In this document: positions 1 to 64,000 of the stretch, one piece after another | How the letters are laid out: every line of letters begins with the position of its first letter | How positions within the stretch are numbered: position 1 is the first letter of the stretch | NCBI GenBank assembly: GCA_029953675.1 | Contig: JAMWBK010000010.1 | Coordinates: forward strand, 62,001 to 126,000 | Origin: Rhodosorus marinus CCMP1338 | Lineage: Eukaryota; Plantae; Rhodophyta | Length of the DNA stretch: 64,000 nt | Direction: 5' to 3' | Notes under the pieces: generated by a model | What the model was told of the DNA's origin: nothing | Database searches by the model: none | What the model saw: only the letters and a program-made list of their open reading frames with translations | Translations under genes and position numbers: made by a program

Positions 1-1656
1 TCGGTCCGTCTCGCCAATCAACATCGACGAAATACCTCTCTGCTTTCAATGACTCCTCGCGAAGTGTTGTTCTCGAGACAAATGCAAGCTTAGCATGTGG
101 GTCCTCAGGTTCTTCCTCGATTTCCTTCGTCATACAGCGCGCCGTGGTTAGGGTCCTTCGCCGAAGGCATTGAAGCCAAAAAAAAAGAAGCAAAATGGGG
201 TGGAGTCAGATCGGCTTACAGAGTCTTCATCCATGGTTGTTTGAGATCTATTCCAATCATCCACAGCGTCCAGTTCCATTGTCGAAACTTCCGGCTCAAG
301 TGAAGTTTCCATTCCATGGTTCGACTCGCCATTGGTCCCCCCGTCGGTTGTCACTTCCCCTCCTTTTTCTTCTGCAAGCACAATAACCTCTTCACTTTCG
401 TCATCTAAGTTGACTACAGGTTCAAGATAGTTGGCTGTCGGGGAAGTCTCGTTGTCGGAAATTTCCAAAACATCCAGCACTCTATTCAGGCTAGAACCCT
501 TCCGTTCTGAGGAGGGTCTGGCGGCAAAGGCCGGAGAGCAAGAAGACGCTGTTAATGGTCGTGGGCAACATCGTAATACTCGTCAACAGTTTTCTACCTA
601 GTGCAGTATTACATGACGAGCATTGACGACCAAGCTGCGCGTTTCACCTCCAGTAGCCGCTCAAGTATAGCCCAAACGATGGTGCCTGTTTGCTAAGAAG
701 CAGGGTATTTCGGCAGTTTCCTAGAAATACTCTCCCACTTAACATACTGGTGCCTTCACTGCAACATTATCATGTGCGTTGGTTTGTCGAGGACTTGGAA
801 GCCTGGCATAGAAACGCTCGTGCAACTACGGGCTAACCTAAAGCAGAAATTTTCTACTAAAAACAAAAGGAAAAGCCAAGAGGCATGCTGGAATTATCTA
901 ACCTCGATTCTACGCCAGTTTCTGCATTGCCACCAACCGCCCGTTGCTGCGGCAAAGGAGTGAACTCCGTTTTCCAGGTCTCCTGCAGTCGGTGATCGTG
1001 CTCATTCTGCGAAGCAGCAGATCGCAGCCCTTGGGGTTCCCGCGGACAGCTCTTATCCGGTGCAACCTCCTCCGCCCTTCCTATATCCTGACATAAGACG
1101 AAGTTGCCGTGAGCGCTCCGGCGCTCGAACCTAACCCCAGTGCTTCATCACCGCTCCACTACCTACCTGAGCTGTACGCTTTCGAGACTGGATTGGAGGC
1201 TTAGGACCAGCCGTAGACTTCAAATCTACGAAACCATCCGATACCAAACGCTGAACAACCCCAAAAGCTGCGATCTCTTTAGCCATTTTCTTCGACGCCG
1301 AGCTTCCTGCGCCCGTACATATTACTGGGCTAGCCTTTGGCATAGTAACCTGGCAAACATAGTCTCCATCCCCTCCAGAACGAAAAGTGTAGCTTGAGTT
1401 ACAGAGAAATCGATCAGGTTATTAGCAATGAAAATTTTCTAGATATGGGTGGGCGTGCACTGCAATCACCTTGGTGGCCTACCAGCACAATGCCTGAGGC
1501 AGTAGTCCATCAGCACACGCGTACACTGCTCAACACCGGCGACGTCAGTATCCATCGTTGAAACCAGCGCTCGTGCGGAATTCCCATCTAAGGAATAGCA
1601 AGTAGACCAAATCAAAATCAAAATCCCGCTGCGATACCTACCCAGCAACAACTCAT
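1..1656 (-). CDS. Dicer-dimerisation (DUF283/dsRBD-like) domain protein, probable Dicer-like; multi-exon, 3' part runs off the left window edge, 5' end uncertain
   Basis: Joining exons across a GT-AG intron (1469-1393) gives VEQCTRVLMDYCLRHCAGRPPSYTFRSGGDGDYVCQVTMPKASPVICTGAGSSASKKMAKEIAAFGVVQRLVSDGFVD. This matches the Dicer_dimer pattern (LxxYC...Y.C.V.LP..SP...G...K..AK..AAF...L...G.+D). An acidic exon follows (148-480) and a frame stays open to base 1. Confidence 0.55.
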
Positions 1657-3212
1657 CCGATTCGCATCAGCTTGATGACGTCGGAATCAAACTACGGTGA
1701 ACATGGCAAGTCATAACTTAGTTCCCTACCACGAACGCTTCAGCTCACCTAAACATATCTCAGCAAATCGCAGGCCCCAATACAGGTCTTGAACCTCCCC
1801 AAAATCGAAATATATTTCTCTAGATTAAATAGACAGCAGATTAGGCCAGTTTCCAAGGCTTACAGTGTTTAGCGGTTTCGCCCTTTTTCTTCGATTAATC
1901 AGCACGAGCTCAAATTCCCGGTGACTCCTACTCGGAGCTCAGAGCTCGCATTTTGCTCCGTTTTACCACCTTAAATGGCTTATGAAGAGTTTTGACTTTT
2001 GTCTGGCGGGCAGGGTCAACGGATTGGCTGCGTCAAGTTTGCTTTCGGATTGGTCAAGTCCCTGCTTCTAGAGCTTCTACCTGGTCGTGCGTTTGACTTC
2101 TCCCAACTACGTAGTGGTTGTCTTTTTTGCCCCCTCGTGTTTTTTTTTCTCTAGTCTCCGAATAAACGCATTCGCTTAGCTAGCGGCGGCTTCAGTATCG
2201 AGATAGCTATGGATGCCCTCGAAGCTTCGGATGGCAACTCAATATGATCGGCCCAAAAATACCCTGCGCAAAATGCAAAACTTTGGATGGTGTTTTGGTA
2301 AAGGCACACTAGCTTGGCGGCTGCCTTAATGATTAGCCTCGAACTCGGCCCTGGATTAGCTGATATCCAATCTAAAAAAATCCTTGGGCACAATCAACGC
2401 AGCCCTCCACGAATCGTGTAAAACTACTGCGGCCTTGTCCGCTGTTAGCAATAACTCGGTGCCAAGCCCCAACTACCAGCTGGAGGTTATGCAAACTCCG
2501 TCTCTGAAGCCAAATTCTGCTACTAGCAAGGCAGTTCCTTTCACTCGAGCGAGCTAAGAATGGCCCTGACCTAAATGGTTTTGCCAGCAGGTCAAAACCA
2601 AAGATGTCCGAGACAAACCAGCGGTTGCCGAGAAAGCTGAGAAAACTAAGCCATGTGACTGGTAGTAGCTACGTGACCACCAACGTCCTTAAGAGCTTTC
2701 CGACTGCTGTATGCACCTATAGCGGTCCACGTCTCCGGCATCGTTTGTTCGGAAGGAAGTGGAGTCCCACCTATCGTTGGCCAGAAAACGGCGAAAGCGA
2801 ATATTCTTAACAGCATTTAAGAAAAGCTGGACGATGGACGCGATGAAGATGTGCCCAACACGAAAGCCTGACGATTCTAATCCGTGCCGAGGTACCACTC
2901 CAAAGAAAAGCTTCTTCGCGTATGTCCCGAAAGGACCAATATCTAGTTTATATGCACATTGGTGGTTTATGAAAATCCGCTGTGATCAGACTTTCCGATG
3001 GTGAGCGGCGGGTATCTGCGGAAGACCCGACGGAACAACCGCACTTCTAGAACATAGAGATGAGAATATACTACAGTCATGCTATCTATGATCTAGCGCT
3101 AACAAGATACAAGGAACAGATGCCCTACATTCATAATAATCATTGTCTAAAGACATTTGGCGCAAAGCGAGTCTGGGCAAAATGAGGTCCGCTCCGTAGA
3201 AAACACTATCCA

Positions 3213-4276
3213 CTATCCTCGGGCAACAAAACCTCGAGATTTGCCCATCAACGTCTCATAAACAAAAGCGCCAAATGCAAACGCCATCGTAACGCGCGCT
3301 GTACCCCAGCCGATACCAAGGCTCCTCTGTGCAAAGCGGAATCGGTCCAACTTTGTAGGTTGCTCCAAAGTCTTCCTGGCTAGGCTAAACGTGAGTAGAA
3401 TCGATCAAGTTTAGAGTACTGGTGACTGAGGACAGCAGGAATACTGGCTATGCGAATTGAGCGTGACATTGAATAGTAGAACTTGAAGCTTAGCTTACAT
3501 CCTCCATGTATCCATGATACTTGGCACAACAAGACGCGCTGAAGCGTACTGAACGTTCCTCGCGTAGTTGAAAGGTGCGGATATAAAAGTCGCCAACACT
3601 GCAGACGTTAGATCGTGCTTCAAATGATCTAGTTTACCCCCCGGAAATCGTCGGCGGAGGTAGTGTCTCATGGACGTATAAGCCGCGCCGAATGCGACGT
3701 CTCGGAGGACCGTTGAGCCTACACCACGGAAGAAGGACCCGCATCCGTGCAACCGGTAAAGCTCGGACGCAGTTCCCCAGAAGGTGTCCTTGTTAGCCCT
3801 GCGGACAAGCGCAGAAAACGGCTTCCGTTTAGTATGCTGTCACCCTCACCGAAAACGGGAATGAGAGTTGCAGTTTATGTATAGCCAACGTACGTCCACA
3901 TGTTGTACTTGATTACGGACAGAGGGTTGAGGAGGAGCCCGTTGACGGCCCCGGCGCATTTCCCCACAAATACGTCCCTCAGGGCCTGAGAAATTTGGAA
4001 TCTTGCGAATAGCTTCTTAAATATATCCTCCAGCGGAAAGTAGATCCCACCCTGCAAGGACCTCTGGAAAAAAGCCTGCGAAAAGCCTTGAAAGGGACTC
4101 CGCCAGTTGTCGAGGTGCCAAAACTGCCTGTTCTGAGTGATGCTCAGGAAAAGCGCCCGATCGAAAGGGTTAAAGGCTGCGGCCTGAACCGCTCCCGCCA
4201 CCAATCCAGAGATTGCTCGTCCATCAAGTGGTAAACATACCGCAAAAGTGACGCGCCTCATCCCCTCCTCCCCCAT
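3213..4276 (-). CDS. Mitochondrial carrier family (SLC25) protein, multi-exon
   Basis: Three carrier repeats: ISGLVAGAVQAAAFNPFDRALF, GAVNGLLLNPLSVIKY, ATFISAPFNYARN. The last exon reads LGIGWGTARVTMAFAFGAFVYETLMGK with a stop at 3213-3215. Confidence 0.85.
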
Positions 4277-5790
4277 CGCGAATTCACACAAAGCCGAGAC
4301 ACGAAAGGCTCAACAAGATACAAGGAATCACAAAAAAAAGACCTCCGTGGACGTCACTATAGAACAAGGAGAAACCCCAAGCACAGAAACTATTCACTCC
4401 CCCGACTCTACCGAAAAACACCCCATCGCACTCACTACCAACAAGAAAAGGAAAACCCAAACTCTCCAAATTCTCAAGACTCAATCTACTCTTTCGACAC
4501 GAACCACTCCACCCTACACCTCCTCCACCAACCCTTCCCGACCCTACCAATCCCCCTCTAAAAGCTGAACATAGAATACAAAGTTATCCGATACTCCCAA
4601 ACTCCGGTTTTACCCTGAAGCCGTCAATCCACTCCTATATAAACGACCACGCCAAAAAAGAAAAACTATCTCGTAACCCCCACCCGAATTCATTCATACC
4701 TGATTGCATTGATACCGAAAACCTCGATCACGGCCCCACCTAATCCTAGCTCCCCCCACACACCCACCACCACAGCCCCGACCCATGCGACCACCCACGT
4801 GTTTTCCAACGAGATGCAAATGGAGGCGTATCCGTTTTGCCTGTTTAAACAGTGTTTTGTTAACAAGCAAAGTCGATGCTCCAATAAAATCCTTCTAAAT
4901 TTGTCACAGATTATCAGGGAGGTGTATCTACAATCAAAGAACTAATCAAAAAAATAAACTGCAATTTTATTGGAGGAGGAGTTTTCCACGCAAGAATAAA
5001 TTGGAAAATTGTTTTGAGGGGGGATGTTGTTCATGGGGATGGCGAAGGGCGTGGTGTTTGTGAGTGGGGAAATTCTGGGACTGATGAGGATGTTGGGAAC
5101 ATGAAAGTCGTTTGTGAACTGAAGAAGATTCTGAGGGATACGGGACGGAATGGACGGATATGGGATTCTCTCTTCGGACTCATGGAAGACAGTCGTTCGC
5201 GCGCGGCATGATGGAAGTGCCGAGATGGTGGCCGACGCAACAGAGTAGTTTTGGACACAGGCTTCGCTGGGGAGAATCTGATGAGACTGGGATTTCTGGG
5301 TTTCCTGAGACCGGGATCGAGGAAAAGCGAGAATCTGATCTGGGTGCGCAGGGGAGCCTCCCAATACAACGTAGAGGTCTCGTTTTTTGGTAGTATTGTA
5401 CTCTCGGAACGAGCGTCACAGTCATTTCCGACTCCATTTATAGCTGGAGGGAGTGCACGCCAATTGAGAACCGCATAAGGAGGGGGGGCGGAAGGGGTGA
5501 GGCCAAATTCCTGACAGGTTCTACCGAGCAGAAAACTCGATTTGTTTGGTCAGTGCATCACGAAGATCGTCTTTGCTCGCATCGAAATTGCCCTGAGTTG
5601 CAAGTTCTTGAACCCGTCGAATGAATCAGGAGCTTCTTTCAACTGGTGCTATAGATGAACCCTGAATGGTGAAAAGTCAAAGCAATCCATCATAAGGATA
5701 CTCGTCTTAAGGCGCGTTCGCCGTTCTGCGCCTTCCTTCAGATAGATCTCGGGGTATTCTTATAGGCCATGCGACGAGGTTTCTCGATAC

Positions 5791-6285
5791 TTGCTTCGCT
5801 CAGGGGTACGCGGAAGGCTTCGGCGTCTCGACTGTTGACGTAATGAGTACATGCCAGCGTGTCCAAACGATGTACCTTCTACTCACTGATTGTCCACCGT
5901 CCTGGATTTGAGCTTGACTATGACTCGTTCAGTGCGGATACCTTCGCTTCTTTTCTCGAAAAACCTCAGACAATTTTTAGCCTGATCCTAGGGTTCGCGA
6001 ACGCACGTCTGCTCTGCCTTGCTAGCCCCGTGCACGCTTTATGCCATAGATATGCGCAGGCTACAACTGACCGAGCAAATCGCAAATGACTTGGAGACCC
6101 ATCGAAGCTGAGACCCATCGAAGCTGTAGCACTTGTGCGTCGGCACTCTAAAAGCACCTTTCAGCAACTGCTTAGTCTAACGGTTAACGGATCCCTCAGA
6201 CTTGCCTGCCAAGTTTTCAATGAAGGCCCTTTATTTGCTTCGCTCAGAGGTACGCGGAAGGCTTCGGCGTCTCGACGGTTGACGT
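5791..6285. repeat. Two 51-bp direct repeats (5791-5841 and 6235-6285), 49/51 identical
   Basis: ttgcttcgctcag(g/a)ggtacgcggaaggcttcggcgtctcgac(t/g)gttgacgt read at both positions. Confidence 0.9.
6094..6125. repeat. Perfect 16-bp tandem duplication
   Basis: gagacccatcgaagct occurs twice in tandem. Confidence 0.9.
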
Positions 6286-6916
6286 CCGAAGATGCTGGCC
6301 AACGCTCAACGCACCGACAGGAAAATGAACCATTCACGGGTTGCGTGCTAGTTGTATCGGTCTCCGTTCCGTCTCCGAAAGAACACAACATCAGCTTCAT
6401 CTCCATGCACTGGTTGAGAAGGTGAAACCCTTATTTTCGAGTTTGCTCAAAGCCCATTGCCCAGTGGCCGGGTCGACAAGATGAACTTCCCATTATCCTC
6501 AGCTAGTGAACTCTTAATGCTACAAGAGCAGGGCACACTAAGTCAAATCGATGCGACTTTGTTCCCTTCGAGTGTAAGAGCGTCTGATTCGTGAGCACCG
6601 GAAAATTTCTGGGAGCACAACAATGAAGATGGTTCTGCATCGGCTCCGGCAAAACACTTCGGTTCTCCAAAGCAAACTCTTAAAAAGGAAGGCTCCGGGG
6701 GGGTCTCACCTACAATGGCATGCTTGCTATTCACGCAACTGCTTGCGAAGCAACCGGCTCGCCAAATGCTGGCGAGCCGATCCGCAAGCCAACTCGCAAC
6801 TGCATCCAGCTGGCGCGTCCGGTATTTCTTTCGGCAGTTGTAAACCAGTAAGGCGGGTGTAGATCACCAATACGCACGATAAAAAGTAATTAAGTTAATC
6901 ATCCCCGGCGACTCCG

Positions 6917-7490
6917 CTATTCTTGACTGTCCAAGAGGCCACGGCACAGATCTGCGATTCCCTTCTTATCCGGGAGCTGGAAACCCGGGCACACAATTCT
7001 ATATGAAAAGGGAAAAAACATCTGAGCGTGAGCAGTAGCCGAACGCAGCAACTGGGGAATAGTCCTCACAAGAGTGGCTTGTGGTTATCCATTACTTCTT
7101 GAAAGCGTCATCTTCGACCGCCTTGTACATGATTTTGTTCCGAACAAAAAATATGGCTAGAGCACGACTAAGCTCAGCTTGTCTATCCGGCTGTAGAGAT
7201 TTTGGGGTTGTCTGGAAATGTTCTTCGATCCTCTTCGCCCGTTTTGAAGGCGCTGGTTGTTCCTTCACCATTGACATCGACTGCGACATAAGGGGGACCC
7301 CCCCGTCCGCAATTCTCTTGTGATCTCCCGGGATCATCAACTGCCTATTGTGGCACTGCTCAACATGTTTTCTCATACGTTCCACCTTCCCGTACATTTC
7401 ATGGCCGCATTCGTGACATCGTGCCCTTATCCCAGTTTTTCCATCTATTCGGGAAAAGCTATCCCAAATGGGATCCTTCCTTCTTCCCAT
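6917..7490 (-). CDS. BED zinc-finger protein derived from an hAT transposase N-terminus; one intron (7095-6999), no DDE domain
   Basis: BED finger IWDSF...ARCHECGHEMYGKVERMRKHVEQC and the hAT segment LAIFFVRNKIMYKAVEDDAFK. After splicing it reads IVCPGFQLPDKKGIADLCRGLLD (hAT P.Y..P.R...LL motif) and then stops. Confidence 0.7.
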
Positions 7491-9411
7491 ATCCTCCAAA
7501 CCGAAGTTCTTTGATTAATCTCCAAATGTTCCTCTTCTACCAGGAACCCTTAGAGCCCAAGTCGTCTTCTGCTCATACGCGATTAGTTCTACAACTCTCT
7601 TGCAATGCCTCCCCCGCGACCCCCCGAATCCTACTAACGGAAGCAGCAATCCCAGCGACATTCACCCGCATACGCACAATATGCGACATCGGTAAAAAAT
7701 GGTGGGAAACCCATTAGCCAATAATCGTTGAGAACGTCTGAATCATATGAGACCCAATTCCCCTGTTTTCATTCAAATTTTCTTCAATCCCACTAACCCA
7801 CCACCCACACATTGTGTCATTGGACAAAAGTATCTTTCCTTAACCAATAAACAAAGTATATTTCGTGAATATTTTGTTTTTAAAAAATAATCAGGTACTG
7901 ATCAATGAATAGAATTCCACGAAGTGTAAGCGACAATATATAAATATTTGGCAACAATTTGGGGACTGTACTATTTATCGACGGTCGGCGATGAGAGTTG
8001 AACTCTGTTCATGTTATTGCAAGGAGGTGACTTGATGCTGGGTTTGTCCTCCTTTTTTTCAAGCCTCCGTACATAAACAATCCCATGCAAGAAGTGCTTG
8101 CTGTTGAAGTCACGGATGAGCCACTGTTCACAGGGACGACTACTCCTTCAACCTGTTTTCCCCGTCTTCCATAGCGAAGACTTGACCCTTCTATTGCTTA
8201 GGTTGGGTAGGGAATTCGGTATCCCTACCTTGGCCGGAGATATATAGGTGGGGAATATTTTCGCATTTCCCCATCCTAGAGTATAAAAATTTCCCCGAAC
8301 TGGGTAGTGGACTTCCCGATTTGCTCCCCGCCGCCACCCAAAAGCACTCGCCTCACCCTTGTCCATTGCCTGGAATCGGCGACACTGGATAACAATGCCC
8401 AATATTGTGTAGGAGAGGTTTTGACTTTGTGTAAAATTCAGTGATTGGCTAACACGGGACTGTACGAGCATTGATTGGATAAAATAAGAAAGATTAATTT
8501 GTATAGAGTAACATTTTCGGAAGGACGGCTACTAAAATCTCGTCTATTGGCCCTAATAGCGTTATGTATTTTTCTTAGGCTAAAAATATATAATTTTTTC
8601 CTGCTTCTCTGATCCTGCTAGAAGAGCCGTTTCCAAATTCCCCAAATTTCCGCATTTTGAACGAACGTGTTGAGGATCGTTGATGAGTGCTCTGCTGAAG
8701 AAGCAAAGAGTATGTGCCTTAGTTGAAAACTTTCTGAAAATAGAAATCCTGAAAACAGTTCTGTTCTTGATGATGTCGGCCAAGAAACAGAGCTTCAAGA
8801 TCCCCATCCACCTGTCCCGCGCTTCCTAAAACCAGACTCTCCTTTTACAATGTCCAGAATCATCTGTGCTACGATGTGATGAGATGGCGCAACATGGCAG
8901 GACGATGTTCGCCGGAAGAGCAGCAGTTCGGAAGGTTTTTCATTCCAGCGGTGTAGTTTGGGCCATTTCTTTGGTGAGGCATAGTACATTAAAAATGCTA
9001 CAAACCCCTGCCAATTTCAAGCGCCCAGAACGTTACAAAGTACCACCAAGTGGTAGCGGCTTCGCAATACGCTGCGTGAATGAAACATTTGAAGTGAGTG
9101 TCCCCTCATCATGTGATCATGGTCTAGATGGGGTTGGCAGAGGAATTTGAATGCAAACCAAGCAGCCGCTGATTCAGAATCCAAAATCCGTGTTCTGAAG
9201 CGTAATTCAAGGAAGAGAATTTTATGCACCAGGCGTTAAAAGTTTTTGGCTGTCCACACGGGTTCTATTTTCACTATAAAAAATTCCTCGGGGGAATTCG
9301 AATACCCGAAAATGGAGTTGGAGATACACTCATGTAGTACTAGTTTGTCGAGCTGATAATGAACTCTCGGTGATGACTGATGAGAACAACAGACCCTTCT
9401 CAGCAGCTACG

Positions 9412-12400
9412 TCATTGCGCCAACTCCGGAACAGGCTGTGAAGTCACCCCAATGTTGGTCATTACCTCTTCGCATCTAATACGCACAGCATAGCCAAGTT
9501 AATGCAAGTTTTGAACACCAAAGAATCTTATATGCAATCAAATAGCATTGAGAACTTACCTGTCGCACAATAGAGGGTGGTTCTCGCTCTTGCCTACGTG
9601 TTCGCTGTAAACCCAGCATCTGTCGCATTTATTACCGCTGGCCACATCCACGCCAACAAGAACGTCGCTCTCCTCTCCCGCAAGCGAGAACTCGGCTCCT
9701 TCGGCTACGGCCTTGTCCTTGGACAAGTTTACTTCTGATACCAAGAGATAGTAGCTGAGTTCATCCACAGTATTGCTCTCCCCGCTGCTTGGATTGAACT
9801 TTTGCAAGGCCTGCCAACAAAACTCGCGTGAGCGAATCGTCCGCAAGCTTCGAAAGGGCTAAATGCGAAAACAGTACCTCGAAAACCGAGTCATCAGCTA
9901 CACTAAGTGACACTTTGGCTGCTAGGCCAGATCCAATTCTCTTCGCATTCCTGGCCGCGTCCAAGCATTTGTTGACGTCCGTCCGGACTGTTCTGAACAC
10001 GTCCATAGCTGCATCAGTTTCAGGATCTTCGAGAGACCAAGAGGACTCTGGTTTTATCCAACCGGCCTCGAACACAGAGGAGGTGGTCTTCCAGTGCACG
10101 TTCCTACGGTGCAGAGTTGTTTATAAGCGTTTAGTTTTCTCAGATATCTTTCTTTCATCTCGATGTAGGCACGAACCTCCAGAGATCCTCGGCAGTGTGT
10201 GGCAGAATCGGGGCGATTGCTCTAGTCAAGATCTCGAGCAGATGGTAAAGAACTTTTTGACACGATCTGCGCCTGTAGTCGTCAGTTCCGGAAATGTAGA
10301 GGCGATCTTTTGCAATGTCGAGATAAAAATTTGACAAGTCAACAGTCGCAAAGCGCATCAGACCTTGGTACAGACGAACAAAAGAGCTCGTCTCATATGC
10401 CGCCTCCATATCCTCGGCTATCGCGGCGAGCCGTCTTAGCATATACCTAAGGTACACAATCAAACCGGTTTGTCTCAGGCTTCGAAACCGATCTCATGTA
10501 TACCAATCGGAACTAAAAGGATACCGTCCGTAATGTGATGTAGTGTTCATGCGAGCTAGTACTTACTTATCCAAGGCGGGCAACTCATCAAAGCTCATTC
10601 CGGTGCTGGGATCATAATCGTTGACGTTTGAGACAATGTACCTCAAAGTATTTCGTATCTTCCTATAACTATCTGATACAGTCCTAATGATTTCCGGGCC
10701 GACGAGAACGTCCCCCGAGTAGTCGACGCTCGATACCCACAAACGAAGGACATCAGCACCTGAAAAAAGGGGAAGAAGTTCAGGCACTAAGAAACCACTC
10801 TTCACATTAAAACAAAAATCCCTCGGGCGATGCATACCGTAGGCTGGCTCAGTCTTCTGGTTATTGCCACCATTAACGAGTTTGAGTGGGTCCACAACAT
10901 TCCCGACTGATTTGCTCATCTTCAGACCGTTTTGATCCAAAACAAATCCGTGTGTAAGCACCTTCTTGTATGGTGCCTGGCCCTGAGTGGCCACAGAAGT
11001 CAACAGGCTTGACTGGAACCACCTTTGGAAATACATCGAAATTCGGTTTGAGCGATCGTTTCGAAGACGATGCCAAATTCGGTTAAGCGACTTCAACGTC
11101 TGGCCTCACCCTCGATGTTGATCGCTTCCCTCCAAGTAGACGTCAGCAGGAAAGGTCATTTCCGGTGATTGCTTTGTAACCGCATTCCAAGAAGACCCGG
11201 AGTCAAACCAGACGTCCATTGTGTCCATACCCTGGTGGCGGCAAGGGCCCCGTTCAAATCACGTGAATTGGATTAGATCGGGCTGGTTTTTGTCCATTAC
11301 CGTCAAATCCATTGAGGCGAAGTTTCCTACCTTTCGAAGTCCCGTTCCTCGATATTCCTCTGGAAGCAGATCATCCGCCTCAAGCTCCCACCAGATATCA
11401 GACCCTTTCTCCCTAAACAGCTAGCCGCACGGTAGCATAAAGAAAACAAATCAGACATACCAAAACCGCAGAGATACACCGCCACGTTCAATAGTAGACT
11501 ACCTCTGCAACGCGGCTAATGATCCCCTGGTTTAGCACGGGCTCCCCATCCCCATCATAAAAAACCGGAATAGGAACTCCCCAGGTCCTCTGTCGAGATA
11601 TACACCAATCGTTTCGGCCCTACCGAGTACCGAGGGTTGCGAAGTCACATTTAAACACCGTTGCAGCCAGGCAAGAAGTAAATATCCGCAACCCACTTAC
11701 CACAATCATATTGAAGATCCTTCTTTCTCCAGCTTCTGGAGTCCACTGCACGCCTCTCACCGCTTCGAGGGCCTGGTCCCTAAAGCCTTCTACTGAAGCA
11801 AACCACTATGCTCCGACACAAACAAGAATATCGGTTCCTAACGGTGAGAGCATGTCCAACTCCAAGACCAAAGGATCGAATACACTCTACCTGCTCTGTT
11901 GCTCGGAAAATTGTAGGCTTCTTTGTCCTCCAGTCGTAGGGATACTTGTGGTTGTACTTTTCCTCAAGCAAGAGGACATCGCGTTTGGAAACATGATCGA
12001 TGATAGCCTGATTTCCGTCATCAAGAACGCTAAGACCCGCGAACTCTCCCTCGCAAAACTCGTCGGTAAAACGACCCGCATTGTCCACAGGCGAGAAAAT
12101 CTCTAAGCCCTCTCGCATACCCACGATGTAGTCCTCCTAATCCGCAGGCAAAACAAGCAACGCCGCAGTGTCCAGTTTTAGAGATTGCATATAATGGACC
12201 ACAGTTCTGGCGAGTCTCGGCCTACCTGTCCATGTCCAGGTGCAGTATGAACGAGTCCCGTGCCGCTTTCCGTTGTAATGTAATCACCGCCGACGAGTAT
12301 TTTGCATTTCAGCCCATCCTGAATCGGATGCTCGTAATGAAGTCCCGCGAGGTCGTTCCTGTCGATTGTGGTCGAGAATAAAGGACCAATGCATTGAGTT

Positions 12401-13822
12401 GCCGAGAAGAATTTTAACCATCAGCACCGGCGCGTCCGTAAGCGCACCCTTTGACCTCTCCAATGACGACCAAGTGTTTCTCCAGTTTTTGTCCGACTGC
12501 TTCAACTAGGTCCTTCGCCACTATAAGAACCCGACCTTCCAGCTCGGCTAGCGCATATACAATAGCAGGGTTAACCGCAACTGCTCTATTTGCCGGAAGT
12601 GTCCAAGGCGTTGTCGTCCAGACCGCAACACTCAAAGCATCTGCCGCGGGGAGAGGGGATTAGGTTATGGTAGCCTATTATTTAAGAGGATGGACTTCGT
12701 ACCGGAATGCTTCTTGACCAGCTCATTTTCTGACTTATCAGCATCCATGACTGAGAAGGCAGCATAGACAGACCTCGAAATGTGTTCGTCTGGATATTCC
12801 AACTCCGCCTCTGCCAAGGCCGTCCGACTCGAGGGGCTCCAATGCACGGGTTTTTTACCACGGTAAATGTACCCTAGGTGTAGCCGTAGACGAAGAGGCA
12901 AGAATTTGTGGTCAGGTCTGTCCTATTCAAGGGCTGTGAAAGAAACAGGGATAACAGCTTGCGGAAGTCACCTTCCAAGAACATCTTCCCAAAAACCTCA
13001 ATCTGCGCTGCTTCATATTCCGGATTAAGGGTCAGATAGGGTGTGTCCCATGAAGCCCATACGCCGAGGCGCTGGAAGCTGGCCTTCTGACTCTCTATAG
13101 TTTTCAACGCAAACTCCTTCGCCTTCTTTCGAAGAGCGCTCGGGGTGAGATCTTTTCTCTCCTTCGATTTCAGAGACTGTAGTACCTTGAGCTCTATAGG
13201 TAACCCATGACAATCCCATCCTAAGTCACAATCCGAAATCATCGTAGCCGTCAGACGTGGTCCTGTTACAAGGTCACAGGATCAGATGAACTCTTACCCG
13301 GGATCAACGTCGCTTTCTTTCCCCGAAGCAGCTGGTAGCGATTCAGAAAGTCCTTGAGCACCTTGTTCAACGCATGGCCCATGTGAATGTCCCCATTCGC
13401 ATAAGGAGGTCCGTCATGAAGCGAATACACTTCCTTCGGGTTCTCAGAGGACAGTTTCTCGTACGTCTTGGAATCAGCCCAGAACTTCTGTATTTCCGGC
13501 TCTGTTTTTACCTGACGAGTTTCCAGACAACCAAACGATCCAGTCAGAATCCTAGGCCGTGATCGCCGGAACTCAGCTTGAGATGTTGTACGACAGCCCT
13601 CACCGCGTTCGCTCTCTGGTTAAAGTTCGTACTAGGCAGGTTCACGGTGTTCTTATAAAATCCAGAATCGGGATCTTCCTTCTTCTCTTTTCTCGCGCCC
13701 ATGACGATCCCATGCCTGGAAATCAACCTGTTGGAGCATTGGCGGTTTACCAGCGGGCCACGTCGAAGCACGCGGGGAACCCCGGCCGATGTAAAGCCTA
13801 GACATGACGACATCGGATCCAT
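9412..13822 (-). CDS. ileS: Isoleucyl-tRNA synthetase, bacterial type, organelle-targeted; many introns
   Basis: [25 protein letters not shown] (HIGH motif), [25 protein letters not shown]-terminal Zn finger KCDRCW...HPLLCDRC, and an N-terminal Ser/Arg-rich transit-like extension. Confidence 0.95.
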
Positions 13823-14824
13823 CTAACCCCCTTAAAACTTACTACTCAAATACCATAGATTTCTCAGTTCTGAAGAGCAGAAACCACACACCAACTCCCA
13901 ATCCACTTCCACCAAATCGAGATTCCCTCGTCATGAAGCCTAACGAATTGCTACAGCATGATGATTATATGATCATTCTTCGTTATTCAAATTTTCCCTC
14001 AAATTTCTGGGCTCCGTCAATCTCAATCTCCGCCGTGAAGAAAGCCTTGTGGTCGTTCGTTTCCTAATCAATTTAGCACTGACAGTTTCGCACCAACCCA
14101 GGGCGTCTTGGTAGCGCCCTCACGGAGCTCTCTTTGACCCTCTGGCGTTCCAACGCTGCTTGATTGTTGGACGCGCGTCATCAGCGTCTCGTTTCTCGCT
14201 TCTCAGGGTAGTTAAGCTCTGAATAAACGGAAGAGACGGTCGCCGCCGGAAAATGGCATTACCGCGCTTGGGGGAGGTGAACTTGCAAAATACATGAAAG
14301 CTAATTTCTTTACTGACCACGAGCAAACAAAGTCAATGCCTTGGTGAGATCGGTTACACATCCTCCCCTCGTCGTTGATCTTAAGAGTATCCTTGGGAAC
14401 GTGACGACTCATCGAGCTCAGGAGTGAGCAGTTCCTATTCTCCACTCGGGCAGTTGCAGGGCTGCGAAGATGTTAAGAAGTGCATCTCACAAGAGCCAGC
14501 TCTCCGATGGTCATCAGAAGGCCGGCGGAGAGTCCCCGATGTGTTCTGCCCTGCAAGAATCAAGAGCAACGCTTGCCTGGGCTGGGTTGACGAGGAGTTC
14601 AATGATCAAGCACAGTCCTCATCCGTTCATGGTCAGCGCTCCCAGGAAGTCAATCTAGTCCAATATTCCGACCAAAAAGAAGCAGTAATAGCGTTGCATG
14701 TCGACGAAGCGTGGCGTCGTGGACGTGATGTACAGTTACCCCAAAGAACAGTTCAGTCTGAAACGAAAAATGATATACAAACTATTTACTATAAATATTT
14801 TATTTTTTCCAGTTGTGGTAGATA

Positions 14825-14898
14825 GCTTTCGTAGCTCAGTTGGTTAGAGCGCCAGCCTAACATGCTGGAGGTCCCGAGTTCGAGCCTCGGCGAGAGTA
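14825..14898 (+). tRNA. trnV-AAC: tRNA-Val (anticodon AAC)
   Basis: Cloverleaf: acceptor GCTTTCG/CGAGAGT, D stem GCTC/GAGC, anticodon arm CCAGC-CTAACAT-GCTGG, T arm CCGAG-TTCGAGC-CTCGG, discriminator A. A T-run just downstream fits a Pol III terminator. Confidence 0.95.
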
Positions 14899-16270
14899 GG
14901 CTTTTACCTTTGGGCTTGGCAACGAACAACGTGAGCGCTTGTTTTGTTTTTTTTGTCGGGACGTGCTCATGTTGTGCGCAAGAAAAGATGGGAGGTGGAA
15001 GCCAAAATCAGTCCCTCTCAGGTTGCATTTTTGCGCTTTGCACGGGTGTGGTCAGTGCAACATGAGCTGACCTATGCCCAGAATTCGAGCCCCGTCCTCT
15101 GCTGCACATCCAACTTCTTCGCATGACATACCTTCGAGCAGTCAAATCGTTCTTGAACTTCTATTCTAAGCAAGTATGTCTGGGGAATACTTAGTAACCC
15201 AAGGTCCCATCCCGTCGCTTTCATTCAACGGGCAATTTGGACATCTGCATTTCTCTCTTTTCAGCCATGGAAACAGGGGGCCAGGTGCATGACCAAAACA
15301 AGTTTCGAAAACATTCAGTAGTTCAGTAGACGGTCTACAAAACAAATCAAAAGAACAACAGCCACGTAACAACGCCAAGTCCGGAGCGATCCTAATCGCA
15401 GTTGTCCCATGCTGTTTGCGACCCGGATCATTCAGCCATGAGAACAGAGGGCACAGTCACCAGTCGCACCCAATCAGCTCTGGGATGAACTAAGAAGTTC
15501 ATTTCCTCTCCAATACCAATGAGATGAGATTGTATAAACCATAATCCCGTCCGCAACAAGTGCCAACAGATAGGTCCTCGTTTTGAAAAGGTATTGTTCT
15601 TCCTGAAGAACCCTTCGAGAACCCTACCGGCCTCCGACGCAGCGGCGGTCGTAATTTATACGTTTGAGATTGCACGTGTGATGACACGCCTCAGGGACGT
15701 GGACGCTATTCGTTGTTCTCGCGATCGTAATCGGCTTTCCAATGGAGACGGGGTCTAGCCTGACTTTTTCAGTTCAGGAGCAAAAGAATCTCAAGGCCGT
15801 CAGTGGTGGATAACGACTGGAACAACACACACCCCTGAAGTAAAGGTTGGACCTTTACGGAAATGCTATTAAAGGGGGGGTTGTGACTAGCTTCTGTTTC
15901 ACCCTATTTGTAGATCAAAAGAAATGCTGACCATAAACTTTCAGTCTTTTTGCAGCTCACCCTTTAGGTGAGCTGCTTGTATCGACATGTTTCTTGTCAG
16001 GAGGATTTGATCCCTCCGGGGAATTCACTCTGGAACGAAGCAGTCAGCGCACACTGGAATCTGCTCATTGTTATTCCCAAACGGTTCAAACAGATTTTAA
16101 ACCCGCGAGGGAAGCTTTCGTTGGAAAACACAGCCTGAGAACGTGCGGTTCTTACAAATGATCGGGAAGCGCATGCTTCTGAGAGCATTATTTTTTGTAG
16201 TTGCCGAATCGCCATGCCTCCAAATGTCTAGTTGGGGGTGGCGTTCACACGGAATGGAGAAGAGGAGAGA

Positions 16271-19200
16271 ATGAGGGCAATAATCGGGTTGCGACTGCAT
16301 TCTCGCTCTCTGTCGTCGCTGGCGGTTGATACGAGCATCCCAGCGGCAGCGGAAGAGCTTCGGCTGGCGGTTGAAGGAACCAAGGGGAACCTTGTTCGGC
16401 TTTTGAGGCTGTTCGAGAACCGCAAGAAATGCATCGGAGTAAGAGATCAGAAGCAGGTAGGTGAGAGACATCCCTATAGTATGGCCCAACGAGACGACTG
16501 ACGTTCCATCGCGGGTTGAAACGGGTTGAAACGGGTTGAAATAGGTTGCTAAAGAACTGCTCCAAGAAACATCCAGAAGCTATGGGTCCATGACAACGGT
16601 TCAGCTTTTCAATTTGCTGAAGCGGGGAAGCCCTGCCTTTATCGTACCTGAACACTATGATCTGGTTACAGCAACCTGCGAACGGGCTGGCGATGCCACC
16701 TCGGCCGTGGACCTACTATCTGATATGTCTAAAAGGGGATTTGATCTCACACCAGCCGCAGTAGTGCAGACCGCTCATGTCGTCGCTGAACATGGTTTGT
16801 CACCAAGCCTTGCCTGAAACAGTAGTGACTGCGGCTGACTCACGCTAGATGGATTCCCATTCTAAACAAATGCCTCATGCAGGTGGTTCCTTGCAAAAGA
16901 AAACTCTCCTCAAGATGCTGGAAGAATTTGGACTGGCTCGCGATCCCCGACTCGTCCCTGCGTTCGTACACGCAGACATAGCGAAGGGCAACCTCGAAAA
17001 AGCTTGGAAAAGGTTCCAGGAGATGAACTCCAACCACAGACCTTTGCCACTCTACCAGGGTTTGATTCGACTGTGTGCTGAGAAGCAGCAACCGCGACTG
17101 CTAGAAGAGCTTGAACTGGTATGTGCGCGAAAGGATGCACTTCCTCTCGCTAGTTTTTGCAAGCTCTCAAGAGGTCGCACTTCCTTGCTTGCTAACACCG
17201 ATGTGTCAAAAAAAAAACCTAGGCCTTAAACCGCTCCAACAAGGTCACGGATAACAGCCTCCTCTTCGAATTGATGAAAGCTCATACCGATCTATGTCAA
17301 CTGGAGGTAGCGCATCTTCTTCAACAGTTATTTTATGCGTTCGAGTCATTGCCTTCCTAAAAACAGAATGCAATGAAGGATTGAACGGGAGGTCTGTGCT
17401 CCAGCTAAGCTTGCTTTCGCGTGTACCCTGTGCATAGGAGCTGAGTAGGTACTCCAGTATCATCGAACGACAGAGCCAAAAGTCAGACTCCAGAACCTAT
17501 TCGGTTCTGATGCGCGCGAATATCATTGCCGGGAAGTTCGATGAGGCGGAGAGCATTGGTGCATCTGTGAAACGAGCTGGGATACCCGAACAGCCTGAAT
17601 TCCATAGCCAGCTACTGCAGCTTCAAATTCGACAGGGGAAGATAAAGAAATCGGAACAGATAGATCAGTTCATGCTTGAGCAGAATGCCGATCAAAATCA
17701 TGCGGCTGTGCGATCTAGCAAGGTCTTTTCCCTTGCCATGCTTGGTGATAAGCAAGGTAGGCTCGCTTCCGGGAAGAAAATTCGGACTCGTTTGACTCAT
17801 GTTTTTTTTTAACCTGTTATGTTATGATGCTAAACTCATCCCCGGCCCCAGGAGTATCCCATCTCCTTGAGGATCTTGAAACCGGCGCCGACGTTCATGC
17901 TCTCAGCTGGAACGCCGCTATAGAGGGCTCAGCGCTGAATGGAGACCTTGTGTGGATGGAAGATCTACAATTGGAGGCGGAAAAGCGAGGGCTGAAAGTG
18001 ACGAAGCGCATGTATCTGAACCTTTTGAAAGGATACAGTCGAGCCGGAAAATTGGAAATTTGCCTGGACGTGTTGGACGAAGCCGTCAGGATGGGCTTGA
18101 ACCTCGGGGCTGAGCAGCACGCTAGTCTCGCAATTGCAAGGGCCCGCTGCGGGGACGTCCCCGGGGCAATAGAGCTGTGTGTCAAGAAGGCTTCTTGGTC
18201 TCGCGAAGCTGCAAATGCGATCTTGCTCGCGACTTCAACTGAGAATGAACGGGAAGCAAATTCTTGGTTTCAGCGGATGAAACAGAGTGTTGGAGTTGAT
18301 GACACTTCATACAACTGTATGCTCGACATGTATGCTAGCAATGGAGGTACGAGGAAAACTCACAAGTAGCACGAACCATTTCTTCCGGGCCGCCACTTGA
18401 GTTGTTGCTTTTTACGCCGAAGACTTGAGATTAGCAAACTCAGTTCATAGGGGCTGTCTTTTTTTGACTTTGGCCGTCGCACCTTCTCTCTGCTGAATCA
18501 CTCTTGCTTTGCAGATGTAGCAGGTATATCAGAGCTCGCAGAGCAAATGGCGGAGAACAGGAGGTCTATGGCGGAGACCATCAAAAAGGCCCTGTGGCGT
18601 GCACATCTCAAACGGAAAGACCACAAGTGGTTTGCAGAGCAAGTCGAGGAGATTGAAAAGGAGGGGAAAGAAGTACCCGCAGAACTCCTGCTTCTGCACC
18701 TCGAGACACTGTTGAAGAGCGGGCGGCATGAAGAGTTCTCGGTGGTTCTGGACAAACTACGATCCGCCGACGACGGCACCAAGCTCAACGCATACCACAT
18801 GCTGTTCCGCAATCTTCGTCATAGGCGTGCGAGCGTAGACAGCTGTCTCGCTCGTCTGCGGGAAATGGACGAGGAATTCTTGCGTCCCGACCTACAATGC
18901 CTAGACGAGATTGTTCTCCTCAGCGCAGAAGGCGATAGTGTTGGGGCTCTCCATCGTGTTCTATCGCACTTGAAGGTCCAATACAACCTCGCACCAAATA
19001 GAGCCACTCGACTGAGAGTCGTCAGGGCTTTGGTGAAAGCTGGACTGCATGCGAAAGTTATGCAAGTGTTTGATGAGATGATCCCCGACGAACCGGAAGA
19101 AAGCCATGTGCTACTGTTTGATGATGATCGACTGATTGCCCTCTGCTTAACGGATGAGCTGTTCGAAGCCAAGCAGTGCACGACCAAGCTGATGAGCAGT

Positions 19201-20605
19201 GGTGTCGATTTAATGAGCGATAGCGCGGCGGAAGCATTCATTTTGCTTCTAGCAAGGCACGGGGAGATGAAAGGTGAGGATGGCAATGAACGATTTTTTA
19301 GTCCGAAACCGAACAAGGGTGGTGCCCCGTTGAAATTTTGTGAGGCTCATGCATCTGAACTGTAGCCGTTCTCTACTGCCGCTGTGTAGAAGCGATGGAT
19401 TTCATGAAACAGCAAGCAAGGGTTTCACGTGTTCGAGCGAATGTCGTTTACAGTGCACTACAAGGCCAAGCTCTTGGCGAACTAAAAGCCACAACTCCGC
19501 AGAGGTGGGAGAGGCAGAGTTTTTCCAATGCACGAGACGCAGCATGGACAGCGATGGTTGTGAGATCGATTGGGACACAGTCCATGGAATCAATCGACCA
19601 GCTGATTACGGAGGTCGAAGAACACGGTGGCAAGATGGATCCTATCGCGTATCAACTTGTCCTGGAAGCCGCTGTTAAGGAGATTTCCAGTGTAACGTCA
19701 CTGAAGAGAAAAGTAGAGCTCTTCGACTATACCATATCCCTGCACAAGAGGATGAGGGACTCCAAGGTTCAAGAAACAGTGGACATGTATCAAATCTTGT
19801 TGGACCTGTACTCCTCCGAACCCCGTCAACCGAGAAAGCTTTTGTGTAAGTCAGAGCTGTTGTACTGCCCAGCCCCGCCCAACAGTAGTGGCAGTCCTTA
19901 CTTCACGGGAACAAGCGTTTGTTCTCATGCTTCATCTCTTGTCTCATGTAACGAACAGTGATTGAGAGAGTACCGGAGAGAATGAGCCTTGCCGGCCTTA
20001 CGCCCACTGACGAAATCTTGGCAGGGATGATCGTTGCTTTTGGGCGGCAGGGTGCATTAGACCAAGCTGAGGCGCTTTATTGGTCTTTGAAGGAGCGTAG
20101 TGCTGGAGTTACGCAGGCGATGATGAAGGCCCTTAACGGTGCCAGGAGATGGCAGGATGTCTTAACCATTTTCAAGCGAGCCACAGGTGATGGGGCAATG
20201 TCGAACTTGAACGAGTCAGCTCTGATTCAGGTAGTTATGGCACATGCCGATCACAAGAAGGACCCCGCAGGACTGCGAAAGTTGATCAAGGAGATGGAGG
20301 GCAGAGGTCTACCAGTTGGCGGGGCACTTCGAAGAGTATTCATTCGCGCCCTCGGGCGGTTGGGTGAAGCGGACGCAGCGTACGAGGAGACGTGCGCTAC
20401 GCTTTTCACGGATCCGCACGAAGTAGAGGAGCTTTTCAGGGCAGCTTTGCACAGCGCGCGATATAGGCCTGATTTGAAGCTTAAGCTACTTCGTCAATTC
20501 AGCATCAGATACCCTCGCAAAAATTGGGAGAGCTTTGATCTCTTCCTTGACCCGAATTCGATCGTAGAGCCTGAGGACTTTGTCGACGATGAAGCTGACT
20601 TGTAA
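16271..20605 (+). CDS. Large pentatricopeptide-repeat (PPR) protein with a mitochondrial-like presequence, multi-exon
   Basis: N-terminus MRAIIGLRLHSRSLSSLA. PPR-like repeats include WNAAIEGSALNGDL, MYLNLLKGYSRAGKLEICLDVLDEAVRMGL, SYNCMLDMYASNG and ILAGMIVAFGRQGALDQAEALY. Confidence 0.8.
16512..16541. repeat. 10-bp tandem repeat x3 inside the first predicted PPR intron
   Basis: cgggttgaaa repeated three times immediately before the AG acceptor at 16543-16544. Confidence 0.85.
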
Positions 20606-22351
20606 GAACAGAGTTGATGACAACTAATGAAAATATCGTTCCAATGCGACGTGTAAATAAAGAAGGCTTCTTCGGCTGCGAACACAGCTCCCAAGTTCAA
20701 AGCCCGCCACAAAATATACCGCCAAGGTCATGAGAGTATATACAAACACGCAAATCAAGAAGGTTGTTTTTCACGCAACAAACACGGCTCATTTTCAGCA
20801 AGAAAGCGGCGGAGGCTCCGTGAATGAACGAACCATAGCGCCATGCCGACGGCCCGGCAACATCCTTCTTTCTTGGGAAAGTGAAATCAGAAATACCCTC
20901 GGGTCATATTTCTAACTGTGCCAGACGAGCATCTATCAAGTTTTTTGATTGATTCCAGCTTTTCGTTCACAACCTGCCCGCTGTTCATTCATGCAGACCC
21001 CCGCTTGGTGTTTACTGGAGCAGTGTCAGCCGAGATCTGTTCGTTTTTCATCCGGTTTATTGTAATCAGTCCTATTTCATTCACATGTATATGCCCAGGA
21101 TGGTGGGAATGGGTGGAGGCGTTACGATAGACTGGATGGTGGATGGTGGGGGATAGGAGCGAGATTCAACTTGAGTGTTGACTAGTTAGCTTTGTTGGCT
21201 GCATCAACCAAGTGCTTGGAGTTCTACTCCGGTCTTGGTAGGCCAGTACCAAGCGATACATAAGTTTCCCATGGTCACAGCCTTGCGGATTCCCCTCTCA
21301 AAAGCAATAGATTAAAACCCATGAACTGATCCTGCTATCTCTCTTTCAAGCCCTTACTTCCTCAAAAGGATAAAACAGAAACCTAGGACCTTGGTAATAC
21401 AACTACACCAACCAAAACTCCCCTCGCGTTTTGGAAAACGCTGTGGCCATGGAGGCGTACAGCTTACAAAAGCGGACTTTCCGAAGGCTTCGCGCTCTCC
21501 TCACCCGCTCTCACTATTCATTCAAAAAAGAGGTGTTCTTCCAACGGAGCACCCACACCACTTCAAATGACCCAAAATGGCTTTTCTTTTTAGTCCATTC
21601 ATCAACATCCAATCAGCTCGATTTGTGAAATTCTCCAACTACCAATCCCTATCCAAGATTCTTCAAATATATCAAATAATATACTAAAATACATATTTGG
21701 TTGGCCCGAAATCCAATCACCGCCCCTGGTAAACACCTTTCAAGATCAAGAAATAGGGTCTTAAAATATGACGAGTTCCAACAAATCGAGTTCGTCCGTG
21801 GTCATCATTTTTTCTCCAAATTCCCAGATTGACAAAAATATTCATAATCATGAGATTGCACCACATGTTTATTTAATTTTATAAATAAAATGGCATTTGA
21901 AATGTGCATAATTATGACCTTGGATTTTTTTGTGGCCTTGGCTGGTCGTTTAGTAGAATGCTTGATTGGTTGTTACTTTTTCTATAGATGCAAATATGAA
22001 GACGCTGAAATGGATCAATTCTCGATTTGTCCATTGCTGTTCTGAGCACAGAGATGGAAGCCACCGCGCCAGGTTTCTCATACGGGAGGATGCACGCCTC
22101 GGCGGTACTTTATCTGAAGTAAGCAAGGCTGGAGTGGATATAAGGATCAATCGAACGTACTGATTGAAATAGATAGAGAAACGGGATCGGCGATTCGAAT
22201 GATTGTTTGAATTTGTGGGTTAGCACATCTCCGAATGGGAAATCTGAGTTTGGTTTTGGTTTGCTTTGGGACCGGATATGGATCTGTATATAAAAAACAT
22301 TGTTGAACTCCAGGATAAGGACCACCGGATTCCTGTTGAGTGTGTAACGGG

Positions 22352-25300
22352 ATGAAGGCGGATATGGACTGTGTAGGATCTGGTAGGTCCATTTGCTTTC
22401 TTGGAGCGTTGAATGTTGAGATGATTCGGAGGCTCGTTCAGAGAAGACGCGGAGCCTGGGTTGCGGCTAGGAAAGGGCGGTACTTGTCAAGTTTGAAAGC
22501 GACGTTCACAGTCGATACGGACTTGGAGCCCACCGCGGATCAGCCACAGGCAATTGATGCCGCGTCGGAGTACTTGAGGGGTAACAATTTTACCCTGCTG
22601 AAGGGAGCGACGGGGACAGGCAAAACCTTTGTGATGGCTCATACCATCGCTCGCACTAAGAAACCGACATTAATTCTCTCGCACAACAAGACTCTAGCCG
22701 CTCAGCTAGCAAGAGAACTTCGATCCTTCCTCCCGAACAGTGCTGTGGAACTGTTCATCTCCTACTATGACAGCTTCCAACCCGAGGCCTACAACCCAAA
22801 GTCCGGTACCTACATCGCCAAGTTGGCCACTGTGAACAAGGAGATCGATGCTCTCAGGCATCGAGCAACAAAAGCCCTAGTGGAGCGCGAGGATGTCGTT
22901 ATAGTGGCATCTGTTTCATGTATTTATGGACTCGGACTGCCCAAAGAGTACCTGCAGTCTGTGAAACATTTCGAGGTTGGACAAGTCATCACCATGGAGG
23001 AGATTGTAGCTCAAGTTCAGGAGCTCATGTACGAAATGGTCAGGACGCCACTAGACCTCAAGCAGGCGTGTTTCTACTCGACGGGCTCGGACGAGATTTC
23101 CGTTTGGCCCCCTTACCTCAGTGCACCGATTCGAATTGCCCTGGAGCACGGTACGATTCGTTCCATCCTGGCCCTCGACACTCGCGAGTTTCATGGCAAC
23201 ACGCAGCTGGCCTTCCCGGATGCGGGCAACGTCTCAACAAACGACAAGAAACTTGTTCTGTATCCCGCAAGACACCATGTCACGCCAGAATCTCGTCGCG
23301 AGGAGGCAGCGACGAGAATCCGCGCGGAGATGGAGCACAGAGTGGAGGAGCTCATACAGGAGGGCCAAGGCGATGCGGCTGAAAGATTGCGAACAAGAAC
23401 TACTGAAGACATGAAAATGTTGGAGGAGCTGGGCTTTTGTGCGGGGGTGGAGAACTACTCGAGGCATCTCGCACTCCGTGACGAAGGCGATCCTCCAGAC
23501 ACGCTGATCACGTTTTACAACGAGGCTTTCGGAGCAAAGAAGTGGCTGCTCATTGTTGACGAGAGCCATGTAGCACTCCCGCAACTCTGCGCGATGTATC
23601 GCGGCGATCGCAAGCGGAAGGAAACGCTGGTCAGGCACGGTTTCAGGTAAGGGCCTTACCGGGCGAGAAGCCACGTTGGTGAAGTGTCCATGGCGCTCTT
23701 ATCTGATCTCGACGTTCATTAACGCTCTGCGCAGGCTGCCTTCGGCTCTGGATAACCGCCCTCTAAAGGAATCCGAATTCTGGGACATGATCGAATCAGC
23801 TATGTTTGTGTCTGCGACACCGAGCAAGAAGGAATTGGCAATGTCCAAACACAGTATTGTTGAGATGGCAATTAGACCCACCGGGGTCATGGATCCCAAG
23901 ATCGAGATTGCGAAAACCGAAAATCAGCTCGAACAAGTCGTTCGGGAGGTAAGGACTGGGGAACACATAGAGTCGGGCTCGCTTACAGAAGAGCATGCGC
24001 AGATCGTTCTCACGAGCTCCAATTCGTTTTGCTCCGGACAGATTGGGGACAGAGCAGAGAGGGATGAGCGGACACTTGTGATGGCAATCACGAAGCGAGA
24101 TGCAGAGGACCTCGCGGAGTATCTGCAAAGCAGAGGAGTGAAAGCCGCGTACCTCCATTCTGGCTTGAAAATTGTGCAGCGGTCTGAAGTAATCTCAAGA
24201 CTTCAGCGAGCTGACATTGACTGCATTGTCGGGGTGAATCTGCTACGGGAAGGAATAGACCTCCCGGAAGTATCCCTTGTTTGCATTATGGACGCGGACA
24301 AGCAAGGGTTTCTGCGGTCCAAGTCCAGCCTGCTTCAAATGGTTGGCAGGGCGGCGCGGCACGTGAATGGTACGGCCGTTTTCTTCGCGGACAAGACCTC
24401 GCCGGCGATGCGAGAATGTATGGCCGAGACAGATGTGCGCAGAGCAAAACAGCTTCGATATCTCGTTGAGAATGACCTACAGCCGACTTCCGCGAGGGGA
24501 AGGGAAGTCGCCTCGATATTCGAAATGGAGAAGGAGAATCGAACGGATGGCGAAGTTGATGGAATGGACTGGGAAGCGGTATCACGAGCTCTCGAGGAGC
24601 ACAAGCAGAGGAAGAGAGCGAGTAAGGATGACAACCTCTCCTCGAATGGTAATGCAAAAGACGGTGACGAGGAAAAGTCTTTACCACGCTACATGCCGGC
24701 CCACGTGGCTAGCTTGAAACAGCAAATCAAGTCTCTGCCCGTGAAAACTGGAGTGTACATGTGGAAGTCGGGTAGTGACGAGGACGCGGAGATCTTGTAC
24801 ATAGGAAAGGCGAAGAACTTGAGGTCCAGGGTGAGCTCGTATCTTCGAGAAACGGCAGTTACCACTCGAGGGACACGCTTGGCGGCCATGCTTAACCGTG
24901 CCAGAACTATAGACGTCGTGGTGACCCCTGGAGGAGAACGAGATGCGCTGCTGCTTGAATCTGACCTGATCAAGAAGCACCGGCCACTGTACAATGTGTT
25001 GCTCAGAGATTCGAGGTATTATCCGTTTATTGTGATAACGGAGAAGACAGACAAACAGCTGCCAAAGCTTATGACCTCAGTTCGTTCGGACCTGGAGGGG
25101 GCCCGGTACTTTGGCCCGTTCACGTCACCTGCAGCACTCCGGAGAGTCATAGAACTCCTCGAGGCAGCGCTGAACTTGAGGCACCTGAGATTCCAGCTTC
25201 GTTTTGGTGGTGAGAGCGTTGAGGGGGAGTACTTGGAAGCGGTCGCAATGGCAACCAGAATTTTAGAGGGAGACACTCTTAGCGTGGCTAGGGAATTGTT

Positions 25301-25946
25301 CGAGCTTGGCCGGGAGCAATCTGCAAGAATTGTACTTGCTATCAACAATAGAAGCGTTGACGAGGACGAGAATGCTCGGAGCTGGAAACGTGTTCAAGAG
25401 AATGCAAAAGCAGCCAGAGAACTCTCGCAGCTGTTCGACATACCTAAAATTCCGAGGCGGATCGAGGCCTTTGATATCAGTCACTTTTACGGTCAATATA
25501 CGGTGGCAAGCAGAGTGGTTTTCCTCGATGGTGAGCCAGCACGACATCTGTATCGAAGCTACAAGCTTGAGCAGGTCAACGATGACTTCAGCTCCATAAA
25601 CAAAGCCGTATCAAAGCGTTTGAAGTCCAAGGAGCAGCTACCTGATCTGATGATAATTGACGGAGGAAAGGGACAGCTCAGTGCAGCTGTGAACGCAATT
25701 AAGGATGTTGGGAGTGTGGACGAGTTACGTGTGTGCGCCATTGCGAAGCAGGAAGAAGAAATAGTTGTGCCCGGACAGCTTAAGTCCCTAGATACCAACA
25801 TCGAAAGCGCTGCCATGCTTCTAGTTCGGCATGTTCGCGACGAGAGTCATCGACACGCAATCTCAAAGATGAGGAATGCGCGAAGGGATGTGTTTCTAGA
25901 AGATGCCAATTTATCTGCCCAGTCAAAGCAAAGTGTTGAGGACTGA
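22352..25946 (+). CDS. uvrB-uvrC: UvrB-UvrC fusion excinuclease (about 1137 aa) with an N-terminal organellar targeting-like extension; introns 23647-23734 and 23949-24041
   Basis: UvrB motifs: GATGTGKT, NKTLAAQL, YYDSFQPEAY hairpin, VDESH, GFRLPSALDNRPL (restored by splicing), VSATP, NLLREGIDLPEV, QMVGRAAR. These run in frame into UvrC motifs: GVYMWK...YIGKAKNLRSRVSSY, IEAFDISH, IIDGGKGQ, RDESHR. Confidence 0.93.
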
Positions 25947-26329
25947 CTGGATCGAGCGCTTGGGTTGTATGTTTATTTATTAGTTTTGTCCTATGTAAAG
26001 AATGAAGCCAGGCATCTGGCTCTCTAGTACTACTGGAAAAATATGTGCGGAACTCTGAAGACCCGGGGGGTTGCAGGTTGCGAAGGCGCCAGGAGCCAGC
26101 GCAGCCCTCATCCAGCATGCAGGGATTAGGGTTGATTAACGTCTACAACGGCTGAAGGCCTGCACTGAGCGGTCTTTGCATTGAATCCGGTAACCATCGA
26201 GCTGTCATAGGGGCCCCCAAAAGGTCTTGGTAGAGCACTGGGATCGGGCATGTCTGCATCACATCTTGCACAGATATCCGCAAAAATTGCCTATTCCGCT
26301 CCCTGATTAACTTCTGTCCCTTTGATCAA

Positions 26330-26760
26330 AACTTGTGCAGCTTTTTTTGAGGCACTCGCTTATGGACGAGGGGCTTCTAATCGTCCAGGCCAGCAGGCAA
26401 ATAACTGTCAACGCAAGCTTTCAGCTGTACGAAATTCTGTGCACTCGTTTGGTCAGAAGATGGATGCTAATGACCCGATCAGAAGCGAAGGCCATTCACT
26501 ATTCAGAATCAGCTTCTCGATGATGTAGTCGAGCTTGATGCTGAACATTTACATTTTTAGCATTTTGTATGTCGAAGTTAGGAGGCGTCAGGAATGGTTT
26601 TATGGCATGCTGACTGAAGGCCCGAAAGGGATTGAAGAGCAGGCGCAGGACGCATAGAGGAGAACTTTTAACGAACGGCTTTGTTTGCAAGCGAAAGTTA
26701 GAGTGCAGAAGTATCACATGCTTGTTTCCAGACGTTTAAAAGCCAGAAATTCGGGAATCA
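26330..26760 (+). pseudogene. Possible heavily decayed Harbinger/ISL2EU-like DDE transposase fragment
   Basis: Broken-frame pieces NRPG...QRKL...VHSF, GFMAC*L and IEENFNERL...VRV...RLKAR resemble DDE_Tnp_4 motifs (E..FN..L...RV.VE...G.LK.R). There are several stops and frameshifts. Confidence 0.35.
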
Positions 26761-26803
26761 GTGAAGGTCGACCTGATTACCCTCGTATTTCTGTGGCCTT
26801 GGT

Positions 26804-27672
26804 ATGGAAGATGGAAGGAGTTCAGGTATGAGTGAAGGCGTATCTGACCTGGAGGACAGAGTTGGGATTTCTCAGCGATCCTTGCAGAAGGCTTTGAATA
26901 TATTGAGAGGTGGTGGTAGTCGAAGGTGGAGTGCCGAAGCCGCTGGAAGTGTTCTGTTGTCGGCGCTGGAGATCAATGTCTTTTCAACTGACGGAGCGAA
27001 GGACGGAGAAAAGAAGGTTACACTCAACGAAAAGTGGGAGGAGGTACAAGATCGTGCAAAGCTCAGTAGAAAGTCTCAGCTGTCGACTCACTCTTTAAGA
27101 AACCGACTGCTTAAGACCATAGTCGCATTCGAGATCGCCCAAGAGACTCCTCTGTCCGAAAGCACTAAGAACAAGCTTATCCCGCAGGACTGGCGAGAAG
27201 CTTTTAGGTAACCAGTGCTATCAGTGCCAAGCATGTATATATATCATTAGGTTGTGCTGACATACGAAAAACCGCTTTTCGGGAAATCAGATTATTGCAT
27301 GAGCTTGCAGAGCTTAAGGCGTCGGCAAGTTTAGAGAAGGAATCGAAGTTATCTCATACCGATAGCAAGGCAGCGAGGAAGAAGCGTCCGCGAGAAGGCT
27401 CCGAGAAAAGTTTGGAAAATGGTGATTTGGAAGGCCTCGGTTCCTACCAAAGGCAGAAGCTTGCTTTGGAGAAGGAAAAGTTTGAGTTCGAGAAACGAAT
27501 TCGGCGAGAAGAGGTTGAGGAAAGCAGAAACGCTCGACTCGCCGACAGACAACTTAGAGAGCTGGAGATGAAGCACCAACTCCAAATTATTGAGAAACAA
27601 CACGAAACGCTGCTAGCTGCAATGGAGACCATGAAAACCATGCTCGCCATGAAGTTTGGTCCTTCCCGTTAG
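26804..27672 (+). CDS. Myb/SANT-like plus coiled-coil protein of the Harbinger companion type; one intron (27208-27290)
   Basis: RRWSAEA...LL...EKWEEV...STHSLRNRL (trihelix-like). Then KKRPR and a charged coil QKLALEKEKFEFEKRIRREEVEE...RELEMKHQ. The GT-AG intron joins both ORFs in frame. Confidence 0.65.
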
Positions 27673-28221
27673 TTCAAACTCGAACTCCATTATCTGAAGC
27701 CTGGACGCAACAATCCTGAAACCCCCCAGATTCCAGCGGAGACAACATTTGTCGAATCCTCACGACTCTGGTTGACAGGAGTATGCAAGTAACAGACAGG
27801 GACATAGCATCACAGCTGATCTTGCGCTTGAATTGGATCCCGCAGAGTATGAGGTTCTCTTCTGGATTCAACTGCTACCCCGAACAAGATTCGTTCGTAG
27901 CAGCCTCTGGCTCTCCTCGCAACCGAATAGCTTCGGAATACATCCTCGCGTTGCTTTCTTCTTCCGATGAGGAAAGCAATGAACGAATAATTTGAACGTC
28001 CTGATCACGTGAATCTGATTCTGAAGAAGTTCAGAGCCCCTCCAAGCTTGCACCAAAGACCTCCCACGAAGCCCTTAAGCGGAGGAGCTCTAATACCAGA
28101 AAAACTACATTTTCACTGGATTTTTCTTTTTGGGTGGTGGAAACTACGTGCTCAATATGCTGCTGTCATCGTGATACCAATCTAACGATCACATAATAGG
28201 CCTTCATTGCATGAACATGGT

Positions 28222-28255
28222 CATGAGAAAGCTGAGGACGTCTTCAGCTTTCATG
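28222..28255. other. Near-perfect palindrome/hairpin
   Basis: aaagctgaggacgtcttcagcttt (28228-28251) is self-complementary with one G-T pair and is flanked by catg on both sides. Confidence 0.7.
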
Positions 28256-29137
28256 CCCTAAGCGCCACTCCGACTTGCTAATTTCCGTTGAAAAAAAATA
28301 AAATAGATTGGTTTACTGAGTGGCGATTTCTGAGCAAAAACGATCTAATTTATTTTTAATTTATTTTTTTCAACCTGGGATTTAATCTGTTGGAGTGATG
28401 ATCAATGAAGGATGCGATGGCTTAGCAGACCTTTAGAACTTCATTCAAGTTTGTGATCCTTTTGTGCTCGACCCTATTGCAGAGGATGATAAGACACAAG
28501 TGTGTGCTATTTCAGCCGGATTACGATCTAGAGTGATGATTAGGAAACGTAAGTTGCTCAGCTACAAGTCATGAGGCAATAGGGCAGAAACCCCTCTTGT
28601 AGTTTTGATTTCTTCCCCATTTCGCAAGATCCACCTGTGTCGATCTCGTCTATTTCGAGCTGTCGAAGAAATCGAAGAGGACTTTACATTTCCACTAGCA
28701 AATTCGGGTCCATCTTTACTTCAAACTGGCCCAAACAGCCTGCAGCCAGGGTTTTATAGCTAGTTGCTGGGTTTTACCGAAGCACAGTCATGAGGTAATA
28801 ATGTAGAAAATACGACTATATACTACTGTTTCGGCCCCTTCATGACCTGTTCAGCCGTTCAAGGCTCTTTTCTCGACTTGGTCGATCGTTCATAACTCTT
28901 TTTGTTCCCTTCAGACCATTCACCACTTCCTTTGGTCCCTACAAGAGCGGCTGTGACCAGGCTTCTGACGTAGGAGCCCTCCTGAACGTTCTTCCTTGGC
29001 CCTCACGCGGGTTGATGGGAAGGTAGCTTCCCCCTTGTCGGACTGGCAGGCCCTTTTTAACCGGGCCGTGGACAACTACTGATGGTCGGAACGAGGTTTC
29101 GATCTTAGAACTCATAGTTTTACTGGAAGTTGCGAGA

Positions 29138-30223
29138 ATGAGCTTGCTCAAGGAGCTGAGCGCAGGTCTGAGCGTGGTCCGAAAGGCCTGCCTTATGGCT
29201 GTAAGGGTCCGGCAGATGGCTAGTGAGGGCTCGGTATCGAAAGCAGATAAGAGCGCGGTAACGATTGCCGACCTTGCGATCCAGGCAAGTGCGTTGCAAG
29301 AACTCACATCATTGTTTTCCGAGGATTCTTTCATTGCGGAGGAATCGTCATTGACGTTGAAGGGAAAACCTGAGCTTTCTGCGCTGGTGCGGGAAGTGCT
29401 TGTAAAGGAAGGGTACGAACTATCGGAAAGCCAAATTCTCGCAAACCTTGACAAAGGTGGCGCGTTGAGCACTTCCGGAAGAGTTTGGACCCTTGATCCT
29501 GTTGACGGAACTAAGGGTTTTATAAGCGGCGGTCAGTACGCTGTGGCCTTGGCGTTTCTCGTGGATGGATTTGTAGAGATCGGGATCATCGGATGTCCTG
29601 CTCTTCCCGACACACTGACCGGGAGTTCTCGACGAGTTGGGTCGATTTTTTACGCTGTCCGAGGACAGGGCGCAATGGAAATCGGCCTAGGCGATGTTTC
29701 CGGAGAGGACCTTAGAGCTGACGATGATGCACCCATTCGCGTAGTTGAGGCTGCCGAAGGCAACTTCACCTCTTACGCCCACTCAGCATTCGTCGCTTCA
29801 ACCCTCGGCTGGGGTAGTGATCCTCCTGTACGCATGGATTCGTGTTGCAAGTATGCTGTGATCGCTAGAGGAGAGGCTTGCTCCTTCATCAAGCAGCCAA
29901 AGGTCTCATACGTCGAGAAAATTTGGGACCATGCAGCTGGAGTGTTGGTACAGCTCAGTGCAAATTCATATGTCTGACTATCGTGGCATGAACAATAGAC
30001 TAAACGCCTGCTCCCCTGTGCAATCGTGTAGATCCTCACGGAAGCTGGTGGAAAGGTGACGGACGGTTCCGGTATACCCTTCAACTTTAGCGCAGGAAGA
30101 CAACTGAATCTCAACAACAGGGGAATCATTGCCTCAGCAAGTGCCTCACTCCATGGTGAAATTCTTAATGCGATTGACGAAGCAAGGGAGGCCTTGGGGG
30201 ATACGTCGGACGAGGAACAGTAA
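29138..30223 (+). CDS. SAL1: 3'(2'),5'-bisphosphate nucleotidase (SAL1/HAL2/MET22 family), one intron
   Basis: KADKSAVTIAD, FIAEES, WTLDPVDGTKGF, EKIWDHAAG, then after the intron ILTEAGGKVTD...GIIA. Confidence 0.92.
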
Positions 30224-30362
30224 CGGAAAATCCCGTAGAGAGTACAACTGGCTCGTATTGTTTATCACGGAAAAGCTTCTTATCTAAATTGGTATTATTA
30301 TTGCGGACCCCCAGAATCGAAGCTAACGCTCTATGTACAATATGAAGGGCATCCACAAACAA

Positions 30363-32117
30363 CTAGGCTTCCAGTAGTTCGTCGAATGTTCGCGCGAGTC
30401 CCGTGCATTGATTATACTTTTTCCAGAGCAGCACCAGAGCATTTGGAGAACGTCAGCAAGCTGTGACAGGAACATATTCCATGGCCACCCGCAGGACTGC
30501 GAGGGGCACTTCCAATGTGTTGAGAGAATGCAAAGGACTCACCAGGTCCAGAAAATCTGACTTAACCGCATAGAATCCGTCTCTTCCGTAGGAGACCACA
30601 CTGCGTCCATTTCTGGGTTGAACCGGCCTTGAATTTCCACCCCAGCCAACTGTGCTAGCATGGAATGCGTCGATCTGTAAGTGTAAGTGCGTTTGCGGCG
30701 GTGTTTTGATTACGTTTTTGGTGGCGTGTAAGATGAAACGTGTATTCGTTAGTTCCTGTGACCAGAGGAATGCTGTGATGCGACACAAGACTACTCGATT
30801 AAGCTGCTTTCATCACCTGATCAAGACTGCACGGCTCAACAGCTTTCGACACAAACCACAACACATTCTCTTGGCATGGTGGCACCGTTCTGGAGCCTAG
30901 GTATGAATAGAACCCACTGCTGTCGCTATACAACGCGTTGATCTGGAAGTTTTCAATAGTGCGATCTGCCTGAGCGAGGTCCGAAGTCACATTGAGCTGA
31001 TCCCACCTGGGAACACCAAAACATCGAGTCAATCTCACCGAAGCAATGCTTTCTGTTCCTTCCGTTGTGAAAGAAGTTGGTATGGAGCGCACCATAAAGG
31101 ATTTAAGGCGGTACTGTTGGTGCGGAGGAGGGTCGCGAACGACACCGCCAGGATAGCTTCTCTTCCAGTTGTCGGTGAAACATGCAGCAGCTGCGCCTCA
31201 AGCCCATGCCGTGTACCATTTCGACTAGTCTCCGCGGGTCCGTGGAATGTAATCTACAAATTGATACCATCACAACCATTGTCACGATAAAAGAGCATCT
31301 GAGAACCGAGAAAAAAAAGGGCGGGAGAGAAGGAGGCCTTTTTCGATCTCGAAATTGTCCGCGCAAGCTACCTCTGTTAGGAAAAAGAGGTCCGACTCCC
31401 AACTCAGAGTACCACAGCTTGTCTCCCCACTGTTCGGGTTTGTCACATTAACATCTTGACAGATATACTTTGGTCCATGCAGAAACTCTGCTTCCGCAAG
31501 GAACGTTCCCGTGGCATGGTTGAAGATATCTCCTATCGAAGTGTCAGCAGAGCTTAATTCGCTGGATCCCGAATCGTCTGGGGAGGTGACTACCGCGTCC
31601 ACGATATTGATAGGACTTTGCGAGGTCCCGCTCCCGCACAGAGCATAATCAGCAGACAGAGTATGCCACTGAGCAATGGGAGAGTCGAGTCCTTTAGAGG
31701 GGAGAGAACGCAGTACGCGACAGGGTGCTGTGATTGTCTGGACTTGACTTACAACTGGAGGTGCGGTCTTCTCATAAACGTAGTTCCAATCATCTGACCC
31801 GAGGTCGTCAGCTAAAACGAGGTATCTCATAAAACCCACGTAAAAAATAAAAGCTAGAACCCAGAAGATTAAGTTCAGGAGTCCCAGCGTTCTGCCCAAA
31901 GCCTGGTAAAGACGCAGCCGCGTGCCAGGGAGTAAGTGACGGATAAACAGCAGATACGCATGCGCGTCACATGTTTTGGGCTGGATTAGCTCGATACCTG
32001 GAGTCGACTGCTTCTTCTCCTCAGCCTGGACATGAAGAATGCATTTTCAATGGGCACAGATTTAATATGTCCAAAATATGGACCCTCTTCCTCTTTCTCG
32101 CCAAACGCATCGGGCAT
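30363..32117 (-). CDS. Alpha-carbonic-anhydrase-like protein with an N-terminal membrane anchor, predicted acatalytic; both ends approximate
   Basis: CGSGTSQSPINI, FYSYLGSRTVPPCQENVLWFV and GNSRPVQPRNGRSV. The Zn-ligand region reads EITFHGPAET...LEAQLLH instead of QFHFH..SEH...ELHLVH. There is a hydrophobic LLNLIFWVLAFIFYVGFM segment. Confidence 0.85.
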
Positions 32118-32947
32118 CTCTGCGCAGAACACGACTCCCAAGTGTTCCGGAACCTTCCAGCCTCCATTAAGAGGCTGCGCCTTCTCATTCAGAGCTGTGT
32201 TCGCGTCTAAAAGAGGATCAAAACCGATTGCGTCACCGATTGGTAACACCCATAGCCCGGCATCTCTGCCAGAAAACTCTGACTTTTCAGTCAACGATGG
32301 TGGTGCTGTATTTCAAGAGACAGAAACGCAAGGTTTTCAGTGCAAAACGCTCAAAAACGCTCAAATAGGGACTGAACAAAGCCCCAGAAAAACATGAAAA
32401 CCGGCATTACCATCCTTCCGGTCGACTGAAGAAACCACCACATCCTCTGAATTGCTCGTTTCCAACGAAGATGAAGCGCTCGATCCAGGAGATAATTTCC
32501 CGGTCAACAAAGTTTTTCTCTCCATCTGATGATCATATCCGATCAGTGCTAAGAAGAACCACTCTGACTATGATCGTCCAAATTCACATCGATTTCACAA
32601 TTCACCCGGCTTTATACCCAACCACCTCCTATTCAAAACGAAACGCCATCTCCATTGCAACCTCAGACGATCTAAATACTATTTAAAAAAAATGCTCGAC
32701 TGAAAACTCCATATAATATTGACTAACCTCGATAAGACATGATTATTGAATATGTATACAGTAATTATCAACACTTTCAAGCTATAAAATGAGTTTGAAA
32801 CAAAAAATAACTATATATAATGACTGTCGTGAATTTTACCATATTCTTCTCGTCCGGGGCTAGTATGACGTAAAAACTCGAAGTTTTTTGTTATTTCTAT
32901 ATAGAAATCCACTCCAGATGAAATAAAAAAGTACGACTGTCATTTCT

Positions 32948-33121
32948 GTCCGATAAAAAAGTCCAGCACTATCCAACAGATATCGGACCAGCAATTGGGT
33001 AATAATAATAGCGCTTATCTCCAGACGAGCGTCTGATAGAAGTTTATCAGACCAGAATAAAAACAAAAAAATAAGAAGTTTGTCCGATAACGGTCCGATA
33101 AGGACCGATTGGCATCCGATA
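32948..33121. repeat. Cluster of about 8 copies of a GTCYGATA(A)-like motif in both orientations
   Basis: Copies at 32948, 32981 (reverse), 33031, 33044 (reverse), 33082 and 33093, with degenerate copies at 33103 and 33114. Confidence 0.75.
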
Positions 33122-33566
33122 TTTCTTCAATCAGCGACGAATATTGATTGAATTACAGTCTTCTTCTTCGGGGACATTGCCAAAGATTGCCTGCTCGATT
33201 CTCGAGAATTATGCTTCATCACTTCAAATCTAAGCAGCAGTGAACCTCCATACCTCATACCCGAGGCGCTTGTCCGAGCAGGAGGTCGAACACGACTTCC
33301 CATGAGGAAAGAACTGTTGGCAAAACCAAGAGAATATACCGCTAGCCAATTTCCTGTATATTCCATTTCGCCACTGGTCGTGTCCTGCCGAGCAGTGAGC
33401 CAGTCAGTCCTCACTTTCGATGCACGGCTTGGTTTATTTACCCGATATGGATTCCCCTTGTCTATGGGAGCTATACACTGCCGCCGCAGGAACATCTGTG
33501 GATCCAAGCCCTACTTGGACGATCCGGAAGGGGTCTTCTGCGCATGGAACAGGTTCGTAAGTAAGT

Positions 33567-35144
33567 ATGCCTCTAGTTGTTGTTTGTGGAGTGCCAGCAA
33601 GCGGTAAATCGACTCTTTCTAGGTAAGCTCGAACGTCTGAGAGGAATCACAATCGTTAACAGCTGCTTCTTAACGGCTTGTTTTCTTCTATCTTGTCAAG
33701 GCTACTGTATGCGAAGCTGAACGATAGTGGGAAGAGCATCGCCCCTATCGTCAGTGATGACGATTGCGGGCTGCCTAGGAATGAAATGTACAGGTGAACG
33801 AAGGAACTGTCCTGGCAGCTTTCTGGCTCGCCTCAATCTCTAACTTTGCGCTTGCGCTACGTTCGTAGAAACTCAGCCGCTGAGAAACAAACTCGCTCAC
33901 TTTTGAAAGCCTCTATTCAGAGGAAGCTAACAAACCGGACCGTCGTTATTGCAGACTCGCTAAACTACATTAAAGTAAGCTACTACACCTTCCTGACACA
34001 CCGGAATTGGAGATGAAGAAAAAATGCCAATCACCCAGACTAATGCCTCAATAGGGCTTCCGTTACGAGCTTTTCTGTGTCGCGAGAGAAGCCGGAACTC
34101 AACTTGTACTGGTATTCTGCAACACAACGGCAGAAGAGTCTGCACTGCGAAATGAAGCCAGGCAACAGCGTGGAGAAGACGCGTACGAGATTGAGGGTGA
34201 GTAAGAACCCTTTTCCGGTAGCTGGGCAACTGCAAAAAAGCAGACGGAATCTCGCAAGGTCTTCGTATTAGCTGCTACTGAGCCATCTTTATCTTTCCTT
34301 CCACACAGTTCTGAACGGACTCCACGACCGTTTTGAGATGCCCACCCAAATGAACCGCTGGGAGCGACCTATGTTCATTGCAAACAATACTGGGAAGGAC
34401 CAAGATAACTTTGGGATAGAACTGGATGAAGTGATCCAATCTATTTGTAGGTTTCGGCCCATCAGCTGTAAAAGTTTTATTGCCTATTCACACCGTAACC
34501 TTCCGTGATCGTTTCTCCCCATCCCGCACCCGCAGTTGATGAGAAGCGGGCCCTGAGACCGAAGTACGTAACGCTTCTCATTCTTACGATATCAATAGAC
34601 AAATACAGTTCAACGATTTCCGCTGTCGAATGTGGTCGTTCCCCATTGCTCAATTTGCTCTTTTCTCCGTCACTTTGTTTTCGGCAGCCAAGCTACAGCG
34701 AAGCCCGAAGTTGCCAACACGGACGCACTTCAGATTTTAGACAGAGCGATGAACGGAGTCGAAAAGTCGCTCACGGAGAGTAAGGTCTAACGCCGATAGA
34801 CTTTGCGCAGAGCTCACGAGCTGCTTTATCTGAACACCTGTGCTTATTCTACCCAAATGTTCCGATGATAAGAACTTCCCTACGCTGAGGAGGGAGATCA
34901 ACTTGTAGTACCACCCGCGCGGAAGAGATTGATACTCATGAGGTGAGCCTACGTCCATAAAAGATTAACAGTTGACTTTCTATCCGGTGTTTCCCGGTAT
35001 CGCGGGTCGCGCGGAAGAAACTCGGCAACTAATCTCTATGTACTGCACAGGACGCCCACCGTAGCGGAAATTAGACGACATCGTCGGGCATATTTGAAGC
35101 TCGCCAACCTCCATCCTCCCACAGGTCGAGTACGCAAACATTGA
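33567..35144 (+). CDS. KTI12: KTI12 (Elongator-associated, PSTK-like), multi-exon; 3' end approximate
   Basis: MPLVVVCGVPASGKSTL, VIADSLNYIK|GFRYELFC, RFEMPTQMNRWERP, AEIRRHRRAYLKLANLHP. Confidence 0.9.
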
Positions 35145-35239
35145 CCAGAACCGCTGGCCTTTCATCGGCAAGGTTTCGTGGTTGTCTCGAGTAGCAATTT
35201 GATTAATTTATATAAGAGCTTGATTGCGTTCGTGGGCTG

Positions 35240-37426
35240 AAGCTTAACGGGCGAACCTACCAAAAATCATGGGAATGACGACTGGGGCTCCTCTCTCTTT
35301 CTTTCTTCTTCGACCAAGACTCTGGAACAGGTCGCGGACGAGTTTGTTGAACACCTCAACGAGCAACTCAGAACTAGATGAGAAACACGATGCTGGATCT
35401 AGAAACAAAAAATCGCGACTACGGGCTTTGCGCAATCACGGAGAAGAACGCCTCTGCTCTATGTACATTCTGCTGCTTCCTGAAATAAACCCATGGCGAC
35501 ATGGTACACGCCTAAAAACCTCCATTGCAGTGCTCCTTCGCGTGTATGGACTTTTCAGCCCTTTCCGTGGGAAGCAACTGGATCAAGACAGGGCTGAAAA
35601 GCCTGCGGAAAAACCAAAACCAAAATCCTTCCTAGTCCCTGCCGTACAGATTATCACAGCCAGAGGATACTGCGCTCGCAGCATCGGCAATCCTTTGTTG
35701 GGCATCTGCATACCGTTGTTGAAAGAGGTCTCGCTCAACGTTGGTATCCGAGGAGCCTATGAAGCTCAAAGGATTAGGGAAACCATTTTAGAGGACTCGA
35801 CGATCTCCCGACCGGTGATAGGACAAGCATGAGCGACCACAACTTACGGGAAGACTTTCCATCGACGTGCTGATTCTTGTACTGCTGCAGGTGCGTTTCT
35901 TTGGGACGCGAAGCCTGTCTAAGGATCTGGATTCTAGTTCTGAGCGAGTGCTCCACACGCGTATTCGCAATCAGCTTCCGAGAGTCCTGCGTGGCCAAAA
36001 AATCGTTTGGAGTGTGAGCAACTCGACGACAGCTTATAAAGTTGATCCATCATACACATACGTTTTGTGCAATGATGTTGCCCGGGTTTAAGATGTCCTT
36101 GTATACTTCCTTAACTGATTCGGAGCTGTCAGGAGCGGTGATTCTCCAATCGAGAGCGAGTCTGGAATCCGGCTTCTCAAGGTCTGTCTCTGTGTTCTCC
36201 TTGTCTGGATCGTTTGGTTCCTTGAACGATGACAATTCGCTGCGCTGAACCCGTTCCGGCTCTGGCCCCGGCTCCGGCTTCTCAGGAGTGCGTGTGTGGC
36301 GCAGCGGACTGGGATTCTGGAGAATTGGGACATCCGTGTGAAGGGTTTCGGAGTCATCTTCACGCGATAAATGGGGCAGCTCCGGAACATTCGAGCTTTC
36401 CATGACCAAGTTCACATGGTCAGCGCCCTGCAGTTCACGGGGCACGTTAGTTTGCGTTGCAGTTGAAGAAGCATCGGGAGTACTAGTCGTTGCGCTGCGG
36501 TTGGGCTCATTATCAGCAAGATCCCCGGAAGACGATCTTGCAACTACTGAGGGCTCCGTTTCCACTTCAGCACGGGTCCCTAGATTTCCACTCAGCTCCG
36601 TACGGCCTGTCGCGTCATCGTCTCGCCCTTGCGTCGTCATAGTTATTTCCAGCTGATCATGGTAAGCCCGTGGGGGAGAAGAAAATCAACAACAAATCCA
36701 GAAAATTTGATAAAAAACTCATGAGGACATAGGATTACCTCTTGCGTAGGGGCGAGCCCCTCGATTTGAATGGGCTTTTGTTCTCTCGCCTTATTTGTGC
36801 TTGGAGTAATCTGACGTCCAGGACGTACATTCGCTTCCAGCTTAGGGTGCTTTCTTATGGTCTGCCCCCTATCTTCAACTACTCCAGTACCTGGATCCAT
36901 GTCCTTTTGCTGTCTGCTGCTACGCAGGTTCACGGCAGACTTCGGATGTACCCTAGAACTTCTCTTTTTCAGTCTGAGTCCCTCAACTCCTCTTCGTGCA
37001 ATGACCTTCTCGAGAAACGAGCTTATCGCTATGGTGACTTTCTTCCTTGCACTGCTATCGGTTTCGATAGAGCGGAGGTGCTCTTGTCTGAGCGTATGAC
37101 CAAGATCCAGGAGGCGTAGCACCCTCAAAATACGCTTTGCATCAGTCGCTGCAGGCTAGGCATGAGCAAAACAGGATGTTAGACATCCCGGTTTTCAAAA
37201 AGGCACTCACTACAAGTGAGAAATGTGGGAACGGCGAGTTTGGTCGACGTACTGTCTTATCTTCTTCCTTGGTAGCAATAGTCCACTCCAAATCGTGTTC
37301 ATAACAGGCAGAAACTGAGCAAAATGCCTGAGAAGCACTATAGGCAGTCCACATCAATGCGCCTCCTTGCTTTCTCGCCGGTGGACATCCCAATCGGGAC
37401 AGTTTGTCGAAAACTTCGTCGTTCAT
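35240..37426 (-). CDS. Hypothetical multi-exon protein with a low-complexity middle; boundaries uncertain
   Basis: Stacked long minus-strand ORFs (37142-37435, 36643-37128, 36050-36640) with plausible splice sites. No recognisable domain. Confidence 0.35.
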
Positions 37427-39747
37427 CCTTATCAACGCCAGTCGAACCGACTATTAGGAAAGAACAAGAGCCAACCCCACCCCTACCCCTAATGAAACGA
37501 AGCAACTGTGCTCCCTCCTACGCACTATCATCGCTCCTTTTGCGCCCACTGTGTCCTTACCCCAGAATAGACTTCGGGTACCATTGCCGAAGAAGCTGTC
37601 TTTCCTCGCTCTCCCTCTCACGTCAACTATGAATCAGCAGTTGGATGCCAAACACTGGGGAACACTCCTATTTTCAATGAAAAATGGTATATTTCAAATG
37701 TCATATTCTTAACGGCTATTTCAATCAATTGTTTCTTGTAAATCATTTTCAAGTTGATTGAATCTATTCGAGAACTCGCAGGGCCTCCCGCGCTAGTTTT
37801 GGTAGCAAGCTCATGTGAAGCGCTGAAACGTGAAGAGTTGATGTACATCCTGTACCTCGAATCAGGAGCTAGGTGATGCCTATTTTCATACGGACGGGTG
37901 TTCTTCCGCGTTTACAGTGCCCATGCGGCTTGTACGCAAGCCCCGCGGCGGCCCCGTAGCAGAGATGGCACCAGTGACCTGTGTGAGCCGCTCTTGAAGG
38001 AGCGAGGTGTTATGACCTATTGCGGCCGAGTATCAGCTGTCGCGGGAAGACAACCCTCTGAACTTGGAAGCCAACGAGTGTTGAAGAAGGGAAGTGCGTT
38101 GTTTTCGCGCTCAGGAAATTGTCGGACTCTTTTGAGGTTTCATCCGTTGACGAAGATATGAAATGCTTGAGAAAGAAAAGAAAAAAAGCCATCCAACGTG
38201 CCATGCTAGACTCCAAGACATAGGTTCCTCCTGAAAAAGGGAATGGACGGCTAGCAAATATTATATATATATTATGTCATATATGTATTAGATATTGCTC
38301 ACTATGGAAACCGCTGTGGAAAGCCGCAGTTCGCATCAGTTTCCTACACTGCCTAGAGACGCCATACTCTGCGACGAGTGATGAACTACCCGCACAGCGT
38401 TGATCCTCGGTTTGAAACTGTAAATTTTTTTGATGTGCTTCTGATCTCGCTCTCCGTTTCCTCAAATATACTCAGATGCATGCTGCGTGCTCATAAGGAA
38501 TGTGTAGTAAGAACGATTCCTGACTAGAGCTTCTTTGCCTAGCTTTGACACCCCAACTGCTGGGTGTGGGTGGGGGGGGGATAAGCCCTTGACATGGTTC
38601 TAAAATTGGAAAAAGTTCACCTCACCAGTTCGAGAAAGACTAAATTTTATTTGAAATACATAGATCCCCTCCATGCCCAACGCTGTAGGGGGTTTTGAAA
38701 TTGATGAACGAAATATTGTGCCATAATCGGACCCGATCCAAATCTTCTGTGTCATATCTTTTTTATAGAGTAGTATAGTAGGGGTCATGATTTCTCCGAA
38801 ATACCTGTAAGATTAGTTAAAAACGGGAGAAAAAGAATTCCACAGTGCTCACAAGGGGGTGAGTACACTTCACTCTAAAGTCTTGGAGAAAGGTTGAGGG
38901 GGGGAATGAGACAAACAAGATTAGGTCGAGGTACGAAATATGAACCCCGATGAGGGAAGTCTCTCCATAACAGAGGACAAAAACACTTCAAAATACTACA
39001 CAAAAGAAGAACAAGCTATGGTTGAAATATTAAAATATATCAGCCATAGACAATTTTATTTCATCTATTCAATAATATATCACCTAAAAATAGATGATTC
39101 AAGTTTGTCACGTTCGGAAGGGTGGGGGTGTGTGGTAACCCTACTGCCAAGATGCGGAGAAGAATCAAAAGTTATCCTAAATGGACCGGCCCCTAATGGT
39201 CTTGAAAAGTATCGAATTCCAGAGCAAGGAGGAATGTATTCTCTATCTTGGGGTTAACAGAGTGACGATTTTCTTTTTAGGGAGACCCGGGGCGGGGGGG
39301 GGGGGGGAGAAGGAGTTTGACTGGCGGGGCAAAAAAATAACATGTTTTTGAAACGTTTTTTTTTTTTGGGAGGGTTGGGGACAACTATGATGGGGTTTGT
39401 TGGTATTTTTGTGAGGTTTGATAAAGAGGAGGGGGAAAGGAAAACGAAGGTGCGAAGAGTGGGGGGGTGCACACACCGACGTGATTTACATGTTGTGTTG
39501 GAGGGGGGATTGTTTCGAGCGCCTGCTTGGTGGGGATAGGGAGTTGATAATGTATTGATGAGAAAGGGAAAGATGGATTATGAAGAGGGAAGAGACGCAG
39601 TGAAGTTGTTGCTTTGTTGAGATTTTGATTAGCGGAGTTGTCAGGTGTGAACACGGGGGGGTGGGAGGTTTGGATTTCACTCTGCTATATATATTTGGTT
39701 TTGGGGCTGTGGTGGGAGGTTTTCGTCAGCGGGTTGGGTTTGAGGGA

Positions 39748-40689
39748 ATGTTGGGCGTACGAGTTGGTGGTGGACCGAAGGAGGGGAAGAAAGTGGAGTG
39801 CAGTCAAAGCGTGTTGCCGATGGAAAAACGCCGACCACCGGGGTTGACTTTGCCGGATAGAGGTGAGTTTGCGGTGCTGGTGCGCTCGGCGAGGGAGGGT
39901 CGAGATTGCGCTGAGCTTTCGGAAGGAGCGGATGGGGTATGGTGGGTTGTGTCTAGACAGGGAAGGTCGAGATCTTTTAACGAGGATGCGGTGGGTATTG
40001 TAGATGGAAAAGGTGTTTTTGCTGTGTTTGACGGACATGGCGGGAGGAAAGCCTCCCAGTTTGCTAGTGAGCACCTCATAAGACACTTCGAGGCACTATC
40101 GCATGGCGAAGTGGATATGCAGGAAGCGCTCAAACAGGCCTTTGTTAAGACTGACGAGGAATTTTACAACGGAAGTGGATCCGCAAGAGAAAAGTACGTG
40201 GGAACGACCGCCATTGCTGCAGTGCTCAGAAACGGGAAGCTGGTGGTAGGACACGTCGGAGATTCTCGCGCGGTGCTGGCGTCAAATGGAAAAGCAGTGG
40301 AACTCTCGCGAGATCATGTCACCTCAAGGGCAGACGAACTGAACAGAGTCAGGGCAAACGGTGGTTACATTCTTGGGGACCGAGTGAATGGAGTATTGAA
40401 AGTGACGAGAGCCATTGGTGACCATCCAGCAAAGAGCTTCATAATTGCGGAGCCGGAAGTTCTGGAGATGGAAATCGCAGACTGCTTTCAGTATTTAATA
40501 ATTGCATCCGATGGACTCTGGCAGCACTTCACGAATGAGCAGGCAGTAGAATTTGCGTGTAAGTATGGAAATGATGTGAAGACAGCGGCCCAAATGTTGG
40601 TGGAAGAAGCGCAGACGAGAGGTTCCTGTGACGACATAAGTGTACTTGTTCTTTCTCTGGAAAACTTCAAGAAAAAGAGTGAGGAATGA
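39748..40689 (+). CDS. Protein phosphatase 2C (PPM family), single exon; start uncertain
   Basis: NED, FAVFDGHGG, GTTA, HVGDSRAVL, VTRAIGD, IIASDGLW, SCDDISV. Confidence 0.93.
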   Translation: MLGVRVGGGPKEGKKVECSQSVLPMEKRRPPGLTLPDRGEFAVLVRSAREGRDCAELSEGADGVWWVVSRQGRSRSFNEDAVGIVDGKGVFAVFDGHGGRKASQFASEHLIRHFEALSHGEVDMQEALKQAFVKTDEEFYNGSGSAREKYVGTTAIAAVLRNGKLVVGHVGDSRAVLASNGKAVELSRDHVTSRADELNRVRANGGYILGDRVNGVLKVTRAIGDHPAKSFIIAEPEVLEMEIADCFQYLIIASDGLWQHFTNEQAVEFACKYGNDVKTAAQMLVEEAQTRGSCDDISVLVLSLENFKKKSEE

Positions 40690-40786
40690 AGAAAAGCAAA
40701 CTATCTGAAGCTTTCAAGAGTAGTCAAAGCTGAACCGCATTAGGAGCTCAGATTCTCAGCTATGAAGAGGCGCGGATCGGCGCCCG

Positions 40787-40823
40787 TTTTTTCTACTCGG
40801 CTCCCCTTTTTTCTACTCGGCTC
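40787..40823. repeat. 17-bp direct repeat, period 20
   Basis: ttttttctactcggctc at 40787 and 40807. Confidence 0.85.
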
Positions 40824-41549
40824 TGGGGAGCAAGCATTTTTAGTTTGACATGTATGACTCAACAGTCTACCAAGTTCTGTTTTTTTATGAGGCTTCGGGA
40901 GGTCTCACAGAAGAACATCGTTCCGATGCGGAGTTTTTTCCTGCCTCGTGTGCGTTTCATGGGCAGGGGAAGCCAACTAACAGCTTGTCATTGATTCTTG
41001 TATTTAAGAAAACACTGTGGAGGGAAGATTAAATTTTGAAGGTACTCCCCACCTAACCCCCCAAGCCGGGCTTTATGAAATGCAAACAACTAAAACCAAC
41101 TTTGGGGTTGGCGTTGAAAACCCCGCAACACGATAAAAGCCTCCGAACGGGGATTTCTCAGCGTGTGGTGGGGAGCTGATAAGGAAGCGTTGTGGGCGAG
41201 ATTTTCCTTTCCCGAACAGGCTTTGACAGATTTGCCGTCTAAGTACGCTAACTCACGACAACGTAGCGGCTCTTTCTATGCTATTCTCCATTGTTTTTTT
41301 TTATGGCATTGGGCCAGTACTCGTGGACAGCTGCGTAAAATCAGGAGTCAATTTATTCCGCAGTAGGAGCAGTACGCTGCTGCGTGTGATATTTGAAAGA
41401 TCATCCTTTTCGCGAGCAGGACTGCCCGGTAGTGAGGCTTTAAGAGCAAGGAGCGTACACGCGCAGAGATTATTTTGCTTGCTCAGACCTTGGCAATGGC
41501 GTAATAGCCAAACAAGGATCAGTTGCAGAATTCAAGTTTCAAAGATGTG

Positions 41550-41619
41550 TCGGGGCAGTATGGGGTTGTGAACTCAAGTTTGGAAAACGTCTCGGGGTAG
41601 TATGGGGTTGTGAACTCAA
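41550..41619. repeat. 28-bp direct repeat, period 42, overlapping the SIMPL gene stop codon
   Basis: tcgggg(c/t)agtatggggttgtgaactcaa at 41550 and 41592. Confidence 0.85.
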
Positions 41620-42694
41620 CTTTCTCCCTGATCTGACCCAATCTGAAACACAGCCTCGATTTCCGCAACGACCTTGGTCACAGAGAAATCGAGCTTGAGG
41701 GAGCTTGATTTCTCCTGACCATCTTCAGCCTCCATATCCTCAGCCATCATAGCCATCGGCTGACGATGCATAGAATAGCCTCGGGACGCTTCGGGTGATC
41801 GAATTTAGTGATTTGACTCAGCGACAACGCAAAGGTGCTAGGGCGATTTGTGCGGCTCACTTTCAAACTTACGATTCTCCTTAATCCTCAGCAGCCTACC
41901 TCTCGTAGTCCCTGCTCCTCCGAGAAGGTCATCAACCTTCCCTATAGCGTTCTGGACAGCTTTCAGTCTGGCCTCGGTTTCGAACTTGCCGATATCTGAA
42001 ACTCCGAGATTGAAGTCCTCAATCCGGACGTCGTCACCACCTGTCTGGATAACCTATGGAAACCGGCCAATGACACAGGTACATATCAGCCCGAACCTCA
42101 GTACGGGTCGTTGGGATCACCCTTTTTCTTCTGCACCTTACCTCGTCCATAACCTTGCCCCCCTTTTCAATGTCCGCAACATGTATCCGGAGTCTGTTGA
42201 AGCAGGAATATCCGTCTACGTAACTCCTAGGAGAAGTTGAGAATTTTGAGATAAGCGCTTCTTGCGATGGTCGTATTTTACAGCACATCATTAGCTTACT
42301 TTCCAGTCCGCCGACTGTATTCGTATACGGGGTAGAGGCCAAACCCTACAGTCGACACGTCCGGAGCGACAATTCCGAGAGTGGCCAGCTGATCGATGAT
42401 CCTCTGCAACGTATCCAAGCTGGTCTTTCAGCTCTTGTTAACAAACAAAGCGTTGCGGGGCAGAGCAAAACCTACATTTGTTACCACGGCTACGAACTCT
42501 TTCGCTTCCTTACCGCTTTTGGAGCGCTTCTCGACGTTTGCATTGAAGACAACCTCATCTGGTGGTGCGTCGACCACACCCTTTCCTTGCACTGTAATCC
42601 GAGGGACAGTCTCAAGAAGCGCTGCATCAGACAGCACCTCCACTATCCCGAGACTGAAAAAGCTCAACGCAAGAATCCAACTCTTCACCACCAT
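41616..42694 (-). CDS. SIMPL/DUF541 domain protein with a signal peptide, multi-exon
   Basis: Signal-like MVVKSWILALSFFSLGIVEVLSDA, then ITVQGKGVVDAPPDEV, EARLKAVQNAIGKV and the terminal strand KVVAEIEAVFQI. Confidence 0.75.
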
Positions 42695-44576
42695 CTCAGC
42701 TGCTCAAAACACAGAAAAAAAACAACATACAACATACAATCCAAGCTCTCAAGGATATCTGCACTGCACCCCCAAAGCAGTCCCAGACGCGTACGCCCAC
42801 ACCCACCCGACCTTTTATACTCTTCCAGAAACCAGAAACACCAGAGGGCCTAATCCTTGACTGACCAACTCGCTCTAAACCGATCCCAAGTCCCCAGCGC
42901 AGCCAATCCAATACTCAATAATTCCGTTCCTAATACTCAGCTTCACCAACGAAACCCTAGGCCCTACCGTATATTCCCTATGTTCCTATCCCTCTTAGAA
43001 CAGAAACCTATAAAACTAACCAAAAACAACGAAATCAACACCGTCACTCTACCCAGAATATGGGGACCATACCCCCCACACGATACATTTTGTGTATAAA
43101 TGACCGTCAAAAATTAGGGTTGTCATAAAACGTCCGTTTAAAAAAAAAATAAGAACCTCCAATATGGAATAAAAACAAAGAAATCTCCACATCCCGAAGT
43201 AAATAATTATTTAAAAACCATGTCAAATTTCAAGTCACTTATTGGACAAGTTTTTTTCAAATAGTTTAGTCCAAACTCATTACAATAGTTTTGTTCACCA
43301 AACGAAATGTGACCAAACAAAACAAAAAACCGTGCCTAAATACACTTTCATTGAGGCAGCCTATTAGGTTATTGACTAGATTGTCTGTCTGGGGCCGGGA
43401 GGGAGGGGGTGCTGTTAACAACTTGAATAAACAAATAGAAAAGAACGCTTGAATTTTTTGATGAATTTACGTAATTTTTGGATATAGAGAGATCCGCGGT
43501 TTGATTTTCTTCTGGTGAAAAAAAATGGGCGGTCCTGTTTTTGGATATATTTACTAGTGAAAAGTATTGAGAAAAGGACTTTGTAGCTTTTGTAAGGAGC
43601 TTCAGTGGAGTACATTTCTTGTATAGTTTTCGGAGTGCTTCTTCGCACGCGGACTGCGAGAGGTTAATCCAATCTGGTTCTTGACAGATTGATGGGACAG
43701 TGTGCTGCTGTTCTTACTACTTGCTGCTGTGGTTCCACATCTAGAATGCCAGCACAGCTGCTCCTAGTAAGGCCGAGCACAGCTTTGCTGGGATCAAAAA
43801 AAAAGCCGAAACCAAACGCCTGGCTTATAGTCTGATCTGAGTATTTGAAGAGAGGATTGGATGAAATTTCGATTATTATTGATTACAGTGGATCCCGTTG
43901 GATCTGAAGAACGCTGATGGGCGTGCCATGTGGTTCGGGATTCTCCCGGTTCGACGGACAGCACGCAGAGCTGGCTGGCACAGTTCCCCGATCTACTGGA
44001 TGCCTCGTGGTTTCAGAAATGAACTGTTCGGATTCATCCATGCAATATCACCTTGTCATTCTCGAGAGTGGGCGTGAGGTAATAACCAAAAAAGCATGGT
44101 CTGGGCTCGCGCACCAAAACAAGTCCCTACGCTTTCCAAATTTGTAAGCCTTATTGATTCTCGTGGGATAATTTCCTCGGCAGGGGGCGAATGGGGGAGG
44201 ATGGGGTTTCGTCATCTCTTAGAATTTTACGTCCTTTACCAGAAGGGCGTCTTTGTTCAATCAGGCCTGCCCCTGCGCAGGTGCAAGATACTGGGTCAGG
44301 CCTTGTCGCCCTATTTCACGGACCAGGTCCAATCGTCAAAACGCAATGGACTACATTGGACCACTCACTGCACGGGAATCTGGGCTAGCCGTACGCCAAC
44401 ATTGTTACGTTAGGATATCCCGATGATGTTTTCGACGGAATCAACAACCGAACAGGTTAAGATCCGATCGACAACGAATATTGACATTCATGGATGTCCC
44501 CTGTCCAAACCTTGGCCGTAGCAACCCGTGGCCCGCACTTCATCTTTCATAGGGAATCTCTCGGGAGGTCGACTGC

Positions 44577-46060
44577 CTACGCAACGCTCGTTTTGGCTCG
44601 TTTAGGTGACGGCGGCCGATCAACCTGAACGTCGGACTCGTCGTCTTCGCTACTATCGTCCTCGTCGTCTTCCTCTAGTGGTACTCCAGTTAGCTCGGCG
44701 CGCTCTCTTCGAACCTTTTTCTCCGCTCTTCTAGCCTTCTTGGCGTGCCTTCGTTCACGCTTTTCGGCGATTTTCTGTTGATTTGGGCCAAATAGCTAAG
44801 TCAAAATCTGGAGAGCATCGAGGGTATGTACCTGTAAGCGATTTTCTAATGGTTGGTCGCAAACCTTTTCCTTTCGCTTATAGACATCGCTCTGTGGATC
44901 ATTCTCTGGTAAGGAGCATCGTCGTCTTCGTCTTTCCATGTCTGCCATTAGCTCGTGGTTACCAGCCTCTACAATGTAACTGCTGCAACTCCTCAGCTCC
45001 TTGACAATCTCATCCACCTAGTTTGAAAGCGGGGTGAATAGACCGAGGGTTCCCGCAACGAACAACGATTTCTGTCAACGTGATTGCCTCTCGTCGAAGA
45101 CAGGATTAGGTTTCATACCTCCGACTCAAGCTCGTTCAGTAACTCGATTCCCCCTCGCTCTTTCTCCAATATCAACTTGAGCAGCCCCGTCATGTCCAGC
45201 GATTCTTTTATTCGAAGCGCAGCGTCTTTCAGAGTACCCAAGGCAATCTTAGCTGGTGGGTATCGAAACTGAAGATCTGTGTGGATCGCAGTAGTTGTGA
45301 TGATTTCACGTGCAACCTTGCCAATTTCCGCAGCTCGATCCCTATCCTGAGCAGAGTCCAAGAGCTGCTTGATCTTGGTTTTTGAGCGAGATCGATTACA
45401 ATCTGTAAGTCAACGTTTTGTCTTCCGAATACTTCCAGTGGAGATGAGCTGATCTTGACTTACAAGCGCTTCCAACGAACGGTATGGGTGAAAACAGACC
45501 AGTTGAAACTTAAGGGCTTCGAAAAACCCTAGCTCGACACTCAATATAACCGAGGCCGGAATTTCTTCTGCAACATTCCCATCTGTCGGCGCTTGTTCAC
45601 ATAGGACCTGCGCTTCTACCACGGTCTCTTCTACCTTAAACGCAGCGTAGATTGCAGATAGCCTTTGGAACGAATAGCGAAACAAGAAGAGGACGCGATC
45701 AGACTGAGCCACAATCCGAGGTAGATGCTCAAGGCACAAAAGGTTCGGGGCAAAGGCTTACGTCACCACACTTGGATTGAAGTCCATAATGCTCCTGTCC
45801 AAGAAGAACCTCTTGAAGTATGAAACTGCCGTCGCTGCCGATTTCGTAGGCAATTTCATACTTTTAACTATATTGACGATTCTCCTCTCATAATAGCAAA
45901 GCAACGTTCGCTCTTGCTCAACAGAAATGGCGTCATTTTCCAACCCTTTCGCATTGATCCTCGTAAGAGCTCGATTTCGACTCACTTTTCTCCTTTGCAC
46001 AATCTCATCCTTTGAAAACGACCACACAGACCGCTGACTGGATGTCGCATAACATGACAT
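44577..46060 (-). CDS. CCNH: Cyclin H (CAK/TFIIH cyclin), multi-exon
   Basis: YATSSQRSVWSF, ATAVSYFKRFFLDRSIMDFNP, AAFKVEE, LKFQLVCFHPYRSL, YPPAKIALG, and an acidic/basic tail. Confidence 0.88.
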
Positions 46061-46566
46061 CCTCAAGACCTATCCTCAAAACCAAAACCAACCACTGCTG
46101 CTTTCTACTCCACAGGGCTTTTACCTATCGCTTCCTAGCCATGGCTTCATACCCCAACAGCAAAGTTGGATTCAATCATCAGCTGGTCGATCCTAAAACG
46201 TACAAGCAAACAATGTATGCAAATCACACCCGAGTGAGATGGCCGTCTTCAACAAGAGCATAAAGACAGCTGCTTGCAATCAATCCGTGGATCCGTTTAG
46301 AGCTCCGTGTCCCACAGCGGAAGTGTATCGTGTCTACCAGTAGCCCGTACCCCGAATTGGAAGTAGCCAACGCTGCTGAGGAACAGCTTCGAAGGGTTTC
46401 CGATTTAGCTTTTACTATCGCTTAACAGTTTCAGGTCCAATCAAGCAGTCTGGTGTGCTGGGCTGATGAACGAGCTATGACGACTCATCGGACTTGGCAG
46501 GGGACGGTCAAGACTATCCTCTAACGTGGGGCGATACCAAGGCGGTCGCTTTTGTTCGAAACATTG

Positions 46567-47073
46567 TTATAGAGTACTAGACAAGTTGGCAATGCGATCT
46601 GGTTTGAACTGCCCAAGAGCTAGGTATGCCAACCGTTTACGCCGTTTGAGTCCCACCGTCGCTAGCCGATGGTCCATAAAGGTTCTTTTCAGAAGGAGTC
46701 CGCTGAAAAGAATAAAATACGGTTGGAGAAGAGCGTGGCTTTCCCGAACAGAGTCGGCAAGTCCAGCACGGCGAATTGAGTGTCCCCGTTTTGTAGGTCT
46801 ACGTTGACTAGTTGCAAGCTCGGGAAGCAAGTTCTCCGGACAACTCCTTGGCGGCCGACTCCAAACAAGCACGTTCGCTGTCCCTCTTGCATGTAGTCCA
46901 AACCTAAGTAACCAAAGCTTGTATTCTTGTCTCCAGGATGTGGAAGGGGCTTCGGTCGGGCAATCGCCAGCTCTCACCCCTAGCGACTTCCTCCCCACTA
47001 TGTAGAAGTCTGCTCGGGCTACATCTATCAATTCAGTTCTCCATCTGACCCACAACCACATCGCCTGGGCCAC
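46567..47073 (-). CDS. Hypothetical ORF (168 aa), possibly an exon of a small gene
   Basis: Longest ORF between cyclin H and CAND1. No confident domain. Confidence 0.3.
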   Translation of the reverse strand: MAQAMWLWVRWRTELIDVARADFYIVGRKSLGVRAGDCPTEAPSTSWRQEYKLWLLRFGLHARGTANVLVWSRPPRSCPENLLPELATSQRRPTKRGHSIRRAGLADSVRESHALLQPYFILFSGLLLKRTFMDHRLATVGLKRRKRLAYLALGQFKPDRIANLSSTL

Positions 47074-47565
47074 GTAACACCCTCCGTTTTCTGTCAGTCC
47101 AGGATCCTTTTGATATCCGCAGAAAACCCGAACTTGACCGCAGACCCGCCAGGGTTTAGCTTAGCACCCTTCTTTCCCCAAATGGAAGAAGACAAAGCCT
47201 CCCGGACGTCACGAGCAGATACACTCTTAAGATCTATTTAAGTGTCACCTTAGTTTCAATCAGCAATAAGACTGTTTGCTGAACATTAAAATATTTGGAG
47301 AACAAAAGAGTACGAAGTTTAGCGACTCTTAATTGGGATTGTATATTATAAGTATCGGGTGTAGCGATGGATGTCGCTGTGTCGGATGGAGGGATACTAA
47401 AGGGTATGGCTGGTGGGGGATGTGAAAGCCGTTTGATAGAGCTCTGAGGCTACAAATACTACATGAAAAGTTCCAAGCTTCTGGGAGGTTAGGTGGTTGC
47501 GTTTTGTGTTCGGATTTATCTTTTGGATTTCCGTCAGGCGGTCTGTTCTATTCGGAAGAGCAAAG

Positions 47566-50500
47566 ATGGCGATGGTGTTCACCGTGCGTGAGACGCTGGA
47601 GAAGATGCAGCACACGGACCCTGATCTTCGTTATATGGCGCTCTCAGATCTGAAAAATGAGTTGAAGAACGGTCTAAAGCCGCGCAAGGGGGAAAAGGAA
47701 CTGGTACCTAGCCGAATCCACTCTGAACAAGCTCCGAGGAAGTACAATGAAGTCACTGATCATTTTCCAATCTAATCGGAGCCTCATTACAGATACAGCG
47801 CTATCTCTTCGAGCTGTTAGATGATCCAACGAGCGATGTTCAAGGCATGGCGATACAGTGCCTTCCATTGTTCATTACCGAGGCAGCGTCCGCCAGACTT
47901 GCAGCAGAGGCAGTATCTAAACTTTGCGAACTCCTTGGGCCTGAGGCTAGGCCAGGAACTATAGGCAGGGTGAGTTTATTCAATGGAGCTTTGTTGTGGG
48001 GCCTAGCCGATTGCAAATTGCTTTGTCTTGGGGACAGCGCTGATAAGAGCGCTGTTAAAATTTGACAGGATCAGATTATGTCGGACTCGGACATCCAACT
48101 GAGCGGCAGCAGAACCATCCAAAGCATCGCCTTTCTCTTGCTCAAGTCGACGTTGGATGGGCTTCCCGTGAAAGGCAGTGGTCAGTTTGCTGCTGTCATC
48201 CATCTTAGCACCGGCCGTCCGTGAAAATGACCGTCTAGCCTCTTTTTTTTGCTGTGAAGTCACAATAGCCGTAGTTGAAACTCTAGCAAAGTACTTGATG
48301 AGCATAGGACTGTCCGACAGCTCCGACTCGAAACATCACGGAATAAGAGTAGATAGCCTTGAGCTACTACGGGACATGCTCGCAAAGTTTCAATCGCCTA
48401 TGGCCCAATTCTATGATGACATAGCTCGGGAACTCTTGGGAATGATCGACGCAACGCAGGTACGCGCCCGATAAGCCGCTGGAAACCGTGAGCCAGGAAA
48501 CTGGCAGGATTTTGGGCGCTTCCATACGCACATTCTGAATACTTTGTGAATTTGTTGAAGCTGAATACGTACTTCGCGTACCTCAGGCAATTCGTCGCAA
48601 GGCTGCAGCATGCATAGCAACCCTGTCAACGGTGTGTTCATCGGAACTGTTGGCCACGATACTATCGGAGCTCATTGATCCTCTAAGCAACCAGACTATG
48701 TCCACCGACAAGGTAAGCGAACCGTACTACCTTGCCGACCATTCCTTTGGGCAAACGGGACGAGGTAGACCCACATCGCTCTAAACGAACCGGCTTCCAA
48801 ATCTCAACTTGCACCAAGCTCTCGAACAGGATTCAATACGTCGGCACGATCACGAAGTCCTCCGCACATAAAATGGAACCGGAGCATCTGAGCATCGCCA
48901 TGGATGTTATTTTCTCCAGCATGGCAGACCTTGGTTCTGATGATCTCGACTTTTTCGAAGCGTGCCTTCTTACGTTAGAGTCGATTGCTGCGAAGAACCC
49001 TTCCGAGGTTGGAGTGCCATCCTGATCAGAAAATAAGCAATTGCCGATGCGTGTTGTGCTAAAAGGCTGGTCCTTTTCTTGTCGTCTGTAGTTCTTGAAG
49101 AAGTTAGACCCAGCGTTAGAGCTGCTCACGAGGTGCGCCAAGTACGACCCAAACTATATGGACGGAGGGGACGACGTAGAAGACGACGACGAGAGTATGT
49201 TCGATGAAGACTCGGACAACGGGCTCCTCTACGAAAGCGATGACGATGACATGAGTTGGAAAGTCCGTCGAGCAGCGCTGCGCTGCGTACGTACAATAGT
49301 CTGGAGCAGGTTGGTGGATTCCTGGAACTACAGCTTGTGGAATGTGGAAATTGCATGAATGCGCTTTGCAAAAACGTTTGTCGTAGTAGTCTGGCCTTCT
49401 TCGCGAACTTATTCTCGTTGCCGTTTTCTGAAGGATTATGCCTGTTGATGTAATGTATAACACATTGGGCCTGCTGCTGCTCTCGAGACTGCGTGAGAGG
49501 GAGGAGAATGTTAGGGTTGACCTGTACGCGACTTTCGCTGATGTATTGAAGGAGGGCGGCTACGCCAACAAGAAGCGAGAAGTCCCGGGCGATCGTATGG
49601 TCGAGGGCTCAGATTTCGCCGATCAGAGCTCGGAAATGGGGGAAAAAATCGATAGCATCGTGCTGCAAATACGAGAAGCTGCCCCTCGTCTCGCGTCAAC
49701 GGTCAAAAAGGATCTGGCAGGCAAACCAGGGAAGGCTGCATTGAGCACTGTGTGTGTTCTGCTGGAGCTAGCGAGTATAGATCCGGAACATATGGCTGGG
49801 TAAGTTGCTGACTACCTTTCTCCCACATGGATATGCATCTGGGTGGGCTCCCCGAGTGCTGAAGTCTACATGCGTTGAGACAACGAAGTACCCAAACAAG
49901 CACCATGTCTGAGTTTAGCATGCGTGATTATTTGTCTCAGGGTGTTGACTCCGCTGATCCCCGAGCTGGAAAGCTGTATCACCGAGCAGAACGTCCAGGT
50001 TAAGTCCTCGATCTTGGTGCTTGTCTCACGATTGCACCTCGCAGACGTTTCAATTGTACCCTTCCTGAACCTGCCACTTCGCGCAGTTGAGGACCGATTC
50101 TACAAGATCACCGCTCAAGCGCTGCAGCTGTGCGCAAAGATTCTCAGCGCGACCCATACTGGACCACCGGACCTCAAAGCGTCAACGAAAAACTTCACCT
50201 TAAAGGTCCACGAAATCTCCAAGGAGCGCGTGGTCGCAGCGAAGCAGGACTCGGAGGTGAGAAAGAGCGGTGACGGTGGTATTGTTGTATCATGACGCAT
50301 CCGAAGCTCACAGGGTTCCCGGCTCGCCTCAGGTTCGACAAGCAGCGATTGAAGTTCTTGGTGTTTGCGTTGCAAACTATGCCGAAGTCCTCGGTAACCA
50401 GACAGCCGGTGAAACGGTCGGCTTGCTTTGCCGGCGGTTAAATAGTGATGTGAGTGGATTGCAATATCGATGGTTTTGAGGGCATACGTGCTAGTGCTGA

Positions 50501-53303
50501 TAGCAGCTAAAAACTCTTGTTCGTGGTGCTCTCAGGTGACTGTTCTTGCAGCGCTTAAGGAGGTTGACCGGATCGCGGAGAGTCCAATGGCCGGTTTGCT
50601 CTTGCCAATGGTTCAGGAGTTGGAGACGACTGTGACTAAACTCCTACGACAGAAGAATGTTGATGTTAGACGGGTAGGTGTAGATGCTCCTTAATCTTTC
50701 CGTGCACCACCGAAGGACTGACTCGTCGTACTGCTTCTTCTCACAATCGCAGGCCGCACTCCAGGCGCTGCTGGACTTGGTACCAGACCTTCCTCGGAAA
50801 GCTGATACGGAGCTTCTCAGAGAAGTATCGAAGGTGATGACTGAGGATGAACTTCGCTCGGCTGCCCTCGCGATGGCAGTTGTAACAGAGCTGGTTTCCA
50901 CAAGGAAAATCAGCGTTATTCACGCAGTCGCAGATCTGGCGTGGGATCCGTTTCTCAAGCTTGCGAGTTCATCCCTACCGCAAGGCCAAATTTTAGAGGC
51001 AATGTCCTCGCTCCTAAAGGCTCTGGCAGAGGTACCAAGTTTGCTCTGGAAATAGCTGTTCTTGAAATGGTTCTGTCGAGAAAGTCTAATATCGTCCTTC
51101 CGCATGCAAACGTTCGTGCGCGCAGAACGAGGGGGTTGATTCAGCACTTCCAGTGACTCGGATGCTTAGTGACCTATCTGAAATCGGAGTGAAGCAGATT
51201 TCAGACGACAAGAGGCTCAATGCGCAATCGACTGCGACATGTGTCTCTGTTCTCGTTCGAGAATCTAGAATTGGTCTAAACTTGCTCCTGACAGAAGACA
51301 ACCTATGTAAGGTGGATAGCGAACACTGCCCCCTCCGCCGTTTTCGCCATTGCTTCACGGAGTTTCCCAATGAGCTCACCAACTGGAAACCTTTGTTTGC
51401 CCATCGTTGAAAAGCTAACTTGCAAGGCCTTGACATGGAGAAGAGTTCCAGTAGGAGGATCTTTCTGCTTGCGTGCATAGCCGATCTCGGACGAAGCGCT
51501 GCCCGGACAAGTGAAGCCTTTCCAGAACCACTGCAAGAAATTGTGCTCAAGATCCTGTTGGATTCAAACGAGGAAGGCGAAAGATCTATGGCAGCGCTGG
51601 CATTGGGAGCCATTTGCAGTAATGATCGCAACAAGTACGCACGTAACGGCAGAAATCTTCTTCTCATCGGGTATGGACTGCTAAGCGCAAGTCGACACTC
51701 TGTTTAACCGCCCACCTGTTCAAAGGGGAATCAAATTTTTCATCGACTTGATTCGTGAGATACCAGAGAAGCGCTATCTCTTGCTAACCTCTTTGAAGGA
51801 GACTATGATTGTTATGGAGCGTGAATATGTCGTCGAATACGGACGGGAACTGCTTCCGATCCTCCTTGCTGGGGATGAGACCCTCTCGGACGCATCGGAT
51901 GCAAACGGTAAGAGAGGTCAAGTAGACCAGCGTTTGCGCGTTTGATTCTGATCAACACTTGGGTACATGTCTTTCTTGCCAAGCGGAAGGTGCCTCCACG
52001 GCTAAGGACGCTGGAAAGGACAGCTTGCAAACAGCGACCGCCGAGTGTTTGGGTCAGCTTGCAAGTGCTGACCCTTCCGTACTTGACAAACTCGAGCAGG
52101 TAACTATACGTCGTTGCTGATCTCAACGTACGAATATTTGCCAAGCGAGTCTTGAGTCTTGAAAACCGTGCAACGGGTTGTTTCTCCTTCTCTCTCATCA
52201 GATCTACCTCGACAGCTCAAAGTCGGCGATGTATCGGGCACCGCTGGTGCTAGCCCTGAAGTATGCGGTTCTTGCGGACCGGGGCGTGACATTAGACGAG
52301 AGGTTAAGCCAGCGGGTCTTGGCCTTGGAGAACCTGCTTCCTGGCCCGGAAACTATTGAAGCCGTGAGTTTAAAGCCAGCGCAACTGAAAGTTTGCTGGT
52401 GAGGAATCCTTGCTTTCTCGTTCCTGTGAGTCTCACTGTCATGCTCGCTGTTCTCACCAAAGGCTGAGGCGCCAGTGGTCAGGGCGGCGGTGTTGGCACT
52501 TGACGCGGTGATGAGGACAAGACCAGCAGTGCTGATTGAGAACAGCTCCAGGCTGTTCCCTCGAGTATACCAGCTCATGAAGAGGAATCACAGGCTCGAA
52601 AGGGAGATCGACCGTGGACTGTTCCTCTTGCAAGAGGATGACGGACTTGATATCCGAAAGGTGGCATTCGTTCTCATGGGTTCTGTGCTAGCGCGGGCAC
52701 CGAGGTTGTGCTGGCAAGGAAAAACGTGTTTTTCTTGTTGTTGGTTTCTCCAGCTGAGATTTTTCTCTCTTTTGTGGAGCAGGCTATTGGATGTCCCAGC
52801 GTACACGGAACTACTTGCTTCGGGGCTTACCGACGACACCGAAGTGAGAGTATTGGCGCAGCTAGGCTTGATAGATATTCTGCGATCACCGTGTTCGCTT
52901 GGCGTTCTTCCGTGTTTGGGGAAGATTGTCGAAGCTTTGACGCAAGTGCTGGGCGCAAAGGTGAAGGAGAACGCGGTAGTACAGGAGATTGAGAGACACG
53001 AGGTAGCTATTCAGCACGAACCAAACTAGCTTGTCATGCTTCGACTGAGTCGACGCGCAGGGGTATGTTAGAAACTTCGATACGTTCTGATTGGAGCGAG
53101 CGCGGCGCGACTCTTCTTCCAAAACTTAGGAATCTCTTCGGGGAGCGCTGAGGGTGGTGTACGCCATGGAACAATTCCCAGCTGCTAGCAGCGAACCCAG
53201 CTTTGTTGGCCTGATGAATGACGTGGTTAAGACGCCAGCTATCGAAGCGCGATATGAGAAGCTACTCGAACAAGCCAACCCAATCGAATCTGATCACACT
53301 TGA
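47566..53303 (+). CDS. CAND1: Cullin-associated NEDD8-dissociated protein 1, many introns
   Basis: LEKMQHTDPDLRYMALSDL, YDPNY, DDDDMSWKVRRAA, RLREREENVRVD, AALALGAI, EDDGLDIRKVAF, KVKENAVVQEIERHE. Confidence 0.92.
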
Positions 53304-53616
53304 AAACTGGTCTCAACCATCATGCTCTGCGGACAATGAGGGCTTCGTCTGTTCGACATTGCCTCGATGCGTGTTAGCACTTATCTTCCCCGCACCCCGC
53401 TGCATTCGGCCTATCGCCGGTGACGGTGTAAACAGTATATAGTCCACAAGTATTAAAGTAGCAGAGGCATAGGCTGTTCTCTCTAGACACCATGACTCGA
53501 CCGAATCGATGACGGACGTCGGTCCCCTTTCACAACTTCAAGCAAAGAAATGAATAATGAAAGTAGCTTTATGACCTTCTAGAAGCTTTACAATTATCAC
53601 TCAGCCGCGCGCAAAC

Positions 53617-54069
53617 CTACGAGTTCGAGTTCGGCGACTTCTTCTTTCCGAATCCGACAGCAACCGAGGAGAACCGCCTAAGCAGGAAAACGACAAAGAG
53701 ACGCACGCAATAAGTGACAAACTTCCAACCGCGAGAAACAACCGCAAACCCTTTACAGGCTAAGAGCATAAAATTTGAGAACGAAACCTACTTGTTGTAC
53801 TTCATCTTCTGGAAGGCACGTCCACGAGGGAGCTTCACCTTCTCCATCTTCTCAACCTTCGGGGTCTGACCCCTAACCTTACCCGCACGAGACAAAGAGC
53901 CGTGAACCTTGCCTAGAAATTACAATAGAAATAACAAGTCCCTGGTCAGAACCCATAATTCAAACACTGCAAACGCAGCAACGCCGCATATCGCGCCCCA
54001 ACTCCACAAGCACCACAAAGCAAAAACTACCTCACATAAACGATAGCCCAAAGACTAAAACTTACCCAT
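53617..54069 (-). CDS. RPS30: 40S ribosomal protein eS30 (no ubiquitin-like fusion), two introns
   Basis: ATG-G|intron|[20 protein letters not shown]...[12 protein letters not shown], last exon [19 protein letters not shown]. Confidence 0.95.
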
Positions 54070-55135
54070 AATTTCAAGCCAAAAAAACCAGACCAAAACA
54101 CTCCGAAACTGACAATAAGGAAAGATCCTCTCCTTCAAACAATGCCCTCTTCAAACCTAATCAACACTACTACTCCTCACCCTCTTCCTCCCCCACCACT
54201 AGACCACCTCAAAAACGCCCTAAATTCCCCGACCAGCCAAACCCCCACCAACGCAAACCAACCAAACCAAATGCCACCCCCAAAAACGACGACTAACAAC
54301 CCCACCCCCCACCACGCTACGTATTTTTCCAAGTTTCCAAATACACTAAATAAAACCAACCTTATCGTCAAAAACAAAAACCCCCCCCCCTTCCACCCCT
54401 TTCGTTCAGACATGAAAACCATCGCGGATTCGTTTCCCCGTCGTCAACCACCGGGGCTCTTACCAAACCCTACAAAACTCTTCTAAAAAACCTTATCACT
54501 TTTTATTGGACTTACTAAACTCTAAAAGACACGTATTAAATTTTAACTCGCTTTACGTACGATCATATGACACGTGCAAGTTTATAATTAGTTTCATTTC
54601 TAAATAATTTAATTAATTATTCAATTACTAGACAAGCTGTCCTTTCTAAGGGAGGCGGAATTTTGGTTTTGAGAAAGGGACCGTAGGATGGGGGCGGGCG
54701 TTGGACGATGACGAAGGCGGCCGGGGCCGTTTTCCAATTTTTTTGGTATGGTTTTTTGGGGAAATGGGGGAAATTTGACCAAAGTATCTGGTAAGATTTT
54801 CGGGAAAGGAGATTTCATATCTGGATGTTCTTTAACGACGAGAGTGGGGATGTAGTAAAGGGAATCCTACTGATTCGTTGTGTTTTGTTGTTCTGTTGGT
54901 TGCTTTTCTCGAGACTCGTTTTTGGTGTGAAGCGTTTATTTGGAAGCTTGGGAGTTTTGAAGGAGTCAGGAACCGTTTGTATAAGTCTTGTCTGGCTTGA
55001 GAGGGGTTACTTGCAAGCACCGGTGAACTGCGGGGAGGTGTTGGTGCTTTGAGTTCTGGCTACTGGTTTCTGCTCTGGACTTTGAACTGTGGAGCTCTGA
55101 GGGAAGGTTGGTGAGTTTACCCCTGCGCTGAAGGC

Positions 55136-56828
55136 ATGGGTTTTGTGGGGGTATTTGGTGGTATTACGGGGTTTCGAAGGGGAAGGGCGTTGTGCGTTGT
55201 GCCGGAGCTGACTACGGATATCGCAGCCGGGAGCCTGCCAACGGACGAAAATGGACGAGTGCTGTTGAAAAACTTGTCCCGGACACAGCTGGATGACTTT
55301 GTCACGAGCCTTGGAGAGAAGCCCTTCAGGGCTGCGCAGCTTTGGAGGTGGATGTACCATCCCGACAGCTTGGTTGGAACATTTGAAGAGATGACAGATT
55401 TGAGCAAAGCCTTCCGAGCAAAACTTGAGGACCACTCTCGAGTGGATTCCTTAACCCTGAACGACACTCACGTCGCAAAAGACGGAACTAGAAAAATCAC
55501 TTACAAACTGGAAGACGGTGGCATCATTGAATCCGTCTGGATTCCAACGAATGACAGGGTCACGCTCTGTATATCGAGTCAGCTCGGATGTGCGCTGAAC
55601 TGTCAGTTTTGCTTCACCGCCAAGATGGGCCTGCGCAGGCATCTATCCTTGGGGGAAATTGTGGACCAGGTAGTCCTCTCAAAGCGCTTTTTCGATGACA
55701 AGGACGAGACCGGAAAGCGTATTACGAATATTGTCTTCATGGTTGGTTTCCCCTTTAGTCTGTCATCACCGGATGGGTTCCAGCTGGTTGACAATCGCTT
55801 CACTTGTCCAACTCTGTCTAGGGAATGGGAGAACCCCTCCACAACACAGAAAACGTCATCCAAGCGACAAACATTCTCACGTCAAATAAAGGACTTGGAC
55901 TCAGTCATAACAAAGTTACGGTCTCGACGTCTGGATTGGTTCCCGAGATTGTGCGGTTTTTCAAGGTAAGGGCAGGCCTCTCACCAATCGGATTTTCGGC
56001 AAGGACTCTTCGTTCGCGCAAGGTCTTATGGACATTGCTTGTCCTTCTCCACCCCACCCAGGAATCACCGGCGAACCTGGCAGTTAGCTTGAACGCCACT
56101 ACGGATGAGATCCGGGACTGGATCATGCCGATCAACAAAAAGTATGATTTGGCATCTCTGCTTGGAACATTGAAAACCGTTGTACCAAGAAGAGAGGACG
56201 GAAAGGCCCTGAAAAAGGTAATCGACACAGGTTTCTCGGGATACCCATTTCGTGTGGGAGTGAAGACTGCTGAAGCTTTGGCTTGCTCGCTGTCCGCTTA
56301 AGCCCTTAACTGATGTTTTTTGGTTTGCTTGGTTTCTGCCCCCGCAGATTTTCTTCGAGTACGTCCTGCTTAAGGGAGTAAACGACACGATGGACGACGC
56401 CAAAAGAATCGTAAAGCTCACTTCCGGAATTCCGTGCAAGGTAACGTTTCCGAAACCGATTGAGGCACCTTATGTCGTCGGTGGTTCGACCGCATTTGTT
56501 CCCGACAACCTGAGGGAGGGATTTGCTTCTGATTCCCGGGAACTCGTTGCGCATGGATCAGGTTAACCTCATTAGCTTCAATCCACATTCTGGTACGGAG
56601 TTTGAGCCTTCCCCACCGGAGACCATGGAAATGTTTAGTCGGTACTTGGCGTCCAAAGGTGTCAGAGTCACCGCTAGAGCAAGCCGAGGGGACGACGAGA
56701 TGGCCGCTTGTGGCCAGTTGGGAAAACCTGGTGACAAACCGAGTCCTCCACGGACCAAGATTCCTCCGACGTTTGAGGGGAAGGTGAAGGGAGGCAGCAC
56801 TAAAAGGCGAGTGGGGAGGAACCCATGA
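55136..56828 (+). CDS. rlmN: RlmN-family radical-SAM RNA methyltransferase, probably plastid-targeted, multi-exon
   Basis: [14 protein letters not shown] (CxxxCxxC), NIVFM|GMGEP, TVSTSG, LAVSLNA, FEYVLL, AACGQL. N-terminus MGFVGVFGG. Confidence 0.93.
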
Positions 56829-57415
56829 TTCACTTTTCGCCGAGCAATCAATGCAAGCGATGCTGTGTTTTGTTTTTTTTAGCAACTAGCGTCGTTCGAC
56901 ATTGGCCACTGAAGACCCGAAGAGGGAGGTTGCAGGACTTGGGGGAGGGAGTGCTTGGTCTTTTCTGTTGTGCAATATCTGGAGAGCTCACCATGCACGG
57001 GCACCACACCGGGAGATTGCAACTCCAGGCCAATGTCAATGGTTGACTGGTCGTCTCTTCTGACCGCGGGTCCGCTCGTGACGAAGCTTCATCGGCAGGT
57101 ATGCCATTATCGTGTTTTTTTTATTTGGAACAGACTACTACAACAGCACTTGGGATTTCCAAACCAAGTGCTCGCCAATTCGTACGGTGCTTAAAATGCT
57201 TTGATTTCTCACACAACGAATCGGGAAATAAAATAACAAAGGCGCAAGGCGACAAAAAGCTTAAAAACGCTCAATCTTGAAAGGACTGTTAAACTAGACA
57301 AACAAATAGATGTGGCCGACTTGACTTGAGGGACCGCTGAAGCTCCAGGTCCAAGGACAACTCCCCAACAGACGAATAGTACATACACGCGTACAAGGTA
57401 AGCGAAACCCGGTGC

Positions 57416-58258
57416 TTACGAGTGCATGATGTTCTCATCGAGAAAGCTGTCGAGATCGTCGACGCTATCGACCGGAAGGCTCTCGACGATATCAGCGCCG
57501 CTCTCCTCAAAAAGGCTCCTCGTGTCATCAAGGTCTACATCCTCTACGGAGGACATAGTCGCGTTTGAGTCTTGGCCGGTCATCTCAGGTAAGTCGTGAA
57601 TGACCGGGCTCGGAGCTGCAGGCTGAGGCATCTGTCTCGCCATGGCATAGCTCATCACCGCGCTCTCCCTCACCAAGCGCATTTCGTACTTTTGCGCGTG
57701 GGTCCGCACTTGCTTAGGCGTCCTGGTACGCACGACAGCTGAAATTGCCGCATAATTCTTTGGCCCATACAGCTTACGGCCCTCCAAAAACTTTCTGTGC
57801 TCTTCCTCAGTCCAATATCGTGGCAGCACGCTGTACCTGCAACAAAGAGAAGTTTTCGCGTGAGCTTGATTTCGTCGAAAAACGAAGCCCGAGCTCCAGG
57901 GAGCGCGGGAAACTGCTGGAAAGTAGCTAAGCTATAAATCTTACTGTGGAGACGGGATAGGGTAGCTAGAGCTCTTCTTAATATTGCTGCTTTTAGTCCC
58001 CCTCTTCAGGACCGAGCCTCTGTCAACAGCGTCTAGTATTTGCGATTCAGCAATAGAAACCTTGCTCTCAATGAAGCTCTCCACCTTAACCAGACTGCCC
58101 TGATCGTCGGCCATCTCCTTCTTCAGAGATTTCAGCTTCTTAGAAACCTTCCTCAGCTTTTCCTCCAGCTCATTAATCCTCTTCTGTTGCTGTACAACCA
58201 CAACATCCAGAATACTCTTCTTCACGCCCACCATTTCCACCTCATCGCTAACTTTCAT
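57416..58258 (-). CDS. MYB-related (1R, SHAQKYF-class) transcription factor with an N-terminal coiled coil, one intron
   Basis: RYWTEEEHRKFLEGRKLYGPKNYAAISAVVRTRTPKQVRTHAQKY. The upstream exon contains QQQKRINELEEKLRKV. Confidence 0.88.
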
Positions 58259-61103
58259 CGCTTCAAGCACACGCACAACCCCCGTCAAAAAAAACAACAA
58301 GCAAAACTCCAATCACAGCAGACTTTCCCCCACCCCGTTCCTCCCAATTCCCCTCCGTTCCTTCAACAACGTCTCTCCATAATCCCTCTATTTCCACCGA
58401 CTCTCTCTCTACACTCTATCACTTTCCATCTCAACCTCCCTACTCACCCCGCCTCCAAAATCTCCACCTTATCCCAAAACCAAAAGCTTCTTCTCTTCGA
58501 TCTCAAACCCAACCCACCCCAACTCATCCAGCTACCCACCTACCCCAACCTCCCCATCCCACCATCCCTCAGACGCCTCCTTTTTTAAGTGTTATTCCTT
58601 ATCCGCTCTCATCCTTTTCAGTTTCGGCACTTCCTGCACCAGCCCAAGCAAAATCAAAATACGCTTTAGAATTACTACTAAACAATATAGAAAACGAAGC
58701 TATTAGAAAAGGGGGTGGGAAACGAACTGGGATGTTGGGGTGATGACTTGCCGGGCGATTGCATTGTTATCTAAAAAATATTCTAGTAGAAAATCAGCTC
58801 TTTTATCTCAAAAAGAAAAAGTTACGTCGTTTACGGTTTACGAATAGGAGGGGGTGTGAAAGATTAGTGAGAATGGGTGGAGAGGCAAAATGGGTTTTTG
58901 TTTATTTTTCAGAGGGACCAATCAATGCTGAAAATAAAGCCTAAAAAATCTCCGAACGAAAAAAAGGGGGGTACGCATCCGACCACACTTCGACCGCGAC
59001 TGACATAAGCGTCACCTGAAAGAAAATAACTCAATCAATATTATTTTGTATTTTGGATATTTTATTGAAGTAGATAGGTAAGTTTTCCTGATATAGACTG
59101 AATTTTGGATGTATACCTTTCGTGGATGTGTCATGGAACTGTCTTAAGGATTGAAAGGGGGGAGCTCTGTTAGTGTATCATGCAGATCGGTTTTTGATTG
59201 TTTTTCTTCCGCTTTAGGTGAAGAGGTATCACACGATTTCCACTCAACCTCTCTACCATCGAAAATTTTCCAAAACAAAAGAAAATAGTATATTCATCTA
59301 GATTTTTTTTGTTGATTCGGTGATAGTCCGATAGTTAATCGTCACCCTGACTTTGTTACAAAAATTCACACCGAAAAATCTATTTAAATTGAATAATGAA
59401 AATAATAGAGGACTACATGGGAACCAATCTCCGGCGGTTGCCGCGAACATCTACGACGGTTAGGACAACTACCAATACACCAATGAAGTTGTAGTAAGTG
59501 TTCTAAACGAGAATAATCAACTGTAATTGGAAGATGTGGTTTTTATTAAAGATTTACAGAAAAGTATAAAATAACAAGAAGATGCGTTTTTGACGTTGTT
59601 TTTCTTTCTTAATTGAAATCGGAAATTCCCGATCTCCACATCCAAAAGGGCCTTGGTCTCTGTATCGAAATAGTAATTGGGATTCATTCAATCAAGAACT
59701 TACCTATAAATGAGTCATCGTCACACAAATATTTCCTTTTTTGAAAACTAGTTTAAAGATTTTCCTCGAAGTCGATCTCATTACTCCTCCGTCGTGCCCC
59801 GGGCGGGGGGGGGGTCGGGTGTGGGGGGTTGAGGGGAGGGGGGTCCTTTTTTCCTGAAAAAAATAAAGGTCGTCATCCAGATAAATTTTCTCAGCTTCGT
59901 CACTTACTATCCACCTTGTTTCAGGGGGTGCTCCGTTGCAGGCTCCATTGAACGTTTTGGGAAAATGGCAAACAAATGAGAAACGCTTCATAAATTATCT
60001 TAATCTCCATCGACGAATAACATGAAGAAAACAATTGAACGGAAAATGAACCACGGCGCAGATATTAAAACTCACTATAAATACACAACTCACAAAGAAA
60101 AATATCTGCTTGTTCGTTTTTTTGGAGATTTTGAACATGACCAGCTTGATTCGCGTTTCTTTTTTCTTATAAAAATTAGACAGGGCATTGATGAGCACGG
60201 ATGGCAGACTTCAGTCATAATGCTGATGAATAGGTTGCCGGGGGAGAGGGGTTGCGGTGCACGGCGGTTTAGGGTAGTAGGCCATACGCGCTCATCGCTC
60301 AGCTTTTGCGGGACTGGTTAGGATTTCTGTCCTGTACGAGTTGCGCTCCTTCTCGTGATCCATGAGTTTTCATTGCTCCAGTAGATATCTGCTTGCTGTT
60401 GGACTGTCGACATATGGTGCACCTTAGCTTGGGAATGGCACGTGTTTAGATTTTGTTTGAGTGCCCATTGTACTCCCTAGCTTCCCCCAGGTACGGACAT
60501 TTGTGCTTATACAATTGCGCGCATAAACCGACTGGTGGCAGTTGCACGGAAAGGGCTGTGAACCTTGGTTGACAAATCTCAAGGCAATATTGTCTCCCTC
60601 ATGGACTATTGCATTCGCGATTTGTGGTCGACATGTCTAGAGTACCGCCGATGAGCTTTCACAAACCTGGTGGGACACCACGCCACATGGAGGTTGTCTT
60701 TGTCTTCACAGTTCGTTCAACGGTACCAGACAATAAGAGCAATCCGCAACCAGCGTGTCATTCCTACACTAATTCCGTTCTCTGCTCAATTGCGCTGACG
60801 AGAAGGGAAATCCATCGATAGAGCAGGACTTCACTAACTTGTGCAGCATGCTGAATCGAGAGCAGGTAAAGAAAACACTGGAGCTCACGGATTTCTAGTT
60901 TGGGGTTTGAGAAAAAAGGGTGACCAAACGTTGAACATCACAATTTCTTGATGTCGACGTACTTTGCCAATTCGATGCTCTTGGGGAAGAGAAGCTCTTT
61001 AGTTCTACTAAAAAACACTACGATGAGCAAAAAAACAATCCAGCTGCTCCAGCTAACTGCTCCCACGACGATAGCCGCCTGACCGCTCTGCCCAATGCGT
61101 GAA

Positions 61104-61900
61104 TCAGAAATGCCAAACCACAATCGGGAGAACCTGTGCAGTTCGTGACAGATCAAATGCAGCAGTGTGCGCCAAGGTATGGTTCGACAAGCGAGCCGTA
61201 CCACGCCAGAGTTCTCCATTCAGATCCACTCGCACGAGAGTTTGAGCGTCCGCGTTGCGTTCGCGATGTTCAGCAGCTTCTTTGAGGAAATCCTGCGCGG
61301 CTGGACCAAGTCGCCCTAGCCGTCGAGAGGAACATCTGATCGCCGACGGCATCACGATATTTGGCTCGTTTCCGTGCTTCAGCGTTGGCTGCAGCGTAGC
61401 CGGTTTTACAGGCGGCAAGAGCAACTAGCTGGACTCTTAGCGGTGACTCTACCGTGACGCCAAGAACGTGCTGCTTATCGGTGCGATGCTGATGAACAGC
61501 AATGTATGGTCGGAGGCGGCTACCCTCAAAAAAAAGTTGGAGGGCTCAACTTGAAACTTCAGGAAGGTGCCACCGCCGTAGGTGACGCGCAACCTCATCA
61601 CGAATGCGATCATGTCTCAAAGTCCAATTCCCGGCCGAAGTTGAGCCGTGGAATAAGCGTTGGATTCCATCCGGATTATGGAGTTTGGCACCGACCCTTC
61701 CGTGCATTCAGGGGTAGTGCGAAGGCCAGGTGTGGGCGGCCCCATAGAAGGCGTAAGCTGTGAGCAAATTTCTTCGGTGGAAAGGAGTTCAGATGCCGGG
61801 CCAGGGAGGTCGCGAAGCCAGCCGCCACGTCAGCACCAGAAGCAGATCTGATCCTGGACTACGGTTGTCCTGCGGTAAAGCGCTGTTGCAGGTCCACTTT
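61104..61900 (-). mobile_element. Decayed 3' fragment of a CRE/NeSL-like non-LTR retrotransposon (restriction-like endonuclease region)
   Basis: Across frameshifts: SRIRSASG, GGWLRDLP, LLSTEE, LRL, RHDRIRDEVA, VEP, RLRPYIAV, LGVTVESP, AAANAEARKRAKY, LGRLGPAAQDFLKE. These appear in the order typical of RLE-clade elements. Confidence 0.75.
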
Positions 61901-61924
61901 TTTAAATAGATAGAGGCGTATAAG

Positions 61925-62982
61925 ATGAGCGTTGGGTTCGTAGGAGGTGTTGGTAGTAGCCATGGTGTTCGTCGACAGGTCAGGTGCTGTACCACACCCG
62001 GAAATAAGCTTCGGGAGACTCTTGCACGGCCTGGTATTCAGCTGATGCCGTGCTGTTTTGATGCTCTCTCGGCAAGACTGATTGAGAGGGCGGGCTTCAA
62101 TTTCACGTTCATGAGCGGATTTTCGAGTGCTGCTGTACATGGGTTGCCAGATACAGGTCTCATGTCTTTCGAAGAAGTTCGGCGTCACCTGCAATACCTA
62201 ACGGAAACAAACAATATCCCCGTAATTTGTGATGGGGATACGGGATATGGAAACGCCCTCAATGTTAAGAGAACCATCCAAGGACTTCATTCAGCGGGCG
62301 CGGCCGGGATCATGATCGAGGACCAAATCTCCCCGAAACGGTGCGGCCACACAAAGGTGAAAGGAGTAGTTTCCTATGACGAAGCAATGATGCGGATGAG
62401 AGCTGCAATCGACGCTCGGGACGCCCATGCCAGCGACCTGGTCATCGTGGCCAGAACTGATGCAGCAAAAGCCATAGGTATTGATGAGGCCATAAAACGG
62501 GCGAACGAGTTCCACAAGATGGGTGCTGAAGTGAGCTTTGTAGAGGCACCAGATTCCGTGGAAGCGATGCAGAGGTAATCTCCGAACGAAAACCGTCGCC
62601 ATTCTCAGCAAAAAGGAACGCTACCGTGATTCCTGAACAGAAAAGCTTTTCTTTACCGAATCCTGCTCAAAATTCACTTCTACATGTACGCTGCCTCAGA
62701 TTGTGCGACGGAATTGATGGATGGACAATGTGCAATTGTCTGGAGATGGGTGCCACACCAATTCTCGAACCCGCTAGGCTTGAAGAGCTTGGGTACAAGA
62801 TCGCGGCGTACCCGCTCACGTTGTTATCGAGCGCAGTCAAGTCAATGGAGGAGGCTCTCGTTGTTCTTCGAGCGGGGGATGTTTCCAAGGTTAAGCCCAT
62901 GCTGAAGGAATTCACCGATCTCCAAGAACTAGTCGGCTTCGACGATTATTTCCGGGAAGAGAAGCTGTACGAGGTCCCGTAG
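61925..62982 (+). CDS. Isocitrate lyase/PEP mutase superfamily enzyme (PrpB/OAH/DMML-like), plastid transit-like N-terminus, one intron
   Basis: CFDALSARLIERAGF, MSGF, DGDTGYGNALN, IEDQISPKRCGH, IVARTDA, FVEAP. N-terminus MSVGFVGGV. Confidence 0.9.
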
Positions 62983-63088
62983 CGGACATGCTCGTACTGA
63001 TTGTAGCGAGTAACCACCTCACGGATATAGCACTTTGGGAGCTTAAAAGATATACAACAAGATTTCAATTCCGTAAAGCTGTCCCATT

Positions 63089-64000
63089 TCAGCTTGGAAG
63101 TACTCTACATCCGAGCGGTGCACCGATTGTAGGTGACAAAGTTAGAGCCAATGGCACACCATTCCTCATTACGGTGACGTTTAGCGAGACCCCATTGTGG
63201 TCTCGCACAGCTCCCGCCATTGCCCTGACAGCCGCAGCCGTCTCGCTGGAGAACGGGGAGGAGGGAGGGGAGAGAGCAGAGCATGTCTCAGTGCACGAGG
63301 GTGATGTACCAGAATCGAGCGGGTGGCGGGGACGTACCTGAATCTCTCCTTGCGAATTCCACCGAAGCTCATTATCAGGTCTCCTTGTTGGAGACCTCCT
63401 GCAGACGCTACCGAATTGGGAGCTACGACGTCCACAGTTGCGAACGGGGGCAGTGAAGCAATCGACCCGTTCGCTTCCTCAGTACGCCCCGTGTTCGAAG
63501 TAGAGACCTCCGGCGTCATCAACATAGGTTGAGATGTGGGGATGAGGGAAACTCGCGTCGTCGACGTTGTTGACGCGTATGATCCAGTCGTTGAATCCGA
63601 GAAAGACGTACTCCCGGAATCCCTAGGAGGTCCCATGTGCGTTGTTCCTGACGGATCTGCCGGAATTGTCTGCAGAGGCCACGGTCAAAAAGCCCAATTC
63701 AATTCGGTGAACTCAGTAAACAGATCCGAATCTTCAGTTTGCTTTTAGTGGAACAACCAGCAAGGTCACTAACCTGATGCAGCGCTCTTTCTATCTGATC
63801 CGTTATCGCCTTGTGATCGTTGTGAAGCTGAATCAGCTTCTGTCGCCATTCACGGACTTGGTGAATGTTGACATCGGCCTTTCAGCAACGACGACAAGCA
63901 AAACGCAAAGGCACGTCAGATGCCGCTCTAGGTATTCCAAGATCTTAGAGAGCATTTTGAACAGATACATACCGACGGATACCCTTCACGGTCCACCAAA
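63089..64000 (-). CDS. PSMD9: 26S proteasome assembly chaperone PSMD9/Nas2 (PDZ domain), 5' end beyond the right edge
   Basis: LVDREGYP, ADVNIHQVREWRQKLIQLHNDHKAI, PFATVDVVAPNSVASAGGLQQGD, VTVMRNG...LTLSP...LGCRVLP. Confidence 0.85.

Follow-up and report, generated by a model that had tools for sequence, protein, structure and literature searches.

In the eukaryotic nucleus, nucleotide excision repair (NER) follows a logic analogous to that of bacteria, with verification by the helicases XPB and XPD and subsequent dual incision by the nucleases XPG and XPF–ERCC1. These proteins are unrelated to the bacterial Uvr proteins, work as multi-subunit assemblies and act on nuclear DNA. In bacteria, including cyanobacteria, UvrB and UvrC are two separate polypeptides. 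Springall et al. (2018, PMC5814901) describe UvrA as the chief damage sensor of bacteria and report that E. coli UvrBC was able to locate lesions without it. This complex is non-covalent and UVR-dependent and has a minor back-up role. The engineered D. radiodurans protein UvrC-Δ(HhH)2 still made both incisions, although its 5' cut was weaker (PMC10085695). Cho and the Cho-exonuclease fusions are UvrC relatives with reduced or altered domains, some of them joined to other repair domains (PMC1564403). Cho is bacterial and carries the 3'-nuclease only, and none of these proteins is joined to UvrB, in which they differ from the algal protein described below. The same 2006 census of GIY-YIG proteins listed UvrC for no eukaryote. 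According to reviews, NER is seemingly absent from organelles, and UvrA, UvrB and UvrC are all missing from flowering plants (PMC6981420).

The window analysed here, a stretch of 64,000 nucleotides from the red alga Rhodosorus marinus, contained a gene in which UvrB and UvrC parts are encoded as one polypeptide. The algal fusion had the same catalytic residues as bacterial UvrB and UvrC in the ATPase core, the GIY-YIG domain and the RNase H-like domain, and a β-hairpin was also present. However, it lacked the UVR motif on either half, the Fe-S cysteines and (HhH)2, and its UvrA-docking domain 2 was remodelled. The Rhodosorus fusion additionally lacked the RNase H1 platform and, unlike the bacterial proteins, was nuclear-encoded, intron-bearing and preceded by an N-terminal leader. 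We consider it likely that this is a functional nuclear gene for a plastid-directed, single-chain excinuclease of the bacterial type, consisting of a leader, a UvrB ATPase, a disordered charged tether of ~64 aa and two UvrC nucleases, and possibly working without UvrA. A UvrB plus UvrC unit acting without UvrA, as reported for E. coli UvrBC (PMC5814901), is the model proposed for the fusion. The E. coli complex, however, is non-covalent and UVR-dependent, whereas the algal protein is permanently joined and has an unconserved UvrA face.

The whole CDS (22352..25946, on the plus strand like all features below) comprised three exons and gave a spliced translation of 1137 aa, with an ATG at 22352, a second ATG at 22364 and a TGA at 25944–25946. 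Exon 1 (22352..23646) coded for aa 1–431 and ended 2 nt into codon 432, exon 2 (23735..23948) extended to aa 503, and exon 3 (24042..25946) carried the end of UvrB, the linker and the entire UvrC part in one unbroken frame (ORF 23676..25946). Since the UvrB–UvrC junction lies inside this single exon, the fusion does not depend on splicing and is not an artefact of the gene model. Intron 1 (23647..23734; 88 nt, GTAAGG…CAG, phase 2) is obligatory, because its length is no multiple of three, which shifts the frame, and because it brings an in-frame TAA at 23648. Its removal from the translation restored the universal motif GFR|LPSALDNRPL, as judged against B. caldotenax UvrB. Intron 2 (23949..24041; 93 nt, GTAAGG…CAG, phase 0) is in frame and stop-free, so its splicing is not forced by the sequence itself, and its removal was deduced from homology: only after its excision did the protein align without gaps to B. 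caldotenax UvrB and to the orthologue P0241. The deposited NCBI model, "hypothetical protein NDN08_003753 [Rhodosorus marinus]", excises intron 2 as well and was 100% identical to our translation over 100% of its length. The contig, JAMWBK010000010.1, is 1.69 Mb long, and the neighbours of the gene were eukaryotic (IleRS, PPR, inositol-phosphatase, carbonic-anhydrase and KTI12 genes). An earlier note, made from the sequence of the window, had described one spliced reading frame uniting the UvrB and UvrC parts, with two spliceosomal GT-AG introns, in a nuclear gene and not a bacterial contaminant; these statements were all borne out. In the predicted structure of the fusion (pLDDT 83.3), well-folded modules were joined via a low-confidence linker.

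At least about 60 fusion relatives were found, forming one clade with members in diatoms, Chromera and one green alga. The uniqueness implied in the earlier note did not hold: this very protein had been deposited before, and such fusions are frequent in diatoms and occur in Chromera and the green alga as well. In the searchable literature, no paper describing a UvrB–UvrC single chain was found. The Rhodosorus protein had a collinear UvrB core, linker, GIY-YIG domain and RNase H-like domain, was free of UVR, Fe-S and (HhH)2, and grouped with the other fusions. P0241, a complete MMETSP transcript encoding 1133 aa, was 66% identical to it and had the same compact architecture, and full-length fusions of the diatom type were also present on complete MMETSP transcripts (P0006, P0040 and P0243). 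In neighbour-joining (NJ) trees, the fusion clade had bootstrap values of 100/100 when the UvrB half was used and 50/50 when the UvrC half was used; broader sampling gave 66–76%. The nearest non-algal UvrB of every algal sequence tested was cyanobacterial, and the identity of the UvrB half to cyanobacterial proteins was 45–50%. A clade of cyanobacteria plus algae was not recovered in the NJ trees (1–7% support), so that the case for a cyanobacterial origin of this UvrB consists of similarity ranking and distances only. The Rhodosorus fusion belongs to a single algal clade, and its UvrB half is closest to cyanobacterial UvrB.

The UvrB core (domains 1a, 1b, 2 and 3; aa 52–660; 22505..24512, interrupted by both introns) aligned to PDB 2FDC and 3UWX with E ~1e-162, and its modelled pLDDT was mostly above 85. 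It scored 736.1 bits with the NCBIfam UvrB profile NF003673 (E 3.5e-221, aa 52–693) and 725.4 bits with TIGR00631, against equivalog cut-offs of 743 and 750.1, respectively. The shortfall was small and had two causes: the final ~26–40 positions of the profile, corresponding to domain 4, were absent, and domain 2 was divergent. All helicase/ATPase motifs were present and conserved in 57/57 fusions: Walker A, GATGTGKT (22604..22627), whose lysine K91 was also conserved in 41/41 cyanobacteria; Walker B or motif II, VDESH (aa 402–406; 23555..23569), with its Asp and Ser; and motif VI, QMVGRAAR. The β-hairpin (SYYDSFQPEAY…; 22760..22837) kept Y92 and Y93 of the B. caldotenax protein, while Y95 was replaced by Ser and Y96 by Phe. 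Position 95 was His in 34/57 fusions, including most diatoms, and this replacement may alter lesion verification. No PF02151 match to domain 4 (UVR) was obtained by Pfam in the Rhodosorus fusion, and a UVR HMM built from 41 cyanobacterial UvrBs gave −3.5 bits, compared with 11.5–95.8 in controls. The earlier description of this part as a full UvrB helicase goes too far, as C-terminal domain 4 is missing and domain 2 is remodelled. The place of domain 4 was occupied by a charged linker (aa 661–724; 24513..24704; 16 D/E and 11 K/R) predicted to be disordered at aa 670–718, in close agreement with the earlier estimate of about 24480–24735.

The UvrC part scored 288.9 bits with TIGR00194, barely above the cut-off of 285.45, and the score came from two stretches. 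The GIY-YIG nuclease, the N-terminal 3'-incision module of UvrC (aa 725–830; 24705..25022), was recognised by Pfam (GIY-YIG, 25.1 bits) and by alignment to PDB 1YCZ and 1YD6. Its catalytic residues Y742, Y756, K759, R766, E809 and N821 corresponded to T. maritima Y19, Y29, K32, R39, E76 and N88, respectively. The RNase H-like endonuclease, the 5'-incision module (aa 945–1125; 25365..25907), matched PF08459 (UvrC_RNaseH_dom) with E 4.8e-41, and its DDH triad (D981, D1043 and H1106) was intact when aligned to the catalytic motifs of PDB 2NRT. All of the GIY-YIG and RNase H-like residues listed in the earlier note were present, and they aligned to catalytic positions of solved structures.

Four UvrC modules were absent from the Rhodosorus protein, namely the Fe-S cysteines, UVR, the RNase H1 platform and (HhH)2. 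The Cys-rich (Fe-S) motif was defined, and the RNase H1 domain called the platform of UvrC, in PMC10085695. Between the two nucleases, only a short β motif and a helical bundle (aa 831–940; 25023..25352) were found as a remnant of the UvrC middle region, with no Cys-rich Fe-S motif, detectable UVR or RNase H1 platform. There was no cysteine in the region after GIY-YIG in Rhodosorus, and the four Fe-S cysteine columns, 100% conserved in 78 bacterial UvrCs, were absent from 56/56 fusions. For the UvrC UVR helices, a custom HMM gave −2.3 bits in Rhodosorus (column occupancy 0.48), compared with 36.1–72.8 in bacterial UvrC. Across the fusions, the custom HMMs for both UVR motifs gave at most 6.4 bits, while bacterial controls reached 36.1–72.8 (UvrC-derived) and 11.5–95.8 (UvrB-derived), and PF02151 (UVR) was listed for none of the fusions in their Pfam domain lists. 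The RNase H1 platform (PF22920) had no Pfam match in Rhodosorus. Its column occupancy was 0.19 in Rhodosorus and P0241, the only members of the fusion family to lack it, but reached 1.00 in all other fusions and 0.99 in bacterial proteins. With the platform missing, it is uncertain with what geometry the Rhodosorus protein would make its 5' cut. No HhH match was found by Pfam in Rhodosorus, and (HhH)2 was absent in all fusions (HhH2 column occupancy 0.06–0.18). Beyond the RDESHR motif (aa 1102–1107 of 1137), about 31 residues remained in Rhodosorus and about 16 in most other fusions, compared with a bacterial median of 76, and a 12-aa C-terminal tail (25908..25943) sat where bacterial UvrC has (HhH)2. 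The loss of (HhH)2 is shared with D. radiodurans UvrC-Δ(HhH)2, in which the domain was dispensable in principle, but the engineered protein still has its Fe-S motif, its UvrB-binding helices and its RNase H1 domain (PMC10085695), all three of which are missing from the Rhodosorus fusion.

In the mechanism that we propose, the leader would take the protein into the plastid, as suggested by the plastid-type bipartite leaders of the diatom and Chromera orthologues, and the UvrB motor, with its ATPase motifs and β-hairpin present, would clamp and verify the lesion. The covalent tether would stand in for the UVR–UVR helical docking that brings UvrC to UvrB in bacteria. Both UVR motifs were undetectable in every fusion, yet the UVR motif was kept in unfused red-algal UvrB, which served as a natural control (37 bits in Porphyridium and 24.7 bits in Cyanidiococcus). 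With their catalytic residues intact, the tethered nucleases would then perform dual incision, GIY-YIG making the 3' cut and the RNase H-like domain the 5' cut. Since the Fe-S cluster, (HhH)2 and, in Rhodosorus, RNase H1 were lost, this is a minimal version of the enzyme. The self-contained repair machine proposed in the earlier note found no support as such; excision repair requires later steps anyway, namely a helicase, a polymerase and a ligase. We suggest only tentatively that the algal fusions are minimal, UvrA-independent, Fe-S-free excinucleases carrying out true NER on plastid DNA, with the Rhodosorus form as the smallest natural version. In that case, no NER pathway would have been demonstrated in an organelle before this one.

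The reading of the locus as an artefact, whether contaminating bacterial DNA, a chimeric model or a pseudogene in decay, could draw only on the bacterial ancestry of the domains and on the narrowly missed UvrB equivalog cut-offs. It was effectively refuted by two canonical introns with identical donors, the long contig with eukaryotic neighbours, the junction within one ORF, the intact frame with conserved catalytic residues and the complete transcripts in relatives. Indirect evidence on how the UvrB module is loaded came from domain 2 (aa 196–306; 22937..23269), the UvrA-docking domain of bacterial UvrB, which carried a low-confidence insert of ~13 aa (aa 283–295) in Rhodosorus. R183, R198, E215 and R223 were named in PMC3458569, where domain 2 is the UvrA association site. 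In Rhodosorus, R194, R196, E215 and R223 were replaced by Tyr, Thr, Ala and Ser, respectively, while the R183 position read differently in two alignments. R194 was Arg in 41/41 cyanobacteria and 0/57 fusions, and R183 in 41/41 and 10/57, respectively. On the UvrA face, R183, N184, D185, R194, G197, D198 and E201 were invariant in 41/41 cyanobacteria but varied or replaced across the fusions. Mean pairwise identity of domain 2 was 0.35 among fusions and 0.74 among cyanobacteria (ratio 0.47); in the other UvrB domains this ratio was 0.68–0.86. The length of domain 2 was 101–180 aa in fusions against a fixed 99 in cyanobacteria. The Pfam domain UvrB_inter scored 21.9 bits in Rhodosorus, below the cut-off of 22.9, compared with 117.5 bits in the cyanobacterial protein P0093, and nearly all fusions lacked it in their precomputed domain lists. 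With these cyanobacterially invariant residues lost, loading may well be independent of UvrA or proceed through a different partner, to which we would give slightly less than an even chance. Domain 2 was nevertheless remodelled and not lost, as fusion-specific conserved residues had appeared in it (W203, P205 and P211) and UvrB_inter reached 38 bits in the green-algal (Pycnococcus) fusion, so that a UvrA-like or other partner is possible. A classical three-component system, in which the fusion serves only to keep UvrB and UvrC together while lesions are still detected, and the UvrB module loaded, by a separately encoded, organelle-targeted UvrA, would agree with a domain 2 that is retained and folded in the model (pLDDT mostly above 85 outside the insert), with R213 kept in Rhodosorus and in 33/57 fusions, with the Pycnococcus score and the 55.8 bits of the unfused Cyanidiococcus UvrB, and with the role of UvrA as chief damage sensor in bacteria (PMC5814901). 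The altered UvrA face, the wide spread of domain 2 length and the weak or unlisted UvrB_inter speak against such a system, and we regard it as possible but on the unlikely side.

The destination of the protein was likewise weighed. The putative organellar presequence (aa 1–51; 22352..22504), absent from bacterial UvrB, was basic, with 11 K/R (8 R and 3 K) and 3 D/E. It was Arg-rich as the earlier note had said, but not Ser-rich, S+T amounting to 5/51 aa (10%). P0241 bore a similar leader. In Rhodosorus, which has a primary plastid, this basic 51-aa extension taken alone is compatible with plastid, mitochondrial or dual targeting. Arg-rich leaders poor in Ser/Thr and in acidic residues are also typical of mitochondrial presequences, dual targeting is common among organellar DNA-maintenance proteins, and a helix was modelled at aa 19–45, within a leader whose pLDDT was below 50 at aa 1–21 and 26–43. 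On these grounds the Rhodosorus protein could act in mitochondria, or in both organelles, and not in the plastid alone. However, the amphipathic moment of the leader was not above that of shuffled sequences, the UvrB half was closest to cyanobacterial UvrB, and the diatom and Chromera orthologues had the signal peptide and Phe/Trp junction that typify proteins imported into complex plastids of red origin. Plastid-type bipartite leaders (a signal peptide, an [A/S/G/C]|[F/W] junction and a transit-like stretch) were found in 41/58 relatives with complete N-termini, compared with 16% of shuffled leaders. The plastid or mitochondrial destination proposed earlier is therefore plausible, with the orthologues pointing to the plastid, and a mitochondrial or dual role seems unlikely. 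A change of function is more improbable still: on this reading, a structure-specific nuclease guided by its helicase part would serve the upkeep of the plastid nucleoid (stalled forks, R-loops and DNA turnover) and not lesion excision. Such a role would fit the loss of many canonical NER interfaces (UVR, the UvrA face, (HhH)2, Fe-S and, in Rhodosorus, RNase H1), the replacement of Tyr95 in most members and a related Prymnesium protein that joins UvrB to HRDC, a domain otherwise typical of RecQ-type helicases. Both nuclease sites, the β-hairpin and all ATPase motifs were, however, conserved together in every sampled member from red algae, the green alga, Chromera and diatoms, as would be expected if selection acted on damage verification coupled to dual incision.

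A plastid-directed UvrB–UvrC enzyme conserved among red algae, diatoms, chromerids and a green alga would overturn, for a large share of the world's phytoplankton, the view that organellar NER is absent. It would also help to explain how their plastid genomes handle UV damage in the dark. Diatoms that carry the fusion are genetically tractable, which makes plastid excision repair directly testable. The fusion is furthermore a natural experiment on which modules are dispensable once UvrB and UvrC are tethered, including UVR docking, (HhH)2, the Fe-S cluster and even RNase H1, and it offers a single-polypeptide system for structures of the pre-incision and incision states.

Other algal UvrB proteins resembled the fusion in part. 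The unfused UvrBs of Porphyridium purpureum (P0274) and Cyanidiococcus yangmingshanensis (P0436) were likewise nuclear-encoded, had an N-terminal extension and were nearest to cyanobacteria by distance; they differed in having no UvrC attached, in keeping the UVR motif and, for Cyanidiococcus, in a recognisable UvrB_inter. The Prymnesium parvum protein P0272 (RNase H-like–UvrB–HRDC) also carried a UvrB core and an RNase H-like nuclease derived from UvrC within a single polypeptide. Unlike in the algal fusions, its nuclease was N-terminal, GIY-YIG was absent and HRDC was C-terminal. In the NJ trees, P0272 was sister to the fusion clade (74–84%).

The fusion gene occupies positions 22352–25946 on the forward strand, where an ORF scan of the window gave two long ORFs lying head to tail (22340–23650 and 23676–25946). 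Joining 22352–23646, 23735–23948 and 24042–25946 gave an open coding sequence of 3414 nt that encodes 1137 amino acids. The donor is AG|GTAAGG and the acceptor CAG| in both introns. Removal of intron 1 (88 nt) is obligatory, since an in-frame TAA follows the donor and the intron length shifts the frame; its splicing restores GFR|LPSALDNRPL, a universal UvrB motif. Intron 2 (93 nt, 23949–24041) is in frame and stop-free, so read-through is possible. A retained intron would place 31 extra residues after E503 and before I504, where UvrB domain 3 begins. An isoform retaining intron 2 is possible, but its removal is favoured by homology and by the deposited model. With intron 2 removed, the protein aligned without gaps to B. 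caldotenax UvrB and to its closest relative P0241, another algal fusion. The spliced product showed 100% identity along its entire length with the NCBI entry "hypothetical protein NDN08_003753 [Rhodosorus marinus]".

Rhodosorus marinus is a stylonematophycean red alga, and the locus lies on contig JAMWBK010000010.1 (1.69 Mb) of assembly GCA_029953675.1. The genes adjoining the fusion encode IleRS, a PPR protein, an inositol phosphatase, a carbonic anhydrase and KTI12, indicating that the locus is ordinary nuclear DNA. The junction between UvrB and UvrC lies wholly within exon 3, in a single unbroken ORF, and the fusion is therefore independent of any splicing prediction. Readings of the locus as bacterial contamination, as a chimeric gene model or as a pseudogene were considered and rejected on the basis of the single-ORF junction, the spliced coding sequence, the eukaryotic locus and the canonical introns. 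The earlier note had described a nuclear gene with one spliced UvrB–UvrC frame and two introns, and the coding sequence, the junction within one exon and the eukaryotic neighbours confirmed this description.

Judged from sequence comparison, both halves are genuine and their catalytic residues are intact. The NCBIfam UvrB profile matched residues 52–693 with 736 bits (profile positions 2–627 of 653), and the UvrC profile TIGR00194 matched over two stretches with 289 bits. Pfam matches were ResIII, Helicase_C, UvrB, GIY-YIG and UvrC_RNaseH_dom. Both curated UvrB equivalog cut-offs were narrowly missed (736.1 against 743 and 725.4 against 750.1), which is probably why the protein was deposited as hypothetical. 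Among solved structures, the UvrB part matched 2FDC and 3UWX with E values of about 1e-162, the GIY-YIG part matched 1YD6 and 1YCZ, and the C-terminal nuclease matched 2NRT. Walker A (K91), VDESH and motif VI were intact, and these positions were conserved in all 57 fusion proteins compared. By alignment, Y742, Y756, K759, R766, E809 and N821 correspond to the T. maritima GIY-YIG catalytic set, and the DDH triad of the RNase H-like domain is present as D981, D1043 and H1106. The active-site residues listed in the earlier note were correct when aligned to the solved structures. The hairpin residue Tyr95 is replaced by Ser in Rhodosorus and by His in most diatoms.

The modules that are missing were defined by comparison with 41 cyanobacterial UvrBs and 78 bacterial UvrCs. 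Domain 4 of UvrB, which carries the UVR motif, is absent and a charged 64-aa linker stands in its place, so that the earlier wording of a full UvrB was overstated. Custom HMMs built from bacterial UVR motifs scored 36–73 bits (UvrC-derived) and 11.5–96 bits (UvrB-derived) on controls, and at most 6.4 bits in any fusion searched; no UVR of either type was detectable, including the UvrC UVR helices. All four cysteines of the UvrC Fe-S motif (PMC10085695) were conserved in 100% of the 78 bacterial UvrCs and missing in 56 of 56 fusions, in which three of the four positions fall within a deletion. The (HhH)2 domain is missing from all fusions, most of which stop about 16 residues past RDExHR, whereas the median in bacteria is 76. 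The central RNase H1 domain (PF22920) is likewise missing from Rhodosorus and P0241, where its column occupancy is 0.19, and is kept by the diatom-type fusions, at 1.00. The AlphaFold model (pLDDT 83.3, pTM 0.71) was confident for UvrB, GIY-YIG, a helical bundle and the RNase H-like domain, and of low confidence for the leader, the domain 2 insert, the linker and the tail; residues 670–718 of the linker were predicted to be disordered.

Other algal UvrB arrangements served as natural controls. Two further red algae encode an unfused UvrB in the nucleus. That of Porphyridium purpureum (P0274) keeps its UVR motif (37 bits), as does that of Cyanidiococcus yangmingshanensis (P0436), with 24.7 bits for UVR and 55.8 bits for UvrB_inter. 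These two proteins have N-terminal extensions of about 380 and 220 residues, respectively, with no Pfam match. Since the UvrA-docking domain is recognisable in Cyanidiococcus, the Uvr system of some red algae may be closer to the classical one. A different single chain was found in the haptophyte Prymnesium parvum (P0272), in the order RNase H-like nuclease of UvrC (residues 118–256), UvrB (454–1066) and HRDC (1109–1175), and GIY-YIG is absent from it. In the sequences examined, UVR was retained in free UvrB and absent wherever UvrB and UvrC were joined. In bacteria, UVR–UVR docking recruits UvrC (PMC3458569), and the retention in free proteins and loss in fused ones argues most strongly for a covalent tether that takes over from this docking.

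Domain 2, the UvrA docking site of bacterial UvrB (PMC3458569), is the least conserved part across the fusion family. Its mean pairwise identity was 0.35 in fusions versus 0.74 in cyanobacteria, a ratio of 0.47, where the other domains gave 0.68–0.86. Within domain 2, Rhodosorus shared 26% identity with the cyanobacterial consensus, against 49–68% elsewhere, and Pfam UvrB_inter scored 21.9 bits in Rhodosorus, below the cut-off, versus 117.5 in a cyanobacterium. Domain 2 ranged from 101 to 180 residues in fusions, compared with a fixed 99 in cyanobacteria. R194 was Arg in 41 of 41 cyanobacteria and in none of 57 fusions, R183 was Arg in 41 of 41 and 10 of 57, and N184, D185, G197, D198 and E201, invariant in the 41 cyanobacteria, were variable in fusions. 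The domain has not simply decayed, because W203, P205 and P211 are newly conserved among fusions, which indicates a changed constraint rather than none. Loss of the residues on the UvrA face suggests that the fusion could load without UvrA, a tentative reading to which we give slightly less than an even chance. The interpretation given in the earlier note is supported in part; to call the fusion self-contained, as the note did, would go too far.

In the proposed mechanism, the UvrB motor would, after import, verify the lesion by its β-hairpin. The 3' cut would then come from the permanently tethered GIY-YIG domain and the 5' cut from the RNase H-like domain, with the covalent tether standing in for UVR–UVR docking of UvrC. 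D. radiodurans UvrC without (HhH)2 still made both incisions, the 5' cut being weaker (PMC10085695), and E. coli UvrBC complexes located UV lesions without UvrA and improved the survival of a uvrA mutant (PMC5814901). These results make such a stripped-down design plausible. To tie the loss of the Fe-S cluster, which is oxygen-sensitive, to an oxygen-producing organelle is appealing but would be pure speculation.

The fusion is not unique and proved to be widespread. A search with the whole protein gave about 75 proteins with UvrB and UvrC-type domains among the matches listed, 67 of which carry both UvrB and RNase H-domain motifs. The sources included the diatoms Cyclotella, Seminavis, Cylindrotheca, Pseudo-nitzschia, Nitzschia, Thalassiosira, Mayamaea, Epithemia, Amphora and Thalassionema, and the chromerid Chromera velia. 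When 1.84 billion cluster representatives were scanned exhaustively, the family reduced to about a dozen clusters at 50% identity. The green prasinophyte Pycnococcus provasolii encodes a protein of 1333 aa with the same domain order (P0423; cluster representative P0265), and the fusion is therefore not confined to red-lineage plastids. P0423 was placed among complex-plastid algal sequences in neighbour-joining trees, which may reflect gene transfer or poor resolution. The relative P0241 (1133 aa, 66% identical to the Rhodosorus protein) is equally compact and has a similar basic leader. A second compact fusion lacking RNase H1 (P0262, 994 aa, only 43% identical to Rhodosorus) forms another of these clusters and was found on 24 contigs of up to 75 kb, from environmental or other assemblies. 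Complete MMETSP transcripts from relatives, P0241 among them, encode full-length fusions and are the best available evidence for both halves in one message.

In 41 of the 58 relatives with a complete N-terminus, a hydrophobic signal peptide is followed by an [A/S/G/C]|[F/W] junction and then by a basic, acidic-poor stretch; only 16% of shuffled leaders passed the same test. Examples of the junction are GVSA|FSAR, SALA|FSTR and GA|FAAP, and SYA|FLPAR in Chromera. This pattern, with its ASAFAP-type motif, is that of proteins imported into complex plastids of red origin. For the primary plastid of Rhodosorus a transit peptide alone suffices, and the Rhodosorus leader is 51 residues long, basic and low in Ser/Thr. 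The hydrophobic moment of this leader gave no amphipathic signal above shuffled sequences, so the moment does not separate plastid from mitochondrion, and mitochondrial or dual targeting may apply instead. The leaders of the orthologues favour the plastid, where the Rhodosorus fusion probably acts.

Rough trees, by neighbour-joining only, were built for each half separately. The fusions formed one clade with bootstrap support of 100/100 in the UvrB half and 50/50 in the UvrC half, and of 66–76% with wider sampling. The sister of this clade was Prymnesium P0272 (74–84%), the free UvrBs of the red algae fell outside, and all algal UvrBs formed one clade at 97% when Cyanidiococcus was left out. 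The Rhodosorus type was not nested within diatoms. Monophyly of the compact forms (Rhodosorus, P0241 and P0262) received 0% in these trees, and as P0262 did not group with Rhodosorus, RNase H1 may have been lost more than once.

All stand-alone named UvrBs among the best matches listed were cyanobacterial, and cyanobacteria were the nearest non-algal sequences by distance for five of five algal UvrBs tested. A clade of cyanobacteria plus algae was not recovered by neighbour-joining (1–7% support), so a cyanobacterial origin of UvrB rests on the match ranking and the nearest distances. For the UvrC half, the matches listed were bacterial UvrCs (about 213–232 bits) and fusion fragments. Full-length fusions were not re-listed in this search, though they would be expected to score best. 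In phmmer comparisons of the UvrC half with named bacteria, the cyanobacteria Phormidium, Roseofilum and Microcoleus ranked high for several queries; the scores were compressed, and Bacteroidetes were sometimes at the top. The simplest history would be that both genes were acquired with the cyanobacterial endosymbiont, were transferred to the nucleus, fused once and spread via red-derived plastids.

Public databases already contain the members of the family, mostly under the name "excinuclease ABC subunit B" or "hypothetical protein". No published description or study of the fusion was found in a full-text literature search, in which subscription journals are poorly covered, and the main text of an ochrophyte plastid-proteome paper makes no mention of Uvr or excision repair (PMC5462543). 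Eukaryotic UvrC is absent from a 2006 census of GIY-YIG nucleases (PMC1564403), and a 2020 review regarded NER as seemingly absent from organelles (PMC6981420). By sequence, modules and chemistry match UvrB and UvrC; the fusion is distinguished by its single chain, by its probable setting in a eukaryotic organelle and by having lost its interaction modules in a coordinated way.

The exons of the fusion gene are unusually long for the window, since two of the only six ORFs of at least 250 aa in positions 1–64000 are exons of this gene. In the neighbouring PPR gene, by comparison, 1143 aa are spread over 4335 nt. No Pfam match was found for the ORF at 18547–19365. On the forward strand, Pfam matches identified long exons or ORFs of an inositol monophosphatase (29138–29977), a protein phosphatase 2C (39625–40689) and the N-terminal domain of the rRNA methyltransferase RlmN (55136–55969), and a tRNA-Val gene with anticodon AAC lies at 14825–14898. 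A local GC-skew peak of +0.30 at 38001–40000 overlaps the start of the protein phosphatase 2C ORF, and a 42-nt tandem repeat of 2.3 copies is located at 41528–41624.

What the first reader, a model, noticed from the sequence alone, without database searches (positions are those of the whole stretch)
22763..23092. UvrB half has lost the UvrA-binding arginines and has an altered damage-sensing hairpin
Seen: domain 2 reads YEMVRTPLDLKQACFYSTGSD where bacterial UvrB has Y.RND.DF.RGTFRVRGD, so all three aligned arginines are replaced (M, Y, T). The hairpin base reads YYDSFQPEAY instead of YYDYYQPEAY. Known (from memory, Bacillus caldotenax numbering): R183, R194 and R196 mediate UvrA contact, and Y95/Y96 act in lesion verification. 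Inference: the fusion may find substrates without UvrA or use another loader such as a stalled polymerase or Mfd-like factor, and may have shifted specificity.
Basis: partly seen in the sequence, partly recalled or inferred. Interest (0 to 1): 0.7.

Follow-up and report, generated by a model that had tools for sequence, protein, structure and literature searches.

The report
Fused UvrB–UvrC with eroded UvrA surface

Summary
The window is nuclear DNA of the red alga Rhodosorus marinus. Positions 22352-25946 (+) hold a three-exon gene for a 1137-aa UvrB-UvrC fusion, identical to NCBI NDN08_003753.

Both quoted motifs are at the stated coordinates. R194->Y and R196->T are robust. The claimed R183->M depends on the alignment: a profile built from 42 free UvrBs puts Arg231 on R183 (posterior about 0.8). 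The hairpin base is YYDSFQPEAY, so Y95->S is non-conservative and Y96->F is conservative.

The changes are shared across the clade. In 79 fusion orthologues (diatoms, Chromera, unnamed algae):
- R194 is never Arg, R196 is Arg in 6 and R183 in 11, while 41 free cyanobacterial UvrBs are invariant at R183 and R194 and carry K/R at 196.
- Domain 2 is the least conserved region (pairwise identity 0.31 against 0.71 in free UvrBs) and varies in length, yet keeps its fold.
- The UVR domain, the UvrC Cys cluster and the HhH domain are missing.
- The helicase motifs and both nuclease motifs are intact.
- Y95, Q97 and F249 (->H in 75/79) also changed.

Many diatom orthologues and the Chromera one carry plastid-type leaders.

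Best reading: a self-contained plastid excinuclease that no longer depends on docking to UvrA. Whether these algae lack UvrA could not be tested. This is a new variant of a known kind; I found no paper describing it.

The parts
22352..23646 (+). Exon 1 of the UvrB-UvrC fusion gene (aa 1-431 plus 2 nt). It holds the presequence, Walker A, the beta-hairpin, domain 2 and DESH.
   Evidence: The ORF and the GT at 23647; the spliced translation is identical to P0001.
23647..23734 (+). Intron 1, 88 nt, GT..AG. It splits the codon of Arg in GFR|LPSALDNRPL.
23735..23948 (+). Exon 2.
23949..24041 (+). Intron 2, 93 nt, in frame and without a stop, GT..AG. If read through it would add 31 aa (VRTGEHIES...CSGQ).
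   Evidence: The phmmer alignment to UvrB skips this stretch.
24042..25946 (+). Exon 3 (includes the stop codon). It holds the rest of helicase domain 3, the linker and the UvrC half.
22352..22504 (+). N-terminal extension of about 51 aa before the first UvrB-homologous residue. It is Arg-rich and is a putative organelle presequence.
   Evidence: Homology to UvrB starts at aa 52. pLDDT is below 55. Many diatom orthologues and the Chromera one have a signal peptide plus an A|F motif. The compartment in R. marinus itself is inferred.
22604..22627 (+). Walker A, GATGTGKT.
22757..22837 (+). Beta-hairpin (aa 136-162, equal to B. caldotenax 90-116), with no indels.
22763..22792 (+). Hairpin base YYDSFQPEAY: Y95->S141 (22772-22774) and Y96->F142 (22775-22777).
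22958..23266 (+). Domain 2 (aa 203-305, equal to B. caldotenax 157-245). The fold is kept but the sequence has diverged, with 103 residues here against 88 in free cyanobacterial UvrBs. The boundaries are taken from memory.
   Evidence: pLDDT is mostly above 90. Foldseek TM 0.90-0.93 to UvrB structures. Pfam UvrB_inter scores 21.9 bits, below the cutoff of 22.9.
23030..23092 (+). The quoted domain 2 motif YEMVRTPLDLKQACFYSTGSD. R231 (23042-23044) is the probable R183 equivalent. Q238/A239 (23063-23068) replace R190/G191. Y242 (23075-23077) replaces R194. T244 (23081-23083) replaces R196.
23105..23113 (+). WPP, part of a motif specific to the fusion clade (WPP.E..P) that replaces [IV].PA.ED of free UvrB.
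23276..23278 (+). His309, which replaces F249 of the base-flipping pocket (H in 75/79 fusions, F in 41/41 free).
   Evidence: The pocket's role is from PMC3458569.
23558..23569 (+). DESH (helicase motif II).
24345..24359 (+). GRAAR (helicase motif VI).
24495..24746 (+). Low-confidence linker (aa 655-738) that takes the place of UvrB domain 4. It has no UVR match.
   Evidence: pLDDT 38-54. No PF02151 hit at E<=0.1.
24747..24995 (+). GIY-YIG nuclease domain (aa 739-821), the 3'-incision site of UvrC.
   Evidence: Pfam PF01541, 25.1 bits. The GVY/YIGKAK/R/E/N motifs are conserved.
24996..25427 (+). Shortened UvrC middle region (aa 822-965). It has no Cys cluster, no UVR and no PF22920 domain.
25428..25862 (+). 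UvrC RNase H/EndoV-like nuclease domain (aa 966-1110), the 5'-incision site. The protein ends 27 aa later, without HhH.
   Evidence: Pfam PF08459, 140.7 bits. PDB 2nrt and 2nrr. The motifs are shown.

Best explanation
Shown: this is a nuclear, intron-containing gene of Rhodosorus marinus. It encodes one 1137-aa chain made of a UvrB helicase joined to a trimmed UvrC nuclease, both of bacterial type. The closest free UvrBs are cyanobacterial. The ATPase/helicase motifs, a full-length beta-hairpin, the GIY-YIG site and the RNase H-like site are intact and conserved across about 80 algal orthologues. Every module that bacteria use to pass DNA between separate subunits has decayed or been deleted:
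- the UvrA-docking face of domain 2
- the UvrB UVR domain (domain 4)
- the UvrC UVR domain and Cys cluster
- the HhH domain

Inferred: the protein is imported into the plastid. This is clear for many diatom orthologues and the Chromera one; for R. marinus it rests on orthology. There it works as a self-contained excinuclease that no longer relies on docking to UvrA.

The likely sequence of events is this. It loads by itself on unwound or junction DNA. It threads one strand behind the hairpin and translocates until a lesion blocks it. The tethered nuclease domains then cut on both sides. Lacking domain 4, described as an autoinhibitory gate, should leave its ATPase and DNA binding constitutively open.

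Clade-wide changes at Y95, Q97 and F249 suggest a retuned verification pocket.
For: - Identity and gene model.
- UvrB and UvrC homology: PDB E = 4e-155 and 4.5e-30. NCBIfam UvrB 736 bits and UvrC 288.9 bits. AF2 pLDDT 84.5, with Foldseek TM 0.90-0.93 to UvrB crystal structures, including the UvrA-bound 3uwx_B.
- Clade-wide erosion of domain 2 while the other domains are kept: pairwise identity 0.31 against 0.55-0.72 for the other regions; free UvrBs 0.71 against 0.76-0.93; length 80-162 against a fixed 88; Arg count median 5 against 9.5 (4 in R. marinus, 14 in B. caldotenax); R194 0/79, R196 6/79, R183 11/79.
- Pfam UvrB_inter scores 21.9 bits here, 14.8-21.4 or nothing in orthologues, and 118.3 in a cyanobacterial UvrB. 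UVR is absent in the fusions and scores 46 bits in free UvrB.
- Separation-of-function signature: R190 and G191 are kept in 66 and 78 of 79 fusions, and R190E impairs UvrB-DNA complex formation (PMC3458569). The UvrA-face arginines, by contrast, are lost.
- The UvrC catalytic motifs are kept, while Cys4, UVR and HhH are absent.
- Fused transcripts exist in MMETSP transcriptomes marked 'type:complete'.
- Plastid-type bipartite leaders: Chromera ...NSYA|FLPARL, and many diatoms ...A|F....
- Precedent: UvrBC locates UV lesions without UvrA and improves survival of uvrA-null E. coli (PMC5814901). UvrB self-loads on a 'G10' substrate without UvrA (PMC3458569). Domain 4 is described as an autoinhibitory gate (reference title).
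Against: - UvrA absence was not shown; no eukaryotic genome could be searched.
- R. marinus probably keeps Arg at the R183 position and keeps R213, so some UvrA contact cannot be excluded for this species.
- R194 is a doubtful UvrA-contact marker.
- R. marinus, unlike most fusions, has lost R190/G191, so its domain 2 may also bind DNA less well.
- Domain 2 keeps its fold and carries a new conserved motif (WPP.E..P), so it still serves some function, which could be binding a different partner.
- The R. marinus presequence looks as much mitochondrial as plastidial.
- There are no biochemical data for any member.
Confidence: 0.55

Rival explanations
1. The system is still UvrA-dependent. A plastid-targeted UvrA, or a diverged UvrA-like ABC ATPase, exists in these algae and docks on a co-evolved domain 2 surface. 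The arginine changes then reflect co-evolution of the interface, not loss of the partner.
For: - The domain 2 fold is retained with high model confidence.
- Arg231 probably occupies the R183 position and R213 is kept in R. marinus.
- A new motif conserved across the clade (WPP.E..P) shows continued constraint.
- UvrA absence was not tested.
Against: - A co-evolving interface should stay conserved within the clade. Instead, domain 2 is the most variable region (0.31 pairwise identity), with length varying from 80 to 162 residues and acidic or low-complexity insertions.
- No position on the UvrA face is fixed across the fusions.
- The other hand-over modules were lost in parallel.
- No paper in the library reports UvrA in diatoms.
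Confidence: 0.2
2. The enzyme has been repurposed. It no longer scans for lesions but acts as an ATP-driven, structure-specific nuclease on plastid DNA intermediates such as forks, flaps, R-loops or bubbles, for example in replication restart, recombination or copy-number turnover.
For: - Residues tied to lesion verification changed across the clade: Y95 (H/S), Q97 (V) and pocket residue F249 (H).
- HhH and the Cys cluster of UvrC are lost.
- R. marinus and P0002 also lack the UvrC middle domain.
- From my own knowledge, UvrBC without UvrA is known to cut certain junction substrates.
Against: - The hairpin keeps its length and five of six aromatic residues, and E99 is invariant.
- Both nuclease sites are kept, which fits dual incision around a lesion.
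- The helicase motifs are invariant.
Confidence: 0.17
3. The gene is a decaying relic. Domain 2 and the other modules are degenerating because the whole gene is under relaxed selection and is on its way to loss.
For: - The UvrB score falls just below the NCBIfam equivalog cutoffs (736.1 against 743; 725.4 against 750.1).
- There are several module losses.
Against: - The reading frame is intact, with canonical introns.
- There are 79 orthologues across red algae, diatoms and chromerids, with invariant catalytic motifs (Walker A, DESH, GRAAR, GIY-YIG, DDH).
- Complete transcripts exist.
- The decay is confined to interaction modules.
Confidence: 0.04

Closest known systems
Bacterial UvrB (closest free relatives are cyanobacterial; solved structures include B. 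caldotenax 2fdc/1t5l and the UvrA-UvrB complex 3uwx)
   Same: - 45-47% identity over about 600 residues.
- All helicase motifs are present.
- The beta-hairpin has the same length, with Y92, Y93, Y101 and Y108, and an aromatic residue at 96.
- Domains 1a, 1b, 2 and 3 have the same fold (TM 0.90-0.93).
   Different: - The sequence of domain 2 has eroded: 7/22 invariant residues kept; R194->Y, R196->T, E215->A, R190/G191->Q/A.
- Y95->S and F249->H.
- There is no C-terminal UVR domain (domain 4).
- It is covalently joined to UvrC.
- It is nuclear-encoded, with introns and a presequence.
- It scores just below the NCBIfam UvrB equivalog cutoffs.
Bacterial UvrC (GIY-YIG - Cys4 - UvrB-binding UVR - EndoV/RNase H-like - HhH; architecture as in PMC1564403)
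   Same: The GIY-YIG domain and the RNase H-like domain both carry their catalytic motifs. TIGR00194 is just above its cutoff (288.9 against 285.45). There are PDB matches to 2nrt, 2nrr and 1yd6.
   Different: There is no Cys cluster, no UVR domain and no HhH. In R. marinus and P0002 the middle PF22920 domain is also missing. The 2006 survey found UvrC in bacteria and archaea only (310 and 8 members) and none in eukaryotes.
E. coli UvrBC complex acting without UvrA (Springall et al. 2018, PMC5814901)
   Same: It is a UvrB plus UvrC unit able to find UV lesions and to raise survival without UvrA. The fusion looks like a hard-wired version of this.
   Different: In E. coli this is a minor back-up route using separate proteins that still have intact UvrA-binding and UVR domains. 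Here the tether is covalent and the interaction modules are gone. No activity data exist for the fusion.
UvrB-homology module of Mfd (domains 1a-2-1b)
   Same: It has the same domain 2 fold, which binds UvrA through conserved Arg/Phe residues (PMC3025350). Foldseek finds Mfd structures after UvrB.
   Different: Mfd keeps the UvrA-binding residues and lacks the hairpin and ATPase motifs. The fusion shows the reverse pattern. A free cyanobacterial UvrB matches the Mfd model through domain 2 (79 bits). No such match is among the 25 families listed for the fusions, out of 39 and 31 found.

Membership tests
UvrB | SF2 helicase/ATPase motifs (Walker A GxxGxGKT, DESH, motif VI GRAAR) | tested here: met
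   GATGTGKT, DESH and GRAAR are present and (nearly) invariant in the 88-sequence alignment.
UvrB | Beta-hairpin of canonical length with the aromatic set Y92, Y93, Y95, Y96, Y101 and Y/F108 | tested here: inconclusive
   There is no indel, and five of six positions are aromatic (Y, Y, F, Y, Y). Y95 is Ser here and H/S/T/M/N in 68 of 79 fusions, aromatic in 11 (Y 9, F 2); it is Y in 41/41 free UvrBs.
UvrB | Domain 2 fold | tested here: met
   The AF2 model has pLDDT mostly above 90 over aa 203-280. Foldseek TM 0.90 to 1t5l_A and 3uwx_B, which include domain 2.
UvrB | Conserved UvrA-docking residues of domain 2 (R183, R194, R196, R213, E215) | tested here: not met
   R194->Y, R196->T and E215->A. 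R213 is kept. R183 is probably kept as R231 (posterior about 0.8). Pfam UvrB_inter scores 21.9 bits, below the cutoff of 22.9, against 118.3 in a free UvrB.
UvrB | C-terminal UVR domain (domain 4) that binds UvrC | tested here: not met
   There is no PF02151 match at E<=0.1 in five fusions; it scores 46 bits in cyanobacterial P0116.
UvrB | Score above the NCBIfam equivalog cutoffs (NF003673, TIGR00631) | tested here: not met
   736.1 against 743 and 725.4 against 750.1; free UvrB scores 1084 and 1080.
UvrC | N-terminal GIY-YIG nuclease with catalytic Y, Y, R, E and N | tested here: met
   PF01541 scores 25.1 bits (cutoff 22.6). GVY...LYIGKAKNLRSRV...LLESDLIKKHRPLYNV is conserved across fusions.
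UvrC | Cys-rich (C4) region after GIY-YIG | tested here: not met
   The aligned block reads LNLRHLRFQLRFGG, with no Cys here or in the 11 other orthologues displayed.
UvrC | UVR (UvrB-binding) domain | tested here: not met
   There is no PF02151 match.
UvrC | RNase H/EndoV-like 5'-incision domain with the D, D, H motifs | tested here: met
   PF08459 scores 140.7 bits. IEAFDISH, IIDGGKGQ and RDESHRHA are present. Foldseek rmsd to 2nrt is 1.8 A.
UvrC | C-terminal (HhH)2 DNA-binding domain | tested here: not met
   The protein ends 27 aa after the RNase H-like domain. There is no HhH family hit, and the TIGR00194 match stops at profile position 537 of 574.
UvrABC system | A UvrA partner encoded by the same organism | not testable with these tools
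   No eukaryotic genome collection is searchable. The representative search with UvrA gave 14,659 hits at E<=1e-30, and its top 150 were dominated by bacterial double-length UvrAs.
UvrABC system | ATP-dependent dual incision around a lesion | not testable with these tools
   This needs biochemistry.

The most novel reading that the evidence does not exclude
Red-lineage plastids (red algae, diatoms, chromerids) possess a true nucleotide-excision pathway run by a single polypeptide. A UvrB-UvrC chain finds, verifies and cuts around lesions with no UvrA at all. Its retuned verification pocket (Y95H/S, Q97V, F249H) would suit the lesions or DNA structures typical of plastid nucleoids. This would be the first organellar NER system and the minimal form of the Uvr machine.
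Probability: 0.35. Interest if true: 0.8.

Novelty: new variant of a known kind. Interest (0 to 1): 0.6.

Why it matters
Bacterial NER is taught as a three-protein relay in which UvrA is needed to load UvrB. Whether UvrB-UvrC can work alone in a cell is a live question (PMC5814901).

Here evolution appears to have run that experiment for hundreds of millions of years. The two later subunits were welded together, and every hand-over module decayed while the catalytic parts were kept. That yields a natural minimal excinuclease to test in vitro. It also gives a residue-level map of what is dispensable once UvrA is out of the picture, including a possible split between the DNA-binding and UvrA-binding roles of domain 2.

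For organelle biology, plastid-type leaders on the diatom and Chromera orthologues point to excision repair inside red-lineage plastids. From my own knowledge, no NER machinery has been described in plastids.

The genes sit in public databases under automatic names ('Excinuclease ABC subunit B', 'hypothetical protein'). I found no paper that discusses them.

Tried and rejected
1. Looking for UvrA in these algae. The word-indexed search returned only enterobacterial UvrAs. The search of 1.84 billion representatives with P0157 gave 14,659 hits at E<=1e-30. Its top 150 were mostly double-length (about 1800-1900 aa) or partially duplicated bacterial UvrAs. The N-termini I inspected showed nothing eukaryote-like. 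This says nothing either way about algal UvrA.

2. Literature. Ten searches found no description of a natural UvrB-UvrC fusion, of algal UvrB or UvrC, or of UvrA in diatoms. The 'UvrA + Phaeodactylum' search returned nine papers; none is about a diatom UvrA. The ochrophyte plastid-proteome paper does not mention Uvr proteins.

3. Primary papers on the UvrA-UvrB interface (Truglio 2004, Pakotiprapha 2009) are not held. I relied on how PMC3458569 and PMC3025350 summarise them.

4. I considered whether the odd domain 2 is an artefact of an unrecognised intron or a frameshift. I rejected this: the exon is continuous, the translation equals the public model, and 79 orthologues share the features.

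5. I considered bacterial contamination and rejected it. The gene has two spliceosomal-type introns. Its neighbours are PP2C, a PPR protein and an inositol monophosphatase.

6. The AF2 model's coordinates are not exposed, so I could not check whether domain 2 packs against the UvrC half.

7. My crude rule for bipartite leaders caught 29 of 61 N-termini. Others fit by eye. No dedicated predictor was available.
Full report
**What is at the coordinates.** Two adjoining + strand ORFs (22340-23650 and 23676-25946) carry UvrB and UvrC domains. They are joined by an 88-nt GT..AG intron (23647-23734) that restores ...RHGFR|LPSALDNRPL.... A second intron, in frame and 93 nt long, lies at 23949-24041. 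Exons 22352-23646, 23735-23948 and 24042-25946 translate exactly to the 1137-aa protein P0001, 'hypothetical protein NDN08_003753 [Rhodosorus marinus]'. The window is therefore nuclear DNA of a red alga. The neighbouring ORFs encode PP2C, a PPR protein, an inositol monophosphatase and an RlmN-like protein.

**Checking the observation.** YYDSFQPEAY is encoded at 22763-22792 and YEMVRTPLDLKQACFYSTGSD at 23030-23092. I rebuilt the B. caldotenax numbering from the phmmer alignment to PDB 2fdc. YYDYYQPEAY is residues 92-101, and YDRNDIDFRRGTFRVRGD is 181-198, so R183, R194 and R196 are numbered correctly.

Y95->Ser141, Y96->Phe142, R194->Tyr242 and R196->Thr244 hold in phmmer, MAFFT and profile-HMM alignments. 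R183->Met does not hold. phmmer, and an HMM built from 42 free UvrBs, both open a two-residue insertion and put Arg231 on R183 (posterior about 0.8). The sister sequence P0002 (YERVRSPLDL) also has Arg there. So two of the three arginines are gone and the third is probably kept at a shifted position. The verdict is 'partly confirmed'.

The hairpin is only mildly altered. Its length is unchanged, Y92, Y93, Y101 and Y108 are kept, and position 96 stays aromatic.

**More than chance, and not private to this species.** The protein search returned 78 fusion-length or fusion-type relatives ahead of any free UvrB. They include many diatoms (Cyclotella, Seminavis, Pseudo-nitzschia, Nitzschia, Cylindrotheca, Thalassiosira, Mayamaea, Epithemia, Thalassionema), Chromera velia, MMETSP transcripts and metagenome contigs. 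After them come cyanobacterial UvrBs at 45-47% identity.

In an alignment of 79 fusions and 41 free cyanobacterial UvrBs:

| Position | Free UvrBs (41) | Fusions (79) |
|---|---|---|
| R183 | invariant | Arg in 11 |
| R194 | invariant | Arg in 0 (Gln in 57) |
| 196 | K/R in 40 | Arg in 6 |
| Y95 | Y in all | H 47, Y 9, S 8 |
| Y96 | Y in all | Y 72, F 7 |
| Q97 | Q in all | mostly Val (40) |

- Domain 2 is by far the least conserved region of the fusions. Mean pairwise identity is 0.31 against 0.55-0.72 for the other regions; in free UvrBs it is 0.71 against 0.76-0.93.
- Its length ranges from 80 to 162 residues, against a fixed 88.
- R. marinus keeps 7 of 22 columns that are invariant in free UvrB within domain 2, against 140 of 173 elsewhere (Fisher p = 5e-6).
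- Its domain 2 has 4 arginines in 103 residues, against 14 in 89 for B. caldotenax.
- Pfam's UvrB_inter model scores 21.9 bits here (cutoff 22.9), 14.8-21.4 or nothing in other fusions, and 118.3 in a cyanobacterial UvrB.

**What is kept.** Walker A, DESH and GRAAR are kept, and the alignment has many invariant columns in domains 1a, 1b and 3. The AlphaFold2 model (mean pLDDT 84.5, pTM 0.70) gives domain 2 a confident beta-rich fold. The UvrB half superposes on UvrB crystal structures with TM 0.90-0.93, including UvrA-bound 3uwx_B and 1t5l.

In the UvrC half, the GIY-YIG motifs and the RNase H-like motifs (IEAFDISH, IIDGGKGQ, RDESHRHA) are conserved across the clade.

R190 and G191 of domain 2 are kept in 66 and 78 of 79 fusions, and R190E impairs UvrB-DNA complex formation (PMC3458569). 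That pattern looks like retention of the DNA-binding role of domain 2 with loss of its UvrA-binding role. R. marinus itself is an exception, with Q238/A239 there.

**What else is lost.** No UVR domain is detectable in either half. No Cys cluster follows GIY-YIG. No HhH domain is present, and the chain ends 27 residues after the RNase H-like domain. R. marinus and P0002 also lack the PF22920 middle domain. The orthodox UvrC architecture is C4-UvrBb-EndoV-HhH, and a 2006 survey found no eukaryotic UvrC (PMC1564403).

The UvrB half scores just under the NCBIfam equivalog cutoffs (736.1 against 743; 725.4 against 750.1). The UvrC half scores just over its cutoff (288.9 against 285.45).

F249 lines the recess that holds the flipped-out base.

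**Where it acts.** Homology to UvrB starts at residue 52, and the first 51 residues are Arg-rich and poorly modelled. The Chromera orthologue starts MRVSLLCVAMALPLNSYA|FLPARL. Many diatom orthologues have a hydrophobic leader followed by A|F, the pattern of red-lineage complex-plastid import. A crude rule caught 29 of 61, and more fit by eye. No dedicated predictor was available. For R. marinus the compartment (plastid, mitochondrion or both) is inferred only from orthology.

**Mechanism.** The pattern is catalytic parts kept and all inter-subunit hand-over modules lost. The simplest explanation is a covalently tethered UvrBC that no longer depends on UvrA.

Three published observations make this plausible:
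- UvrBC finds UV lesions and improves survival of uvrA-null E. coli (PMC5814901).
- UvrB self-loads on suitable substrates without UvrA (PMC3458569).
- Domain 4 is described as an autoinhibitory gate on DNA binding and ATPase (reference title).

The steps of self-loading, translocation, stalling and dual incision are inferred, not shown.

**Caveats.**
- The key test, absence of UvrA and Mfd from these genomes, could not be run. My UvrA searches were swamped by bacterial sequences.
- PMC3458569 names R183 as a crucial UvrA contact. It also names 'Arg198', which may be a misprint for R196, since residue 198 is Asp in B. caldotenax.
- The same paper reports that R194 mutants still form UvrA2B2 normally. 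The residue most likely kept in R. marinus is therefore the one with the best support as a UvrA contact.
- Domain 2 still carries a motif conserved across the clade (WPP.E..P), so it has some function. That could be fold stability, DNA contact, docking of the UvrC half or a new partner.

**Comparison, novelty and score.** This is a bacterial-type UvrB plus UvrC, most similar to cyanobacterial UvrB. It fails several defining features of each family, namely the UvrA face, both UVR domains, the Cys cluster and HhH. It works most like the UvrA-independent UvrBC route of E. coli, made permanent.

The proteins are in databases under automatic names, and ten literature searches found no description of them. 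I rate it a new variant of a known kind, with interest 0.6.

The inference is reasonable and is strengthened by the comparative data, but it remains unproven.

Noticed in passing
window 23949-24041: The second intron of the gene is 93 nt, in frame and free of stops. A raw ORF reading therefore inserts 31 spurious residues (VRTGEHIES...FCSGQ) into helicase domain 3. The public model removes it, and UvrB alignments skip it.
   Followed up: yes
window 23276-23278 (His309): Phe249 of the UvrB base-flipping pocket is His in 75 of 79 fusions and Phe in all 41 free UvrBs. Together with Y95 and Q97, this is a clade-wide change around the lesion-verification site.
   Followed up: partly
window 24996-25427; P0002: R. 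marinus and its closest relative lack the UvrC middle domain (PF22920, about 200 aligned columns) that diatom, Chromera and P0003-type fusions keep. The red-algal form is therefore the most reduced one.
   Followed up: partly
window 23063-23068 (Q238, A239): R190 and G191 of domain 2 are kept in most fusions (66 and 78 of 79) but replaced in R. marinus. R190 is implicated in DNA binding. Its sister P0002 has L/G at these positions.
   Followed up: partly
window 17824-20605: A run of + strand ORFs just upstream includes one weak PPR-repeat match (below the Pfam cutoff). It is likely one intron-split gene for an organelle RNA-binding protein. No gene model was built.
   Followed up: partly
window 14825-14898: tRNA-Val (AAC) on the + strand.
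   Followed up: no
window 38001-40000: There is a strong local GC skew (+0.30) just before and into the PP2C phosphatase ORF (39625-40689). Small tandem repeats lie at 40777-40823 and 41528-41624.
   Followed up: no
P0274-P0423: Many of the best UvrA representatives are about 1800-1900 aa and match UvrA twice (tandem double UvrAs). This is unrelated to the finding.
   Followed up: no
P0116 against P0001 and P0040: A free cyanobacterial UvrB matches the NCBIfam Mfd model through its domain 2 (79 bits). No Mfd match appears among the 25 families listed for either fusion.
   Followed up: partly
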